Assembly: GCA_945870105.1 (NCBI GenBank)
Contig: CAMBRL010000001.1
Coordinates: 10,700 to 74,699 of the forward strand
Source: Chitinophaga pinensis
GTDB lineage: Bacteria > Bacteroidota > Bacteroidia > SXHM01
Direction: 5' to 3'
DNA length: 64,000 bases
Below the pieces are notes generated by a model. That model had not been told where the DNA came from. It saw only the letters and a list, made by a program, of their open reading frames with translations, and did no database searches. The stretch's first letter is position 1. Each line of letters starts with the position of its first letter. Both the position numbers and the translations under genes were made by a program. Of this stretch, positions 1 to 64,000 are shown piece after piece.

Positions 1-2
1 CT

Positions 3-764
3 TCAAATGGTTGTTCCGGTAGCTCGGCTCCTGTTACTGTTCAGGTATTCCCGGTTCCAAATCCGCAAATACAGGCTGACGGACCGCTGCAATTCTGCGA
101 TGGTGACGATGTGGTGTTAAGTGTGCTTGGAAACTATGCTTCTTATTTGTGGACAAGCGGTTCAACTACACCTGAAATTCTGGTAACAGAAAGCGGACAA
201 TATGGTGTAATTGTAATGGATTTGAATGGTTGTATCGACTCATCACAAGTAGTAAATCCTGTAACGGTTACTGTTTGGGATCCTCAGCCATTTATCCTTG
301 AATCAGGCGATACACTTACCTGCACACCTGCATTTGCAACGTATCAGTGGTATGAGAATGATACCCTTGTAACGGTTCCGGGGTTTAACAGTCAGATACT
401 GATTACGCAGTCAAGCGGAAACTACACCGTAGTAGTTACAGATGCTAACGGCTGTTCAGGCGAATCAAATATTATTGAGCACAGCCAGACTTCAATTGAA
501 GATCTTGCGCTCAATGCTATTATCAGCATTTATCCTAACCCAACTAACAGCGTGTTTACATTCAATGCACAGTTTGAAGGTTATGAAAATCTGAGACTTG
601 AACTTACCAACACTCTTGGTCAGCTGATTATTCCGGTGGAAGATGTGAAAGATGTAATGACCGTAAAACGTGATTACAACCTGAACCATTTGCCTGACGG
701 AATGTATATGCTGACGATAAGAACAGACAAAGGAAGCGTTACGAAGAGAATTGTGAAAAATTAA
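3..764 (+). CDS. secreted Ig-repeat protein with T9SS type A C-terminal sorting domain; 5' end truncated by window edge
   Basis: Frame 3 is open from nt 3, upstream of the listed ORF 111..764. It has repeated modules ending in NGC motifs. The C-terminus IYPNPTNSVFTF...YMLTIRTDKGSVTKRIVK fits the Por secretion tail pattern. A hairpin terminator follows. Confidence 0.8.
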   Translation, partial: SNGCSGSSAPVTVQVFPVPNPQIQADGPLQFCDGDDVVLSVLGNYASYLWTSGSTTPEILVTESGQYGVIVMDLNGCIDSSQVVNPVTVTVWDPQPFILESGDTLTCTPAFATYQWYENDTLVTVPGFNSQILITQSSGNYTVVVTDANGCSGESNIIEHSQTSIEDLALNAIISIYPNPTNSVFTFNAQFEGYENLRLELTNTLGQLIIPVEDVKDVMTVKRDYNLNHLPDGMYMLTIRTDKGSVTKRIVKN

Positions 765-793
765 AAACTGAAATTGTGTAAATCAATTTTTAA

Positions 794-822
794 AGGGGCT
801 GTTTATTCAGCCCCTTTTTTTT
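794..822 (+). terminator. rho-independent terminator
   Basis: Hairpin AGGGGCTG-tttatt-CAGCCCCT followed by a T run, 30 nt after the stop at 764. Confidence 0.75.
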
Positions 823-852
823 GATTGAATTTTAATTTGCTGAAGAATTGAA

Positions 853-1701
853 ATGAAGAATTCCTATTTCCTTGATACACGATCTATTGTCGCCTTCAGG
901 GTAGTATTATCCTGCTTTATTGCATTGGAATTTGCGTTCATGGTATTGGGCAATTTTAGTGATATCTACAGCCCGGAATCAGGTGTGCTTGGAAATTGTT
1001 TTGCTGAAGGGTACACCGCTTCTTATAAAAACGCTAACGGTATTTTTTCCATTAGTAGTGATACAGGAATGAAACTGTTCATTGGAATAATTATCGCAGT
1101 GATGATAGTTTTGGCAACCGGCATCTACACGAGATTAATGGCATTGACAGGTTGTATATTATTGTGGTTGTTTTTCAACCGCTACCAATTACTTTATTTC
1201 GGATGGGAAATGTATGCATCGGTGATGTTGTTTTGGTTGGTTTTGCTGCCTTCTAAATTTTCAGGCAAGAAATATCACTCGCCAATTGTTGCTGCTCTAT
1301 TCTTTCAGATTGGAATTATTTATTTCTACAATGGAATTTCAAAAAACGGTGACCTCTGGATGAATGGTAATGCAGTGGAAAGTTTTCTTTCAGAGGTTGA
1401 TAAAGCAAGAGTAGCAGCAGATTGGCTAATACAAAAACCTTTTCTCACGTCACTATTAACTTACCTTACTCTACTAATTGAAATTGGAATTATTGTTTTG
1501 CTATTTATTCCGGTTCACACAAAGAAGCTACGCTACCTTGTCTGCTTTTTAATTTTTTCTTTGCACTGGGGGATTGATATTTTTGTTGATGTCGGCAATT
1601 TCAAATATGTGGCAACTGCAGTTACACTTTTGCTTTTGTCTTTCTTTGGGAGGCATTGTGGTATGATAAATACAAATTTGATAAAGAAAACAATAAATTA
1701 G
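853..1701 (+). CDS. polytopic membrane protein, HTTM-domain-like
   Basis: ATG start. The N-terminal LDTRSIVAFRVVLSCF resembles the D-x-RS-x-x-FR start of HTTM domains, followed by multiple hydrophobic helices. The family call is from memory. Confidence 0.55.
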   Translation: MKNSYFLDTRSIVAFRVVLSCFIALEFAFMVLGNFSDIYSPESGVLGNCFAEGYTASYKNANGIFSISSDTGMKLFIGIIIAVMIVLATGIYTRLMALTGCILLWLFFNRYQLLYFGWEMYASVMLFWLVLLPSKFSGKKYHSPIVAALFFQIGIIYFYNGISKNGDLWMNGNAVESFLSEVDKARVAADWLIQKPFLTSLLTYLTLLIEIGIIVLLFIPVHTKKLRYLVCFLIFSLHWGIDIFVDVGNFKYVATAVTLLLLSFFGRHCGMINTNLIKKTIN

Positions 1702-2654
1702 AAGATAAGTGGGCTTTAAATTTAGTCTATCATATTGCAGTTCAATTTGTATATGCCGCTGTTATTGCTACTTTAATTTCAACATTTGTTTTTTCTGTTG
1801 TTGAATGGATTCAGTCATTTTATCGGCAGGAATTTATTTTTGGTGTATTTGTAAGGGTTCTATTTTTAGTGCCTTTGTTACACAGATTTATCAGGTACAG
1901 GATTCAAAAAACTCCATTTACATTTGAGCCTGAAATTTCATCATCCGATCTAATTTCAAAATCAAATTGGAAATCTGTTTTGTTTACCGTATTCGTAATT
2001 AGTGCCGCAATAATTTCAGTTATTATTTACCAAAACGCCTCATTTTCATTGAATGCTGTAGTTATCAGCTTTCTTATAGTTACAAGTTTGTTTAGTCTTG
2101 TTTTGATACTATTAAAGTGGCGAACTAAACAGATAGAGAAAAATAAAAAAGAAGAGTTAAGGATGAAGAAGGAAATATCGAAAAAAGATTATATGTCATG
2201 GAAACAGCAAAAATCAGATACTTCAACCAAATCCGAATCAACAAATTCAAACAATCATTCAACAAAATCTGAATCTGTAAGTTCAAATAATCATTCAGTT
2301 AAAACAGAAAAAGTGAGTTCAATTGACAATTCAACTATTTCTATATCGGCTAAAGTAATTTGTAAAATTAGCGGTAGGGTAGAACGAAAAGATTATGGGC
2401 TTAGAATACCAAATGCAAATATTATTTTGTATCGGAATATTGATCCTATCGCCAAAGTTTATTCTGGTGCAGATGGGAATTATTTACTTACTGACATTGA
2501 TTTAAAATCAAATTCTAAATCAGATGAATATTTTATGCGATGCGTTGCTTCTGGCTACAAAATGGCAAATCGTCCTATACTATTAATTCCGGGGGGGGAT
2601 ATTAAAGTAGATTTTGAATTAGAAAAGATCTTGGATAAAACAAGGGTACATTAA
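1656..2654 (+). CDS. membrane protein with C-terminal carboxypeptidase-regulatory-like domain
   Basis: Several TM helices are followed by a K/E-rich linker and a 3 x 12-aa S/T/N repeat. The C-terminal motif is ISGRVERKD..ANIILYRN..SGADGNYLLTDI. Only a TTG start is available, and it overlaps the upstream gene by 46 nt. Confidence 0.55.
   Translation: MWYDKYKFDKENNKLEDKWALNLVYHIAVQFVYAAVIATLISTFVFSVVEWIQSFYRQEFIFGVFVRVLFLVPLLHRFIRYRIQKTPFTFEPEISSSDLISKSNWKSVLFTVFVISAAIISVIIYQNASFSLNAVVISFLIVTSLFSLVLILLKWRTKQIEKNKKEELRMKKEISKKDYMSWKQQKSDTSTKSESTNSNNHSTKSESVSSNNHSVKTEKVSSIDNSTISISAKVICKISGRVERKDYGLRIPNANIILYRNIDPIAKVYSGADGNYLLTDIDLKSNSKSDEYFMRCVASGYKMANRPILLIPGGDIKVDFELEKILDKTRVH
2223..2330 (+). 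repeat. 3 x 36-nt in-frame tandem repeat inside CDS 1656..2654
   Basis: Encodes STKSESTNSNNH / STKSESVSSNNH / SVKTEKVSSIDN. Confidence 0.8.
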
Positions 2655-2837
2655 TACCATATCTATATTCTTCTTTCCCCAGTTGAGCTTAGAGTCTCGC
2701 TACGCTCAGTTTAACAGGCGTCCCGCCTACTTTGTACCTCTGCGTACTCTTCCTTTGCGGCTAAACGCTGCTTTAAAAAATCCTTGCCCATCCGCCTCAT
2801 CCCTGCCTGCCGGCAGGCAAGGCGTGTCATCCGCGTG

Positions 2838-2872
2838 CCATCCTCCATCCTCCAACCTCCATCCTCCACCTT
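2838..2872 (+). repeat. 7-nt microsatellite-like repeat (CCATCCT type), about 5 units
   Basis: ccatcct ccatcct ccaacct ccatcct ccacctt, read directly from the sequence. Confidence 0.7.
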
Positions 2873-2916
2873 CCCAAACCCCCATTCCCTATATAAACAC
2901 CTTCTCAACATCAATT

Positions 2917-3321
2917 CAAAGCCATCTTACATTCTCCAAAACACCTCTCACCGTTTCCTGAACGCCTCGTACACACCTCAGAACGCATCTTACAACCTTC
3001 AGAACGCCTCTTACAAGTTCCAGAACCCCTCTTACCAATTCTTGAAACTCCTCACATTCTTCAGAACCTCTATTACAACTTCCTGAACGCCTCTTACCTC
3101 GCCTCAGGCGAGGCTTACAATCTCCTGAACGCCTCGTACACTTTCCAAAATGCCTCTTACAATCTCCGGAACACCGCTTACAACTTCCCGAATGCCGCTT
3201 ACACGCTCCCGAACGTCTCTTACACCGTTTTGAAACTCCTTACATCCTCCGGAATGCCTCTTACGCGCTTCAAAACACCACTTACAACTTCCTGAACGCA
3301 TCTGTCAACACCTTCGGAAAC
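2917..3321 (+). repeat. degenerate 21-nt-period tandem array A (about 19 units), noncoding
   Basis: Units include CTGAACGCCTCGTACACACCT, CAGAACGCATCTTACAACCTT, CAGAACGCCTCTTACAAGTTC, CCGAATGCCGCTTACACGCTC. The strand is G-poor and no coherent reading frame crosses the array. Confidence 0.85.
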
Positions 3322-3372
3322 GTTTTTTCAGAATGAAACACTATTGATTTTTCAGAAAACGTACACTATCGT

Positions 3373-3417
3373 CCCTCTCCTTATTTCCAAGGAGAGGGAT
3401 AAGAGGGTGAGGTCACC
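3373..3417. repeat. short palindromic intergenic element
   Basis: Hairpin CCCTCTCC-ttatttccaa-GGAGAGGG followed by ataagagggtgaggtcacc. This is related in style to the CCCTCCCC-ttt-GGGGAGGG hairpin at 3547..3565. Confidence 0.5.
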
Positions 3418-3506
3418 CCGATATTATCTTTTTGTAAACAAACAGCTTTGCCTTTGCCTCCCCCTTTTTTGTTTCCCCCTAATCTCTAACTTGCAGCCCC
3501 AAACCA

Positions 3507-6149
3507 ATGATGAATAAACTTCTTTTAACATTCATGCTGCTTTTCTCCCTCCCCTTTGGGGAGGGCTGGGGAGGGGCTGCCTTTGCCCAGTTCACCGACA
3601 ACTTCACCGACACCGACTTCACCGCCAACCCCTTGTGGACAGGCGAAACCACCAAGTTTGAAGTGGACGGAAGTTTCCAACTCCACCTCAATGCACCCGC
3701 CCTCAGTGATACCGCCTACCTCGCCACCGCCAACAGCGTTGTCTTTTCCGATACCATCCAGTGGGAGTTTTATTTCCGCATGAACTTCGACCCCAGCAAC
3801 AGCAACAACCTTAAAATATATTTAGTCAGCGACCAGGAAAACCTGCGCGGTGATTTAAACGGATACTACCTCCGCTTTGGTGAAAACGGCTCCACCGACC
3901 GTCTCAAATTCTTCAAACAAAGCGGCACCACCGGCACCGAACTCTTTGCAGGAACAGTAAACTCCTTTGGCATCAACCCTGCCGAAGGCAGAATAAAAGT
4001 AGAGCGCTTTCCCGATGGAACATGGAACTTTTATTCCGACAGCACCACCGGAAATAACTTTGCTCTGGAAGGAAGTGTGAACGATGTTACGTTCCTCACC
4101 ACCTCTTACTTTGGTGTATCCTGCAAATACACTAGCAGCAACAACGCAAACTTTTTCTTCGATGATTTTAATGTCTCAGGCTCCACCTTTGTGGATGATA
4201 TTTTGCCCGAAGTAACAGCCGTTTCCATCACCTCAACCAACTCGTTGGATGTTGTTTTCTCCGAAACCGTTAGTCAGTCCAGTGCCGAAACGCTCACCAA
4301 CTATTCAGCCGACAACGCACTTGGAAATCCCCAAACCGCCACGCGCGATGTAGCAAACGCCAACATCGTACACCTCACCTTTGCCACCAACTTTACACCC
4401 GGAACACTCTACACACTCACCATCTCCAACGTGCAGGATGCTGCCGGAAACACAATGCTTTCCTCACAACATCCCTTCGTCTATTATTTCCCGCAGCGCT
4501 ACGATGTAGTCTTCAACGAAGTAATGGCCGACCCATCTCCCTATGTCGGTATTCCCGAGTTTGAATACACCGAATTGTATAACCGCACACAGGTTCCCAT
4601 CAATGTAAAAGACTGGAAGTTCACCTATGGCACCACCACCAAACTCTTACCTGATGCCGTTATCCTCCCTGATAGTTTTATGGTGCTCACCACCGATGAT
4701 GCCTTTATTTACATGCAGGGCTACGGCAACGTAGTGCAGGTCGAAGGGCTTTCCACCACCGCCCTCACCAATGACGGGCAAACATTGTTATTGCAGGACA
4801 GCACGGGTAACATCATACACACATTGGTTTATTCCATCGACTGGTATGCCGACAATGACAAGGAAGAAGGCGGCTGGTCGCTCGAACAGATTGACCCCGA
4901 TTACGTTTGCGGTGAAGCCAGCAACTGGCGCGCCAGCAACAACATTGCAGGCGGCACACCCGGAAGAACCAATTCCGTTAACGCCCCCAACCCAGATGCT
5001 GAAGCACCCGAGCCGGAACGTGTGAGCGTTGTTAGCAACACTACCATCACCGTTTTCTTCAGCGAAAAGTTAGACAGCCTCTTTGCAATCAACACCGCCA
5101 ACTTTTTTATTGACAACGGAATTGCAACACCACTTTCTGCAAGCATTTCTTTTCCCGCGATGAACGTTGTTACACTCTCACTTGCTCAACCTCTCCAACT
5201 CCAAACCATCTACAACCTCTACGTAAGCAACATGCAGGACTGCGCTGCCAATGCTATACAAGACAGCATCGGGGTGCGCTTTGCCATTCCCGAATTCCCT
5301 GATACAAACGACATCATCGTAAACGAAATTCTCTTCTACCCTTATGATGATGGTGTGGACTTTGTTGAGGTGTATAACCGCTCCTCAAAAGTGATTGACC
5401 TCAAGAGTTTGCGCATCGCCAACTTCGATACCATTGGCGTTCCTCCCATCAACCAGAAAATAATTGCACCCCTCGGCTACCTGCTTTTCCCCGGTGAATA
5501 CCTGGTGCTCACCACTTCACCCGATGCAGTAAAGTCTGATTACTCAACTACTAATCCAAACGGCTTTCTCAAAGTTGTTTCCATGCCATCCTTCAACTTG
5601 GATGCAGGTTCTGTCGTCCTCAACGACACACTCGGCAACATCATTGACCTGCTCATTTACGATGAAGCCATGCACATCCCTTTGCTCAACAGCTTTAAAG
5701 GTGTTTCGCTCGAACGCATTGCATTCGACCGCCCTTCTTCTGATCGTACCAACTGGCACTCAGCAGCTGAAACCGTGGGCTTTGCAACACCTGCTTACCA
5801 AAACTCTCAGTTCGATGTTCCGCAAATCGAAGACAATCCCATCACCGTTGAACCCGAAATCTTTTCGCCAGACAACGATGGCTACAACGATGTTATAAAT
5901 TTCAACTACACGTTCGACACACCCGGTTTTATTGCCAGCATCACCATCTACGATGCCCGCGGAAGAACAATAAAAAAACTGTTCACCAATGAATTACTCG
6001 GCACCACCGGCACCATCTCCTGGGACGGAATAAACGAAAACAGCGAGAAAGCGCGCATCGGAGTTTACGTTGCGTTCATTGAACTCTTCAACACCTCAGG
6101 TGAGCAGAAGAACTACAAGAAGTCGTTTGTATTGGGCGGAAAGTTGTAG
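3507..6149 (+). CDS. large secreted protein with lamin-tail-like (LTD) domains and T9SS type B (gliding-motility-associated) C-terminal sorting domain
   Basis: Signal peptide MMNKLLLTFMLLFSLPF..AFAQ. There are two LTD-like segments (VVFNEVMADPSP.., IIVNEILFYPYDDGVDFVEVYNRS). The C-terminal IFSPDNDGYNDVINF motif is typical of type B CTDs. Confidence 0.8.
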   Translation: MMNKLLLTFMLLFSLPFGEGWGGAAFAQFTDNFTDTDFTANPLWTGETTKFEVDGSFQLHLNAPALSDTAYLATANSVVFSDTIQWEFYFRMNFDPSNSNNLKIYLVSDQENLRGDLNGYYLRFGENGSTDRLKFFKQSGTTGTELFAGTVNSFGINPAEGRIKVERFPDGTWNFYSDSTTGNNFALEGSVNDVTFLTTSYFGVSCKYTSSNNANFFFDDFNVSGSTFVDDILPEVTAVSITSTNSLDVVFSETVSQSSAETLTNYSADNALGNPQTATRDVANANIVHLTFATNFTPGTLYTLTISNVQDAAGNTMLSSQHPFVYYFPQRYDVVFNEVMADPSPYVGIPEFEYTELYNRTQVPINVKDWKFTYGTTTKLLPDAVILPDSFMVLTTDDAFIYMQGYGNVVQVEGLSTTALTNDGQTLLLQDSTGNIIHTLVYSIDWYADNDKEEGGWSLEQIDPDYVCGEASNWRASNNIAGGTPGRTNSVNAPNPDAEAPEPERVSVVSNTTITVFFSEKLDSLFAINTANFFIDNGIATPLSASISFPAMNVVTLSLAQPLQLQTIYNLYVSNMQDCAANAIQDSIGVRFAIPEFPDTNDIIVNEILFYPYDDGVDFVEVYNRSSKVIDLKSLRIANFDTIGVPPINQKIIAPLGYLLFPGEYLVLTTSPDAVKSDYSTTNPNGFLKVVSMPSFNLDAGSVVLNDTLGNIIDLLIYDEAMHIPLLNSFKGVSLERIAFDRPSSDRTNWHSAAETVGFATPAYQNSQFDVPQIEDNPITVEPEIFSPDNDGYNDVINFNYTFDTPGFIASITIYDARGRTIKKLFTNELLGTTGTISWDGINENSEKARIGVYVAFIELFNTSGEQKNYKKSFVLGGKL

Positions 6150-7022
6150 TTAACTTCTTAAAAGTAATACTACAGCCCACTGAATAATCATTGTGCCTTC
6201 AATGCCCAGTGAATAAAATAGTTCTTTGCATTGGCTGTTAATCATTAATACCAATGCCGCTGAAACCAATGCTGAAATTACCAATGCACAGAATTCATGT
6301 GTATTGCAAAAGCCAAAGTTGCAGCGAACAAATGAACTTGCAATAAAAATGAATAAGAGAAATAAGGAAATGTATTTAGACTTCTCTATTCCGAAACGGG
6401 AAGGAATAGTAGCAATGTGTTTATCGCTGTCATAAGTCAAATCACGAATATCAAATGGAATGGTAATGGCAAAAATGAAAACAGCGCGTGAGAAGAACAG
6501 CAGAAAATTTTTCGGTTGCAGCAGCTCTGCGAGTCCGCTCTGCTCCACTAGCGCTAGTCCAACTGTGAATGTTGCCCACACCCATGCCACCAAAAATATT
6601 TTCACAAACGGAAGTTCGCGCAAGCGTATTATTTTCATTCCCGGCAGCTTAATCGGAACAGCATAACCCAAGGCAAACACTCCCGGAACAAGTAAAAATA
6701 ACAACGTGTCTTTTTTTAAAGCGGTAAGTTCGGCAATAGAAACTATCAGTGATAAAACAGCAAATGCCCATATAAACTTTTCATGTTTCACAATCCAGTT
6801 GTGGCGTGTCGAACGAAAAGCAGAAGATTTTAAACCCTTCATGCCTTCAATCAGGTTAAGGTTGTAAACAAGCAGTGTGGAGAAAAACACAAATACCAGC
6901 AGGTGTAAATCACCGGTGGTTAATTCCTTCCCCAGTTGCGATAAATGAGTTAAGCCAACCGAAGAAAAAGCAATTAAAAAGTTTCCGAAAACAAAGTAGT
7001 ATATGGGTTTTCGCAGCAGCAT
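6150..7022 (-). CDS. polytopic membrane protein, weak UbiA-prenyltransferase-like features
   Basis: About 8 hydrophobic helices, with an Asp-rich PFDIRDLTYDSD motif. I prefer ATG 7022 (TAATG junction with the upstream stop) over the TTG at 7046 used by the ORF track. Confidence 0.6.
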   Translation of the reverse strand: MLLRKPIYYFVFGNFLIAFSSVGLTHLSQLGKELTTGDLHLLVFVFFSTLLVYNLNLIEGMKGLKSSAFRSTRHNWIVKHEKFIWAFAVLSLIVSIAELTALKKDTLLFLLVPGVFALGYAVPIKLPGMKIIRLRELPFVKIFLVAWVWATFTVGLALVEQSGLAELLQPKNFLLFFSRAVFIFAITIPFDIRDLTYDSDKHIATIPSRFGIEKSKYISLFLLFIFIASSFVRCNFGFCNTHEFCALVISALVSAALVLMINSQCKELFYSLGIEGTMIIQWAVVLLLRS

Positions 7023-7807
7023 TAAAAACCGCGGAATACTGCCCAATAAAGAGGGATACCAACAGCAAGCCCAATTAATCCGCCTTCAGCAGCTGCAATT
7101 ATTTTACGTTTACGTGCTGCTTTGCTGTAGCCTGCAAGATAGGCTTCATCCTGAATGTACTCAGGATGTGAAACCAAACGTTCGTTTGGTTTTTGTCTGG
7201 TGGTCCCCAACACTAAGATATATGTTGCAGGGGCAATTGGTCCGTAAAATGCTCCCAAGCCTGAACCTATTGTGCTAATTCCGGCAGAAGTCCACAGTGC
7301 AGCTGCTTTTTTAACTTTCTTTCCGTCTTGCGCACCATAGATGTATCTGCGCATTTCTTCCACTGTGTAATCCACCTCTGGTTCTACCACATCAGTTACC
7401 AAAAAGCCAAGCGTATCGGGGCTATAAATTATTTCTTCTTTACCATCAGCATGAGTAATGCTGAAAATATTCTCCTTCGCCACTCTTTTAAGTGTACTGT
7501 ATTTCACATGAGCCTTTGCAGTAACTTCTTTCTTCTTTAATTGTTGCAGCGCAATTGATTTTTGAAAAGCATCTTTTTGGTCGTTAGTGTTAATTTTTTC
7601 TTGCAATTGCTTAAAACTATTTTCAATTAAAGTCAACTTCTCTTCATCAACTTCTTTTTTTTGTTTTTTCCCGTAGTAAATACTGTTGTTGTCTTGATAC
7701 AAGACATAACCTGTTCTCTCCTTCCCATTGGTAAAAAGCACTTTGTCCTGCCCGAAACCAAAGACAGGAAGCAACAGAAATAAAAGAATAGAGAAGTGCT
7801 TTATCAT
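7022..7807 (-). CDS. hypothetical exported/membrane protein
   Basis: N-terminal signal peptide MIKHFSILLFLLLPVFGFGQ and two C-terminal hydrophobic segments. Its start overlaps the upstream stop (ATGA). Confidence 0.65.
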   Translation of the reverse strand: MIKHFSILLFLLLPVFGFGQDKVLFTNGKERTGYVLYQDNNSIYYGKKQKKEVDEEKLTLIENSFKQLQEKINTNDQKDAFQKSIALQQLKKKEVTAKAHVKYSTLKRVAKENIFSITHADGKEEIIYSPDTLGFLVTDVVEPEVDYTVEEMRRYIYGAQDGKKVKKAAALWTSAGISTIGSGLGAFYGPIAPATYILVLGTTRQKPNERLVSHPEYIQDEAYLAGYSKAARKRKIIAAAEGGLIGLAVGIPLYWAVFRGF

Positions 7808-8799
7808 TTTATCTCAATCGTTTTTACATCTCCTGTCGGAGTAATCACTTTGTAATGGTTTTGCACTTTTGTTTCAACCGGCTTTTTCAAACTGAAATGC
7901 ATTTTTATTTTGCAGGTATATTGTACCAGTGGCTCCACAACCACAGGATTTATAACAACATCAAAGTTATGATATGATAACTTGTTGTAGAACATTACTG
8001 TGGGTTTGCGGATTTCGGTTAACCCCGATTTTTTTCCAACAGATTCAATGGAAGAACTGCTTGCAGGCTGGTATTTTGAATAGCGGTCGATAGGAAAGGT
8101 AACCGAAGTTTGTTCGGTAAGCACACGGTATACTGTATCAAGATTCACGCTCAGCTGTTTGTAATCATTTGTTTTTCTTTTTGCATAAGCAATTACTGAA
8201 TCTCTTAATGTTTCATAAACAGCACTGGTGTTTTCCACAAAATAATCCACTTTTATCAAATCATATATTTCATGTTTTGCAGCGGCAGTCAGGATTTTAT
8301 CGAGCGTTTCGCCTTTATTGAATTTTACGTGAATATTTTTCTGTAACTCAAAACCTTTGGGAACTTCGTTATAAGTTTTACTGAAAAATTTCTTTGTTAC
8401 TTCCAGTTCATAAATCGGAACTTGTGAAACCATGTCTAGGAAAATATCTTCAGGTTTTACTTCGGCTGCAGCTACTTCGTTTACAAAATTCTGGTAACGT
8501 GTGTTCAGTAAATCATTGGCTACAGAAGCATTTTCACCAACCTGCGTCATATTAAAAATAGCAAGATAAGCATCAGCCTTGCGGTTAAATAGTCCGTTTA
8601 CTTCAAAGGTCATACTGTTCTCGTCAATCATAACTTCGCGTGTAACATTAAAGCTGTTCTGCCAGTTAAGCTCTTCTGCATTTTGGTAATTGTAGCGGTT
8701 GTCATTGCCATACATGGAGTTGCCGACTGCCTGTGCAAATGAATAGATAGGTAAAAAGGTGCAGGTAACAATTAAAAGAAGTAGTAGCAGTTTTTTCAT
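7804..8799 (-). CDS. hypothetical secreted protein (possibly SIMPL/DUF541-like)
   Basis: Signal peptide MKKLLLLLLIVTCTFLPIYSFAQA. It is the first gene of a translationally coupled three-gene unit. The fold suggestion is weak. Confidence 0.6.
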   Translation of the reverse strand: MKKLLLLLLIVTCTFLPIYSFAQAVGNSMYGNDNRYNYQNAEELNWQNSFNVTREVMIDENSMTFEVNGLFNRKADAYLAIFNMTQVGENASVANDLLNTRYQNFVNEVAAAEVKPEDIFLDMVSQVPIYELEVTKKFFSKTYNEVPKGFELQKNIHVKFNKGETLDKILTAAAKHEIYDLIKVDYFVENTSAVYETLRDSVIAYAKRKTNDYKQLSVNLDTVYRVLTEQTSVTFPIDRYSKYQPASSSSIESVGKKSGLTEIRKPTVMFYNKLSYHNFDVVINPVVVEPLVQYTCKIKMHFSLKKPVETKVQNHYKVITPTGDVKTIEIK

Positions 8800-8885
8800 C
8801 GGATATGATTTTCAGGGTTTAAAGGTGTAGAAAATATTTAAATGAAGTTTACTCCCTGTCAGATTTTCTCCTCACATAAAAAATC

Positions 8886-8893
8886 TACTTTCG
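8886..8893 (+). promoter_or_regulatory. Bacteroidota -7 box variant (TACTTTCG)
   Basis: Near match to TAnnTTTG, 13 nt upstream of ATG 8907. Confidence 0.3.
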
Positions 8894-8906
8894 CATGAAT
8901 TTTTAA

Positions 8907-11429
8907 ATGAGCCTGCTAAGACCATTTCATATAATTTTATTTCTGCTGCTATTGGCAGCACAAATTGCATGTGCCCAAACGATAACCATCAGCGGAAGAG
9001 TAACAGATGCAAAAACAGGTGAGGCTATTCCTTTTGCCAATGTTACCATTGTTGGAAAGTTTGTTGGTGCACCTACCGACACAGCAGGTTATTATTCATT
9101 TCAGGCACCTAAAAAAACGGATAGTCTGCAGGTTTCTTCCATTGGCTATACAACCATAAAAAAAACGATACAGGAAGGCATTTCGCAAACGATTGATTTT
9201 GCATTGACATTCAATGAAGTTGCTTTAGGTGAAGTAGTAATCAATCCCGGAGAAAACCCTGCTGATGTGCTTTTCAGGCAAATGATTTCTGTAAAAGAAA
9301 AGCACAATATCAAAAATTACAACAGTCTTATATACGAGGCGTACACCAAATACGAAGTGGATTTGGATAATGTAAATGCAAAAAGTCTTGACAAGAATTT
9401 ATTGCTATCACAATTCCCGATGTTGAAAGGTTATATAGATACCGTAACTGAAAAAGGCACAAGTATTCTTCCCATGTTTTTGATTGAAAATATTTCGGAC
9501 AACTACTCAACAACCAACCCCGACAGACAAATTGAGAAAATGAAAGGCGTGAAAATGTCTGGAATTGATAAGCAGGATTTTGTAACAGAGTTGCTGAGTA
9601 ACGTGAATCAGAATGTAAATATTTATGAAAACATGATTACCGTTTTGGGAAAGAGTTTTGTTAGTCCTGTTGCGGATTACGGACTTAGCGTTTACAAGTA
9701 TTACCTTAATTTTTACGATACACTTTATGTGAATGGTGAGCCACATCTTCAAATGGAATTCAAACCCAAACGCAGAGGCGAGAATACCTTTAAAGGAAAA
9801 ATGTTGGTAAATATCAAGTCTTATGCTGTGCGCAGCATCGAGGCTTCCTTAGCTGACAATGTAAATATTGGTTTTGTGCACGACATCTCTTTTCAGCACG
9901 ATTACAATTTTGTGGAATACAACGATACAGCAGGAAACTACCAACAGGCTTGGGTTCCCCAACGCGAAAAACTCAAAATTAAATTCACCAGCAGTTTTGT
10001 AAAAGATGCAAAACTGATAGGAAAGAAAACCAAGAGCTTTAAAAATTTTTTAGTAAATACTGCTTTCAGCGACACTATTTTTTCTGCTTACAAAAGCACT
10101 GAAATAAATGAGGCTGTTTATCTCAAAGACGATAAATTCTGGGAAGAAATGCGCCACGATTCACTCCAAAAAACGGAAGCCGGGATTTACGAGATGGTTG
10201 ACAGTCTCAAACGCACCAAGCGCTTCAGGTTGTTGAGATATGTTGCCATGTCACTCACCACTGGCTACATGCGAATAGGTAATAAAGTGGGTATTGGTCA
10301 TGTGGCCGGATTAGTAAGTGGTAATCAGGTGGAGAAGGTTCGTTTCAAACTTGGTTTTCAGACAACTAATAAATTCAGTGAGCGGGTGCAGCTGGAAGGA
10401 CATCTTGCTTACGGATTAAAAGATGACCGATTTAAATACGGAATGAAAGTGCAATTCATTATTGCGAAAAAGCCCTGGAATAAAATTAGTGTCAGCGGCA
10501 AAAGCGATATTGACTTCGCCAGCCGTTATGCCGAAGACCTTATGGATCGTGATAATGTTACCACCTTTCTTCCCCGTGGTGTTGGACAGCGTTTGTACAA
10601 TGTGGCCGAGGGAAAAATTGTTTATGACCGTGAACTCCACAAAGATCTGATGACTTATTTTGGCATCAACTACAAAAATTTAAAACCATTTTTTGACTTT
10701 GGGTATATCCAAAATGATGTAATAAAAAAACACATCACCGTTGCAGAGCTTTCTATTGGTATCCGCTATCAGCGCGGTTCAAAAAATCTTCCCGGAACAT
10801 TTAACCGCGATGCCGAAGCCAATAAATTCTTCGCCCAATTCCGTAAGAAAAACGAATTCCCTGTAATGTTTGTGCGCTATACCTACGGAGCAAAAAATAT
10901 TTTAAAAAGCAATTTTGAATACCACGATATTTCTGCTGGATTGCAGGGTTCTTTTCAGGTATCATCTAAAATGTCGTTTTATTACAATTTGTGGGCAGGA
11001 AAAATTTTCGGCAAACTTCCCTTCTTATTGTTGAAAAACCCTGAAGGAAATTTCTCCTACTCACACAGCACATACTTCTTCAACAATATGAACTTGCTTG
11101 AGTTTTCAGCCGACCAGTACCTGAGCCTGAATTTTCAATATTTCTTTGGCGGATTGTTGCTTGATAAAATCCCGTTGATTAAAAAACTCAAATGGCGTGA
11201 ATTAGTTACCTCCAATATTTTTTATGGTAATATGAGTGTGGCCAACCGAAATTACAACAAACTCAATACTATTGATTATGCTTATCCTATTCCTTATGTA
11301 GAGGCAGGGTTTGGAATTGAAAACATTTTTAAATTCCTCCGATTTGACGGGATCTGGAGATTAACCCATACCGACAAATCTGACATTATTGAATTCAGCC
11401 CTTATCTGAGTTTTCATATCAAGATTTAA
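8907..11429 (+). CDS. carboxypeptidase-regulatory-like domain plus DUF5686-like large outer-membrane-type protein
   Basis: Signal peptide, then ITISGRVTDAKTGEAIPFANVTIVG..TDTAGYYSF (CarboxypepD_reg pattern). The size (840 aa) and aromatic-rich C-terminus are typical of the DUF5686 family. Confidence 0.65.
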   Translation: MSLLRPFHIILFLLLLAAQIACAQTITISGRVTDAKTGEAIPFANVTIVGKFVGAPTDTAGYYSFQAPKKTDSLQVSSIGYTTIKKTIQEGISQTIDFALTFNEVALGEVVINPGENPADVLFRQMISVKEKHNIKNYNSLIYEAYTKYEVDLDNVNAKSLDKNLLLSQFPMLKGYIDTVTEKGTSILPMFLIENISDNYSTTNPDRQIEKMKGVKMSGIDKQDFVTELLSNVNQNVNIYENMITVLGKSFVSPVADYGLSVYKYYLNFYDTLYVNGEPHLQMEFKPKRRGENTFKGKMLVNIKSYAVRSIEASLADNVNIGFVHDISFQHDYNFVEYNDTAGNYQQAWVPQREKLKIKFTSSFVKDAKLIGKKTKSFKNFLVNTAFSDTIFSAYKSTEINEAVYLKDDKFWEEMRHDSLQKTEAGIYEMVDSLKRTKRFRLLRYVAMSLTTGYMRIGNKVGIGHVAGLVSGNQVEKVRFKLGFQTTNKFSERVQLEGHLAYGLKDDRFKYGMKVQFIIAKKPWNKISVSGKSDIDFASRYAEDLMDRDNVTTFLPRGVGQRLYNVAEGKIVYDRELHKDLMTYFGINYKNLKPFFDFGYIQNDVIKKHITVAELSIGIRYQRGSKNLPGTFNRDAEANKFFAQFRKKNEFPVMFVRYTYGAKNILKSNFEYHDISAGLQGSFQVSSKMSFYYNLWAGKIFGKLPFLLLKNPEGNFSYSHSTYFFNNMNLLEFSADQYLSLNFQYFFGGLLLDKIPLIKKLKWRELVTSNIFYGNMSVANRNYNKLNTIDYAYPIPYVEAGFGIENIFKFLRFDGIWRLTHTDKSDIIEFSPYLSFHIKI

Positions 11430-11435
11430 TAAAGC

Positions 11436-11479
11436 AAATAAGCGTTTCGTCAATATTCTCAAACGCTTATTTAGTTTTC
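11436..11479 (+). terminator. hairpin terminator-like element
   Basis: 12-bp stem AAATAAGCGTTT / AAACGCTTATTT with a 13-nt loop, then a T-rich tail, directly after the stop at 11429. Confidence 0.5.
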
Positions 11480-11573
11480 ATCTTAGTCTATTGCTTAAAC
11501 ATTAAGGTTTTTATTCAAAGGAACATCTTTGCAAAACTCGGGAAAGTGCATTTGGTAAGGCTTTTTCTTTTGC

Positions 11574-11581
11574 TACTTTTG
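11574..11581 (+). promoter_or_regulatory. Bacteroidota -7 box TACTTTTG (pdhA promoter)
   Basis: Matches TAnnTTTG. A TTTG (-33-like) lies about 19 nt upstream, and the ATG is 22 nt downstream. Confidence 0.45.
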
Positions 11582-11602
11582 CGCAGGACTAAATAACAGA
11601 CA

Positions 11603-12598
11603 ATGGCAAAGACAAAGTTCAGCAAGGAAACCTATTTATACTGGTATGAATCCATGCTGCTTTATCGCAAGTTTGAGGAAAAAGCAGGCCAGCTTTATAT
11701 TCAACAGAAGATAAAAGGTTTTTGTCATCTATACATTGGTCAGGAAGCTTTGGTAGCAGGCGCAACAAGTGCCACACAACCAGCAGATAATGTAATTACA
11801 GCTTATCGCGATCACGTTCATCCGATTGCAAAAGGCGTTTCCCCCAATGCAATTATGGCTGAACTTTACGGAAAAATAACCGGCTGTTCAAAAGGCAAAG
11901 GCGGAAGTATGCATATGTTTTCAAAACAACATCGCTTTTTTGGCGGACATGGAATTGTAGGCGGACAAATTCCGCTTGGTGCCGGAATTGCTTTTGCAGA
12001 AAAATACAACGAAACAAAAAACATCACACTGTGCTATATGGGCGATGGTGCCGTTCACCAAGGTGCTTTTCACGAAACATTGAATATGGCTATGCTGTGG
12101 AAGTTGCCTGTAATTTTCATAATTGAAAACAATCAATACGCTATGGGAACTTCAGTCCAGCGTTCCAGCAGCGTTACCGATTTATACAAACTGGGATTGG
12201 CATACGGAATTCCATCTTTTGAAGTTGACGGAATGGTTTGTGAAGACGTGCATGATGCAGTTGAAGCAGCTGCAGCAACTGCACGTAAAGGCGAAGGCCC
12301 AACTCTTCTTGAAATGAAAACCTATCGTTACAAAGGACACAGCATGAGCGACCCGGCAAAATATCGTACCAAGGAAGAAGTGGAAGCATATAAAGCTCAG
12401 GACCCAATTCAACGCGTGCTGGCAACTATTACTAAAAATAAATTTGCAACCGATTCGGAGTTGGAAGAAATAAATGCGCGTGTTAATGCGCAGGTAGAAG
12501 AGTCGGTGAAGTTTGCAGAAGAATCACCTTTCCCTGATGCATCGGAATTATTTAAAGACATATACGAACAAGAGGATTATCCCTTTATTACATCATAA
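11603..12598 (+). CDS. pdhA: pyruvate dehydrogenase E1 component alpha subunit
   Basis: TPP-binding region YMGDGAVHQGAFHETLNMA..IFIIENNQYAMGT and phosphorylation-loop-like YRYKGHSMSDP. Confidence 0.9.
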   Translation: MAKTKFSKETYLYWYESMLLYRKFEEKAGQLYIQQKIKGFCHLYIGQEALVAGATSATQPADNVITAYRDHVHPIAKGVSPNAIMAELYGKITGCSKGKGGSMHMFSKQHRFFGGHGIVGGQIPLGAGIAFAEKYNETKNITLCYMGDGAVHQGAFHETLNMAMLWKLPVIFIIENNQYAMGTSVQRSSSVTDLYKLGLAYGIPSFEVDGMVCEDVHDAVEAAAATARKGEGPTLLEMKTYRYKGHSMSDPAKYRTKEEVEAYKAQDPIQRVLATITKNKFATDSELEEINARVNAQVEESVKFAEESPFPDASELFKDIYEQEDYPFITS

Positions 12599-12618
12599 AA
12601 CAGAGCGAAAACGAAGGT

Positions 12619-14148
12619 ATGAACAACGAAGATTTATTTAAAAATATTATTGGCCATGCGAAAGAATATGGCTTTATTTTTCAGTCAAGTGAAATTTATG
12701 ACGGACTTAGTGCTGTCTATGATTACGGACAAACAGGAGTTGAACTGAAACGCAATATCCGCGAGTATTGGTGGAAGTCTATGGTGCAGATGAATGAAAA
12801 TATTGTGGGAATTGATGCCGCTATTTTTATGCACCCCACAACATGGAAAGCTTCGGGTCACGTTGATGCTTTCAATGATCCGTTGATTGATAACAAAGAC
12901 AGCAAAAAACGCTACCGTGCCGATGTGCTGATTGAAGACTTTGTAGCGAAACTTGAAGACAAAATAAATAAGGAAGTTGAGAAAGCTGCGAAACGTTTTG
13001 AAAATTTTAATGCTGAAATGTTCATCAGCACCAATCCGCGCGTAGTGGAATACAAAACGAAAATTGATACCATCAAAAAGCGTTTTGTTGCTGCATTGGA
13101 AACCGACAATCTTGCGGATGTAAAACAGTTAATTATTGATTTTGAAATCGCCTGCCCGATTTCGGGAACCCGCAACTGGACTGATGTTCGTCAGTTTAAC
13201 CTGATGTTCTCAACCGAGATGGGTTCAACAGCAGAAGGAGCAAGCACTATTTATCTGCGACCTGAAACTGCACAGGGAATTTTTGTAAACTTTCTAAACG
13301 TGCAGAAAACAGGAAGGATGAAAGTTCCTTTCGGAATTGCACAGACAGGAAAAGCATTCCGCAATGAAATTGTAGCGCGACAATTTATTTTCCGCATGCG
13401 CGAATTTGAGCAAATGGAAATGCAGTTTTTTGTTCGTCCGGGAACACAGAAAGAATGGTTTGCACATTGGAAAGAGCGCAGAATGAACTGGCATAAATCA
13501 CTCGGGTTTCCTGAAACGATGTATCGCTTTCACGAGCACGCCAAGCTGGCACACTACGCAGACGCGGCTTTTGATATTGAGTTTAATTTCCCTTTTGGTT
13601 TCAAAGAACTGGAAGGAATTCACTCGCGCACTGATTTTGATTTAAAGGCACATGAAAAATTCAGCGGAAAAAAACTTCAGTATTTTGATCCTGAGTTAAA
13701 CGAGAATTATGTTCCATATGTGGTAGAAACCTCTATCGGACTTGATAGAACTTTTCTTGCAGTACTTTCTGCTTCTTACAAAGAAGAGAAACTGGAAGAT
13801 GGTTCAGAAAGGATTGTATTAAATATTCCGGATTTCCTTGCTCCCGTTAAAGTTGCAGTGTTTCCTCTGTTGAACAAAGATGGTTTGCCCGAAAAAGCTC
13901 GTGAAATTTTTGACAAACTGAAAATGGATCACGTAGTTCGTTACGAAGAAAAAGATACCATCGGAAAACGTTACCGCAGGCAGGATGCCATCGGAACGCC
14001 TTTTTGCATTACAGTTGACCACGACACCTTGAATGATAATCAGGTAACACTTCGTTACCGCGACAGCATGAAACAGGAGCGTGTTGCAATAGATAATCTT
14101 ACTAAGATAGTGGAAGATAAAGTGAGCCTCAGAAAAGTGCTTGTTTAA
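12619..14148 (+). CDS. glyQS: glycine--tRNA ligase (homodimeric type)
   Basis: Full-length match in pattern to class II GlyRS (GFIFQSSEIYDG..YDYGQTGVELK..YLRPETAQGIF..FRNEI..RMREFEQME). Confidence 0.9.
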   Translation: MNNEDLFKNIIGHAKEYGFIFQSSEIYDGLSAVYDYGQTGVELKRNIREYWWKSMVQMNENIVGIDAAIFMHPTTWKASGHVDAFNDPLIDNKDSKKRYRADVLIEDFVAKLEDKINKEVEKAAKRFENFNAEMFISTNPRVVEYKTKIDTIKKRFVAALETDNLADVKQLIIDFEIACPISGTRNWTDVRQFNLMFSTEMGSTAEGASTIYLRPETAQGIFVNFLNVQKTGRMKVPFGIAQTGKAFRNEIVARQFIFRMREFEQMEMQFFVRPGTQKEWFAHWKERRMNWHKSLGFPETMYRFHEHAKLAHYADAAFDIEFNFPFGFKELEGIHSRTDFDLKAHEKFSGKKLQYFDPELNENYVPYVVETSIGLDRTFLAVLSASYKEEKLEDGSERIVLNIPDFLAPVKVAVFPLLNKDGLPEKAREIFDKLKMDHVVRYEEKDTIGKRYRRQDAIGTPFCITVDHDTLNDNQVTLRYRDSMKQERVAIDNLTKIVEDKVSLRKVLV

Positions 14149-14156
14149 GCGCTTTG

Positions 14157-15140
14157 TTATTTTTGGATATACATCACTTCTTTTACCGCTTTAATCACCT
14201 TTTCAGCAGTAGGTAAAAATTCGGCCACAAGCGTTGGCGCATAAGCCAAAGGAACATCCTGCGTCATTATTCTTATTACCGGTGCATCCAGATAATCAAA
14301 TGCATCTCTCTGAACTTTGAAAGCAACTTCTGTTGCAATGGAACCAAGTGGCCAGGCTTCTTCAACAATTACTAAACGATTGGTTTTCTTCACTGAATTT
14401 ATCACGGTTGCGTAATCAATCGGGCGCACGGTTCGAAGATCAATAATTTCCACTTCAATTCCGTCTTTCGCCAACTCTTCGGCAGCTTTAAAAACAGTTT
14501 TTATAATTTTTCCAAACGATACAACTGTAACATGTTTTCCTTCGCGCTTTACATCCGCAACTCCAATGGGAATAAGGTATTCGCTTTCAGGAACTCCTCC
14601 TTTTTCGCCATACATCTGCTCTGATTCCATAAATATTACAGGATCATTATCACGTATTGCAGATTTGAGTAATCCCTTTGCATCATAAGGATTAGACGGC
14701 ACAATCACTTTTAATCCCGGACAGTTTGCATACCAGCTTTCATAAGCCTGTGAGTGTTGCGCACCCAGTTGTCCTGCAGAGGCAGTTGGTCCGCGAAATA
14801 CAATAGGAACACCAAATTGTCCGCCCGACATGGATTTCATTTTTGCTGCAGCATTAATCACCTGATCAATGGCAACCAATGAAAAGTTGAAGGTCATAAA
14901 TTCAATAATCGGGCGTAAGCCATTCATCGCTGCGCCCACACCAATTCCCGCAAATCCCAATTCAGAAATCGGAGTATCAATAACGCGTGCTCCGCCAAAC
15001 TCAGCTAGCATTCCCTGGCTTGCTTTATATGCGCCATCATATTCCGCCACTTCTTCACCCATCAGGAATACATTCTTATCTCTGCGCATTTCCTCGCTCA
15101 TGGCTTCTTTTACTGCTTCACGAAATTGTATCTCTCTCAT
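14157..15140 (-). CDS. pdhB: pyruvate dehydrogenase E1 component beta subunit
   Basis: MREIQFREAVKEAMSEEMRRD..VFLMGEEVAEYDGAYK..DTPISE pattern of E1-beta/transketolase-like proteins. Confidence 0.9.
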   Translation of the reverse strand: MREIQFREAVKEAMSEEMRRDKNVFLMGEEVAEYDGAYKASQGMLAEFGGARVIDTPISELGFAGIGVGAAMNGLRPIIEFMTFNFSLVAIDQVINAAAKMKSMSGGQFGVPIVFRGPTASAGQLGAQHSQAYESWYANCPGLKVIVPSNPYDAKGLLKSAIRDNDPVIFMESEQMYGEKGGVPESEYLIPIGVADVKREGKHVTVVSFGKIIKTVFKAAEELAKDGIEVEIIDLRTVRPIDYATVINSVKKTNRLVIVEEAWPLGSIATEVAFKVQRDAFDYLDAPVIRIMTQDVPLAYAPTLVAEFLPTAEKVIKAVKEVMYIQK

Positions 15141-15179
15141 TGTTTGTTTTTTTGGATGCTCAAAAATAGTAAATCACAA

Positions 15180-15242
15180 CGTCACACTGAACTTGTTTCA
15201 GTGTCTTTTAATGTGAGATGCTGAAACAAGTTCAGCATGACG
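15180..15242. repeat. palindromic intergenic element, family 1 (copy a)
   Basis: CGTCACACTGAACTTGTTTCAGTGTC - 11 nt - GATGCTGAAACAAGTTCAGCATGACG, lying between the rnhB stop and the pdhB start. Confidence 0.85.
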
Positions 15243-15251
15243 AAACGTACT

Positions 15252-15848
15252 TCAAAATAATGTGGGTTGCAACGGCACTACTTTAAAACTCTTCCGGTGA
15301 ATAATTGATTCCCCGTATTGCTCAATTGCCATTCGATGTTTCAGCGTTCCATATCCTTTATTCTTTCTCCATTGATAGTCTGGAAACTCTTCATCCATCT
15401 TCAACATATATTCATCACGGTGTGTTTTTGCAATAATGGAAGCAGCAGCAATGGACATATATTTGCCGTCACCTTTAACAATACACTTGAACGGAATATT
15501 TTTATATTTTTTAAAACGGTTGCCATCAATCAGCAATAGTTGCGGTGACTTTTTCAGTTGCTCTATAGCACGGTGCATGGCAAGATACGAAGCGTTGAGA
15601 ATATTTATTTTATCAATTTCATCATGCGTTGCAATTCCAACAGCCCATGCAAGTGCTTCATTTTCTATGATCGGTCGAAGCTCTTCTCTTTTCTTTTCAT
15701 TCAATTGTTTTGAGTCGTTCAGCAATTCTGATCTGAATTTTTTAGGAAGAATAACAGCAGCTGCAAACACAGGTCCTGCAAGGCATCCGCGACCTGCTTC
15801 ATCCACACCGGCTTCAATCAGTTTATTTTGAAATCGTAGTTCAAGCAT
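15252..15848 (-). CDS. rnhB: ribonuclease HII
   Basis: [14 protein letters not shown] catalytic motif; length 198 aa. Confidence 0.9.
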
Positions 15849-15932
15849 GGTGATTAGTGATAGAACACAGATTTTTATGTTGCTTATGATTAGTTATGAT
15901 TTTATCAGCGCACATCTTAATAATCATAAAAA

Positions 15933-17219
15933 TCAGCGTTCCATTATTTTATTCAACTCATTTCCGAATTTCCACACATCTTCAAACGAATTATAGAGTG
16001 GGGCAGGAGCCAAACGTATTACATCAGGATTGCGCCAATCTGTAATAATTCCTGCTTTCAATAATTGTTCGTGAATTTGTTTTCCGTTCACCGAAAATAC
16101 CAATGATAACTGACAACCTCGCTCAGCTATATTTCGCGGAGTAAGAATTTTTATCTGTGGTCTATGGTCTGTGGACTGCCGACTATTTATCTCATCAATA
16201 ATAAACTCCAGATAACCCGTCAGCTTCTCACTTTTCTCACGCAGGTTTTCAATTCCTGCTTCATCAAAAATATCTAATGCCATTTTATTTACTGCCATGG
16301 AAAATACAGGCGCATTGCTCAGTTGCCAGCCATCCGCACCAATAGCAGGAATAAATCCTTTTTCCATTTTAAAACGTGTATCGGGATTATTTCCCCACCA
16401 ACCTGCAAAGCGAGGCAGTTCCGGATTGTTGCCATGTTTCTCATGTACAAAAATTCCCGCCACACTTCCCGGTCCTGAGTTCAGGTATTTGTAGCTGCAC
16501 CAACAAGCAAAATCTACATTCCAGTTGTGCAGGTTCATCACCAGATTACCCATTGCATGTGCTAAGTCAAAACCTGCGAGTGCACCTATTTTATGCGCAG
16601 CCTCAGTAATGCTTTTCATGTCAAAAGCCTGTCCGGTATAATAATTTACACCGCCAATCATAACCAGTGCTAGTTCATCATTCAATTCTTCAATCTTTGC
16701 AAGAATATCTTCCGTGCGCAATGTAAATTCTCCTGCTCTTGGCTTCAGTTCAACAATAGCTTTATCCGGATTATATCCGTGAAACTTTACTTGCGACTCT
16801 AAAGCATACTGGTCAGATGCAAAAGGTTTTTCTTCGCAAAGAATTTTAAAACGTTTTGCTGTGGGACGGTAAAACGAAACCATCAGCAAGTGAAGATTAT
16901 TGGTCAATGAACCTAAGGCACAAACTTCTGAAGGCTTTGCTCCAACAAGTTTTGCTAGCGGTTTGTCAAATAGTTTCTCGTAAGAGAACCACGGGTTCTT
17001 TGCGTGAAAATGTCCCTCCACAGCAAATTGTGCCCAATCACTTAACTCTTGTTGCAAGGCAGCAGCCGCAGTTTTTGGTTGCAATCCCAAAGAATTCCCG
17101 CAAAAATAAATTGCTTCTTTCCCATTCAACTGTGGGAAGAAAAATTTATCTCTGAAAGCTGATAGTTTATCGGCTTTATCTTGTTCCTGTGCAAATTCGT
17201 GCGTGTTAATAAAGTTCAT
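15933..17219 (-). CDS. kynU: kynureninase
   Basis: PLP-dependent kynureninase pattern (IYFCGNSLGLQP.., CWCSYKYLNSGPG). I prefer the ATG at 17219 (MNFINTHEF) over the GTG at 17243. Confidence 0.85.
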   Translation of the reverse strand: MNFINTHEFAQEQDKADKLSAFRDKFFFPQLNGKEAIYFCGNSLGLQPKTAAAALQQELSDWAQFAVEGHFHAKNPWFSYEKLFDKPLAKLVGAKPSEVCALGSLTNNLHLLMVSFYRPTAKRFKILCEEKPFASDQYALESQVKFHGYNPDKAIVELKPRAGEFTLRTEDILAKIEELNDELALVMIGGVNYYTGQAFDMKSITEAAHKIGALAGFDLAHAMGNLVMNLHNWNVDFACWCSYKYLNSGPGSVAGIFVHEKHGNNPELPRFAGWWGNNPDTRFKMEKGFIPAIGADGWQLSNAPVFSMAVNKMALDIFDEAGIENLREKSEKLTGYLEFIIDEINSRQSTDHRPQIKILTPRNIAERGCQLSLVFSVNGKQIHEQLLKAGIITDWRNPDVIRLAPAPLYNSFEDVWKFGNELNKIMER

Positions 17220-17276
17220 GATTTTTGTTTCTCGCTGAGACACAAAGAACGCAAAGTTTTTTGCAGTTTCAAAGTG

Positions 17277-17284
17277 TATATTTG
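17277..17284 (+). promoter_or_regulatory. Bacteroidota -7 box TATATTTG (hemL promoter)
   Basis: Exact TAnnTTTG, 17 nt upstream of ATG 17302. Confidence 0.45.
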
Positions 17285-17301
17285 CAAAGAATTTTAACGA
17301 T

Positions 17302-18597
17302 ATGAAACGAGAGAAATCAGAACAATTATTTGAAAAAGCGAAGCAGTATTTTCCGGGTGGAGTAAATTCACCTGTGCGTGCCTTTCGCTCGGTGGGCGGA
17401 ACACCGTTATTTATACAAAAAGGTGATGGCAGTCACATCTGGGATGCAGACGGAAATGAATTTATTGATTTCTGTTGCTCGTGGGGACCATTGATTTTAG
17501 GGCATAATAATTCAAAAGTCAAAAATGCCGTAATTGATGCTGTACAAAACGGAACTTCGTTTGGCGCACCAACAGAGAAAGAAAATGAATTGGCAGAATT
17601 GATTTTAGCTAACAACAAATTTGTTGAGAAAATCAGGTTTGTAAGCTCCGGAACGGAAGCAGTGATGAGTGCCATTCGTCTTGCCCGCGGATTTACAGGA
17701 AGAAATAAGATTTTAAAGTTTGAAGGTTGTTATCACGGACACGTTGACTCAATGTTGGTGAAAGCGGGTTCAGGTTTGGTTACGTTTGGAACAAGTTCTT
17801 CTGCCGGTGTTCCTGAATCGTTTGTGAACGATACCATCGTTGTTCCGCTCAACAATATTGAAGCGGTTAAAAAAGCATTTGAAGAATTTAATAACCAGAT
17901 TGCCGCAGTAATTATTGAACCTGTTCCTGCCAACAACGGTTTGTTGTTACAAACCAAGGAATACCTGCAACAACTCAGAACTATCTGCACCGAAAATAAA
18001 ACACTTCTGCATTTTGATGAAGTGATTTCAGGCTTCCGGCTTGGCTTTGAAGGCGCTGCCGGCTATTACGGAATTCAACCAGACATCATCACCTACGGAA
18101 AAATAATCGGTGGAGGTTTGCCGGTGGGTATGTATGGTGCAAGCAAAGAGATTATGGTAAAAATTTCTCCTGATGGTGATGTGTATCAGGCAGGAACATT
18201 GTCGGGAAACCCGGTTGCTATGGCTGCTGGCATTGCACAATTGACAGAGTGTTTAAAAGCTGGTTTTTATTCTTCGCTTGAAACAAAAACAAAAAAACTC
18301 TGCACAGCTGTTGAAGCACATGCTCATGCAAAAGGCTATACATTCAGGATATTCAACATTGCTTCCATTTTCTGGATTGCCTTTACCGAACTTGAAAACA
18401 TCAGAACTGCCGATGATATTGATGCTTCAAGCATGAGTAAATTCAGAGTGTTACATGCCGAATTATTAGAGAGCGGAATCTATCTTGGTCCTTCCGGTTA
18501 TGAAGTTGGTTTTATTTCTGAAGCGCATACCGAAGCGGACATTGATAAAACAATTGTGGCAATGTGTAATGCTTTAGATAAAGTTTTCGCGCAATAA
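17302..18597 (+). CDS. hemL: glutamate-1-semialdehyde 2,1-aminomutase
   Basis: GGVNSPVRAF.., class III aminotransferase pattern, YGKIIGGGLPVG (PLP lysine region). Confidence 0.9.
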   Translation: MKREKSEQLFEKAKQYFPGGVNSPVRAFRSVGGTPLFIQKGDGSHIWDADGNEFIDFCCSWGPLILGHNNSKVKNAVIDAVQNGTSFGAPTEKENELAELILANNKFVEKIRFVSSGTEAVMSAIRLARGFTGRNKILKFEGCYHGHVDSMLVKAGSGLVTFGTSSSAGVPESFVNDTIVVPLNNIEAVKKAFEEFNNQIAAVIIEPVPANNGLLLQTKEYLQQLRTICTENKTLLHFDEVISGFRLGFEGAAGYYGIQPDIITYGKIIGGGLPVGMYGASKEIMVKISPDGDVYQAGTLSGNPVAMAAGIAQLTECLKAGFYSSLETKTKKLCTAVEAHAHAKGYTFRIFNIASIFWIAFTELENIRTADDIDASSMSKFRVLHAELLESGIYLGPSGYEVGFISEAHTEADIDKTIVAMCNALDKVFAQ

Positions 18598-18604
18598 AAT
18601 TACT

Positions 18605-20134
18605 ATGCAGGAATACGATGTGGTAATAATCGGGAGTGGGCTGGGAGGCTTGCTCTGCGCAAATATTCTTGTTGAAGAAGGCTACAAAGTTTGCGTGCTG
18701 GAAAAGAACCAGCAGATTGGTGGCAACCTGCAAACCTTTGTCCGCGACCGGGTTATTTTTGATACCGGTGTTCATTACCTCGGTGGTCTGGCTGAAGGCG
18801 AAAATCTGAATCGTTTCTTCAACTATTTCGGCATTATGGATAAGCTGAAATTAGAGAAGATGGACGAAAACGGGTTTGACATTGTTACGTTTGACGGAGA
18901 TAACAACGAGTATCCGTATGCACAGGGCTATGAAAATTTCATTCGTATTCTGTCACAAAAATTTCCGGATGAAGAAAAAAACATCAGAACATACTGCGAT
19001 GAAATAAAAAGGGTTTGCACTCGCTTTCCCTTATATAACTTGCAAAACGGAGAGAGTTATCACTCTGATTCCGAATTGCTACAAACCAATGCCAAAGCAT
19101 TTATTGCAACCATTACAAAAAACGAAAAACTCAGAAACGTACTGGCAGGAACCAATCTGCTGTATGCAGGAATAGGGGAGAAGACCCCCTTTTACATTCA
19201 CGCATTGGTGCTTAATAGTTACATCGAAAGTGCATGGCGTTGTGTGGGAGGCGGCTCACAGATTGCAAAACTGATTGAAAAAAACATCAGAAAGTTTGGA
19301 GGAGATATATTTAAACGCAGTGAAGTAAAGCAACTGAAATTTGAAGGAGAAGATTTGCGCTATGCAGAACTCACAAACGGAAAAACAATTCAAGCAAAAC
19401 AATTTATTTCCAACGCGCACCCTTCGGTAACGCTTGATTTACTTGAGCCTGGCAAGATCAGAAAGTCCTACCACACGCGATTTAAATCGTTACAAAATTC
19501 CGCTTCTGCATTTACGTTGTATCTCGTTTTTAAAGAAAATACGGTCAACTATATTAACCATAACTACTACCATTTTAAGAATAACGATGTGTGGGCGCCT
19601 GTTGATTATAAGCCCGGAGAATGGCCTTTGAGTTACGGGACATTTATGGTTGCAGGTTTGAAGCCCAGTAAGTATGCAGAAGGAATGGCTGTGCTTACTT
19701 ACATGAAATACGATGAAGTCAAACAATGGGAAAATACGTCAAGCACGGTTGCACATCCTGATTTTCGCGGAGAGGAGTATGAAGAATTTAAACGTGCAAA
19801 ATCGGAAATTCTTATTGATGAACTGCAGAAAAAGTTTCCCGGAATTCGTGAGAATATAAAAGCATATTACAGTTCAACTCCTCTTACGTATCGCGATTAC
19901 ATTGCTTCTCCCGGTGGCTCCATGTATGGAATTGTGAAGGATTGTTATGACCCTTTAAAAACACTTGTTCCTGCCAGAACCAAAGTAAAAAATCTTTTTT
20001 TTACCGGACAGAATTTGCATTTTCACGGAGTGTTAGGGGTAACAGTAAGTGCCTTTGTAACCTGTTCCGAAATACTTGGGTTAGATTATTTGTTAGAGAA
20101 AATTGCAAAGAAAGAAGCCACATTAAATAAATAG
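18605..20134 (+). CDS. NAD(P)/FAD-dependent oxidoreductase, phytoene-desaturase (CrtI)-like family
   Basis: N-terminal dinucleotide fold YDVVIIGSGLGGLLCA..LEKNQQIGGN. Confidence 0.75.
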   Translation: MQEYDVVIIGSGLGGLLCANILVEEGYKVCVLEKNQQIGGNLQTFVRDRVIFDTGVHYLGGLAEGENLNRFFNYFGIMDKLKLEKMDENGFDIVTFDGDNNEYPYAQGYENFIRILSQKFPDEEKNIRTYCDEIKRVCTRFPLYNLQNGESYHSDSELLQTNAKAFIATITKNEKLRNVLAGTNLLYAGIGEKTPFYIHALVLNSYIESAWRCVGGGSQIAKLIEKNIRKFGGDIFKRSEVKQLKFEGEDLRYAELTNGKTIQAKQFISNAHPSVTLDLLEPGKIRKSYHTRFKSLQNSASAFTLYLVFKENTVNYINHNYYHFKNNDVWAPVDYKPGEWPLSYGTFMVAGLKPSKYAEGMAVLTYMKYDEVKQWENTSSTVAHPDFRGEEYEEFKRAKSEILIDELQKKFPGIRENIKAYYSSTPLTYRDYIASPGGSMYGIVKDCYDPLKTLVPARTKVKNLFFTGQNLHFHGVLGVTVSAFVTCSEILGLDYLLEKIAKKEATLNK

Positions 20135-20136
20135 TA

Positions 20137-20745
20137 ATGCCTGTTTTCTTAGATGGTTTTTTAGTAGGTCTTGCCCTGATAATCCTTATCGGTCCTGTGT
20201 TTTTTACCTTACTGAAAACATCTTTGCAGCATGGAGTTATTGCTGGTAGCTTGGTTGCATTAGGAATTATTGTCAGCGATATACTTGCTGTAATCCTTTG
20301 CGTTTTCGGTGCTTCGGTTTATCTGAAAACAGATGAGAGCAGATTCTATCTTGCTCTTGTTGGCGGTATAGTTCTGATAGCACTTGGTGTCCGCTATTTT
20401 CTGAAAAAGAAAAAACCGGAAGCAGAAGCAATTCAACTGAACACTAAGCACTACATCGGTTTTTTTACCAAAGGTTTTCTTGTCAATTTTGTAAACCCTT
20501 TTGTGTTTGCAGTGTGGATAGGCATTATAAAAGTAGCGGGCGACAGACACGGTTTTGATAAGAACCTCGGCATTTACCTTTCCGGAACCTTGCTCGCTAT
20601 CTTCAGTACTGATATCACAAAGGTTTTTCTTGCTGCCAAAATCAAAAACATCTTAAAGCCCGAAATACTTTTTGTGCTTTATAAGGTAATAGGAGTTGCC
20701 CTTGTCTTGCTTGGACTGCGGTTGTTCTATGTTGCCTTCTGCTAA
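20137..20745 (+). CDS. LysE-family amino-acid translocator
   Basis: About 200 aa with 6 TM helices and N-terminal GLALIILIGPVFF, typical of the LysE/RhtB family. Confidence 0.7.
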   Translation: MPVFLDGFLVGLALIILIGPVFFTLLKTSLQHGVIAGSLVALGIIVSDILAVILCVFGASVYLKTDESRFYLALVGGIVLIALGVRYFLKKKKPEAEAIQLNTKHYIGFFTKGFLVNFVNPFVFAVWIGIIKVAGDRHGFDKNLGIYLSGTLLAIFSTDITKVFLAAKIKNILKPEILFVLYKVIGVALVLLGLRLFYVAFC

Positions 20746-20763
20746 CTGAAATAAATTGTGTTC

Positions 20764-20840
20764 CGTCACCCTGAACTTGTTTCAGGGTCTTGTTGTTGAG
20801 ATGCTGAAATAATCCAGATAGCTATCGGGACAGCATGACG
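20764..20840. repeat. palindromic intergenic element, family 1 (copy b, variant right arm)
   Basis: CGTCACCCTGAACTTGTTTCAGGGTC ... GATGCTGAAA[taatccagatagctatcgggac]AGCATGACG, lying between convergent genes. Confidence 0.8.
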
Positions 20841-20843
20841 TTT

Positions 20844-21614
20844 TTAAATAATTCCCGAGCCAAGCAAAACAGCAAACACCATCAGCATCACGGCAACAAA
20901 GAGTTGCATTGATTTCAGCGTAACTTTTTTTACCAGCTTATTGCCAAGAAGAGCGCCTGCAAATGCACTTACTGTCCCTGCTGCAATAATGCCATATTCA
21001 CTCTGTGTAATACCGAAATTATTGGTTCCGTAAATCGCAAGGCGCGACACATCCACCATGCAGGCAATCACAATTCCTGTGGCGATAAAACTTTCTTTGC
21101 TCAGGCCCGAACGTATCAGAAACATAGAACGCAACGCTCCCTGATGTCCTGATAGACCGCCAAAGAAACCACTGAACAATCCTCCGGTGAGCATAAACTT
21201 TTCACCGAAGGTAATTTTTGAAAGTGCGGGAATTAAATCCAGCAGTGCAAACAAAATCATCAGTACTGCAATGATAAGTTTCACCAAAACCACATCGTAA
21301 GTTTTACTTCCAAGCTCGTAACTGTAAAGCGGTGCAACATGTATCATGTAAGTAAGTAACAACGCACCGCCTATTGCAGCTATCATAGAAGGGATACCAA
21401 ATTTTACCACCACACCTGCGTTGGCATTCTTTGCTGTAAGCGTTAATTTAAAAAGGTTGTTGAGAAAATGCACCACAGCCGTAATACTGATTGCTGTTTC
21501 AAGTGGAAAGAAAATCGCAAACGCAGGAAGCAGAATAGTTCCCAATCCAAAGCCAGAAAAGAATGTTAATCCTGAGGCAAGAAAAGCAACGATACAGATG
21601 ATGATGTAATCCAT
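20844..21614 (-). CDS. TauE/SafE-family sulfite/anion exporter
   Basis: 256 aa, 7-8 TM helices, internally duplicated Gly-rich helices typical of the TauE family. Confidence 0.7.
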   Translation of the reverse strand: MDYIIICIVAFLASGLTFFSGFGLGTILLPAFAIFFPLETAISITAVVHFLNNLFKLTLTAKNANAGVVVKFGIPSMIAAIGGALLLTYMIHVAPLYSYELGSKTYDVVLVKLIIAVLMILFALLDLIPALSKITFGEKFMLTGGLFSGFFGGLSGHQGALRSMFLIRSGLSKESFIATGIVIACMVDVSRLAIYGTNNFGITQSEYGIIAAGTVSAFAGALLGNKLVKKVTLKSMQLFVAVMLMVFAVLLGSGII

Positions 21615-21624
21615 GATTGTTTTT

Positions 21625-21688
21625 CGTCATGCTGAACTTGTTTCAGCATCTCATTATTTTAAGACCCTGAAACAAGTTCAGGGTGACG
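21625..21688. repeat. palindromic intergenic element, family 1 (copy c)
   Basis: CGTCATGCTGAACTTGTTTCAGCATC - 12 nt - GACCCTGAAACAAGTTCAGGGTGACG. Confidence 0.85.
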
Positions 21689-21695
21689 GGGTGAT

Positions 21696-22769
21696 TTACA
21701 CCACATCATAATCCACCACCACCTTCTCGGTAATCGGATGCGCCTGACAGGTAAGAATATATCCTTCTTCCACTTCCTGGTCAGTAAGTGCATAATTCTT
21801 ATCCATCTGAATTTTGCCTTCCAGCACTTTTGCTTTGCAGGTGCAGCACACCGCTCCCTTGCACGAGAATGGTACATCAACTCCTGCATCCATTGCAGCA
21901 TCCAATATTGATTTCCCTTTTGAAGAAAGTTCAAGAACGGTTTCTTCCCCGTCCATTATCACGGTTACGCTGCTTTGCAGTTCTGCAATTTCGGGAGCAG
22001 TTTGCGCTGGTGCTGCTCCGGCATCTACTGTAAAATATTCAAGGTGTATGCGCTCTTTAGCAATTTTCAATTCAATCAAAGTGCTCTCCACATTGCGCAT
22101 CATCGGTCCCGGACCACAGATAAAAAACTCATTATCCAGATTAAGCCCAACATAATTTTCAATCAGTGCCTTCACTTTTTCGGGTACCATAATTCCGCGA
22201 AATAAACTGCCTTCCACTTCCGGAGAATGTTCCAGCACATGCACCATTTTTACTCTGTCTTTATTGTCAGCGACAATCTTTTCCAGCTCCGCTTTAAAAA
22301 TAATCGAAGCCTCATCTCTGTTTCCGTAGAGCAATACAATCGTGCTCTTCGGCTCGGCAATCAGCACCGTTTTTATAATCGAAAGCATGGGCGTTATCCC
22401 GCTTCCGCCTGCAAACAATACATAATTCTTTTTGTTACCCGCATTCATCGCGCTATGAAAACTTCCCATAGGCGTCATAACTTCCAGCATATCTCCCACT
22501 TTCAGTTGCGTGTTCAGGTAACCCGACATCCTTCCGTCTTTCACCTGCTTCACCGCCACGCGCAGCGGCTCATTCACCAAAGGGCTGCTGCAAACCGAAT
22601 ACGAGCGCCTTACTTCCTCACCGTTCAGTTTTATTTTCAGCGTAACGTATTGCCCCTGTATGTAACTATACTCGGCTTTAGCCGCCTCCGGAATATCAAA
22701 CGCAATCGAAACCGCTTCAGCCGTTTCGCGCCTTACTTCTGCTACTTTTAGTGTGTGAAATTTTGCCAT
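21696..22769 (-). CDS. ferredoxin-NAD(P) reductase with C-terminal 2Fe-2S ferredoxin domain (PaaE/PaaK-like)
   Basis: FAD motif RRSYSV, NAD motif GGSGITP, C-terminal cluster CKGAVCCTC...C. Confidence 0.8.
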   Translation of the reverse strand: MAKFHTLKVAEVRRETAEAVSIAFDIPEAAKAEYSYIQGQYVTLKIKLNGEEVRRSYSVCSSPLVNEPLRVAVKQVKDGRMSGYLNTQLKVGDMLEVMTPMGSFHSAMNAGNKKNYVLFAGGSGITPMLSIIKTVLIAEPKSTIVLLYGNRDEASIIFKAELEKIVADNKDRVKMVHVLEHSPEVEGSLFRGIMVPEKVKALIENYVGLNLDNEFFICGPGPMMRNVESTLIELKIAKERIHLEYFTVDAGAAPAQTAPEIAELQSSVTVIMDGEETVLELSSKGKSILDAAMDAGVDVPFSCKGAVCCTCKAKVLEGKIQMDKNYALTDQEVEEGYILTCQAHPITEKVVVDYDVV

Positions 22770-22902
22770 CTTCTGTTTTCTGCGTCTACCTGTCGGTAGA
22801 CAGGAGGCAAAAATAGGATTTATGTGATAATATCATTTGAAAACATAGACTAGCATTAATTCCCCACCTTATATGCTTCAATCATTGACTTATTCATTTT
22901 AA

Positions 22903-23238
22903 CTGAGTGTATGATTTTGTCTATTGAGTGTTCGATTGGTTTAATCAAGTCTCTGTTTTTTTCTATTAAGTGTCTGATTGGTTTAACCTAGTGTCTGATT
23001 TTTTTGACTGAGTGTTCGATTGGTTTAATCAAGTCTCTGTTATTTTCTATTAAGTGTCTGATTGGTTTAATCTAATGTCTGATTTTGTTGACTCAGTCTC
23101 TGTTTAGTTTTGTTAAGTGTCTGGTTGGTTTAACTAAGTGTCTGATTCTTTTGAATCAGTCTCTGTTTAGTTTTATTAAGTGTCTGATTGGTTTAATCTA
23201 GTGTCTGATTCTTTTGACTCAGTCTCTGTTTTTTTCAA
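22903..23238 (+). repeat. degenerate 21-nt-period tandem array B (16 units, with 84- and 63-nt higher-order structure), noncoding
   Basis: Units include TTAAGTGTCTGATTGGTTTAA, CCTAGTGTCTGATTTTTTTGA, TCAAGTCTCTGTTTTTTTCTA. It lies in a divergent intergenic region. Confidence 0.9.
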
Positions 23239-23338
23239 TCAGAGTCATTTTTTCCCTTTTTAGCCCCTTTTTTCAAGGCTTTTTCTGCCTTTTTGTCTCA
23301 TAATCTCAAAAACCTGACAGTTTTTCCCTCATATCCCC

Positions 23339-23346
23339 TAAGTTTG
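23339..23346 (+). promoter_or_regulatory. Bacteroidota -7 box TAAGTTTG
   Basis: Exact TAnnTTTG only 5 nt upstream of ATG 23352, which would give a near-leaderless transcript. Confidence 0.35.
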
Positions 23347-23351
23347 TACCA

Positions 23352-24536
23352 ATGAATTTCAAAACCGAAAACAACGGCAACACCGTTGAATTCATCACCA
23401 CCCCCCAACTCCTGAGCGATTGCGTTCAGTACCTCAGCACCACCACCCAACTTGCCATAGACCTTGAGTTCGACCGCGACCGCCATGCCTATGGTTTCAA
23501 CCTTTGCCTCATACAAGCCAGTGCCGGCAACCGCTGTTTTATCATAGACCCCCGTCAGCCCCTTGATTGCACTCCGCTCTTCCGCCTGCTCGAAAATCCT
23601 GTCCAACAAGTTCTGCTTCATTCGCATGGCGAAGACCTGCGCCTGCTCCATTCCCTCGGTTGCCGCCCCACCAATCTGCTCGATACCGAAATAGCCGCCA
23701 AGCTTCTGGGCTACGAAAAAACATCACTCGCCTCCATGCTCGAGCAGCATCTGAAAATCAACCTCGATAAGTCGCAGCAAAAAACCAACTGGCTCATTCG
23801 TCCCTTAACTCCCGCGCAAATCATCTATGCCTCCAACGATGTGATACATCTGGCACAGCTCAAAAACATATTGCTTGCCGAGGCCGCAGAAAAAAACCGC
23901 AGCCACTGGATTGAAGAAGAAAACATTTTCCTCAGTCAGGTTATATTTACCGAAACGGTGAAAGAAAACTTTCTCTCCGCTGCCGATAAAAAAGAACTCA
24001 GTCCTTATGATCAGTTTCTGATGAACGAATGGCTTAAACTCCGTGATGGGCTGGCCGCGAAATTCAACAAACCTTCCTATCAGGTTATCAGCCCCGAAAC
24101 AATCCGCGATATTATTTCCGGTAAAGCCGATTTAAATAACTGGCCTGCACTGCCCGGAATTTATCGCAAACTGAAAGAGCCGCACTACATTGATTTTTTT
24201 ATCGCGAAGCACACTGAAATTATAACAACCGCAGATGCCCATACCATCTCAAAAACCATAGGCCACAAACCTTTTGTAAACCCCGAAGAATGGGAAAGAC
24301 GCAAAACTTCCAATGCCGAAAAAGAAAAAGCAAAGGCTGAGATATTTCTTCCCCTCAAACAACGCCTCACCGAAATTTACGGAGCGGGCATAGCAAGTTT
24401 TATTCTCAGCAATGCCTCCATAGATGAGTTTATCCGTGGCGATAAAAAAATAAGCGAACTGAAAGTAAACTACCGCAAAGAATTGCTGCAAACCACCGCA
24501 GCAGAATTAAAGCTGGATATAAATCGCTGGCTTTAA
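23352..24536 (+). CDS. rnd: ribonuclease D-like 3'-5' exonuclease with HRDC-like C-terminal region
   Basis: DEDDy motifs AIDLEFD.., HGEDLRLL, YASNDVIHL. Confidence 0.75.
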   Translation: MNFKTENNGNTVEFITTPQLLSDCVQYLSTTTQLAIDLEFDRDRHAYGFNLCLIQASAGNRCFIIDPRQPLDCTPLFRLLENPVQQVLLHSHGEDLRLLHSLGCRPTNLLDTEIAAKLLGYEKTSLASMLEQHLKINLDKSQQKTNWLIRPLTPAQIIYASNDVIHLAQLKNILLAEAAEKNRSHWIEEENIFLSQVIFTETVKENFLSAADKKELSPYDQFLMNEWLKLRDGLAAKFNKPSYQVISPETIRDIISGKADLNNWPALPGIYRKLKEPHYIDFFIAKHTEIITTADAHTISKTIGHKPFVNPEEWERRKTSNAEKEKAKAEIFLPLKQRLTEIYGAGIASFILSNASIDEFIRGDKKISELKVNYRKELLQTTAAELKLDINRWL

Positions 24537-25195
24537 ATCCCCGCGCTCTTGTTCAAAAAATCATTCAGCGGCTTCAATGCCTTGAAAGCCTCCAGTGTAT
24601 TCTTTACAAGGTTTTTATCCATCACCTCTTTATCGCTCAGGTTCTTTACCACGATGTAGCTTTTGTATTTCACCAGGTCAATATCCGGGTGTTCTTTGTC
24701 AAAGCCTTTGGGTGCGGTTTTCAGCTTATCTTCATCCGACAGCTTACCAAAATGCTTTTTAAATTCTTTGTTACCGATTAACTTTTTAAAATCAGCGGGG
24801 TCGTAAAGAATATCCTCACGTAAAGCTTTCAGTTTATCAGGCTCGGGCTGCCACATTCCTCCTGCAATAAAAGAACCTCCCGGCTGCACATGAAAGTAAT
24901 ACCCTGCCGCAGGCGACTTCTTTCCTCCCGGACTCATGTTCGCGCCCATGTTGTTTTTGTAAGGCGATTTATCATTAGAGAAACGCACATCACGGTTAAT
25001 GCGAAACACACAGTTCTTAGCTTCCAGTCCGCTCACCTTTTTATCAAACGTTGAAATGCCCGCAATCAGTTTCTGCACATAGTCTATGAAATCTTTTTTC
25101 GCAACATCGTATTCTTTCTTGTTGGCAAGAAACCAGTCGCGGTTATTGTTTTTCTTTAAGGCCGTAAGAAATTTAAGAGTGGATTGCTGAATCAT
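24533..25195 (-). CDS. DUF2461 (TIGR02453) family protein
   Basis: LKFLTALKKNNNRDWFLANKKEYD..RINRDVRFSNDKSPYK pattern. Confidence 0.75.
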   Translation of the reverse strand: MIQQSTLKFLTALKKNNNRDWFLANKKEYDVAKKDFIDYVQKLIAGISTFDKKVSGLEAKNCVFRINRDVRFSNDKSPYKNNMGANMSPGGKKSPAAGYYFHVQPGGSFIAGGMWQPEPDKLKALREDILYDPADFKKLIGNKEFKKHFGKLSDEDKLKTAPKGFDKEHPDIDLVKYKSYIVVKNLSDKEVMDKNLVKNTLEAFKALKPLNDFLNKSAGI

Positions 25196-25201
25196 TGTTT
25201 A

Positions 25202-25289
25202 CGTCATTGCGAGGGTTTACCCGAAGCAATCTCCTGAAATGAATTATTGCACATTATTAAGAGATTGCTTCGCTTCGCTCGCAATGACG
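25202..25289. repeat. palindromic intergenic element, family 2
   Basis: CGTCATTGCGAG..GAAGCAATCTC - 26 nt - GAGATTGCTTC..CTCGCAATGACG. Confidence 0.8.
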
Positions 25290-25313
25290 ACAAAAGTAGG
25301 AATTATTAAAAAT

Positions 25314-25375
25314 CGTCATGCTGAACTTGTTTCAGCATCTTTATGTTGAGACCCTGAAACAAGTTCAGGGTGACG
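25314..25375. repeat. palindromic intergenic element, family 1 (copy d)
   Basis: CGTCATGCTGAACTTGTTTCAGCATC - 10 nt - GACCCTGAAACAAGTTCAGGGTGACG; nearly identical to copy c. Confidence 0.85.
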
Positions 25376-25442
25376 GACATAAACAACAAACGCCCCTTTT
25401 GAGGGCGCCTGCTGCGAAAAACATCTGCACTAATCTACGGTG

Positions 25443-27335
25443 TTAGTCCACATTGTCGTGGAGGAAAGTGTTGTTGGAACGCAATTCAGTTTTTTTTTCA
25501 AAATTGTTTTCATTCTTTTCATCGCTGAGTGTAAACCTTGAAATATTGTTTTCAGAAGAATGTAAGGTGTTATCCAGGTTTACATTTCTTCTTTTGTAAG
25601 CAGGCTCACTTTCCAGTTCAGAAAGACCTGTAAGTGTTTTGTATTTCTGGTTCACCTGTTTCAAACGGGCAATACGCTCCTGCTGAACTTTCTCCATCTC
25701 CAGGCTGTCCATATCCGATTCTTTGTTTTCAATCAAACGGCTGGTAAGGTTTAACAAGTCATCACTTGAAGTCGGTGAAGCAACATCAGCAACAAGTTCT
25801 GCTACTTTAGCTACCGGTGCTTCTTCTTTCACATGAGGCATTTTAGTTTTACCCAAATCAAACTCAAATGTTGTTTGTTTTGTGTTATCATCTTTCACAA
25901 TCATGAAAGGCTCTTCTTCATTCAGTGTAAATTCAGTAAGTACCGTTTGCTCATTTACCAATTCAGGCTCTGAAAAAAATAATTCAGGTTCTTCTTCAGT
26001 TTTTGCAACAACGGTTTCTTCCACTTCCGCAGCAATCTCTGTGTAAGTCTCAACTTCCGGAGTTTCTTCAAATGTTTCAGCTACAGGCTCAACAGTTTTC
26101 AGATAAGGCTCAGTCATTAAAGGCTCTGATGTTTTAGCAACAACAGGCTCTTCAATTTTTGCAACAGGCTCCATTATTTTCAGAGTTGGCTCAAGGCTGT
26201 ATTCCTGCACAGGAGGAACAACAATAGCAACAGGAGTTTCAACCACAGCAACAGGCACAGAAGCTACCACAGCAACCGGTTCAACTTTAGCAAGTGGTTT
26301 CTCTTCTTCCAGGTTTTTAACTACTTTTTTAGGAGCAGCAGCAGGAGTAAATCCTTCCACCGATTTTGTTTTAAATCCGGTAGCAATTACTGTAACGGTA
26401 ATGCTTTCTCCCAGATCTTCATCGTAACCATTACCCCAGATAATCTCGGCAGTCAGACCTGCTTCGTTTTGAATGTAGTCTGTTATTTCCGATACTTCAT
26501 CCATGGTAACTTCTTCGCTTCCTGAGTTGATGTAAAGCAGGATATTGCTTGCACCTTCAATGTTGTTATCGTTCAGCAGGGGAGAAGCCAATGCAGTCTG
26601 CACCGCTTTCACCGCTCTGTCGGGACCCGAAGCAGAAGCAGAACCCATGATAGCAACACCGCTGTCTTTCATTACTGTTCTAACGTCTTCAAAATCCACG
26701 TTCACATAACCGCTAACCGTAATGATTTCGGCAATACCTTTTGCAGCAATGGTCAGGATGTTATCGGCCTGAGCAAATGCTTCGCCTAATTTTAAATTGC
26801 CATACATATCACGCAATTTTTCATTGCTGATAACAAGCAGCGTATCTACACTTTGTTTTAGTTCTTCCAGACCGTAATCGGCCTGTGATTTTCTTTTTCT
26901 TCCTTCAAAATGAAAAGGAATGGTAACAATACCAACAGTAAGAATTCCCAAATCTTTCGCAGCTTTTGCGATGATGGGAGCAGCACCTGTACCGGTTCCG
27001 CCACCCATACCCGCAGTGATGAAAACCATTTTGGTTTTTGAATTCAGAATATCTTTCAGTTCTTCTAAATTTTCAAGTGCAGCATTTTTTCCTACATCAG
27101 GAATTGAGCCGGCACCGCGACCTTCTGTAAGGGTTGCTCCAAGTACAATTTTCTTCGGCACAGGACTGCGGTCAAGTGCTTGCTGGTCGGTGTTGCAGAC
27201 TACAAAGTCAACACCTTTTATTCCTTGCTTGAACATATGGTTTACAGCATTGCTGCCGCCTCCGCCAACTCCAATCACTTTAATGATGGAAGGCTGTTCT
27301 TTAGGTAAATCAAATTTTATCATGTCGTTGTTCAT
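25443..27335 (-). CDS. ftsZ: cell division protein FtsZ with long disordered C-terminal linker
   Basis: GVGGGGSNAVN, GGGTGTGAAP tubulin signature, and conserved C-terminal peptide NTFLHDNVD. Confidence 0.95.
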   Translation of the reverse strand: MNNDMIKFDLPKEQPSIIKVIGVGGGGSNAVNHMFKQGIKGVDFVVCNTDQQALDRSPVPKKIVLGATLTEGRGAGSIPDVGKNAALENLEELKDILNSKTKMVFITAGMGGGTGTGAAPIIAKAAKDLGILTVGIVTIPFHFEGRKRKSQADYGLEELKQSVDTLLVISNEKLRDMYGNLKLGEAFAQADNILTIAAKGIAEIITVSGYVNVDFEDVRTVMKDSGVAIMGSASASGPDRAVKAVQTALASPLLNDNNIEGASNILLYINSGSEEVTMDEVSEITDYIQNEAGLTAEIIWGNGYDEDLGESITVTVIATGFKTKSVEGFTPAAAPKKVVKNLEEEKPLAKVEPVAVVASVPVAVVETPVAIVVPPVQEYSLEPTLKIMEPVAKIEEPVVAKTSEPLMTEPYLKTVEPVAETFEETPEVETYTEIAAEVEETVVAKTEEEPELFFSEPELVNEQTVLTEFTLNEEEPFMIVKDDNTKQTTFEFDLGKTKMPHVKEEAPVAKVAELVADVASPTSSDDLLNLTSRLIENKESDMDSLEMEKVQQERIARLKQVNQKYKTLTGLSELESEPAYKRRNVNLDNTLHSSENNISRFTLSDEKNENNFEKKTELRSNNTFLHDNVD

Positions 27336-27437
27336 GGTTTTTGGTATTAGAAATTCAGGTTAATATTAGGTCAATATGGTTGCGGTATTTTTTCGGATTC
27401 GAGGTTTTTCTTAACGCTTGATTGTTAATTACGCGGC

Positions 27438-28739
27438 TTATTTTATGGCATCGTCTTCAAAAAACTCACCTGTTTTACTAAGCAGACTTGAGAACCAGGA
27501 ACCTTTTTTCTTAACGTCTGAATGCCCGGTTACTTCCACTATCTTTTTGGTGTTATTCGCTGTTGCTGTGGTTTTAACTTTCTCTTCGCTTTGAATTCCC
27601 ATCATCAAAAGTCCTACACCGGTTGCATACATCGGACTGGTAATATCTTCAGAACTTCCTGGCGCAAGGTGCTCGTTAGGATAACCGATACGTGTATTCA
27701 TCGCAGTAATAAATTCAGTCAGTTGCGTGATGTGTTTCATTTGAGAACCACCACCGGTCAATACAATTCCACCGATAAGTTTTTTCTCGTAACCTGAATT
27801 TTTTATTTCGTGGTAAACATATTCTATGATTTCTTCCAAACGTGCCTGAATGATGCTCGCCAGATTTTTCACAGAGATTTCTTTCGGGTCTTTTCCGCGC
27901 AAACCGGGAATGGAAACAATCTCGTTTTCCTGACTTTCGCTTGCCAGTGCAGAGCCGAATTTCACTTTCAGCAGTTCAGCTTGTTTGCCAATGATGTTAC
28001 ATCCTTCTTTGATATCTTCGGTAATGATATTTCCGCCCAATGGAATAACTGCAGTATGACGTATAATTCCATTATAGAAAATAGCAAGGTCTGTAGTTCC
28101 GCCTCCAATATCCACCAACGCAACACCTGCATCTTTCTCTTCCTGGCTCAGCACCGCTTCTGATGAAGCAAGCGGTTCAAGAATAATATCCTTCATAGTC
28201 AGTCCTGCTTTTTCAATAGATCTTTTGATGTTATTGGCAGCTGCTATCTGACCAGTTATAATATGGAAGTTTGCTTCTAATCTTACACCTGATGCACCGA
28301 TCGGTTGCTTGATACCTACTTCGCCATCTAAAATATATTCTTGCGGAAGCACGTGAATAATCTCTTCTCCCGGAAGCATGGCCAGTTTATACATATCATC
28401 AATGAGCGCATCAATATCCACCTGCGAGATGATATCTTCACCCGAAATTTTGCGGGTATAGATTCCGTGATGCTGCATGCTCTTGATGTGCTGGCCTGCA
28501 ATGCCCACATTCACTTCGCCAATCTCAACGCTGGCTTTGCTTTCGGCTTCACTAACCGCCAAACGGATTGCCTCAACTGTTTGATCAATGTTGAATACCA
28601 TTCCGCGTCTTACGCCTAATGAGTCGGCACGACCCATGCCGAGAATTTCAATTTTACCGTGGTCGGCCTTTCGCCCCACGATGCAGCAGATTTTTGTTGT
28701 TCCGATGTCTAAGCCGACTACAATTTTTGAATTTTCCAT
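27438..28739 (-). CDS. ftsA: cell division protein FtsA
   Basis: Actin-like motifs GLDIGTTKI and DIGGGTTD; position upstream of ftsZ. Confidence 0.95.
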   Translation of the reverse strand: MENSKIVVGLDIGTTKICCIVGRKADHGKIEILGMGRADSLGVRRGMVFNIDQTVEAIRLAVSEAESKASVEIGEVNVGIAGQHIKSMQHHGIYTRKISGEDIISQVDIDALIDDMYKLAMLPGEEIIHVLPQEYILDGEVGIKQPIGASGVRLEANFHIITGQIAAANNIKRSIEKAGLTMKDIILEPLASSEAVLSQEEKDAGVALVDIGGGTTDLAIFYNGIIRHTAVIPLGGNIITEDIKEGCNIIGKQAELLKVKFGSALASESQENEIVSIPGLRGKDPKEISVKNLASIIQARLEEIIEYVYHEIKNSGYEKKLIGGIVLTGGGSQMKHITQLTEFITAMNTRIGYPNEHLAPGSSEDITSPMYATGVGLLMMGIQSEEKVKTTATANNTKKIVEVTGHSDVKKKGSWFSSLLSKTGEFFEDDAIK

Positions 28740-28740
28740 G

Positions 28741-29538
28741 TTATTGTTTTTTGGTGCAGATTGCCTGGTTTTTAAATTTCAGATTGATTATAGAATATTG
28801 ATTCCACCCCGTTTTGCTCAGCCCTTTGTTATAAAGCAAGAGCAGTTTGCGGAATTTAGAATCAAGGTCTTTTTTATCGCCAAGAATTATTTTGTGGTTA
28901 CCCACCATTGGCACTAATTCAATTTCATTTTTTTCGTTTACAAAAATCTGTTGGATTTGCGCTTTCCAGAATTTGTCTTTTTCAATATAGTTTACCACAT
29001 CAAAAATGTCGTCCAGTATTGTTTTTGCTGCCAGCGAATCATCGGCTTCAATTTTATTCACGTTGAATAAACTGAGCCCACCAAAGCTCTCACGGATGTT
29101 GCCATTGGCAACCAGTATACGCGAAGCAAATTTTGATGAGAGGGGCATTGCGCTGCCGGTTTCGTCAATGTAAAAGCTTTCACCTGCTATGTTGTAAATG
29201 CGCACCACCGGCTTGCGTTGAATAATATCTGCCTTTACTTCTCCTTCAACCGAGATATACACCTGTGCATCTTTGATGGAAGGGTTTTTCAAAATCAGTT
29301 GTTCCAGTGTATTGTAATTTATTTGTGAAACAGGACTGCCAACCAATGAATCGCCTTTGCTGTAAATAATTTCTTTGATGTCGGTTTCATCAACGAAGAA
29401 ATTTTCATCGCTGTTGTCAATGTTTACAGCAATGCCTGTGCAAAGCGCATTGTTTTGTTCCGCACCTGCAAAGCCAAGTATTACCGGCAAGCCAAGTGCC
29501 GGTATCAACCACATCAGTATTTGCAGGATTTTGTTCAT
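28741..29538 (-). CDS. ftsQ: cell division protein FtsQ
   Basis: Single N-terminal TM plus POTRA-like region; position between murC and ftsA. Confidence 0.8.
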   Translation of the reverse strand: MNKILQILMWLIPALGLPVILGFAGAEQNNALCTGIAVNIDNSDENFFVDETDIKEIIYSKGDSLVGSPVSQINYNTLEQLILKNPSIKDAQVYISVEGEVKADIIQRKPVVRIYNIAGESFYIDETGSAMPLSSKFASRILVANGNIRESFGGLSLFNVNKIEADDSLAAKTILDDIFDVVNYIEKDKFWKAQIQQIFVNEKNEIELVPMVGNHKIILGDKKDLDSKFRKLLLLYNKGLSKTGWNQYSIINLKFKNQAICTKKQ

Positions 29539-30908
29539 ACAGTTACAGAAAGCAATTTCTTTTTAATCGGCTCAACCAGTTTATCAATATCACCTGCGCC
29601 AAGAGTTAGCAACACTTCTATTTTGCGTTCGCCAATCTCTTTTAGTGTATCCTCTTTTGAAAGCAGGCTTTTGCTTTTTGCAGTTATTTTATCCAGCAAC
29701 ATTTTTGAATCAACTCCGTCAATTGGCAACTCGCGTGCAGGATAAATCTCCAATAGAATTACTTCGTCCAGCAGGTCAAGGCTTTTTGCAAAACCATCTG
29801 CGAAATCGCATGTGCGCGAAAAGAGATGAGGTTGGAAAATGCCTGTTATTTTTTTGTCGGGATACAAGGCTTTTACGGAAGAAATACAGGCGCTGAGTTC
29901 ACGCGGATGATGCGCGTAATCATCAATGTAAACAAGATTTGCGCTTTTTATGATGTATTCAAAACGTCTTTTCACTCCTTTATAAGTAGCGAGTCCTTTT
30001 TTAATCACCTCTTTGTCAATGCCAGAAACCTGAGCAGCGGCAGCAGCTGCAAGTGCATTTTCCAGGTTATGCATTCCGGGAAAACCAAATTTTACGTTTT
30101 CAATTTTCTCCAGTGGACTGATAATGTCAAAAGTATATTCACCGTTTTCAACTTTCAGATTTTCAATTCCGAAATCACTTTTTCCTTTCAGAGAATAAGT
30201 GAATGATTTTTTTGCTGTTTCGCTGAAAGATAATCCTGCTTTGTAAATCAATGTTCCTGTTTCCTTAATTTTTGAAACAAACTCATGGTAGTTTTTCTCC
30301 ATGTTTTCTTTTGTTCCGTAAATGTCGAGATGGTCTGGATCGGTAGAAGTAACAATAGCTACATCAGGATTTAGAGTAAGGAATGATCGATCATATTCAT
30401 CTGCCTCCACCACCATTTTATCACTGGAAGTAGAAAGCAGTAAATTGCTGTGATAGTTTACAGCAATACCTCCGAGAAAGGCTGTGCAACCCTCTTCTGA
30501 ATTGTTCAGAATATGCGCAGCGATGGAAGAGGTAGTAGTTTTTCCGTGTGTGCCGGCAACAGCAATCGTAAAATAATTTTCAGTCAGTAAGCCCAGAACT
30601 TCTGAACGCTTCTTTACTTTAAAACCATTTTCGCGGAAGTAATTCAACTCTTCATGTCCTGAGGGAATTGCAGGTGTGTATATCACCAGAGTTTGTTCGG
30701 TGTTAAAAAAGAAAGAAGGAATCAACTTTGAATTGTCTTCAAAATGAATATCCATTCCTTCTGCAATTAATTCTTTGGTCAGCTCCGTTTCTGTTCGGTC
30801 ATATCCCGCCACCGACTTGCCTTGTGAAACAAAGTAACGAGCCAGCGCACTCATCCCGATGCCGCCAATTCCAACTAAATAAACATTTTGAATCGTCTTT
30901 AAATTCAT
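29535..30908 (-). CDS. murC: UDP-N-acetylmuramate--L-alanine ligase
   Basis: GIGGIGMSALA, P-loop GTHGKTTT, DYAHHP. Confidence 0.95.
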   Translation of the reverse strand: MNLKTIQNVYLVGIGGIGMSALARYFVSQGKSVAGYDRTETELTKELIAEGMDIHFEDNSKLIPSFFFNTEQTLVIYTPAIPSGHEELNYFRENGFKVKKRSEVLGLLTENYFTIAVAGTHGKTTTSSIAAHILNNSEEGCTAFLGGIAVNYHSNLLLSTSSDKMVVEADEYDRSFLTLNPDVAIVTSTDPDHLDIYGTKENMEKNYHEFVSKIKETGTLIYKAGLSFSETAKKSFTYSLKGKSDFGIENLKVENGEYTFDIISPLEKIENVKFGFPGMHNLENALAAAAAAQVSGIDKEVIKKGLATYKGVKRRFEYIIKSANLVYIDDYAHHPRELSACISSVKALYPDKKITGIFQPHLFSRTCDFADGFAKSLDLLDEVILLEIYPARELPIDGVDSKMLLDKITAKSKSLLSKEDTLKEIGERKIEVLLTLGAGDIDKLVEPIKKKLLSVTV

Positions 30909-30909
30909 T

Positions 30910-32016
30910 TTAGTTTTTCTGTGGTGTTGCTAATTTTATTACTTCGTTTGCGATTACTTCATCGGCATTTGCCAGTGCCAGCTCACCTATATTCTTTTTC
31001 AATAATTCCTGTTTTGCTTCATCATTAATCAACAACAGAATCTCATTCAGTAGTTTTTCTTTTGCTTCGCTGTCTTTAATCAGAATGGCTGCCTGCCTGG
31101 TAACTAAGGCCATTGCATTTTTTGTCTGATGGTCTTCAGCAGCAAACGGAAACGGAATAAGGATGGCCGGTTTTTTAACAATGCATAACTCGGAAATGGA
31201 GCTTGCTCCCGCACGTGACACCACTACATCTGCAACAGCATAAGCAAAATCCATTTTTGTAACAAAATCGTGTGCCTTAATTGTAGCTTTGTTTTCCACT
31301 GCCTTTTTTGCTGAAGGGAAAAACAGTTTTCCTGTTTGCCACAGCACCTGAAACTTCTCTCCAGACAACTTCTCAATGCTTGCCGCAATGCTTTCGTTAA
31401 TAGTTTTTGCGCCAAGACTTCCGCCAATTATGAGCAAGGTTTTTTTGCTTGTATCTAATCCGAAGAATTCAATTCCTTGTTCACGTTTTCCTTGTAAATT
31501 CAATATATCCTGACGCACCGGGTTGCCTGTTATTTTTATTTTATCAGCAGGAAAAAACTTGTCCATTTCATTATAGGCAACACAAATTCTGTTAGCTTTT
31601 TTTCCAAGCATTTTGTTGGTTATACCTGCATATGAATTTTGCTCCTGAATCAGGGTTGGTATTTTTTTTAACTGTGCTGCATACAACAACGGACCACTAG
31701 CAAACCCACCCACACCCACTGCTACATCAGGCTTAAACTCTTTTATAATCTGCATTGAACGCCAAACGCTTTTCAGCAATCGCAAGGGAAATGCAAAGTT
31801 TTTCAGTGAAAGACTGCGGTCAATTCCGCTGATGTCAAGCCCTTCAATTTTATAGCCTGCTGCAGGAACTTTTTCCATTTCCATTTTTCCTTGTGCTCCT
31901 ACAAATAATATTTCAGCCTCTGCATTTATTTTTTTTATTGCGTTGGCAATTGCAATTGCCGGAAAAATATGCCCGCCCGTTCCTCCGCCACTTATAATTA
32001 CTCTAAGCGATTGCAT
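30910..32016 (-). CDS. murG: undecaprenyldiphospho-muramoylpentapeptide beta-N-acetylglucosaminyltransferase
   Basis: GGGTGGHIFPA motif. I prefer the internal ATG (MQSLRVIISGGG) over the ORF-track start at 32055, which would overlap ftsW by 53 nt. Confidence 0.9.
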   Translation of the reverse strand: MQSLRVIISGGGTGGHIFPAIAIANAIKKINAEAEILFVGAQGKMEMEKVPAAGYKIEGLDISGIDRSLSLKNFAFPLRLLKSVWRSMQIIKEFKPDVAVGVGGFASGPLLYAAQLKKIPTLIQEQNSYAGITNKMLGKKANRICVAYNEMDKFFPADKIKITGNPVRQDILNLQGKREQGIEFFGLDTSKKTLLIIGGSLGAKTINESIAASIEKLSGEKFQVLWQTGKLFFPSAKKAVENKATIKAHDFVTKMDFAYAVADVVVSRAGASSISELCIVKKPAILIPFPFAAEDHQTKNAMALVTRQAAILIKDSEAKEKLLNEILLLINDEAKQELLKKNIGELALANADEVIANEVIKLATPQKN

Positions 32017-33199
32017 ATTCTTCCTCCGTTTTAGTTTCGCCTTCTTCAATAGCACGACTTACACTTAAAATAATTCCCACTGCAATGCTGGTAAACCATA
32101 ATGATGTTCCGCCCATGCTCACCAAGGGCAATGGTTGTCCGGTAACAGGAAATAGATTCACTGCAACCGCCATATTTATCATCGCTTGAAAAATGAGCAT
32201 GAAACAACATCCCAGTGCAAGCAATGCAGCGAATGTGTTCGGGCTTTTTACCACAATTTTCACACCTCTGAAAAGTAAAATTAGGTAAGCAAGCAAAACA
32301 GCAACACCACCGATCAAACCATATTCTTCAATTACAATTGCATAAATAAAATCGGAGTAGGGGTGCGGAAGGAAATTTCGCTGGTCGCTATTTCCCGGAC
32401 CTTTACCAAATAAACCTCCTGTAGCTACTGCAATTTTTGCTTGATCAGATTGAAAACTTGCATCGCTTATAGCAGCAGCATCTTCCTCGCTTTCTGCTGC
32501 GGTGAAATAGGTTTCTACACGCTGTTTCCAGGTTTCCATACGAGGAAAAACTTTTTCAACAGGAACTACATATGATATTCCAACTAACAGGGCAAAACCA
32601 AGAATTGCACAGCCAACCAAGGAGAGCAGGTGTTTTACATTCACTCTTCCGATAAACATTAATATCAGACATGTGATGAATAATATTGCTGAGGTAGAAA
32701 AGTTTGCAGGAAGAATTAATCCGCAAATAACAATTATGGGAACAATCATTGGTAAAAAGGCAGATTTTAAATCCTTGATTTCATCTTGTTTTACTGCAAG
32801 CAAACGCGCCAGATACATGATGAGCGCAAGTTTTGCAAAGTCAGAAGTCTGGAATGTCATTTCAATAATAGGAATGCTTATCCAACGGTTGGCAGAGTTT
32901 AAATTTACGCCCATTGCCAATGTGTAAATTAACATTGGAACTGCAAGAAGCATGGCAACCTGTGACAGACGAGAGAACCAGGTGTATTTCATCCTGTGTG
33001 TTACATACATTAAACCAAGCCCCAGGACGAGAATCGAAAAATGTTTAAACAAAAAATATTCTGTGTTGCCGCCTCTTGTTCTGAATGCCAGCATACCGGA
33101 AGAACTGTAAACTGCCATTACCGAAACGACAGAAAGAAACAGCACCGTGAACCAAATCACTTTGTCGCCTTTCAGATATTTCAGAACTGTGTTTACCAT
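32003..33199 (-). CDS. ftsW: SEDS-family peptidoglycan glycosyltransferase FtsW
   Basis: 10-TM FtsW/RodA pattern (PLPLVSMGGTS near the C-terminus); dcw context. Confidence 0.9.
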   Translation of the reverse strand: MVNTVLKYLKGDKVIWFTVLFLSVVSVMAVYSSSGMLAFRTRGGNTEYFLFKHFSILVLGLGLMYVTHRMKYTWFSRLSQVAMLLAVPMLIYTLAMGVNLNSANRWISIPIIEMTFQTSDFAKLALIMYLARLLAVKQDEIKDLKSAFLPMIVPIIVICGLILPANFSTSAILFITCLILMFIGRVNVKHLLSLVGCAILGFALLVGISYVVPVEKVFPRMETWKQRVETYFTAAESEEDAAAISDASFQSDQAKIAVATGGLFGKGPGNSDQRNFLPHPYSDFIYAIVIEEYGLIGGVAVLLAYLILLFRGVKIVVKSPNTFAALLALGCCFMLIFQAMINMAVAVNLFPVTGQPLPLVSMGGTSLWFTSIAVGIILSVSRAIEEGETKTEEEYAIA

Positions 33200-33218
33200 T
33201 TTGTCAAACAGGTTTCTA

Positions 33219-33785
33219 TTAACCTTTTAATGAATTTTTCAAGTTCATTACAGCATCTTTAAATTTATTTCCGCGGTCTTCGTAGCTTGTAAATAAGTCA
33301 TAACTGGCGCAGGCTGGAGAAAGCAACACGGTATCACCTTTCAATGCAAGACTGTTGGATTGACGAACCGCTTCATCTGCGTCAGCTGCAGCAACAATTA
33401 AATCAACATCGCTCATAAAAGTTTTGAAAACTTTTCGGTTCTCTTTTCCAAGACAGATAATCACTTTCACTTTGTCGCGTACAATTTCTTTTAGCATGGA
33501 ATAATCGCTGCGGTCATCAACACCGCCCACAATCCAGATGAGAGAGCGATCAATGCTTTCCAGTGAATACCAGGCGAGATCTACCGTAGTAGCTTTAGAG
33601 TCGTTGATGTAATCCACACCATTGATTTCGGTGATGAATTCAAGGCGATGTTCTGTGCTTTCAATATCATTCAAACTTTCGCGAATGATGTCATTTCTCA
33701 GTTCAAGCAACTTGTTGTACTCGTCAATCTTTTTTGCAGCTTCATTCCTGATTATGGTTTCGCGGTTTTTTTGGTTTTCTTGCAT
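33219..33785 (-). CDS. stand-alone Mur-ligase C-terminal domain protein, paralog of the MurD C-terminal domain
   Basis: Aligns by eye with MurD residues from [13 protein letters not shown] to the C-terminus. It keeps HRLE, INDSKAT, GDTVLLSPACASYDLF..YEDRG and lacks the P-loop/central and N-terminal domains. The likely ATG is 33785; the ORF track extends to 33902, overlapping murD. Confidence 0.7.
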   Translation of the reverse strand: MQENQKNRETIIRNEAAKKIDEYNKLLELRNDIIRESLNDIESTEHRLEFITEINGVDYINDSKATTVDLAWYSLESIDRSLIWIVGGVDDRSDYSMLKEIVRDKVKVIICLGKENRKVFKTFMSDVDLIVAAADADEAVRQSNSLALKGDTVLLSPACASYDLFTSYEDRGNKFKDAVMNLKNSLKG

Positions 33786-33816
33786 GGTTTTCAGGTTTGG
33801 TTGGTTGTGGTTTATA

Positions 33817-35154
33817 TTAGAGTTGCTGAACGGCTTTTTTAAACTGACGTCCACGGTCTTCATAATTTTCGAAGAGATCAAAACTTGCGCAGGCAGGAGC
33901 AAGCAGAACAGTGTCGCCTTTTTTTCCGAGGCGGTAAGAAGCTTTTACAGCTTCGGATGCGCTGGTTGTGTCAACAATAGTTTGCACCACATTTTTAAAA
34001 GTGTCGTGAATTTTTTTGTTGTCAACACCAAGACAAACAATTGCTTTTACTTTAAGGCGAACAAGGTCCATCACCATCTCATAATTATTGCCTTTGTCAA
34101 CACCACCCATAATCCATATGATAGGTGTGTTAATACTTTCCAGAGCATACCAGGCAGAGTTGATGTTGGTTGCTTTTGAGTCATTGATGAATTCAATTCC
34201 ATGAACTTTAGATACTTTTTCAAGACGGTGTTCTACATTTTGAAAATCGCTCAGACTTTCGCGGATGCTTTCTTTACGCAGGTCAAGCAGTCGTCCTACA
34301 ATGCCTGCTGCCATGGTGTTGTAGATGTTGTGTTTTCCCTGTAATGCTAGTTCGTGTATTGACATAATGAAGGTTTGGTTATTGATGGTTAGGTTTAAAT
34401 TCTCGTTTTCTAAGTAAGCTCCGGGCACTTTCTTTTCTTTGATACTGAAAGGAAAGAGCTGCGCCTGAAGTTTTTTTTTTGCCACCTGAGCGGCTATAAT
34501 TTCATCATCGTAGCAGTAGATGAATGCATCATCGGGCTGCTGGTTTTGTGTGATTCTGAATTTTGAATCAACGTATTTCTCCATCTTGTAATCGTAGCTG
34601 TCGAGATGGTCTTCAGTAATATTTGTAATTACCGCGATGTTGATTCTTGAATTATACATATCATCTAATTGAAAACTGCTTAATTCTATTACACAGTATT
34701 CAAAGTCTTTTTCAGTTAGCTGAAGCGCCAAGCTTTTCCCAACATTTCCTGCAAGGCAAACATCAACGCCTGCTTTTTCCAAAATATGATAGGTGAGAAG
34801 TGTAGTAGTTGTTTTTCCGTTAGTCCCAGTGATGCCGATAATTTTTGCTTTGGTATAGCGCAGTGCAAATTCTATTTCCGAAACCATTGAGATTTTTCGG
34901 CTTCTCAGTTCTTTAATCAATGGAGCTTTTTCAGGAATACCCGGACTTTTGATCACTTCCGAAGCATTCAGAATTAATTCTTCTGTGTGTTTTTCTTCTT
35001 CCCAGTTTATGGAGTGCTGATTTAAAATGTCTTTGTATTTCTGCTGTATTTTTCCTTTGTCGGAAACAAAAACATCAAATCCTTTTTTCAACGCAAGCAC
35101 TGCTGCGCCTGTTCCGCTTTCTCCTGCACCGAGTATGACTATTCTGTTACCCAT
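33817..35154 (-). CDS. murD: UDP-N-acetylmuramoylalanine--D-glutamate ligase
   Basis: [19 protein letters not shown]-loop [12 protein letters not shown]-terminal [17 protein letters not shown]. The ATG at 35154 overlaps the restored mraY stop (TAATG). The ORF track fuses it to mraY. Confidence 0.9.
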
Positions 35155-36405
35155 TATCTTAGTTTCAGCGTTACAATGGTTACTACAGCCAGCATTATTC
35201 CAACAATCCAGAAGCGTGTTACAATTTTTGATTCGTGGTAACCCAGTTTCTGGTAATGGTGATGCAGCGGAGCCATTTTGAAAATTCTTCTTCCTTCTCC
35301 GTATTTTTTTTTTGGTGTATTTAAACCAACTCACCTGCATCATTACGCTGAGATTTTCAATCAGGAAAATCCCACATAGAACAGGAATTAATAATTCTTT
35401 TCTGATACAAAGAGCAAACACAGCGATGATTCCGCCCAGAGAAAGACTTCCTGTATCGCCCATGAACACTTGCGCAGGGAAAGAATTGTACCACAGAAAA
35501 CCGATGCAGGCACCAACAAATGCAGAGATGAAAACCACCAGCTCGCCCGTACTGGGGATATACATTATGTTGAGGTAATCAGCGAAAACACTGTTACCCG
35601 AAACGTAGGCGAAGATGGCAAGTGCAACTCCAATAATTGCGGAAGTTCCGGTGGCTAGTCCGTCCAATCCATCCGTCATGTTGGCACCGTTCGAGACTGC
35701 TGTAACAATGAGTATTACAATCGGAATAAAAATCAGCCATGCCCAATCCATGTAGTTCTCTCCCATGAATTTTGCAAGTGATGAGTAATTAAACTCATTG
35801 TTTTTGAAAAATGGAATAGTTGTTTTTAATGATTTTTCAGGAGCTGAATAAGTTGGAACTTTCTGCATCAGTTCACCTTCCTGAGTCAATGACGCATAGC
35901 TTGCTGATTTTTCGCTCACTATTTTTTCCTTGATTACAACATTTTGATTGAAATACAGTGTTGCACCTACAATCAGCCCAATTCCAAACTGTCCGATTAT
36001 CTTAAAACGCCCGGCAAGACCTTCTTTATTCTTTTTGAAAACTTTGATGTAATCATCTAAGAAGCCAATTGCACCTAGCCATATTGTGCTGATAATCATC
36101 AGCAGGATATACACATTGTCTAATCGCGCAAATAGTAATGTCGGGATAAGAATTGCAGAGAGAATAATTAAACCACCCATGGTTGGTGTCCCTTTTTTCT
36201 GCAATTGCCCTTCTAATCCAAGGTCGCGAACAATTTCACCAACTTGTTTCAGTTGCAGGTATTGGATAATCCGTTTACCAAATACCATGGAGATAACCAG
36301 CGAAAAAATGATGGACATCGCAGCGCGGAACGAAATGTATTTGAACACACCTGCTCCCGGAAAATCAAAGGCTTTGTCTAAATATTCAAAAAGGTAATAC
36401 AGCAT
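35154..36405 (-). CDS. mraY: phospho-N-acetylmuramoyl-pentapeptide-transferase MraY, interrupted by a +1 frameshift in an A10 run (T10 on + strand, 35304..35313)
   Basis: Canonical N-terminus MLYYLFEYL.. and [12 protein letters not shown]. After KYTKKK the listed frame gives unrelated sequence. Removing one A gives [49 protein letters not shown]-stop. Confidence 0.85.
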
Positions 36406-36406
36406 T

Positions 36407-37867
36407 TTAAATTGCTTGTTTTAAACTTTCGGTTAAAATTTTCATATCGTCAAACGGATGTTTTACTCCACTTATTTCCTGGTATTTCTCGTGTCCTTTT
36501 CCGGCTAATAAAATGATGTCGCCCGGCTTTGCTATGATGCATGCAGTGCGGATTGCTTCTTTTCTGTCGGTGATGGAAACTGTTTTGCGGGCATCAGAAG
36601 GGTCAACACCTTTTTTCATATCTTCAATAATGTCTTCTGCTTTTTCAGAACGAGGATTATCAGAAGTGAGAATTATTTTGTCGCTCATCGTGCATGCAAT
36701 TTTTGCCATCAGTGGACGTTTTGCACGATCTCTGTCCCCACCGCAACCAACAATTGTAATAAGTGTTTCATTGCCTGTGCGGATATCGCGAATGCTTCTT
36801 AAGACATTTTCTAAAGCATCGGGAGTGTGAGCATAATCAACAACTCCAATAATATTGTTTCCTGTTTTTATGTATTGAAAACGGCCTTCAACAGCTTCCA
36901 GTGCGCTTATACCTGTGAGGACATCTAATTTATTCTCGCCTAACAAAACTGCCGTTGCATATACTGCCAGAAGGTTGTAAGCATTGAATGAACCAATGAG
37001 TCGGGTTAGAACTTCTTTGTTATCAATGTTCATCAATAAACCACTCAATTGATTTTCTATGATTTTTCCTTTGAAATCAGCAAGCCCTTTTAAACCGTAG
37101 GTCCACTTTTTTGCTTTGGAATTCTGAACCATTATTTTTCCATTCTTATCATCTGCATTTACCACAGCAAAAGCATTTGAAGGAAGTCCGGTAAATAAAT
37201 CCTGTTTGGCTTTTATGTAATTATCAAATGTTTTGTGGTAGTCTAAATGGTCGTGTGTGATGTTGGTGAAAACAGCTCCTGCAAAGCGCAAACCTGATAT
37301 TCTGTTTTGGTCAATAGCATGAGAACTTACTTCCATGAAACAGTATTTACAATCAGCTTCCACCATCTGGCTCAACAAACTATTTAAATTAATAGCATCG
37401 GGTGTAGTGTGTGTTGCGGTGAGGCTAACGGTGTTGATTTTATTTACAACAGTTGAAAGTAAACCTGTCTTAAATCCGAAATTCTGATACAAACGATAAA
37501 GTAAAGTGGCAACTGTTGTTTTTCCGTTTGTTCCGGTAACGCCTACCAGCTTTAGCTTTTCGGAAGGGTTGTCATAAAAGTTGGAAGCAATAATTCCAAG
37601 TGCATAAGAAGGATTTTTAACCTTTACATAGGTCACTTTTTTATCGCGCTCATCAGGAAGCGTTTCGCAAACAACCGCGATAGCACCATTCTCAACAGCC
37701 TGTTTGATGAAGAGATGGCCATCAATATTGCTTCCCTTTACCGCTACAAAAAGTGAATAATTTTTTGCCTGACGCGAATCAGTTGTCAGCATTGTGATGG
37801 CAATGTTTGTTGAGCCTGAAACATCCTCCAGTCCTGCTTTATACAATATGTCTTTAAGCAACTTCAT
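36407..37867 (-). CDS. murE: UDP-N-acetylmuramoyl-L-alanyl-D-glutamate--2,6-diaminopimelate ligase
   Basis: [11 protein letters not shown]-loop; DNPR motif (LTSDNPRSE) indicating DAP specificity. Confidence 0.9.
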
Positions 37868-39981
37868 TACGATAACTTCAGTATTATTTCACGTTCTAGT
37901 GTTATTGCTGTTCCTGCGTTGATACTTTGTTGAACAACTGTTCCGCGACCTTCAATTTTTACGCGCAAACCAAGATTTTCCAGAATATAGATTGCATCGC
38001 GAGCGCCCATGCCCAAAACTTTCGGAACAATACCATTGGTTTCTGCACTTTCTTTCAGTTCAATTTTGTTGCCTTTGTTTTCAGCGGTAACCCAACGAGA
38101 AGTATTTAATGTATCGTTGTTAAGCGGAACATTTAATTTCTGAAGTGAGGTAACCAGATCATTCTTGTTTCCACGCTGTGTATATGGAATTTTGTTTTCA
38201 GCAAGAATTTCAGTTGCCTCTAATTCTTTATGAATATCAAGGCGGCTGGAATAAACCTTATCAGCAATTTCTTTGAAAATAGGACCTGCAACAAGGTTTC
38301 CGTAGTAAACAGAATTGGAAGGAGCATTCACGATTACAATGCAGGAATACTTTGGATTGTCTGCCGGAAAGTAACCTACAAATGATGCCTGATAAGTTAT
38401 TTTCTGACCTTTGTAAATTCCTTCTTTTGCTATTTGTGCTGTTCCGGTTTTACCTGCGATTTTAAAGTCGGCATGTTTCAAATTCTTAGCAGTTCCGCTG
38501 TCCACAACACCTTCCATCATTCGTTTAACTTTATCAATTGTCTCTTGCGAACATATTTTTGGATTGATGATTTGCGTTTGAAATTCTTTCTCAACTATTC
38601 CGTTTTTTGTAATCTCTTTCACAAATTTTGGCTTCACCATTTTCCCGTTATTGGCAACGGCATTGTAGAAAGTCAAAATTTGCATGGGCGTCATCAGCAA
38701 CTCGTAACCAATAGACATCCAGGGCAATGAAACTCCGCTCCAGTCTTTGTCTTTAGGGTTTTTTATTTTCGGTTTTCCTTCGCCAGGAATTTCTAAGTCC
38801 AGCGGATTTTGCAGATTCATTGCATAAATTCTGTCAATGAATTTTTGCGGATTTTTAGAATAATATTTATCCACCATTCGTGAAATGCCAATGTTAGATG
38901 AAACCTCAAATGTTTCATGCAGTGTGATTTTTCCGTGACCACCTTTATCGTGATTAGAATCTTTCATGGGTTGCCCGTAGAAATAAATCACGCCTTTTTC
39001 TGTGTCAACTATTTCACTGGTGGAAGCTCCGTCTTCAAGCAGGGCAATAACTGAAGCGAGTTTAAAAGTTGATCCGGGCTCAGTGGCTTCGCCTATTGCA
39101 TAGTTGTAATACTCACCGTATTCTTCTGAGTTTTTGCTTTTGCTTAAGTTTGCGATGGCTCTGATTTCTCCGGTTTCCACTTCCATTAATATGGTGCAAC
39201 CGTGGTCGGCACCATGCTTTTGCAATTGTGTGAGTAGCGCATGTTCAGCCACATCCTGAATGTTGATGTCAATGGTGGTAACCAAATCCATTCCATCCTG
39301 TGGCTCTATTTCATTGTCATCGTTGAGTGGTTTCCAAACACCGCCTGCAATTTTTTGCATCAGTCTTTTCCCGCCAACTCCCGTGAGGTAACTGTTGTAA
39401 GCACCTTCCAAACCGATAGGCTGAATGCCCGGTCTCTCATAACCAATGGTTCGTGCAGCAAGTTCACGGAAAGGGCGTGAACGTTTGCTTTGCTGAAGTG
39501 TAATTAATCCGCCTTTGTATTTTCCGTTTTTGAAAATGGGAAACTTCTTCATTTTCTGAAGTTCAACATAGCTCACGTTTTTGCGAATAAGGAAATAGCG
39601 CTCTTTATTTCTTCTTGCTTCTTTCAGTTCGGATTTGTATTGCAGTTTTGATTTATCTCCAAAAAGATTAGCAAGGCAAAGTGCAAGCGAATCAAGATTA
39701 TCGTTAAAAATTTTATCGGTGATGGGGTTTGCGTAAACATCCATGCGCACTTCATAAATTGGAAATGAGGTGGCTAATAAACTGCCGTCTGTTGCAAAAA
39801 TATTTCCGCGTGCAGCTTCAATTTCGCGGTATTCGGTAGTAAGCGCTTCTGCTTTCGCTCTCCATTTTTCGCCTTGAATAAATTGCACGTTTACCACCTG
39901 TGCAATAATGGCAATACCAAATACACACATCATTGCATACAAAAGATACACACGCCACAATATGTCTTTCTTCGTTTCCAC
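37867..39981 (-). CDS. ftsI: penicillin-binding protein 3 / FtsI transpeptidase with C-terminal PASTA domain
   Basis: STFK, SSN and KTGT motifs; PASTA-like VPKVLGMGARDAIYILENLGLRVKIEG; GTG start. Confidence 0.9.
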   Translation of the reverse strand: METKKDILWRVYLLYAMMCVFGIAIIAQVVNVQFIQGEKWRAKAEALTTEYREIEAARGNIFATDGSLLATSFPIYEVRMDVYANPITDKIFNDNLDSLALCLANLFGDKSKLQYKSELKEARRNKERYFLIRKNVSYVELQKMKKFPIFKNGKYKGGLITLQQSKRSRPFRELAARTIGYERPGIQPIGLEGAYNSYLTGVGGKRLMQKIAGGVWKPLNDDNEIEPQDGMDLVTTIDINIQDVAEHALLTQLQKHGADHGCTILMEVETGEIRAIANLSKSKNSEEYGEYYNYAIGEATEPGSTFKLASVIALLEDGASTSEIVDTEKGVIYFYGQPMKDSNHDKGGHGKITLHETFEVSSNIGISRMVDKYYSKNPQKFIDRIYAMNLQNPLDLEIPGEGKPKIKNPKDKDWSGVSLPWMSIGYELLMTPMQILTFYNAVANNGKMVKPKFVKEITKNGIVEKEFQTQIINPKICSQETIDKVKRMMEGVVDSGTAKNLKHADFKIAGKTGTAQIAKEGIYKGQKITYQASFVGYFPADNPKYSCIVIVNAPSNSVYYGNLVAGPIFKEIADKVYSSRLDIHKELEATEILAENKIPYTQRGNKNDLVTSLQKLNVPLNNDTLNTSRWVTAENKGNKIELKESAETNGIVPKVLGMGARDAIYILENLGLRVKIEGRGTVVQQSINAGTAITLEREIILKLS

Positions 39982-39984
39982 TCT

Positions 39985-40395
39985 TTATTTTGTATTCAAT
40001 TCTTCGTTTGTAACTACAATCTTTTTGGGCGGAACAACCGATTCTTTCAACCCGGTTTCCGCTATTGCTTTTGCCACTTCACTTTGTTTTGATTTAAACA
40101 TCAACTCCGATTTTGTGCTGATGTATTCAGAACGTAATTCTTTTAACTCGTTGCTGATTGAATTCATCCTGAAAACATTTTTCTCAGAGTAGTAGCGAAT
40201 GGAGATGTAGAAAATACCAATCAGAGAAATGAAAAGCAGGAAAGGAAGCATATCAGCAACATTTTCTTTTGCCATAAAACTGCCATCAAGAAAACGCATA
40301 ACCTTTTTTGCAGCAGGCGCACTTTCAGTAGCTTTTTCCTTGTTTTCAGGAATTGATTCTAAAGGAATTTCTATGTCTTCTTTCAATTTATTCAT
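39985..40395 (-). CDS. ftsL: FtsL-like small bitopic division protein
   Basis: 136 aa with a single TM (MLPFLLFISLIGIFYISI); position between rsmH and ftsI; TAATG coupling to rsmH. Confidence 0.7.
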   Translation of the reverse strand: MNKLKEDIEIPLESIPENKEKATESAPAAKKVMRFLDGSFMAKENVADMLPFLLFISLIGIFYISIRYYSEKNVFRMNSISNELKELRSEYISTKSELMFKSKQSEVAKAIAETGLKESVVPPKKIVVTNEELNTK

Positions 40396-41318
40396 TATGC
40401 AACTTCGCGTTTCAATGGATTTACACGTTCAGCAATTCGTAATACAGCACTGCGTGAGCGGCTATTTTCGGCTAATTCCCTTTCCGATGCAGTTATAGGT
40501 TTAGAGTTCAATGCACGAAAGGGTAGTTGCTGATTTCCGAAAAAATCTTTTTCAAGTTCACCTTCGATGTTTCCTTTCTTAATCAGTTTTTTTACCAATC
40601 CGTCTTCCAGCGAGTGGTAAGACATAACAACCAACCTTCCACCTTCACGAATGATGTCTGTGCATTGTGAAAGAAACTCTTCAAGTGCCTCTGTTTCTTT
40701 ATTAACTTCAATACGCAACGCCTGATATATTTTTGCGAGGAACTTGTTTTCTTTTCCGCGCGGAGCTAAAGGCATTACTAGTTTTTTCAGGTCTTCTGTA
40801 GTTTTTATTTCTTTTTGTGCCCGCTTTTCTTCTATGGTTTTCGCCAGCTTCCAAGCTTCTTTCAAATCACCGTATTCAGCAAAAATCTTTTTGAGTTGAT
40901 CAGGTGAATACGTGTTGAGGATAAATGCGGCAGTGAGCGGAGAGGTAGTATCCATGCGCATATCCAGCGGTCCTTCAAAGCGGGTAGAGAAACCTCTTTC
41001 TGGTGTATCAAACTGGTGGGAAGAGACTCCGAGGTCGGCAAGAATGCCGTCAACCGGTAAGGCATTATGGTATTTCAAAAAATTCCGGGCGAACCTAAAA
41101 TTTTGTTGTATCAGCATAAATCGGTTATCATTTATGTTGTTAGCGGCTGCGTCCGCATCCTGGTCAAATGCGTAGAGTTTGCCTGTTGTCAGTCTTTTCA
41201 AAATTTCCTTCGAGTGCCCGCCTCCACCGAATGTTACATCAACGTAGGTTCCTTCCGGTTTTATGTTTAGCCCCTCAAGGCATTCGTTTAACATAACCGG
41301 TTTGTGATAATCTGTCAT
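40395..41318 (-). CDS. rsmH: 16S rRNA (cytosine1402-N4)-methyltransferase
   Basis: HKPVMLNE.., VDVTFGGGGHS, DLGVSSHQ motifs. Confidence 0.95.
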   Translation of the reverse strand: MTDYHKPVMLNECLEGLNIKPEGTYVDVTFGGGGHSKEILKRLTTGKLYAFDQDADAAANNINDNRFMLIQQNFRFARNFLKYHNALPVDGILADLGVSSHQFDTPERGFSTRFEGPLDMRMDTTSPLTAAFILNTYSPDQLKKIFAEYGDLKEAWKLAKTIEEKRAQKEIKTTEDLKKLVMPLAPRGKENKFLAKIYQALRIEVNKETEALEEFLSQCTDIIREGGRLVVMSYHSLEDGLVKKLIKKGNIEGELEKDFFGNQQLPFRALNSKPITASERELAENSRSRSAVLRIAERVNPLKREVA

Positions 41319-41328
41319 CCCAAACCTG

Positions 41329-41790
41329 TTAGCCGTTGGTTTTTTGCTTGCCCATTACTTTGCCGGCAAGCGCTGCAAATTTGTCTGCATCCAACTGCTG
41401 CACTTTTTGTGCTTCGTTGTCTGCGTTCCATAATTCCATGAAACCACCGAGTGATTTCAAAACAATGTCTTTGTCAATCTGCGCATGTTGGAGCAGCATT
41501 TTCGGAAGCAATATTCTGTTGCTCGCATCAATTTCCAGTTCAGTAGCCCCGTTGATGAAGAAGCGGATGAAATCAAGATTCTCCCTTTCGTAGGTATTGA
41601 TTTCATTGAGCGCTTTCATTTTTTCGTCCCACACATTTTTTGGATAGAGCTCGAGACATTTTTCATACACGCTACGCTTGAGCACTATGGTGGTAGTGCC
41701 TTTCGGGAACTGCCTCAACAGTGCAGAAGGCAGGATTAATCTGCCTTTTGCATCCATCTTACATCTGTAATCACCTGTTATGAGCGACAT
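41329..41790 (-). CDS. mraZ: division/cell wall cluster transcriptional regulator MraZ
   Basis: Two DxxxR motifs (DAKGRLILP, DASNRILLP). I prefer the ATG at 41790 (MSLITGDYRCK) over the ORF-track start at 41889. Confidence 0.9.
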   Translation of the reverse strand: MSLITGDYRCKMDAKGRLILPSALLRQFPKGTTTIVLKRSVYEKCLELYPKNVWDEKMKALNEINTYERENLDFIRFFINGATELEIDASNRILLPKMLLQHAQIDKDIVLKSLGGFMELWNADNEAQKVQQLDADKFAALAGKVMGKQKTNG

Positions 41791-41808
41791 GTCTTTTATT
41801 AGAAAGTC

Positions 41809-41816
41809 CAAAAATA
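41809..41816 (-). promoter_or_regulatory. Bacteroidota -7 box TATTTTTG (mraZ/dcw promoter)
   Basis: The reverse complement of caaaaata matches TAnnTTTG, 18 nt upstream of ATG 41790. Confidence 0.45.
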
Positions 41817-41826
41817 GAGTAAAATT

Positions 41827-41851
41827 TTCACAATTCCCCACTTTTCGCCAC
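41827..41851 (-). promoter_or_regulatory. candidate MraZ operator: three GTGNN boxes with 10-nt phasing
   Basis: Minus strand reads GTGGC-gaaaa-GTGGG-gaatt-GTGAA, immediately upstream of the -7 box. Confidence 0.45.
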
Positions 41852-42056
41852 AAAATGTTGAAAACTTTTAAATTTTGATGTATTTTCAATATTTTGTCAA
41901 TACTATAACGCTTGCTAATAAAGGAAAATATGAGTTATTAAGAGTGTGGGGAATTGTGGATGTAAAATTCAACAAAATTGAAAATTTGACATCTTTTCAA
42001 CCGAAAAAACTTGATATCACTTTTAGTAGTCGGGGTTTTTCGTAGGCTTTAATTCC

Positions 42057-42064
42057 TATTTTTG
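42057..42064 (+). promoter_or_regulatory. Bacteroidota -7 box TATTTTTG
   Basis: Exact TAnnTTTG, 24 nt upstream of ATG 42089. Confidence 0.4.
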
Positions 42065-42088
42065 CCAACATTGATTTTTTAAGCGCAG

Positions 42089-42850
42089 ATGGATTACGAG
42101 ATAAAGAAAGAAGGAAGGTTTCAATACGTTGAATGTGGTGCTGGACCCGTAATTGTGGTGCTGCACGGACTTTTTGGTGCATTGAGTAATTTTAAAGATG
42201 TGTTGGATTATTTCTCGGGAAAGTACAGAGTGGTAATTCCTATTATGCCGATTTATGACTTGCCGGTGCCGGAAACCAATGTGCAGGCGCTGGCAGATTT
42301 TATCCGAGATTTTATTGACTACAAAGGCTATGAAAAGGTAACTCTGCTTGGCAATTCATTAGGAGGACACGTTTCGTTGGTTTATGTGCAGCATTATCCT
42401 GCAAAGGTTCATTCGGTGATACTTACCGGAAGTTCGGGGCTTTATGAAAATGCTTTTGGCGGAACGTTTCCGCGCAGGGGTGATTATAATTTCATCAAAG
42501 AAAAAGTAGAGCTTACTTTTTATGACCCTGCCACTGCTACTTCAGAATTAGTGGATGAAGTGTTTGCTATTATCAAGGATAAAGAAAAAGTAATTCGCAC
42601 GTTGGCGCTTGCCAAATCAGCAATCCGCCACAACATGGCGGCAGAGCTGAAAAATTTCAATGTTCCGTTTTGCCTGATTTGGGGACGCAACGATATTGTT
42701 ACTCCACCAGATGTTGCTGAAGAATTTCATAAGTTGCTTCCGCAATCGGATTTATTCTGGATTGATAAATGCGGACATGCTGCGATGATGGAGCGGCCGC
42801 AGGAATTCAATGAGATATTGAGTAGGTGGCTGGATAAGTTATTTGCTTAG
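42089..42850 (+). CDS. alpha/beta-fold hydrolase
   Basis: HGLFG oxyanion region, nucleophile elbow GNSLGG, C-terminal DKCGHAAMME histidine. Confidence 0.8.
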   Translation: MDYEIKKEGRFQYVECGAGPVIVVLHGLFGALSNFKDVLDYFSGKYRVVIPIMPIYDLPVPETNVQALADFIRDFIDYKGYEKVTLLGNSLGGHVSLVYVQHYPAKVHSVILTGSSGLYENAFGGTFPRRGDYNFIKEKVELTFYDPATATSELVDEVFAIIKDKEKVIRTLALAKSAIRHNMAAELKNFNVPFCLIWGRNDIVTPPDVAEEFHKLLPQSDLFWIDKCGHAAMMERPQEFNEILSRWLDKLFA

Positions 42851-42892
42851 AAGAGAAGCAAGAATAAAGACACAAGACTAATTTCCTATAGT

Positions 42893-43498
42893 ATGCTGAT
42901 AAAAAGTGCGCGTTTTGCTGTCAGCAGTCCTGAGGTAAAAAATTGTCCGAAACCTGTTTTTCCTGAATACGCTTTTATAGGGCGCAGCAACGTGGGTAAA
43001 TCTTCACTGATTAATATGCTGGTGCAACATAAGGGCATGGCCAAGACTTCTTCCACACCCGGGAAAACACAGTTGATTAATCATTTTATGGTGAATGATA
43101 ACTGGTATCTGGTGGATTTGCCGGGTTACGGCTATGCAAAAACCAGCAAAGCAAAATCTGAAGCTTTCGGACAAATGATTGCGGATTATATTTCGCAGCG
43201 CGAAAATTTGCTCAACGTTTTTGTATTGATTGATTCACGCCTACCAATGCAGAAAGCAGACGAAAGTTTTTTTATGTGGTTGGGTGAAAATCATGTTCCA
43301 TTTTCTATTGTATTTACCAAAGCAGATAAATCAGGAAGCTCAACACTGAACTCCAATCTGGCTAATTATAGAAAGAAACTGCTCGACTATTGGGAAGAAC
43401 TTCCTCCGATTTTTATTACCTCGGTTATTAACCAATCCGGGCGGGAGGAATTACTCAATTCAATTGAGGAGATGAATAAGGATTTTAAAGCCTATTAA
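42893..43498 (+). CDS. engB: ribosome biogenesis GTPase YihA/YsxC (EngB)
   Basis: G1 GRSNVGKSSLIN, G3 DLPGYG, G4 TKADK. Confidence 0.9.
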   Translation: MLIKSARFAVSSPEVKNCPKPVFPEYAFIGRSNVGKSSLINMLVQHKGMAKTSSTPGKTQLINHFMVNDNWYLVDLPGYGYAKTSKAKSEAFGQMIADYISQRENLLNVFVLIDSRLPMQKADESFFMWLGENHVPFSIVFTKADKSGSSTLNSNLANYRKKLLDYWEELPPIFITSVINQSGREELLNSIEEMNKDFKAY

Positions 43499-43612
43499 GC
43501 TTCATACCACTTTCGGGCTATTGAAAGCAAATGCTGCAGGAACACTTTAAAACCATAGGATAAACAGTCCAGCAAAAACCTCTTGCTATCAATCATAAAG
43601 GGCTTTTTTAAG

Positions 43613-43738
43613 CTGTGACTGCATTTCTCCCGCCTGCAACTGTATTTCTCCCGCAGATGCGTGAATTTCTCCCGCTAGCGAGGCAAATTTTCCCGCCCGA
43701 GAGAGTAGTTCTCCTGTTCGTGCGTTAATTTCCTGATT
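43613..43738 (+). repeat. degenerate 21-nt-period tandem array C (6 units), noncoding
   Basis: CTGTGACTGCATTTCTCCCGC / CTGCAACTGTATTTCTCCCGC / AGATGCGTGAATTTCTCCCGC / TAGCGAGGCAAATTTTCCCGC / two decayed units. Confidence 0.8.
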
Positions 43739-43852
43739 AATTTAACCAAACCAACTAAAAATTATGGCTGTAAGAACAAAAATAAAGTTGCTCGCTATAA
43801 CTGAGAGCCGCAAAAGATGAAAGCGGAAAGGGGCAGGTAGGTGGTGAGTTAA

Positions 43853-43881
43853 AACAAAAAAGCCCCTCGTTTCCGAGAGGC
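43853..43881 (-). terminator. rho-independent terminator of the 43902..45830 gene
   Basis: Minus strand reads GCCTCTCG-gaaa-CGAGGGGC followed by TTTTTTGTTTT. Confidence 0.7.
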
Positions 43882-43901
43882 TTTTCTTAATCAATTTCTT
43901 T

Positions 43902-45830
43902 TTATCGTATTAATGTTATGTTTCCTTTGTCAAGGGTTTCTTTATCCTGGAAGATAGCTATATCATTTCCTGAAGCTAATTTTGCTTTCAGCGTGTAGAA
44001 GTAAGTTCCGCCAGGAGCAGGTGAGCCGGCTTGTGTTTTTCCATCCCATGCAATTTCAGGTGCTGTGGTTTCGTAAATCTGAGTTCCCCAACGATTGAAA
44101 ACACGGAAAGTAAATTCACTTACAGCGCTGTTACGGATTTTAAATACATCGTTGAAGCCATCACCGTTTGGAGTAAATACGTTAGGAACAATCAAACCTT
44201 CTACAACATTAATAGGTGTATAAGCAGTATCCAAGCAACCGTCAGGACTTGTAGCAACCATCATCACATTGTATGTTCCGAGGTCGCTATAAGTGTGATA
44301 AGGATTTTGATTCACAGAAGTTACGCCATCATTAAAATCCCACGCCCATGAAATAGTGTTAGTACTTGAATCGTGGAATGAAATCAAATCGTTTATGAAC
44401 ACGTCATTAGGGTTATTGTAATTATAAGTCCCGTTTGGATTTGGGTTTGGATACTCATAAGTTGTACCAAAAATAGCTGCAGGAAGAGAAAGGATATCAA
44501 CCAAGAAATTTCCAACCAATGAAGGACATGCAACATATCCATTTTGGTTATCAATTGTTTCAATTACATAAACATTACCCCAACCCATATCATTCCAGAT
44601 AATGGTTGCTGAAGTAGCTGTAGTGCTGATAATCTCACCTGTTGGAACACCGTTTACGGTATCAACATAAAATTCGTATGTGCCATTTGTGTTAGGAATA
44701 ATGGAATAAGTAGTTACCACATCAGCGCAGATTATGCTATCACCAAACAGTGGAGGCGCAGGAGGAATTTGATAAGAAAGTGTGAAAGGCTCTGGAGAAA
44801 AAGAGTTTATTGCATTTTTCCTTACAAAGGTTAATGTAGGAGGGTCGTTGGGGTCTGTTGTAGTAGTTACAGAGGCAGTGATTCCGATGTTTTCCCATTG
44901 GTTGTCTGTTATGTTATCCCACTCAACAATTCCATTATATGCACCTTGATCATCTGTAAAAGCTGCATCATAAGAAAGAGCAAGATCAGCATTGTCACTT
45001 CCTACTGGGTGATTGATTTTATACCAATAGTTATCGTTTACATAACATGTAGGTATATCATGATCAGAAACAGGTTTGGTATAATCATTCGGATCGTTAG
45101 GGTCATCAGTACCAGGGTCTGCGTTAACCAAACGAACAGTGAATGTGTTGGGCAATGAAGTAGTTGGTCTTATAACTGCCGGTCTGTATCTTGGAGTATT
45201 TTGAGTTGAACCAACAGGAAAAAGATAATCAGAGTTATTCTGTGTTTTGCGTGAAAGGCTTCCCGACTCAAGGCTGCTTACAAAACCTGTTGAACGGGTA
45301 ATGGCGCCAACGTTAGTGTTCTCAACGTGCATGGTATATTGGTCAGTCCATAATTCGCGATCGTTCAAAATGAGTGTGTTGGTTACATACTGATCTGTAA
45401 ACTGAATTTCTTTTCTGTCTGTTCCAGCCAATTCAAGATCATAAAAATAGGATGGAGAAATACCCGTTATTCCCTGAATACCTCCATCCAACAATACTCT
45501 TCCTGTTCCTGCAAAGAAAACGTTGTTGTTTCTCCAATCACCAGCAACCTGAAAAAGTCCATTGCTTCCCGGAAGCGGACTTCCGTTTCCGCCTAACTGT
45601 GCATCGTTAACAATATCACCGTTGATGTCCATAGTGCCAAGGTTAACAATAGTGCCCGCCTGATTATCAACGTGTCCGTCAACAAGAACTGTAGCTCCAT
45701 TAACATAGAACATGGCACCATCGTTTGTCAGTAATGCTTGTTGTGCAATTGTTGGTAATGAAAAGGAAAAAACACCTGCGGTGACTAAACTAATTCCTTT
45801 GATTGCTTTGGTAAAGCTTTTAACTATCAT
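43902..45830 (-). CDS. secreted protein with PKD domain and T9SS type B C-terminal sorting domain
   Basis: Signal peptide; PKD-like WDFNDGVTS..NPYHTYSDLGTYNVMMVATSPDGC; C-terminal VPNVFTPNGDGFNDVFKI. Confidence 0.8.
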   Translation of the reverse strand: MIVKSFTKAIKGISLVTAGVFSFSLPTIAQQALLTNDGAMFYVNGATVLVDGHVDNQAGTIVNLGTMDINGDIVNDAQLGGNGSPLPGSNGLFQVAGDWRNNNVFFAGTGRVLLDGGIQGITGISPSYFYDLELAGTDRKEIQFTDQYVTNTLILNDRELWTDQYTMHVENTNVGAITRSTGFVSSLESGSLSRKTQNNSDYLFPVGSTQNTPRYRPAVIRPTTSLPNTFTVRLVNADPGTDDPNDPNDYTKPVSDHDIPTCYVNDNYWYKINHPVGSDNADLALSYDAAFTDDQGAYNGIVEWDNITDNQWENIGITASVTTTTDPNDPPTLTFVRKNAINSFSPEPFTLSYQIPPAPPLFGDSIICADVVTTYSIIPNTNGTYEFYVDTVNGVPTGEIISTTATSATIIWNDMGWGNVYVIETIDNQNGYVACPSLVGNFLVDILSLPAAIFGTTYEYPNPNPNGTYNYNNPNDVFINDLISFHDSSTNTISWAWDFNDGVTSVNQNPYHTYSDLGTYNVMMVATSPDGCLDTAYTPINVVEGLIVPNVFTPNGDGFNDVFKIRNSAVSEFTFRVFNRWGTQIYETTAPEIAWDGKTQAGSPAPGGTYFYTLKAKLASGNDIAIFQDKETLDKGNITLIR

Positions 45831-45870
45831 ATTATATTATTGGTCGGTTATTTCATTGTGGTAAAGCCTA

Positions 45871-45878
45871 CAAATATA
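45871..45878 (-). promoter_or_regulatory. Bacteroidota -7 box TATATTTG
   Basis: The reverse complement of caaatata, 40 nt upstream of ATG 45830. Confidence 0.35.
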
Positions 45879-45947
45879 AACTAACCTGATTCAGAATTCC
45901 AAATTTAATTGTAATTATTCTGAAAACTAGCTATTTGCAGCTTTAAA

Positions 45948-46286
45948 TCAGGGCTTTTTTTGAAGTATTTCCAGTTTTTCGGCAAAATGTTCGCAGAAAT
46001 CTTTCAAGTCGGCAGCCATTTTATCTTCGGATATGGAACGTTTCAATGTATCTGACATAGAAAGCAAAGTTTGATGAAAAAATTTCTTCATCTCATCCAC
46101 CTGCATGTCTTTGGTCCAGAGATCAATTTTTAGAGTCGATTCTGTTGCCGGATCCCACACAGAAATCATAATTGCTTTGCAGCTTACTTCACTTTCCATT
46201 TCGGAATCTTCGGCAGCCCAGGTTATTTTTTCAGGTAGTTTGTTGTCGTCAAGCGTAATGTTGAATTTTACTTGGGATGTTGTCAT
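45948..46286 (-). CDS. gldC: gliding motility protein GldC
   Basis: About 112 aa with FNITLDDNKLPEKITWAAEDS...ISVWD pattern, immediately downstream of gldB. I prefer the ATG at 46286. Confidence 0.8.
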   Translation of the reverse strand: MTTSQVKFNITLDDNKLPEKITWAAEDSEMESEVSCKAIMISVWDPATESTLKIDLWTKDMQVDEMKKFFHQTLLSMSDTLKRSISEDKMAADLKDFCEHFAEKLEILQKKP

Positions 46287-46308
46287 AACGTGATAAATTA
46301 AAATGCTT

Positions 46309-47334
46309 TTACTTCTTTGGTTTATATTTTGAGGCTGCCAGAATTTTCTGTGCATCTTTTTCAGCCATCAGTTGGGCTATCGTTAATTGAGGATTTTCGG
46401 ACATGTATTTTTTTACAATCATCCAGCCGGTAAATTCGCCAATGCGGGCAGGTGATTCGCGGGGAAGTCCGGGAGTAAAAGGACCTTCGCTGCTGTATTT
46501 ATTCAACACATTATGGTCTGTTGAGTAGAGTAATTTATTTTCCAGCAGATGTCCCCATACAAAGGACTCGTTGGTTTTGCACCATTCTAGTTGTGAGTTT
46601 TTATAAGCAATAATAAGACTGTCGTGTGTTTCGGGAAGCAGGGCATCCAACAGGTAAAGAATTTTTCCGTTGAAAATCATGTTGTCTAAGAGCGTTTTTT
46701 GTTCTTCTTTGTTTTCAAATTTATTCAGCGCCCAGCCTTTTACCGCAGTTGCAGGAAGACTTGCTTTGTTCATATTGCGCACCACATACTTGGGCCAGGC
46801 AAGCATTTCGTAGTAAATGCTTTTTTCGCCAAGAAAAAATTCAAGTCCTATGGCAAGTGTGCTGTCGTGTGTAAAAACTGCATAGTTGAATCCCGAAAAA
46901 TCGGCAACAACTGTTGGCGGATTGCTATCGGGAAAATGATGCTTGTAGCGCTTGAACGCATCAGTCAAATCTTTTTCAAGGAAAGTAAGCTCAGGATAAG
47001 TTTTTTGTGTTTCCTTGTATATTTCGCTGATGTCGGGATTGGTGATAAAGTTTTTCAAACCAACAGCAAGAGCTGTGTCGTTGGCGCTCTGCATATTAAT
47101 TATGTCACGACAATACTCGTCAAAAAAAGCACCGTATTTTTTTCGCAGAGCAGGAATTTCGTGCAACAGGCTATCGGGATTCTTTTCAAATACATCTTTA
47201 TCAAGTCGCTGAATGTTTACTTCAAAAGGAATTTCAGAAACATCTACATCAATGCGTGGGTCGTTGTTGCAGGATTTGCAGCCTCCTATCAACATTATTA
47301 TTGTAATAACTTTAATTGCTTGAAAAAATCGCAT
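46309..47334 (-). CDS. gldB: gliding motility lipoprotein GldB
   Basis: Lipobox LIGGC; size and gldB-gldC adjacency are typical of Bacteroidota. Confidence 0.8.
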   Translation of the reverse strand: MRFFQAIKVITIIMLIGGCKSCNNDPRIDVDVSEIPFEVNIQRLDKDVFEKNPDSLLHEIPALRKKYGAFFDEYCRDIINMQSANDTALAVGLKNFITNPDISEIYKETQKTYPELTFLEKDLTDAFKRYKHHFPDSNPPTVVADFSGFNYAVFTHDSTLAIGLEFFLGEKSIYYEMLAWPKYVVRNMNKASLPATAVKGWALNKFENKEEQKTLLDNMIFNGKILYLLDALLPETHDSLIIAYKNSQLEWCKTNESFVWGHLLENKLLYSTDHNVLNKYSSEGPFTPGLPRESPARIGEFTGWMIVKKYMSENPQLTIAQLMAEKDAQKILAASKYKPKK

Positions 47335-47380
47335 TATAAAAAATACCTAATATTGCTCTTGAAAATTAAAACGCAAAACT

Positions 47381-48208
47381 ATGAAAAAGAGTATATCGAC
47401 ATTTTTAATATTATTTAGTGTACTAACTGTAATGGCGCAGGAAGGCGAGAAGCAACCTAAATTCCGTTTCGGTCTGAAAGTTTCACCATCAGTGGCTTGG
47501 ATGGGCCTGGACAAAACCAGGTTTAATGATTTGGATGTGGAAAACGGAGGGGCAAAAGTGAAATTCGGATACGGTTTAATCACCGAATTTGTACTGGCAA
47601 AAAATTATTCAATTCTTACCGGTGTTGAGGTAAACTATCTTGGCGGAAGCATTAATTATAAAGATGCAAATAAGGTAAATTACCAATTAAATGACAGTAC
47701 TGCTTTATTCCTTTCATCGCGTGCATTTAAGCAGCAATACATTACTATTCCTTTGGCTCTGAAATTAAAAACTAACGAAATAGGGTATATGACTTACTTC
47801 GGGCAAATCGGGGTTGATTTATCGTTTCAGATAAAAGGCAGAGCTAATGATGCCGGAACGCTATACTATAAAGCCAATCAGGATAGTAGTACCCATACGT
47901 TTTCCGTTCAGGGTGAGGAGTATAGCGCAGAAGATGTTAATATTTATAAGCAGACCGGAGTTTTTGGTTTTTTGCGTGTTGCTTTAAATGTGGGTGCAGG
48001 AGTTGAATGGAATATTGCGGGAAATACATCACTTTTATTTGCTGTGAATTATAATAATGGGTTCACTAATTTTTTCAAAAAAGCAGATACCATAAAAGAA
48101 GAAGACAAGACTAACTTACCGGTCAATAATAATAAAGACACAGCAGAGCCATTGGATCAAAAAGCGAGTTCTAATTATGTTGCGTTAACGGTTGGTGTTT
48201 TGTTTTAG
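47381..48208 (+). CDS. outer membrane beta-barrel protein (porin-family/PorT-like)
   Basis: Signal peptide; alternating-hydrophobic beta strands; terminal aromatic residue (..LTVGVLF). Confidence 0.65.
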   Translation: MKKSISTFLILFSVLTVMAQEGEKQPKFRFGLKVSPSVAWMGLDKTRFNDLDVENGGAKVKFGYGLITEFVLAKNYSILTGVEVNYLGGSINYKDANKVNYQLNDSTALFLSSRAFKQQYITIPLALKLKTNEIGYMTYFGQIGVDLSFQIKGRANDAGTLYYKANQDSSTHTFSVQGEEYSAEDVNIYKQTGVFGFLRVALNVGAGVEWNIAGNTSLLFAVNYNNGFTNFFKKADTIKEEDKTNLPVNNNKDTAEPLDQKASSNYVALTVGVLF

Positions 48209-48260
48209 GGTTTAACAGCAGGGGAAGCAGAGAAGGCGAGGAGAACCGCAGAGAATTTAT

Positions 48261-48755
48261 ATGAGACATCTTATCTTCTTCTTCTTTTTAGTTGTATTCA
48301 CTTATAGTTCGATAGCTCAAACTGAAATGCAGGAAAAAAAAGGCAGAGTAACCGGCATTGGCGGAATATTTTTTAAAACAGTTGACCCTAAAAAAACGAA
48401 GGAATGGTATTCAAAAAATCTCGGCATGAAAACCGATGATTACGGAACTATGTTTGAATTTCGTACTTCAGAAAATCCCGAGCAGAAATCTTATTTACAA
48501 TGGAGCCCGTTTTCTGAAAAGACCAACTACTTTGAGCCTTCGCAAAAAGAGTTTATGATTAACTATCGCGTTGAAAATATGGAAGCGCTGGTAGAAGAAT
48601 TAAAAGCTAACGGAGTAACCGTACTTGACTCGATTGAAACTTTTGAATACGGCAAATTTGTCCACATCCTTGACCCCGAAAACAATAAAATAGAATTGTG
48701 GGAGCCGATAGATAATGAGTTTGACAAAACGGAAGAGGGGAAGCCATCGAAGTAA
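48261..48755 (+). CDS. VOC (glyoxalase/bleomycin-resistance) family protein with signal peptide
   Basis: IGGIFFKTVDPKKTKEWY..LGM and FVHILDPENNKIELWE, typical VOC beta-alpha-beta-beta-beta modules. Confidence 0.65.
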   Translation: MRHLIFFFFLVVFTYSSIAQTEMQEKKGRVTGIGGIFFKTVDPKKTKEWYSKNLGMKTDDYGTMFEFRTSENPEQKSYLQWSPFSEKTNYFEPSQKEFMINYRVENMEALVEELKANGVTVLDSIETFEYGKFVHILDPENNKIELWEPIDNEFDKTEEGKPSK

Positions 48756-48806
48756 TTTCCATTTTACATATTCCATTACCTTAGCGCGGCTTTTTAAAAA
48801 AGCGCT

Positions 48807-50501
48807 ATGAAGATTTGGAGATTTATTAAACGACTTTTTCTTGGATTACTTATTCTCATTGTCCTGCTTATAGCAGCAGGAATGACCTACCTTATTATTG
48901 TTTCCAAAATTGACGAGCCTGTTGTAAAAGACACTGCAAGTTTAAAAACTGAGCGAATAAAATTAGACACCAATTTTTACTCACTCGGCAACAACCGTCT
49001 TAAAAAAGCTGAGTCGGGTTTATGGGAAATGTACCTGGAAGGCGATGGATTTGAACGTGGAGTTGCACATGGAAAATTGGCCAAAGAATTAGTTCAGCAA
49101 CAGGAAAATTATTTTGTGGCATCCATCAAAAAAATAATTCCGTCTGAATTTTATCTGCATTTTCTGAAATATTTTATCGGTTGGTTTAACCGTGGTTTAC
49201 CCGACTTTATAAATGAAGAATACAAGCAGGAGATTTTTGGTGTTTCGCAATCAGCATCTGAAGAGTTTAATTACATCGGCACCAACTACCAGCGTATATT
49301 GAATTACCATGCTGCTCACGATATTGGTCATGCCTTGCAGGACAAAAATATGGTGGTGGGCTGTACATCCTTTGCAGTTTGGAATTCGGATGCGGAAGAC
49401 AGCGTTTTAACCATCGGACGAAACTTTGATTTTTATGTGGGCGATGATTTTGCGAAAGACAAAATCGTTTGTTTTTACAACCCTGATAGCGGACATAAAT
49501 TTATGACCATCACTTGGGCGGGCTTTACGGGTGGAGTTTCCGGAATGAACATGGAAGGTTTGACCGTTACTATTAATGCGGCAAAATCACAACCACCTTT
49601 GGCTTCGGCAACACCTATTTCGTTGGTGGCACGTGAAATTCTGCAATATGCTTCCACCATTGACGATGCATTTGCCATTGCAAAAAAGCGACAGACTTTT
49701 GTTTCAGAATCCATTTTGATTGGCTCTGCAAAAGATAACCGCGCAGCGTTGATTGAAAAATCACCTGCAAAAACTGTTTTATTTAAGCCTGAAGGAAACC
49801 GTTTAATTTGTACCAATCATTTTCAATCACCTGATTTTGCTTCTGACGAATTGAACCAGAAACAAATAAAAGAAAGTGCTTCGGCATATCGCTACAAACG
49901 CATGGAAGAATTGCTGAACGAATCACCCGAAATGGATGTTCAGGAAGCGGCAGATATTTTGCGAGACCGCTCAGGACTTGGCGATTCAGATATTGGAATG
50001 GGGAATGAGAAAGCAGTAAATCAGCTACTCGCACACCACAGTGTTATTTTTCAACCAACAAAAAAACTAGTGTGGGTTTCTACTGCGCCTTTTCAGTTGG
50101 GCGATTATATGTGCTATAATTTAGACAGCGTATTTTCGGTGTTTCCTAAACTGAATGAAATAAAAGAACTGACTGTTGATTCGCTGTTAATATGGGAAGA
50201 TGATTTTGTGGATTCTAAATCATTTGAGGACTTTTTATTTTTTAAAGACATAAAAAATCAGATGCAGGAAGGTTTAAGCATGGATGAGTTTACCATGAAT
50301 TATGATGCAACCTATGCCTTTGAAAAATCAAATCCTGAATATTATCTCACGTATTGGCTGCTCGGTGATTACTACTCAAAAAACAAACAACCGCATGAAG
50401 CGGAGATATGTTATGAAATTGCATTAACCAAGGAAATTGCGACTGAAAGGGAGAAAGCGAAAATAGAAAATAGCTTGAAGGAAATCCAAGAAGAAGATTA
50501 A
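48807..50501 (+). CDS. C45-family (acyl-CoA:6-APA acyltransferase-like) Ntn-hydrolase/acyltransferase with N-terminal TM and C-terminal TPR-like tail
   Basis: Candidate autoprocessing site VVG-CTSFAVW; size and layout are as in bacterial C45 proteins. The family call is from memory. Confidence 0.55.
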   Translation: MKIWRFIKRLFLGLLILIVLLIAAGMTYLIIVSKIDEPVVKDTASLKTERIKLDTNFYSLGNNRLKKAESGLWEMYLEGDGFERGVAHGKLAKELVQQQENYFVASIKKIIPSEFYLHFLKYFIGWFNRGLPDFINEEYKQEIFGVSQSASEEFNYIGTNYQRILNYHAAHDIGHALQDKNMVVGCTSFAVWNSDAEDSVLTIGRNFDFYVGDDFAKDKIVCFYNPDSGHKFMTITWAGFTGGVSGMNMEGLTVTINAAKSQPPLASATPISLVAREILQYASTIDDAFAIAKKRQTFVSESILIGSAKDNRAALIEKSPAKTVLFKPEGNRLICTNHFQSPDFASDELNQKQIKESASAYRYKRMEELLNESPEMDVQEAADILRDRSGLGDSDIGMGNEKAVNQLLAHHSVIFQPTKKLVWVSTAPFQLGDYMCYNLDSVFSVFPKLNEIKELTVDSLLIWEDDFVDSKSFEDFLFFKDIKNQMQEGLSMDEFTMNYDATYAFEKSNPEYYLTYWLLGDYYSKNKQPHEAEICYEIALTKEIATEREKAKIENSLKEIQEED

Positions 50502-50525
50502 CCAAAGAGGCACTGAGACAGAAAG

Positions 50526-51815
50526 ATGTTACCGGAAATAGAAACCAAATCATTTATTGAAATAAAATCCTTCCAGGAAAAACTTCTGCAACAACTGCTT
50601 GCTTATATTTCAAAGAATTCAAAATACTATCAACGGATTTTTCAGCAAAATAAGTTTAATGCTGCCGAAATAAAAACGTTAGAAGACCTTCAGAAAATAC
50701 CGGTTACAACAAAAGATGATTTGCAGCAATTCAATGATGATTTTATCTGTGTTCCCAAAAATAAAATCATTGATTATGTAACCACATCGGGCACGCTGGG
50801 CGACCCGGTAACTTTTGCCATGACGGAAAAAGATTTAGAACGTTTGGCATATAACGAAGCTATTTCGTTTGCTTGTGCAGGTGGTTCTGAAAATGAAGTT
50901 TATCAATTGATGACAACTATTGACAGACGTTTCATGGCCGGGCTTGCCTATTTTATGGGCGCACGAAAATTAGGAGCAGGAATTATCCGCGTTGGAGCAG
51001 GCATGCCAGAACTGCAATGGGACACGATTAAAAAAATGTTTCCAACAGCATTAATTACTGTTCCATCTTTCATTCTCAAACTGATTGATTTTGCTGAGAA
51101 AAATAATATTGAATATCGCAGCACTTCAATAAAAAAAGCCATTTGCATTGGCGAACCCATCCGCAATCCCGATTTCTCACTGAACACGCTCGGAGAAAAA
51201 ATAAAAGAGAAATGGAATATTGAATTATTCAGCACGTATGCTTCTACCGAAATGGCAACAGCTTTCACTGAATGCGAAGCGGGCAGGGGAGGACATCACC
51301 ATCCCGAACTGATTATTGTTGAGTTCTTGGACGACAATGATAAACCTGCAAAAGAAGGAGAAGCCGGTGAAGTAACCATTACAACGCTTGGTGTAGAAGG
51401 TATGCCCTTACTGCGTTTTAAAACAGGCGACATTTGTTTTCATCACACCGAAAAATGTGAGTGCGGAAGAAATACCATGCGTCTTGGCCCTGTTATTGGC
51501 CGCAAAAAACAGATGATAAAATACAAAGGCACTACGCTTTATCCGCCTGCTTTGTATGATATTCTCAATAACATTGAGCAGGTTGAAAATTATGTAGTGG
51601 AAGTTTTTACCAATGAAATAGGAACGGACGAAATTCTGATTCATCTTGCTGCGAAAGAGAAGTCAGAAGCACTTGTAAAAAATATAAGCGACCATTTTCG
51701 TGCAAAATTAAGGGTAACGCCAACTATAAAATTTGTTTCATCTGCAGAAATTAATGTGATGCAAAATCCCGAAATGAGCCGCAAGCCTCTGAAGTTTATT
51801 GATAAACGTGAATAA
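50526..51815 (+). CDS. phenylacetate--CoA ligase (PaaK)-like adenylate-forming enzyme
   Basis: AMP-binding motif TSGTLGDPV, STYASTE, and PaaK-family length (429 aa). Confidence 0.75.
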   Translation: MLPEIETKSFIEIKSFQEKLLQQLLAYISKNSKYYQRIFQQNKFNAAEIKTLEDLQKIPVTTKDDLQQFNDDFICVPKNKIIDYVTTSGTLGDPVTFAMTEKDLERLAYNEAISFACAGGSENEVYQLMTTIDRRFMAGLAYFMGARKLGAGIIRVGAGMPELQWDTIKKMFPTALITVPSFILKLIDFAEKNNIEYRSTSIKKAICIGEPIRNPDFSLNTLGEKIKEKWNIELFSTYASTEMATAFTECEAGRGGHHHPELIIVEFLDDNDKPAKEGEAGEVTITTLGVEGMPLLRFKTGDICFHHTEKCECGRNTMRLGPVIGRKKQMIKYKGTTLYPPALYDILNNIEQVENYVVEVFTNEIGTDEILIHLAAKEKSEALVKNISDHFRAKLRVTPTIKFVSSAEINVMQNPEMSRKPLKFIDKRE

Positions 51816-51840
51816 TTTTTATTTGCTGAATTATTTCATG

Positions 51841-51848
51841 TAAGTTTG
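51841..51848 (+). promoter_or_regulatory. Bacteroidota -7 box TAAGTTTG (pyrR-pyrB promoter)
   Basis: Exact TAnnTTTG, 9 nt upstream of ATG 51858. Confidence 0.4.
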
Positions 51849-51857
51849 CACTCCGAA

Positions 51858-52400
51858 ATGTCAACGCAGCCACGGTTAATATTAGACAGCAAAAGTTTCG
51901 GCCTCACCATTAACCGTCTTTGCTGCCAGTTAATAGAAAATCACAACGACTTTAAACAATCTGCCATCATTGGTTTGCAGCCGCGAGGAATTTTTCTGGC
52001 GCAGCGCATTCATAAGCTGATTACTGAAAAAACGGGTAATAAAAACATCCCTTGCGGAAACCTTGATATCACTTTTTATCGTGATGATTTCCGCAGAGGC
52101 GAGCAGCACTTGGCAAAGCCAACAGAGATTGATTTTGTAATTGAAGATAAGAAAGTAATTCTGGTAGATGATGTGCTTTTTACCGGAAGAACAATTCGTG
52201 CCGGATTAGATGCAATGATGGCTTTCGGAAGGCCTCAATTAGTGGAATTGCTAGTGCTGATTGACCGCAGATACAGTCGACACCTGCCTATTATGCCTAA
52301 TTATGTGGGTAAAACGGTGGATACTATTTCAACCGAAAAAGTATCGGTTGAATGGAAAGAAACAGACGGAGAAGACAAAGTATTACTATTTCAAAAATGA
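51858..52400 (+). CDS. pyrR: bifunctional pyr regulator / uracil phosphoribosyltransferase PyrR
   Basis: PRPP-binding VILVDDVLFTGRTIRA. I prefer the ATG at 51858 over the TTG at 51846. Confidence 0.85.
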   Translation: MSTQPRLILDSKSFGLTINRLCCQLIENHNDFKQSAIIGLQPRGIFLAQRIHKLITEKTGNKNIPCGNLDITFYRDDFRRGEQHLAKPTEIDFVIEDKKVILVDDVLFTGRTIRAGLDAMMAFGRPQLVELLVLIDRRYSRHLPIMPNYVGKTVDTISTEKVSVEWKETDGEDKVLLFQK

Positions 52401-52410
52401 TAAATAAACT

Positions 52411-53328
52411 ATGAGTCAACTGAGTGTTCAGCATCTTCTTGGAATAAAATACATCACCAAAAAGGATATTGAACTCATTTTTTCTCAGGCCGATCAGTTT
52501 AAAGAAGTTATCAACCGTCCGATTAAAAAAGTTCCATCGCTCCGCGATATTACAATTGCAAATATTTTCTTCGAAAACTCAACCCGCACAAGACTTTCAT
52601 TTGAACTTGCCGAGAAAAGATTATCGGCAGATGTGGTTAATTTTTCCGCCTCATCTTCTTCAGTAAGTAAAGGCGAAACACTGATTGATACTGTGAATAA
52701 CATCCTTGCCATGAAAGTGGATATTGTAGTGATGCGCCACCCAAAGCCCGGAGCACCGCTTTTCCTTTCAAAACATGTAAACGCACAAATAGTGAATGCA
52801 GGTGATGGTGCACACGAGCACCCAACTCAGGGCTTGCTGGATGCTTTTTCAATCCGCGAAAAATTAGGAGACCTGAAAGGTGTGAAAGTTGCCATTGTCG
52901 GTGATATTCTTCACTCGCGGGTGGCAATTTCAAATATCTATTGCCTGCAAAAAATGGGTGCAGAAGTTATGGTTTGCGGACCAACAACACTTATCCCGAA
53001 ATATATCAGTGCATTAAATGTAAAAGTAGAACACGATATGAAAAAAGCCCTGCAATGGTGTGATGTTGCTAATATGCTGCGCATCCAGTTGGAAAGGCAG
53101 GATATTCAATATTTTCCTTCTCTGCGCGAATATGTGATGATGTATGGGCTGAATAAACAGATTTTAGACTCGCTGAAAAAAGAAATTATCATCATGCACC
53201 CGGGACCAATCAACCGTGGAGTGGAAATAACCAGCGATGTTGCAGACTCAAAACACTCTGTAATCCTTCAGCAGGTTGAAAATGGTGTGGCAATCCGTAT
53301 GGCGGTTCTTTATCTTCTGGCATCTTAA
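52411..53328 (+). CDS. pyrB: aspartate carbamoyltransferase catalytic subunit
   Basis: ENSTRTR, HPTQ and HPGP motifs. Confidence 0.95.
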   Translation: MSQLSVQHLLGIKYITKKDIELIFSQADQFKEVINRPIKKVPSLRDITIANIFFENSTRTRLSFELAEKRLSADVVNFSASSSSVSKGETLIDTVNNILAMKVDIVVMRHPKPGAPLFLSKHVNAQIVNAGDGAHEHPTQGLLDAFSIREKLGDLKGVKVAIVGDILHSRVAISNIYCLQKMGAEVMVCGPTTLIPKYISALNVKVEHDMKKALQWCDVANMLRIQLERQDIQYFPSLREYVMMYGLNKQILDSLKKEIIIMHPGPINRGVEITSDVADSKHSVILQQVENGVAIRMAVLYLLAS

Positions 53329-53387
53329 ATTATTTTTTCTGAAAAAATGTTTTTTTACTTTGTTAAATAAATTTTTCTACTTTTGCT

Positions 53388-53395
53388 TTTAAACA
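53388..53395 (+). promoter_or_regulatory. Bacteroidota -7 box TACTTTTG
   Basis: Exact TAnnTTTG, 10 nt upstream of ATG 53406. Confidence 0.4.
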
Positions 53396-53405
53396 AAATG
53401 CCCCT

Positions 53406-53789
53406 ATGAGCAACAACAGCTACACAATTGAAAAAAAAGAAAAATATGCCCAAATCAATCTCAAAGACGAGAAATTGGATAGTCATATTTCTCCTTCATT
53501 GAAATCGGAACTGGTAGTTTTGAATTCTGAAGGTTTTAAAAATATTATTATTGACCTGACCGACACCCGCTATTGCGATTCTTCGGGGTTGAGCGTAATT
53601 TTGGTTGCGAACCGTCTTTGCAAAAATTCAGGTGGAACATTTGTCCTCACGGGATTGCAGCGATCCGTAATGAAGTTGATTTCAATTTCACAGTTGGACA
53701 CCATCTTAAATATAGCGCCAACTGTAAGCGAAGCTGTTGATCTTCTTTTTATGGAAGAAATTGAACGCGATAACGATAAACAAGCATAG
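53406..53789 (+). CDS. STAS-domain protein (anti-sigma-factor antagonist, SpoIIAA-like)
   Basis: YCDSSGLSVIL phosphorylatable-serine motif; about 127 aa. Confidence 0.8.
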   Translation: MSNNSYTIEKKEKYAQINLKDEKLDSHISPSLKSELVVLNSEGFKNIIIDLTDTRYCDSSGLSVILVANRLCKNSGGTFVLTGLQRSVMKLISISQLDTILNIAPTVSEAVDLLFMEEIERDNDKQA

Positions 53790-53830
53790 TCTTTAACTTT
53801 AAATTTTATTAAAACCACTAACAATTAATT

Positions 53831-54586
53831 ATGAAAAAAACACTACTCTCATTAATTTCAATCACAGCATTTGCAGCAAGCAGTTTTGCGCAGGTATGTA
53901 TGCCTGATCCCAATGCAACAGGATTGCTTTACCCAATGACTCCAGACAGCACTACCAATGTATGGCAAGACTACACTCAGACAGTTACCATTTCAGTTCC
54001 TACTGACACTACAGTTTCTGTTATTACAGTATATGTTGACAGCATTCAGCTTGACTCGGTAAGAGGACTTCCTAACGGATTAACATATGGCTGCAACAGC
54101 AGTTTAGGTAATTGCACTTACCTTGGCGGAACTGAGGGATGTTTTATTATTTCCGGCAATGTAAATGATTCGGCAGGAACCTACCCTATTACATTTGATG
54201 TTGTCATCTATGGAGTATTAGATAGCACCGGTACAGGCGGAGATCCACTTGTTCTCCCTTATTCAATTGAGGTGTATAATTTATTTGTTGGCGAGCCTTT
54301 GGGAGTTCAAACGTTGAGCACATCTAAATTTGATGTAATCCAAAACGTTCCAAACCCTTTTAATGGAAGCACAATTATTAAATTTAACAATCCTGTTGCA
54401 GAAACTGTTAATTTTTATGTTTATGACATGATTGGAAGACAGGTTCACAACAGCAAAATCAATGCTGTAACTGGAGTTAATACTATAAACTATACTTCTG
54501 AAAAGTTGGCACCGGGTGCATACTTCTATACTATTGCAAACGGCAAGAACAGTATTACCAAGCGTATGATTGTTACTGGCAAGTAA
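53831..54586 (+). CDS. T9SS type A CTD secreted protein, paralog 1 of 3
   Basis: Signal peptide ..SFAQ; Cys-rich Ig-like N-domain (GLPNGLTYGCNSSLGNCTYLGGTEGCFIISG); CTD FDVIQNVPNPFNGSTIIKF..YFYTIANGKNSITKRMIV. Confidence 0.8.
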   Translation: MKKTLLSLISITAFAASSFAQVCMPDPNATGLLYPMTPDSTTNVWQDYTQTVTISVPTDTTVSVITVYVDSIQLDSVRGLPNGLTYGCNSSLGNCTYLGGTEGCFIISGNVNDSAGTYPITFDVVIYGVLDSTGTGGDPLVLPYSIEVYNLFVGEPLGVQTLSTSKFDVIQNVPNPFNGSTIIKFNNPVAETVNFYVYDMIGRQVHNSKINAVTGVNTINYTSEKLAPGAYFYTIANGKNSITKRMIVTGK

Positions 54587-54608
54587 AAATCAACTTATAT
54601 TAATGAGC

Positions 54609-54648
54609 AAGCCGCTTCTGTCTTTACAGTGCGGCTTTCTTGTTTTTG
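54609..54648 (+). terminator. rho-independent terminator
   Basis: AAGCCGC-15 nt-GCGGCTT followed by TCTTGTTTTTG. Confidence 0.6.
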
Positions 54649-54703
54649 TTAAAATATTAAGTGTTAAAATTCCAATATTTTTCATACAAGATAAGATAAT
54701 TTC

Positions 54704-54711
54704 TATATTTG
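54704..54711 (+). promoter_or_regulatory. Bacteroidota -7 box TATATTTG
   Basis: Exact TAnnTTTG upstream of ATG 54761. Confidence 0.4.
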
Positions 54712-54760
54712 CACAGTTAATTAAAAACTCAAATAAATTAAAAACCTTAAAACAAAACAA

Positions 54761-55579
54761 ATGATGAAAAAATTACTCTCTATTTTAATGATTGGTACTT
54801 GCGCAATTTTTGCTGCTCAAAATGCTAATGCACAAGCTTGTACCCCTGATCCTCAGTTTGCAGGAGACCCTGGAATTTATCCTGACAGTGCAATGGGCTA
54901 TCTTCCTGCTGCATGCTCTGGTGATCCTTATGCAGAAACAATTACTGTTGTTTTGCCTACTGACACAACTGTTAATTTCCCTGGAGTTGGAGTTGTTACC
55001 TTGGTAATGAATTATATTAAAGTTGACTCTGCTAAAGTTATTGTTGCAGCTGGTGATACTTCAGGCATTCCGTTTGATATTGGATTTACATTTGAATGTT
55101 CTCCTGCAGACTGTCAGTTTCCTGGCGGAGCAAGCGGATGCCTTCAGTTAAATGGTAACCCAACTACAGAAGATGAAGGAACATGGCCTTTAATCGTTTA
55201 TGTTACTGCAAACGTAACACACCCGCTTCTTGGTACTTTTGATGCTCCTCAGTCAATTATTGCTAACTACATTATTACAATTGAAAATTGTGGTGCTGTT
55301 GAAACTCTGAATAATTCTAAATTTGAAGTAGGTCAGAACATTCCTAATCCTGCGAATGGTTCAACTACTATCAATTTCACATCACCTGCTCCATCAAGTG
55401 TTGACTTCAAAGTTTACAACATGCTTGGAATGGTTGTGAAAAACAACAAAATTGATGCAGTTAGCGGTTTGAACAAAATTAACTTCAACACTAATGAGCT
55501 AGCTCAAGGTGTTTATGTTTATTCAATCACTAACGGAAACACTACTATCACAAAAAGAATGGTTGTTTCAGGTAAATAA
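54761..55579 (+). CDS. T9SS type A CTD secreted protein, paralog 2 of 3
   Basis: Same architecture as paralog 1 (ACTPDP.., FECSPADCQFPGGASGCLQLNG, CTD FEVGQNIPNPANGSTTINF..YVYSITNGNTTITKRMVV). Confidence 0.8.
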   Translation: MMKKLLSILMIGTCAIFAAQNANAQACTPDPQFAGDPGIYPDSAMGYLPAACSGDPYAETITVVLPTDTTVNFPGVGVVTLVMNYIKVDSAKVIVAAGDTSGIPFDIGFTFECSPADCQFPGGASGCLQLNGNPTTEDEGTWPLIVYVTANVTHPLLGTFDAPQSIIANYIITIENCGAVETLNNSKFEVGQNIPNPANGSTTINFTSPAPSSVDFKVYNMLGMVVKNNKIDAVSGLNKINFNTNELAQGVYVYSITNGNTTITKRMVVSGK

Positions 55580-55602
55580 TCTGATAATAATCATTATAAA
55601 AA

Positions 55603-55632
55603 ATGCCTCGCAGATTTGCGGGGCATTTTTTT
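55603..55632 (+). terminator. rho-independent terminator
   Basis: ATGCCTCGC-agattt-GCGGGGCAT followed by T7. Confidence 0.7.
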
Positions 55633-55645
55633 GTCAGAAAATTCT

Positions 55646-55653
55646 TATTTTTG
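55646..55653 (+). promoter_or_regulatory. Bacteroidota -7 box TATTTTTG
   Basis: Exact TAnnTTTG upstream of ATG 55684. Confidence 0.4.
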
Positions 55654-55683
55654 CACGCATACAAATACTAAAAAACAAAAAAA

Positions 55684-56511
55684 ATGAAAAAATTCTTACT
55701 CTTTATCACCTTATTATCCATTAACATCAGTGCATTTGCGCAAGCTAATCCATTTACCCCCGCATTAGGAGCATTGCCTAATTACACTGTTGGGTCTGCT
55801 TACTCAACAAATATTGCAATGTCAGCTATACCATCAAGTTTAACTGTCAACACTGCAGACTTAGCAGCTTCTGTTCCAGCTCTTCAGCAATTTATTTCTT
55901 TTCTGCCAGCAACTCTTGACATTACGATTACCAGTGTTACTTTTAATGTAACCGGTCTTTTGTCAGGTCTTGATGCAACTTGCAACCCTTCAGGATGCAC
56001 CTATAATGCTGGTGCTTCCGGATCAATTGATATTTCTGGAACTACAACTGATGCAGCGGGAACAGACACATTAAGAATAAGATCACTTACAACAGGAAGT
56101 ACCGTTGTAACTATTCCTGTTATTGGAGATTTGCCAGTAAATTTTCCTGGAACAGTTCAAGGTCAGGCTGTACCTGAATTACCTACCCTTTTCGATGGAG
56201 GTCCTTACACTTTGCATACTACTAATGCAGTTGAGCAACTAGAAGCGACTTCATTTGATGTAATCCAAAATATCCCAAATCCGTTCACAGGAAATACCAC
56301 AATCAAGTTTTCTACTCCAATTGCAGGAAATGTTGATTTTACAGTATTTGACATGATTGGCAAACGCGTTTATTCAGAAAAAATACAGGCACAAGCTAAA
56401 ACCAATTCTATTGTTTTCAGTTCTGAAAAAATTAATGCAGGAACTTATTTCTATTCTTTAAGTAACGGTACAAAAACAATCACCAAAAAGATGATTGTTG
56501 CCGGAAAATAA
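55684..56511 (+). CDS. T9SS type A CTD secreted protein, paralog 3 of 3 (most divergent N-domain)
   Basis: ATCNPSGCTYNAGASGSIDISG and CTD FDVIQNIPNPFTGNTTIKF..YFYSLSNGTKTITKKMIV. Confidence 0.8.
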   Translation: MKKFLLFITLLSINISAFAQANPFTPALGALPNYTVGSAYSTNIAMSAIPSSLTVNTADLAASVPALQQFISFLPATLDITITSVTFNVTGLLSGLDATCNPSGCTYNAGASGSIDISGTTTDAAGTDTLRIRSLTTGSTVVTIPVIGDLPVNFPGTVQGQAVPELPTLFDGGPYTLHTTNAVEQLEATSFDVIQNIPNPFTGNTTIKFSTPIAGNVDFTVFDMIGKRVYSEKIQAQAKTNSIVFSSEKINAGTYFYSLSNGTKTITKKMIVAGK

Positions 56512-57426
56512 ATGAGTTTAAAGCTGACCATACTCGGTTGTGGTTCTGCTACACCAACAATTGACCGAAATCCTACCGCTCAAGTACTGCAAGTGCTTGA
56601 GCGGTTTTTTTTGATAGACTGCGGAGAAGGAACGCAATTACAAATGAGGCGAAATAAAATTCGTCCTCGCCATTTTGATCATATTTTTATTAGCCACCTG
56701 CATGGCGACCATTATCTTGGTTTGTTCGGGTTGCTTTCAAGCCTGCATTTATACACCAGAAATAAACCTATGCATGTATTTTGTCCGCCTAAACTAAAAG
56801 AGATAATAGACCTGCAACTCAAAGCCTCAGGCACCAAATTAAGTTACGAATTATACTTTCACGAATTAGTAGAAAACGGGAAACAATTAATTCTTGAAAC
56901 CAATGAGGCATCGGTTTATTCATTTCCAATGAACCACCGTATTCCCTGCTGGGGTTTTAAGTTTGTTGAAAAGCCCCGCCCAAAGAGCATGAAAGGGGAG
57001 AAGATTCGTGAATACAATATCCCGTTTTCTAAAATTGATGAAATCAGAAATGGAAACTATTTCGTTACTGAGAATGGGAAAATAATTCCGAATGATGAAT
57101 TAACTTTTCCAGCAAAAGAAACTAGAACGTATGCTTTTTGTTCCGATACAATTTATGATGAAAGTATAATTCCGTATGTGAAAGGATCGGACTTACTTTA
57201 TCACGAGGCAACCTTTGCGCACGAATTGCTTGATAAAGCAACAAACAGGTATCATACAACGGCATTGCAGGCAGCAACATTTGCGCTAAAAGCTGAAGCA
57301 AAAACATTGATTATTGGACATTATTCTTCGCGCTATGGCGATGTATCTGCATTACTTAATGAAGCCAGAACAGTGTTTGAAAACACCATAGCTGCAAATG
57401 ATAATCTGGTAATTGAAATTTCTTAA
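56512..57426 (+). CDS. rnz: ribonuclease Z
   Basis: Metallo-beta-lactamase HxHxDH motif (SHLHGDHYLG). The start abuts the upstream stop (TAAATG). Confidence 0.9.
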   Translation: MSLKLTILGCGSATPTIDRNPTAQVLQVLERFFLIDCGEGTQLQMRRNKIRPRHFDHIFISHLHGDHYLGLFGLLSSLHLYTRNKPMHVFCPPKLKEIIDLQLKASGTKLSYELYFHELVENGKQLILETNEASVYSFPMNHRIPCWGFKFVEKPRPKSMKGEKIREYNIPFSKIDEIRNGNYFVTENGKIIPNDELTFPAKETRTYAFCSDTIYDESIIPYVKGSDLLYHEATFAHELLDKATNRYHTTALQAATFALKAEAKTLIIGHYSSRYGDVSALLNEARTVFENTIAANDNLVIEIS

Positions 57427-57457
57427 AACTTTTCATTGTATTGTATAAGAATGAGGC

Positions 57458-57465
57458 TATATTTG
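57458..57465 (+). promoter_or_regulatory. Bacteroidota -7 box TATATTTG
   Basis: Exact TAnnTTTG, 35 nt upstream of ATG 57501. Confidence 0.4.
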
Positions 57466-57500
57466 TGCATTATTTAAAATCATTCTAAATAATTTTATTA

Positions 57501-58169
57501 ATGAATAAGATTAATGTTTTTCTTGCTGACGGAAATTACCTTGTAAGAGAAGGGCTGAAGTCTATTTTATCGGTTGATAAAACCGTTTCTGTTGCAGGTG
57601 AAGCCAATGACAGTGAGGAATTACATTCTCAGGTAAAGAAGAAAAGAATTGACCTGTTGGTAATTGATTTCAGTTCACAGAATTTTGAATTGAAAGACAT
57701 ACAAAAAGCATTGCTTTCAAATCCTGATTTGAAAGTGCTTGCCATCACAACCTATTACAGTCAGAGTTCTGTTCTTAAAGCAATAGAAAGTGGCGTTACA
57801 GGCTATATTTTGAAAGACTGCGGCAAAGAAGAAGTGATTGATGCAATTAAAGCTACCGGAAAGGGCACTAATTTCTTCTGCGGAAAAATCATTGAGTCAA
57901 TTGTAAAAGAAAACACCTCTTACATTGATGTAAATAAAGTTGCAAGTTGTTGTGAACCGGTGAACCTGAGTAACCGCGAAATTGAAATTGTAAAACTGAT
58001 TGCTCAAGGTTTTACCAACAAAGAAATTGCAGATAAATTATTTCTCAGCAATCACACCATTATCACGCACCGCAAAAATATAATGGCAAAAATTGGCGTA
58101 AAAAACACTGCAGGAATTGTGGTGTATGCAGTGAAAGAAAGCCTTGTTCTCCCTGCCTTATTTCTTTAA
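57501..58169 (+). CDS. NarL/FixJ-type response regulator (receiver + LuxR HTH)
   Basis: Receiver Asp in LLVIDF, conserved T and K; HTH LSNREIEIVKLIAQGFTNKEIADKLFLSNHTIITHRKNI. No histidine kinase is adjacent. Confidence 0.85.
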   Translation: MNKINVFLADGNYLVREGLKSILSVDKTVSVAGEANDSEELHSQVKKKRIDLLVIDFSSQNFELKDIQKALLSNPDLKVLAITTYYSQSSVLKAIESGVTGYILKDCGKEEVIDAIKATGKGTNFFCGKIIESIVKENTSYIDVNKVASCCEPVNLSNREIEIVKLIAQGFTNKEIADKLFLSNHTIITHRKNIMAKIGVKNTAGIVVYAVKESLVLPALFL

Positions 58170-58310
58170 ATTATTTTCTTCTTCTGATTTTTGTTTTGCT
58201 TGTGTTTGTTCCCGTTATGGGACACATACGTAATCGCCCGGGAACACCGCGTTGGCTGAATATTTTGTTGCTTGTTATTCTTATGGCAACTGTTTTCTCA
58301 GCAATTCTTT

Positions 58311-58373
58311 TTGGACAATTGCATAAATAAAAAAGGGGCTTTAAGCCCCTTTTTTATTTATGCAATTGTCCAA
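58311..58373. terminator. 63-nt perfect palindrome with GC core and flanking A6/T6; probable bidirectional terminator overlapping the korB stop
   Basis: TTGGACAATTGCATAAATAAAAAAGGGGCTT-t-AAGCCCCTTTTTTATTTATGCAATTGTCCAA; the 31-nt arms were verified base by base. Confidence 0.7.
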
Positions 58374-59386
58374 GTATTGCCGCCTTTGAGCAACTTATTC
58401 AAATCGCCCTTGCCAGATTTTGCAATTGTGTTTGTTATCTGGTCAACCAGTGCATCTTCGTAGCAATAACGTGCTTCTGTGTAGAATACCCCAAACGGAC
58501 GTGGTAAATGTTCTTCTGTTTTTGTGTTGTCAAAAAAGCGGCTGAGTAAACCGGCTTTTACGCGGTCGGTTTCATCATGTATCCACAAATCGCTGGAAGC
58601 AGAGCCGTCTGTCAAGTCAACAATAACAGGTTTAAATCCGTCAAGTTTTATTCCTTTTGTTTTTCCTTCTCCGAAGATTAAAGGTTTGCCTTGTTCTAAG
58701 AAAAGAGTTTCAGCAGCTTTCGTTTCTTTATCAGTATAAACAAAGAAAGCCCCGTCATTAAATACGTTACAGTTCTGGTAAATCTCAACCATTGAAGTTC
58801 CTTTGTGATCGTTGGCACGTTTTAATACATCACGTAAGTGATTGGGATCTCTGTCCATCGTGCGTGCAATAAAGGTTGCATCAGCTCCAAGGCAAAGTGC
58901 CAATGGATTAAACGGATGGTCAATAGAGCCCATCGGTGAAGATTTTGTAATTTTCCCTTCTTCAGATGCCGGTGAATATTGTCCCTTTGTCAAACCATAA
59001 ATCTGGTTATTGAAAAGCAGAATATTTACGTTGAAATTTTTTCTGAGAATGTGAATAAGGTGATTACCACCAATAGATAAAGCATCACCGTCACCGGTAA
59101 CAATCCAAACGCTCAATTCAGGTCTTGCAGCTTTCAATCCGCTGGCAATGGCAGTAGCGCGCCCGTGAATACTGTGCATTCCAAATGTTTCCATGTAATA
59201 CGGGAAACGTGAGGAGCATCCGATACCGGAAACGAAGACAAGATTTTCGCGCTTTATTCCCAATTCAGGAACAACTTTTTGAACTTGCTTTAAAATAGAA
59301 TAATCTCCGCAACCGGGGCACCAACGCACATCCTGATCGGTTTCGAGGTCTTTTGCTGTATATGGTTTTTCGATAATTTCTGACAT
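58358..59386 (-). CDS. korB: 2-oxoglutarate/2-oxoacid:ferredoxin oxidoreductase beta subunit
   Basis: WCPGCGDY and TPP motif [12 protein letters not shown]. Confidence 0.9.
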
Positions 59387-59395
59387 AATCTTAAA

Positions 59396-61246
59396 TTATT
59401 TTTTCAGTGTTTCAACAATTTTTTCTTTTATCTCTGCGGCACTAAATGGCATACCTTTTATTTTATTGAAAGGAACTGCAGGTACTAAATATTTATCACG
59501 CAAAACTTTTACAAGTTGCCCGTTGTTCATTTCAGGAACAATGATGTCTTCAAAATTATACAGTATTTCACCTAAATTCTTAGGAAGAGGATTCAAATAT
59601 TTGATGTGGGCGTGCGAAACATCATATCCCTCTTCAATGGCTTCGCGCACGGCAGCTTTGATTGAACCGTAGGTTGAACCCCAACCAACAATCAGCAACT
59701 TGCCTTTTTCTTTTCCGTTATCAATTTGTTGCAACGGAATTGCATCTGCAATATTCTCAACTTTTTTAGCGCGGGTTTTCACCATGTGCTCGTGGTTGTC
59801 GGGATCATAAGAAATATTTCCGGTAATGTCTTCTTTCTCAATTCCTCCAACACGGTGCTCTAATCCCTTTGTTCCCGGAATAGCCCATTTACGCACTAAT
59901 TTAGCATCACGTTTATAGGGCATATATTTTTCGTCACCTTCATTTCTTGGTTCTGCAAAAACAGCTTTAATAGTTGGTAGAGAATCGGCAGTAGGAAATT
60001 TCCATGGCTCAGAACCGTTAGCAATATATCCATCAGACATAAAGAAAACCGGTGTCATGTGTTCAACTGCAATTCTGCATGCTTCAAAAACAGTAGTAAA
60101 GCAGTCGGAAGGTGAATACGCAGCAACTATAGGAACAGGAGCTTCACCATTTCTTCCATAAAGTGCCTGAAGCAAATCTGATTGTTCTGTTTTTGTTGGT
60201 AAACCTGTTGACGGTCCTCCGCGTTGAATATTTATAATTACTAAAGGTATTTCAAGCATCAGAGCAAGTCCTATAGCTTCGCCTTTCAATGCAATTCCCG
60301 GACCTGAAGAAGCTGTAACAGCCAAAGCCCCTCCAAATGAAGCACCAATGGTAGAGCCAATTGCGGCAATTTCGTCTTCTGCTTGAAAAGTTTTTACACC
60401 AAAATTTTTGTAGCGTGCAAGTTCATGCAATATATCTGTAGCAGGTGTAATAGGATATGTTCCGTAGAACAATGTTAATCCTGAGCGTTCCGCAGCAGCA
60501 ATTAGACCGATTGCTGCTGCCTGATTACCCATGATGTTGCGGTATTCACCTTTTTCAAGTTGTGCTTTTTCAACCTGAAAACGGGTAGTGAATGTTTCGC
60601 TGGTATCGCCAAAATGGTATCCTGCTTTCAACGTTTTTACGTTGGCATCCATTACCGCAGGATTTTTCTTGAATTTATCGGTGATATATTTGATGGTATT
60701 ATCCATATCACGGTTGAACATCCAAAGGATAAAGCCCAACACAAACATATTCTTTGTGCGATCAATTTCCTTGATACCCAATCCTGATTCTTTGAGGCAT
60801 TCCTTTGTAAGTTTGGTAACATCAACTTCGTGAACCTTGTATTTCTCGAGTGAGTTATCTTTAAGTGGGTTTACACCGGCTGGATATTTTGCAAGTCCGA
60901 GGTTTTTAGGGTCGAAGCCATCGCTATTGGCAATGATTATTCCGCCTGTTTTTAACTGCTTTAAATTAGCCTTCAGAGCAGCTGCGTTCATCACTACAAG
61001 CACATCACAAATGTCGCCCGGAGTATAAATCTCGATACTGCTGAAGCGCAATTGAAAGCCAGAAACACCTGCCAGAGTACCTTGCGGGGCGCGTATCTCA
61101 GCCGGGAAGTTAGGGAACGTACTCAAGTCGTTTCCGAACAAAGCAGTTGTGTTGGTGAATTGTGTTCCTGCAAGTTGAATACCGTCACCGGAATCACCTG
61201 CAAAAAGAATGGTAATGTCTTTTGTTACTTCTGTTGTTTTGCTCAT
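59396..61246 (-). CDS. korA: 2-oxoglutarate/2-oxoacid:ferredoxin oxidoreductase alpha subunit
   Basis: 616 aa fused gamma-alpha type (FAGDSGDGIQ.., YPITPATD); adjacent to korB. Confidence 0.9.
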   Translation of the reverse strand: MSKTTEVTKDITILFAGDSGDGIQLAGTQFTNTTALFGNDLSTFPNFPAEIRAPQGTLAGVSGFQLRFSSIEIYTPGDICDVLVVMNAAALKANLKQLKTGGIIIANSDGFDPKNLGLAKYPAGVNPLKDNSLEKYKVHEVDVTKLTKECLKESGLGIKEIDRTKNMFVLGFILWMFNRDMDNTIKYITDKFKKNPAVMDANVKTLKAGYHFGDTSETFTTRFQVEKAQLEKGEYRNIMGNQAAAIGLIAAAERSGLTLFYGTYPITPATDILHELARYKNFGVKTFQAEDEIAAIGSTIGASFGGALAVTASSGPGIALKGEAIGLALMLEIPLVIINIQRGGPSTGLPTKTEQSDLLQALYGRNGEAPVPIVAAYSPSDCFTTVFEACRIAVEHMTPVFFMSDGYIANGSEPWKFPTADSLPTIKAVFAEPRNEGDEKYMPYKRDAKLVRKWAIPGTKGLEHRVGGIEKEDITGNISYDPDNHEHMVKTRAKKVENIADAIPLQQIDNGKEKGKLLIVGWGSTYGSIKAAVREAIEEGYDVSHAHIKYLNPLPKNLGEILYNFEDIIVPEMNNGQLVKVLRDKYLVPAVPFNKIKGMPFSAAEIKEKIVETLKK

Positions 61247-61291
61247 CGTATTTTGAAAAAATTTGCCAAAAATAATTTTTTTTGCTGCTTG

Positions 61292-61540
61292 TTATTCAAT
61301 ATTTATTGCTTCTACAGCAATAATTTCAGGAACAGCCCTTTTTACTGCTTCTTCAATCCCGGCCTTTAAGGTCATTGTGCTCATGTGACAACTGCTGCAG
61401 GCGCCTAATAATTTCACTTTTGCAATGTAGTTGTCGGTTACTTCAACCAGTTCCATGTCACCGCCATCTGCTTCCAAAAAAGGACGCATGGTTTGCAACG
61501 CACTTTCAATTTTGGATATTAAAATTTTGTCGTTTATCAT
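61292..61540 (-). CDS. NifU C-terminal-domain (Nfu-like) Fe-S cluster carrier
   Basis: 82 aa with CxxC motif GACSSCHMS. Confidence 0.85.
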   Translation of the reverse strand: MINDKILISKIESALQTMRPFLEADGGDMELVEVTDNYIAKVKLLGACSSCHMSTMTLKAGIEEAVKRAVPEIIAVEAINIE

Positions 61541-61546
61541 TTTGAA

Positions 61547-62647
61547 TTAACTGCGTGCAATTTCCACTTTTTCAGTAGGAGCCATTGTTGCATTTCGTAT
61601 AGCTACCTGTTGTGCAACATTTTTTGCCATATCCATCAAAGCTTTTGCGATTGGTGAATTTTCTTGCAAAACAGCAGGCCTTCCTGCATCACCGGCTTCG
61701 CGTACACTTTGCACCAACGGAATTTGTCCAAGCAATGGAATATTGAGTTGTTCTGCCAATGTTTTTGCACCATCTTTTCCAAAGATGTAGTATTTGTTTT
61801 CAGGTAATTCTTCTGGAGTGAACCAAGCCATGTTTTCTACCAATCCAAGAACAGGAACATTGATGGCCGGCATCTGAAACATCGCTATTCCCTTACGTGC
61901 ATCAGCCAACGCTACATCCTGAGGAGTGCTTACAACTACTGCTCCTGCAAGCGGCACTGCCTGAATAAGTGAAAGGTGAATATCACCCGTTCCCGGAGGA
62001 AGATCAATAATCATGTAATCCAGTTCGCCCCAATCAGCATCAAAGAACATTTGGGTCAAAGCCTTTGTAGCCATAGGTCCGCGCCATGCTACTGCTTGAT
62101 TAGTTTCAGCAAAAAATCCAATGGAAAGAATTTTTACACCATAGCTTTCAACCGGAACCATCATGCTTTTTTCTCCAACTTTCCTTACTCCGGGTTTTTC
62201 GTTCTGCACATCAAACATGATTGGAACAGATGGTCCGTAAATATCGGCATCCAGTATTCCCACTTTTGCACCTTGCATTGTGAGTGCCACCGCAAGATTA
62301 GCGGCAATGGTTGATTTGCCAACCCCACCTTTTCCGGAAGCGACTGCAACAAAATTTCTAACTCCTGCAATGGATGCTTTGCTGCTTTGTTTTGTGGTTA
62401 CGTTGGAAGTCATGTGCGCATTTACAATCGCTTCTTTATCCACAAAATGCTTGATTGAATTTACGCAGGCGTTATGAATCAATTCTTTTAAAGGGCAGGC
62501 AGGAGTAGTGAGTACAACCGAAAAACTGACGTTCTTGCCATCAATTTCTATATCCTTAATCATGTTGAGCGTAACAAGGTCTTTCCCTAAATCGGGATCA
62601 ATAACGTTGCTCAGCGCGTCTAAAACTTTTTCTTTTGTTATTTCCAT
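61547..62647 (-). CDS. apbC: Mrp/NBP35 (ApbC) family Fe-S cluster carrier ATPase
   Basis: N-terminal DUF59-like VIDPDLGKDLVTLNMI, deviant Walker A SGKGGVGKST. I prefer the ATG at 62647 (MEITKEKV). Confidence 0.9.
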   Translation of the reverse strand: MEITKEKVLDALSNVIDPDLGKDLVTLNMIKDIEIDGKNVSFSVVLTTPACPLKELIHNACVNSIKHFVDKEAIVNAHMTSNVTTKQSSKASIAGVRNFVAVASGKGGVGKSTIAANLAVALTMQGAKVGILDADIYGPSVPIMFDVQNEKPGVRKVGEKSMMVPVESYGVKILSIGFFAETNQAVAWRGPMATKALTQMFFDADWGELDYMIIDLPPGTGDIHLSLIQAVPLAGAVVVSTPQDVALADARKGIAMFQMPAINVPVLGLVENMAWFTPEELPENKYYIFGKDGAKTLAEQLNIPLLGQIPLVQSVREAGDAGRPAVLQENSPIAKALMDMAKNVAQQVAIRNATMAPTEKVEIARS

Positions 62648-62744
62648 TTTTTCTAAAAAACTCAGCGAAATTAGTAATTCTGCATTAATTTGGAATGTTT
62701 CCAAACAACTAATTTGAAATCTATTTTTCAGCTATTATTGCACT

Positions 62745-64000
62745 ATGACTAATAAGGAAATAGCGGGAATGTTTAAGCTGGCAGGAAAGTTGACTGAGCT
62801 ACATGACGGCAATGAGTTTAAGGTAAAGTCTTTTATGGGAAATGCCTTTAAAATTGAGCGTTTGCCGTTGCCGTTGGAAAATATGAGCGCGGAAGAAATT
62901 TCGAAAATTGAAGGCATCGGAAAAGGAACAGTTGCAAAAATCAATGAGATAATTACTTCCGGAACTCTAAAAGATCTTGACGAATTAGTTGCACAAACTC
63001 CGATTGGCGTTTTAGAAATTCTTTCAGTGAAAGGGCTCGGGCCCAAAAAAGCACGCACTATTTGGAAAGAACTTGAAGTAGAATCTGTTGGTGAATTGCT
63101 TTATGCCTGTCATGAAAACCGTTTAATAACACTGAAAGGTTTTGGCGAAAAAACACAGGAAGAAGTCATAAAAAGTATTGAGTTTATTCAGGCAAATTCT
63201 TCTAAATTTCTGTATGCGAAATTAGAACCTGTCGCGCTGCAATTGTTGGAAATAATAGAGAAGTCAGGAATTCTGCAGCAAGTTTCTTTGACTGGTGAAA
63301 TCAGAAGAAGGAATACAGAACTAGAAAAAATTGAATTTGTAGCAGCGGTTTCAGACAAAGATACGTTGTTGAGTTTGCTTGAGCCTTTGAAACAAAAGGA
63401 ATCTATATTTTCAATTTCCGAAGAAAGCATTTCTTTTAAACTGACTAATTCAATTCCTGTTGAAATTTTTACATGCAGCAATTCTGATTTCTACTCTACT
63501 TTATTTAAAACCACTTCAACTCCTGAACATATTGAATTGCTTGGCAATCCTGAACTAAGTTCTGTTTCTTCCGAAGAAGAAATTTATAAAAATGCACGTT
63601 GGAATTTTATTATTCCCGAATTGCGTGAAGGGAAATTTGAAAAACAATTAAATGAACAAAACAAGCTAAACGATATTGTTCAACTCAACGACTTGCGTGG
63701 AGTTTTGCATAACCACACCACATACAGTGATGGAGTAAATACGCTGGAACAAATGGCGCATTACTGCAAAAAATTGGGTTATGAATATCTGGGAATCAGT
63801 GATCATTCTCAGTATGCCGTTTATGCAAAAGGTCTAAAGCCTGAACAGATAATTGAACAGCACAAAGAGATTGACGAGATTAATGAGGAACTTAAACCAT
63901 TTAAAATCTTCAAAAGTATTGAGGCTGATATTTTACCTGACGGTTCATTGGACTATAATGATGAAATTCTTTCTTCCTTTGATTTTGTTGTGGCTTCTAT
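62745..64000 (+). CDS. polX: DNA polymerase/3'-5' exonuclease PolX (family X polymerase + PHP domain); 3' end beyond window
   Basis: It is absent from the ORF track because there is no stop within the window. Translation from ATG 62745 gives MTNKEIAGMFKLAGKLTELHDGNEFKVKSF.., HhH motifs (IEGIGKGTVAKI, VKGLGPKKA, LKGFGEKT) and the PHP start LRGVLHNHTTYSDG..LGISDHS. Confidence 0.85.
   Translation, partial: MTNKEIAGMFKLAGKLTELHDGNEFKVKSFMGNAFKIERLPLPLENMSAEEISKIEGIGKGTVAKINEIITSGTLKDLDELVAQTPIGVLEILSVKGLGPKKARTIWKELEVESVGELLYACHENRLITLKGFGEKTQEEVIKSIEFIQANSSKFLYAKLEPVALQLLEIIEKSGILQQVSLTGEIRRRNTELEKIEFVAAVSDKDTLLSLLEPLKQKESIFSISEESISFKLTNSIPVEIFTCSNSDFYSTLFKTTSTPEHIELLGNPELSSVSSEEEIYKNARWNFIIPELREGKFEKQLNEQNKLNDIVQLNDLRGVLHNHTTYSDGVNTLEQMAHYCKKLGYEYLGISDHSQYAVYAKGLKPEQIIEQHKEIDEINEELKPFKIFKSIEADILPDGSLDYNDEILSSFDFVVAS

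Follow-up and report, generated by a model that had tools for sequence, protein, structure and literature searches.

Few gene clusters of bacteria are as conserved, or have been studied as much, as the dcw cluster, and it is out of the ordinary to find an additional gene under strong selection between its murD and ftsW. In the window analysed here, a stretch of 64,000 nucleotides of DNA from a member of the Bacteroidota, a small open reading frame occupies exactly this slot. What does it encode, where did it come from and what might its product do?

The gene and its product

The interval holds a real protein-coding gene within the dcw operon, 33219..33785(-), which specifies 188 amino acids followed by a stop codon. 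The mechanical open reading frame is longer (33219..33902(-), 227 aa when read from a TTG); its additional segment, 33786..33902(-), overlaps the 3' end of murD, lies outside the gene and is carried by none of the close homologues. Since these are all 186–188 aa long and begin with MQEN, the ATG at 33785 is the true start, as an earlier note on this DNA had proposed. Upstream, across a 31-nt spacer, lies the genuine murD (33817..35154(-); 445 aa with all three domains; 401.9 bits with the NCBIfam model TIGR01087, above its cut-off), which is the parent of the paralogue. Downstream, after 19 nt, follows ftsW (32003..33199(-), 398 aa). Elsewhere in the window mraY carries at least one homopolymer frameshift, and sequence quality is imperfect. 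An Rfam scan of the whole window gave zero matches, and a scan around the gene for terminators and sigma-70-type promoters, a promoter type other than that of the Bacteroidota, stayed at chance level.

Similarity of the product to the C-terminal domain (domain 3) of MurD is far above chance. The earlier note had estimated by hand alignment that about half of the positions are identical over some 155 residues; BLASTP against the adjacent MurD gave 86 identities in a gapless alignment of 159 residues (54%, 76% positives, E 5e-62), spanning MurD residues 287–445. The Pfam search that it had recommended returned Mur_ligase_C (PF02875) as the sole domain, at 47.1 bits against a gathering cut-off of 28.4; residues 46–159 (33309..33650(-)) cover the full model, positions 1–127 of 127, and the AF2 model and Foldseek support the same domain. 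In the adjacent MurD, Pfam recognizes MurD_N, Mur_ligase_M and Mur_ligase_C, with MurD-like_N also matched. In the 188-aa protein, Pfam matched neither MurD_N nor MurD-like_N nor the central ATPase domain (Mur_ligase_M, PF08245), and the GxxGKT P-loop is absent from the sequence. TIGR01087 scores it at 146.8 bits, below the cut-off of 211.95, and only over model positions 288–439. Unlike MurD, the stand-alone protein is thus devoid of domains 1 and 2, of the substrate-nucleotide site and of the ATPase P-loop and, because both the UDP-MurNAc-binding domain and the ATPase domain are missing, it cannot be a ligase, just as had been claimed from the letters.

Structure prediction of the monomer, also suggested beforehand, agrees with this assignment. 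The AF2 model (pLDDT 86) superposes on domain 3 of the MurD structure 7u35 from P. aeruginosa with an RMSD of 1.5 Å over 139 columns, and its best 33 PDB matches in Foldseek are all MurD (RMSD 1.5–4 Å, probability 1.00). Ahead of the conserved domain lies a hydrophilic helix (residues 1–39, 33669..33785(-)), modelled by AF2 at residues 3–39 and delimited by alignments. Its residues 24–39 are equivalent to the helix that opens MurD domain 3 (LLELRNDIIRESL), whereas residues 1–23 have no MurD counterpart and differ among subfamilies; relative to MurD, the stand-alone protein therefore has an extra N-terminal helix of about 25 residues. The stand-alone proteins are mildly acidic in net charge, as is the MurD domain itself, and their charge is thus uninformative about binding to membranes or nucleic acids.

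Conservation, ligand motifs and origin

That ftsW normally follows murD directly, as the earlier note stated, holds for the related Bacteroidota: among the matches listed, the spacer is at most 188 nt (median 30) in 126 of 163 loci and 330–720 nt in the other 37, and each long spacer inspected contained one small open reading frame. Synteny, a further point proposed for checking, is conserved. The order murD–X–ftsW, in which X denotes the stand-alone gene, recurs in more than 20 independent assemblies, is identical across ENA, NCBI, JGI and Logan assemblies and is found in GTDB species representatives (L009, L010, L014, L021, L051, L052, L055, L076, L079). The gene lies directly 5' of ftsW together with a complete murD in the window and in L001–L007, L009, L010, L014, L021, L052, L055, L076, L079, L089–L092, L095, L102, L120 and L140; as pattern scans of genomes and metagenomes with the family alignment are dominated by ordinary MurD, these loci are examples and not a census. 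Some close relatives within the Crocinitomicaceae-like FtsW cluster (L023, L048, L104, L111, L113, L121, L125) do not have the gene, which is therefore dispensable in them.

Where it is present, the gene is under strong purifying selection with an intact frame, as had been surmised. Its dN/dS of 0.006–0.07, at dS 0.7–1.9, equals that of murD, ftsW, murG, murE and murC in the same genome pairs (0.02–0.11), and its divergence tracks that of its neighbours, with a protein identity series of 90/86/82/69% for the small protein and 94/85/80/69% for MurD. A location directly after murD, homology to the 3' part of murD and the presence of at least one homopolymer frameshift in the window (mraY) are what one might expect of a functionless remnant of a partial tandem murD duplication, or of an assembly artefact. 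Against this stand the intact frame of 186–188 aa in many independent assemblies, the low dN/dS, an identity of 54% to the parent, which is not that of a recent copy, and the depth and diversity of the family. The selection and synteny data have already refuted this reading, to which we assign a negligible probability.

The closest relatives form class A, defined as 68 proteins of 170–207 aa without the MurD 'HNxYNSMAA' helix. Many database entries of 165–182 aa are fragments of MurD and were excluded, and 52 MurD fragments were told apart from class A and left out. In E. coli MurD, R302 and D317 contact ADP, T321 and K348 hold the α-carboxylate of D-Glu, with K348 as its charge partner, and S415 and F422 contact the γ-carboxylate (PMC9780078). 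The earlier note had stated that the domain-3 motifs survive, which is correct for HR and NDS but fails at K348 and, in part of class A, at T321. The window protein retains H46-R47 (33645..33650(-); H301-R302 in E. coli), and 68/68 class A proteins have HR at this point. It likewise retains N61-D62-S63-K64-A65-T66 (33588..33605(-); N316–T321 in E. coli); across class A the D317-S318 positions are D-S in 68/68, K319 is matched by K in 61 proteins and by H in 7, and the T321 position is T in 52/68 and I or V in 16/68. At the K348 position, alignment to the P. aeruginosa and E. coli enzymes places D91 (33513..33515(-)). This lysine occurs in 0/68 class A proteins, whereas 45/45 MurD fragments with a match to the motif have it; its replacement is often acidic (D in 26 and E in 9 of the 68) but variable, with no new fixed residue. 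The segment S161–Y168 (SYDLFTSY, 33282..33305(-)) matches S415–F422 of E. coli, with S161 and Y168 retained. Of the four D-Glu residues (T321, K348, S415, F422) the window protein thus has T66, S161 and Y168 in place and D91 instead of K348. With K348 missing from 68/68 class A proteins and T321 from a quarter of these, D-Glu cannot be bound the way MurD binds it, and the suggestion of a D-Glu-binding protein is disfavoured. The stand-alone protein resembles MurD domain 3 in its fold and in its HR, NDSKAT and SPACAS..YEDRG motifs, and 48 positions of class A, HR and NDS among them, are at least 85% conserved and identical to MurD.

The gene is one of a family, so far without a name, whose place is the murD–ftsW slot in part of the Flavobacteriales; it is carried by Crocinitomicaceae/Fluviicola and several uncultured lineages, with freshwater and marine samples among its sources. 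The family extends from the MurD-like class A to forms that have no MurD ligand-binding motif at all and yet keep the fold; diverged members have lost K319, D317 and R302 in differing combinations. Its degenerate members are open reading frames of about 155 aa in the same slot in Fluviicola/Crocinitomicaceae, labelled 'hypothetical proteins' and without any Pfam match; Fluviicola isolates have this form (RefSeq WP_343748409.1 and WP_309280763.1). They are linked to the family through intermediates over the full length (hhalign, probability 96%, E 4.7e-9), and a separate AF2 model (pLDDT 86) retrieved only Mur-ligase C-domains as its best 29 PDB matches in Foldseek. This degenerate subfamily comprises 141 clusters at 50% identity, all of at most 190 aa, and its most conserved part is still the face that formerly bore the NDSKAT and GGxDK loops, now as GKLWGMDxFxW..P and FPFxxxW. 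Across the entire family nothing is conserved but the fold, the existence as a small separate protein and the location directly upstream of ftsW. Public databases name these proteins 'UDP-N-acetylmuramoylalanine--D-glutamate ligase', 'cyanophycin synthetase', 'glutamate ligase domain-containing protein' or 'hypothetical protein'; the first two annotations are wrong. As far as the literature is searchable, no earlier description of such a gene was found, in keeping with what the earlier note had supposed.

The gene arose from the duplicated 3' part of a Bacteroidota murD. In a neighbour-joining tree with weak deep support, the C-domains of Bacteroidota MurD cluster together (84% bootstrap) to the exclusion of every stand-alone copy, and no stand-alone copy groups with the MurD of its own genome, for which reason independent recent duplications were rejected. 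A candidate for a naturally split MurD, a 182-aa protein consisting of the C-domain only on a 334-kb contig (L008), was discarded as a frameshift in an A10 run.

The link to ftsW and possible functions

In every locus with downstream sequence, ftsW is the next gene 3'. One lineage, P0042, has the order ferritin–Hpt–X–ftsW–PD40, with a gap of 9 nt between X and ftsW, in four independent assemblies; in L176/L177 ftsW was kept as the neighbour and murD was not. The pair X–ftsW therefore left murD and murG together. FtsW of this lineage is 56% identical to that of the window. In all lineages but this one the gene equally adjoins murD, and the P0042 rearrangement is a single event, which counts against the link. 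On the basis of gene order, the gene and ftsW are probably linked in function. A feature of FtsW that correlates with the presence of the gene was considered and rejected: FtsW sequences with and without it differ by no distinctive indel, motif or tail, and only by conservative substitutions confounded with phylogeny. Neither FtsW nor any other protein was found fused to the small domain in the 141 clusters of the degenerate subfamily, drawn from a profile search of 1.84 billion representatives.

Our preferred reading, to which we give slightly less than an even chance, is that the product is a non-catalytic, ligand-independent protein-binding module (a pseudo-enzyme domain) with FtsW, or the FtsW-centred septal complex, as its preferred partner; the mechanism is one that we infer. 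By mimicking the C-terminal domain of MurD at the cytoplasmic face of the membrane machinery, it would link or tune the hand-over from cytoplasmic precursor synthesis to septal polymerisation, with the face that formerly bore the NDSKAT and GGxDK loops as its putative interface. A ligand-independent role in protein binding is proposed because only the fold, the format and the ftsW-adjacent position are conserved and because class A has lost the lysine. Since the family reaches fully degenerate forms, the scaffold and partner-binding roles among the earlier suggestions are favoured over ligand binding. The 48 conserved, MurD-identical positions of class A speak against a pure scaffold, which would not obviously need them; given these positions, class A may still bind nucleotide or dock on a Mur-ligase central domain.

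Docking of this kind is the core of an alternative that we regard as unlikely, namely that the protein regulates MurD in trans. As a free domain 3, it would dock on the ATP-bound central domain of MurD or of another Mur ligase and, with the D-Glu lysine absent, give a non-productive complex that throttles precursor flux. Retention in class A of the residues facing ATP and the central domain (H301/R302, D317-S318 in 68/68, K319 in 61/68) and the 48 positions identical to MurD are consistent with such a decoy, as are the adjacency of the gene to murD, with which it is presumably co-transcribed, and the precedent of a protein inhibitor of MurD domain 2, MigC of A. baumannii (PMC12208494). This model is at odds with the diverged and degenerate members, which lack R302, D317, K319 or all motifs and yet occupy the same slot, and with the lineage in which the gene has parted from murD but not from ftsW. 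Moreover, covalent tethering confers an advantage in effective concentration, and that of MurD's own tethered domain 3 over a free competitor would be very large.

The same tethering argument bears on the idea that the protein is an alternative domain 3 that changes the amino acid added by MurD and thereby yields a modified position 2 of the wall, and we consider it highly improbable; a variant, in which it would serve a Mur-ligase-like protein lacking its own C-domain, shares this very low probability with it, and among the loci examined no ligase of that type was observed. Such a role could account for why only the readers of the α-carboxylate have changed in class A (K348, often to an acidic residue, and partly T321) while the other residues of the catalytic face were kept; however, the K348 position varies and is not fixed to one new residue, and the degenerate members cannot support catalysis. 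It is also improbable, if less extremely so, that the protein binds a small ligand (nucleotide, UDP-MurNAc-peptide or a compound resembling D-Glu) and serves to report on precursor levels or to buffer them. The S415/F422 equivalents and the nucleotide-facing HR and NDS residues are invariant or nearly so in class A, which would suit a sensor, but the loss of K348 throughout class A and of T321 in a quarter of it leaves no MurD-style hold on D-Glu, and degenerate members have no ligand residue left. In the established MurD structures, furthermore, ligands are bound between domains and not on domain 3 alone.

Related systems and significance

A protein-binding role of the kind we prefer can be compared with several known systems. 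In the MurT–GatD lipid II amidotransferase, a Mur-ligase-type C-terminal domain is the docking surface for GatD. MurT is among the structural matches of the AF2 model (PDB 6h5e), a relation of fold only, at 15% identity; unlike the stand-alone protein, it is an enzyme that has retained its central ATPase domain. The plant MurE-like protein PAP11 (PDB 8r6s chain Q), a structural match at rank 38 in Foldseek, is likewise a Mur-ligase derivative that acts as a structural subunit, in the plastid-encoded RNA polymerase, and not as an enzyme, but it is a full-length three-domain protein, resides in a eukaryotic organelle and is unrelated in lineage and in context. MigC (COG0523) of Acinetobacter baumannii is a separate protein that binds and modulates MurD (PMC12208494); it differs in having the unrelated fold of a Zn-dependent GTPase, in binding MurD domain 2 and in lacking homology. 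Natural MurD–FtsW chimeric proteins exist in Proteobacteria and Actinobacteria (PMC10214165), and a MurD C-terminus beside the N-terminus of FtsW is therefore tolerated. As in these chimeras, a MurD C-terminal domain is found next to FtsW in the present family, here by gene order; whereas the chimeras fuse a full, active MurD, the family provides a second, non-catalytic copy of domain 3 as a separate small protein.

Misnaming of these proteins in public annotation is a practical point. The graded series from MurD-like to degenerate forms in one slot illustrates cleanly how, in nature, a domain of an enzyme becomes a non-catalytic module. Should the protein bind FtsW or the Mur/MraY/MurG machinery, it would offer a concrete handle on a long-standing question, namely whether and how the cytoplasmic Mur pathway is physically coupled to the membrane steps and the divisome. 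It is possible, although we hold it doubtful, that in these Flavobacteriales the family provides the septal peptidoglycan polymerase FtsW with a dedicated partner in the cytoplasm, a pseudo-enzyme domain derived from a Mur ligase that acts as a physical coupling, or a gate, between precursor synthesis in the cytoplasm and polymerisation at the septum. Were this true, it would constitute a divisome component of a kind undescribed so far, and living lineages would still display the evolutionary stages between an enzyme domain and a pure binding module.

Gene X and its place in the dcw cluster

Gene X lies in a minus-strand division/cell-wall (dcw) cluster of the Bacteroidota type, in which ftsI (37867-39981), murE (36407-37867), mraY (ending at 36405) and murD (33817-35154) precede X, and ftsW (32003-33199) follows it, with murG, murC, ftsQ and ftsA beyond in that order, all on the minus strand. 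The mechanical ORF, 33219-33902(-), comprises 227 aa from a TTG codon. The start at ATG 33785 favoured by the earlier note is borne out, since all close homologues are 186-188 aa long and begin with MQEN; X therefore spans 33219-33785(-), encodes 188 aa, and is separated by 31 nt from the murD stop and by 19 nt from the ftsW ATG. In the window, mraY is frameshifted by one surplus A in a homopolymer at 35304-35313 (plus-strand coordinates; the gene is on the minus strand), which is A10 there versus AAGAAAAAA (9 nt) in the relatives L001, L009 and L089. Because of this extra A, mraY and murD are read as a single 862-aa ORF, 33817-36405(-). A normal MraY C-terminus (ending in TLKLR and a stop) is present once the frame is corrected, and the surplus base most likely reflects a sequencing error in a homopolymer, mraY being an essential gene.

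The paralogy to the C-terminal domain of MurD (domain 3) claimed for X is confirmed by a gapless alignment of 159 residues to the adjacent MurD (its residues 287-445; 54% identical, 76% similar, E 5e-62). Mur_ligase_C is the sole Pfam domain of X, full length and above threshold, whereas the neighbouring MurD shows MurD_N, Mur_ligase_M and Mur_ligase_C; only the last 150 positions of the NCBIfam murD model match X, with a score under the cut-off. The AlphaFold2 model, for which 33 family sequences were used (mean pLDDT 86), predicts a long N-terminal helix (residues 3-39) followed by an alpha/beta domain. Its first 33 PDB matches are MurD structures without exception (RMSD 1.5 Å over 139 columns with 7u35), and MurE, MurF, MurT, MurC and FolC come next.

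The exact or near-exact protein was found on ENA, NCBI, JGI and Logan assembly contigs, where the gene order is invariably ftsI-murE-mraY-murD-X-ftsW-murG-murC with a complete murD (445 aa). In comparisons of the window with relatives (dS 0.7-1.9), dN/dS (Nei-Gojobori) is 0.006-0.068 for X and 0.005-0.105 for murD, its C-domain, ftsW, murG, murE and murC in the same pairs, and the amino-acid divergence of X parallels that of MurD. The purifying selection proposed earlier is thus upheld, and X is a gene under selection, neither a scar nor an artefact: its product is a conserved MurD domain 3 that is encoded on its own within the operon and is no ligase.

Extent and grades of the family

Relatives of X were sought among 5.8 billion proteins, and the best 120 matches, of about 180 aa, were sorted into two kinds. 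Sixty-eight are genuine stand-alone proteins of 170-207 aa (class A), with an own, variable N-terminus followed by F-x-x-LLELR, and members of distinct subclades share the same synteny. The other 52 are pieces of MurD, either C-terminal fragments from an internal Met or longer partial proteins. Many database proteins of 165-182 aa are such C-terminal fragments, which can pass for members of the stand-alone family. A seemingly natural split MurD (253 + 182 aa; locus L008 5920-6010, GCA_030426955.1, JAUHXS010000004.1, a 334-kb contig) was rejected, being a frameshift within an A10 run.

The distance from the murD end to the ftsW start was surveyed in 163 loci from GTDB species representatives and metagenome contigs. 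It is at most 188 nt in 126 loci (median 30) and 330-720 nt in 37, with one small ORF in each of those inspected. Three grades can be told apart among these ORFs: (a) class A, with 52-54% identity to the C-domain of their own genome's MurD; (b) intermediates, 26-39% identical to the X protein (L051/52, L055, L076, L079, L110, L120, L140, L164); and (c) proteins of about 155 aa from Fluviicola and Crocinitomicaceae, publicly labelled 'hypothetical proteins' and unrecognised by BLAST and Pfam. Grade (c) occupies the slot in L036 (631-1098, Fluviicola sp.), L038 and L050 (Crocinitomicaceae), as well as in L030, L041, L107, L109, L119, L128, L131 and L134. Profile-profile comparison relates it to class A with 78-83% probability and to the intermediates with 96% (E 4.7e-9, with 149 of 155 columns collinear). 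The 29 best PDB matches of an independent AlphaFold2 model (pLDDT 86) are Mur-ligase C-terminal domains only (Mpl, MurC, MurE, MurD, MurF, FolC). Profile comparison and predicted fold identify grade (c) as a Mur-ligase C-domain that has degenerated completely and has acquired new, invariant motifs. Clustered at 90%, it numbers 294 proteins; at 50% identity it falls into 141 clusters, none longer than 190 aa, so that all are stand-alone.

Two further small ORFs were observed. One of 122 aa (L012 4483-4851), in a 393-nt murD-ftsW spacer of an uncultured Flavobacteriales genome, has no BLAST similarity to the family and may be a still more reduced member or unrelated. Another of 88 aa lies between mraY and murD on a class A-carrying contig (L095 3337-3603) and has no Pfam match.

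Residue positions are given in E. coli MurD numbering; the E. coli sequence used, when counted, reproduces the published positions S415, L416, F422, K348 and T321. Class A retains H301-R302 and D317-S318 in 68 of 68 members; K319 is K in 61 and H in 7, and T321 is T in 52 and I/V in 16. At the K348 position lysine occurs in none of the 68 (D 26, E 9, A 9, T 7, S 6, N 6, Q 3, P 1, V 1; D91 in X) versus all 45 MurD fragments in which the motif was matched. This position aside, class A closely resembles MurD: 48 positions are conserved to at least 85% and carry an identical residue in class A and MurD, and just five are fixed to different residues (D69, S74, E115, V119, S167). In MurD itself, R302 and D317 contact ADP, T321 and K348 hold the alpha-carboxylate of D-Glu, and S415 and F422 hold the gamma-carboxylate (PMC9780078). 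The intermediates have lost more residues, in differing combinations (INDSISTD, INNSASTD, INDSRSIT, INDSGSTH; HNFE, HQLE). In grade (c) all are replaced by the new invariant motifs GK...GMD.F.W..P and FP....W (more fully GKLWGMDxFxW..P and FPFPxxW), then LF near the C-terminus. These motifs take up the hairpin and loop positions otherwise filled by HRLE...INDSKAT and by the strand preceding GGxDK, so that conservation is still highest on the former active-site face.

Origin and distribution

A neighbour-joining tree of domain 3 sequences unites all Bacteroidota MurD sequences in one clade (84% bootstrap), with every stand-alone copy outside it, and class A in another (87%); L010 and L014/L021 are MurD-like to the class A degree, yet fall outside class A. 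No stand-alone copy groups with its own genome's MurD, which excludes recent independent duplications. Features specific to Bacteroidota MurD (WY.LE, IWIVGG, YEDRG.QF) recur in the stand-alone copies, which are 52-54% identical to Bacteroidota versus 32-40% to proteobacterial MurD; the duplication therefore took place within the phylum, and faster evolution came after it. The duplication is old, X having kept just 54% identity to its parent domain. The tree is compatible with one origin or a few.

Carriers are recorded as Fluviicola sp., Crocinitomicaceae, or 'Flavobacteriales', 'Bacteroidia' or 'Bacteroidetes bacterium' MAGs. Among the loci examined, the gene is absent in Pedobacter, Mucilaginibacter, Flavobacteriaceae genera, Chryseobacterium, Chitinophagales, Bacteroidales, Owenweeksia, one Vicingaceae genome and some Crocinitomicaceae-like genomes. 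Seven loci without it (L023, L048, L104, L111, L113, L121, L125; murD-ftsW spacers of 9-63 nt) fall with Crocinitomicaceae-like carriers in an FtsW tree, which suggests repeated loss and therefore dispensability in some lineages.

Link to ftsW and possible function

The murD-X-ftsW order, one of the checks proposed earlier, recurs across ENA, NCBI, JGI and Logan assemblies, and X adjoins both genes almost everywhere. The exception is the lineage of P0042, a basal class A protein of 176 aa (L176 6994-11506, ENA KRAE22-1 scaffold_1620; L177; L178), in which the order is ferritin-Hpt-X-ftsW-PD40 in 4 independent assemblies. Its dcw cluster is broken, with murD missing upstream and murG downstream; the X-ftsW gap is 9 nt (10 nt from stop to start coordinate), and its FtsW is 56% identical to that of the window over the whole length and scores best with the ftsW model. 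X thus remained beside ftsW through a break of the cluster on either side of the pair, but as a single event this is only suggestive. Natural MurD-FtsW fusion proteins exist in other phyla, making a MurD C-terminal domain beside the FtsW N-terminus a viable arrangement (PMC10214165).

We infer that X would work through contact with a partner and not through substrate binding: fold, size and location ahead of ftsW are what the whole family has in common, even its conservative members are disabled for D-Glu binding, and the degenerate ones dispense with every ligand residue. FtsW or the septal synthesis complex would be the favoured partner, and to this combined proposal we give somewhat less than an even chance. 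Its main rival, that X regulates MurD or acts as a decoy for it, draws on the resemblance of the class A catalytic face to that of MurD and on the precedent of MigC; we consider it unlikely, however, because MurD's own domain 3 has a tethering advantage and the degenerate members weaken the idea. Ligand sensing appears improbable, and an alternative domain 3 that changes specificity very improbable, while a functionless remnant or artefact is refuted by the data and retains next to no likelihood.

The Mur-ligase domain itself is already known. The literature searched holds no description of a conserved stand-alone, non-catalytic MurD domain 3 as an extra dcw gene, neither Pfam nor NCBIfam has a model dedicated to the stand-alone family, and its proteins bear generic or wrong public names. 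Carriers are confined to Flavobacteriales, for the most part uncultured, and the finding would be of clear interest to researchers in cell-wall synthesis and division.
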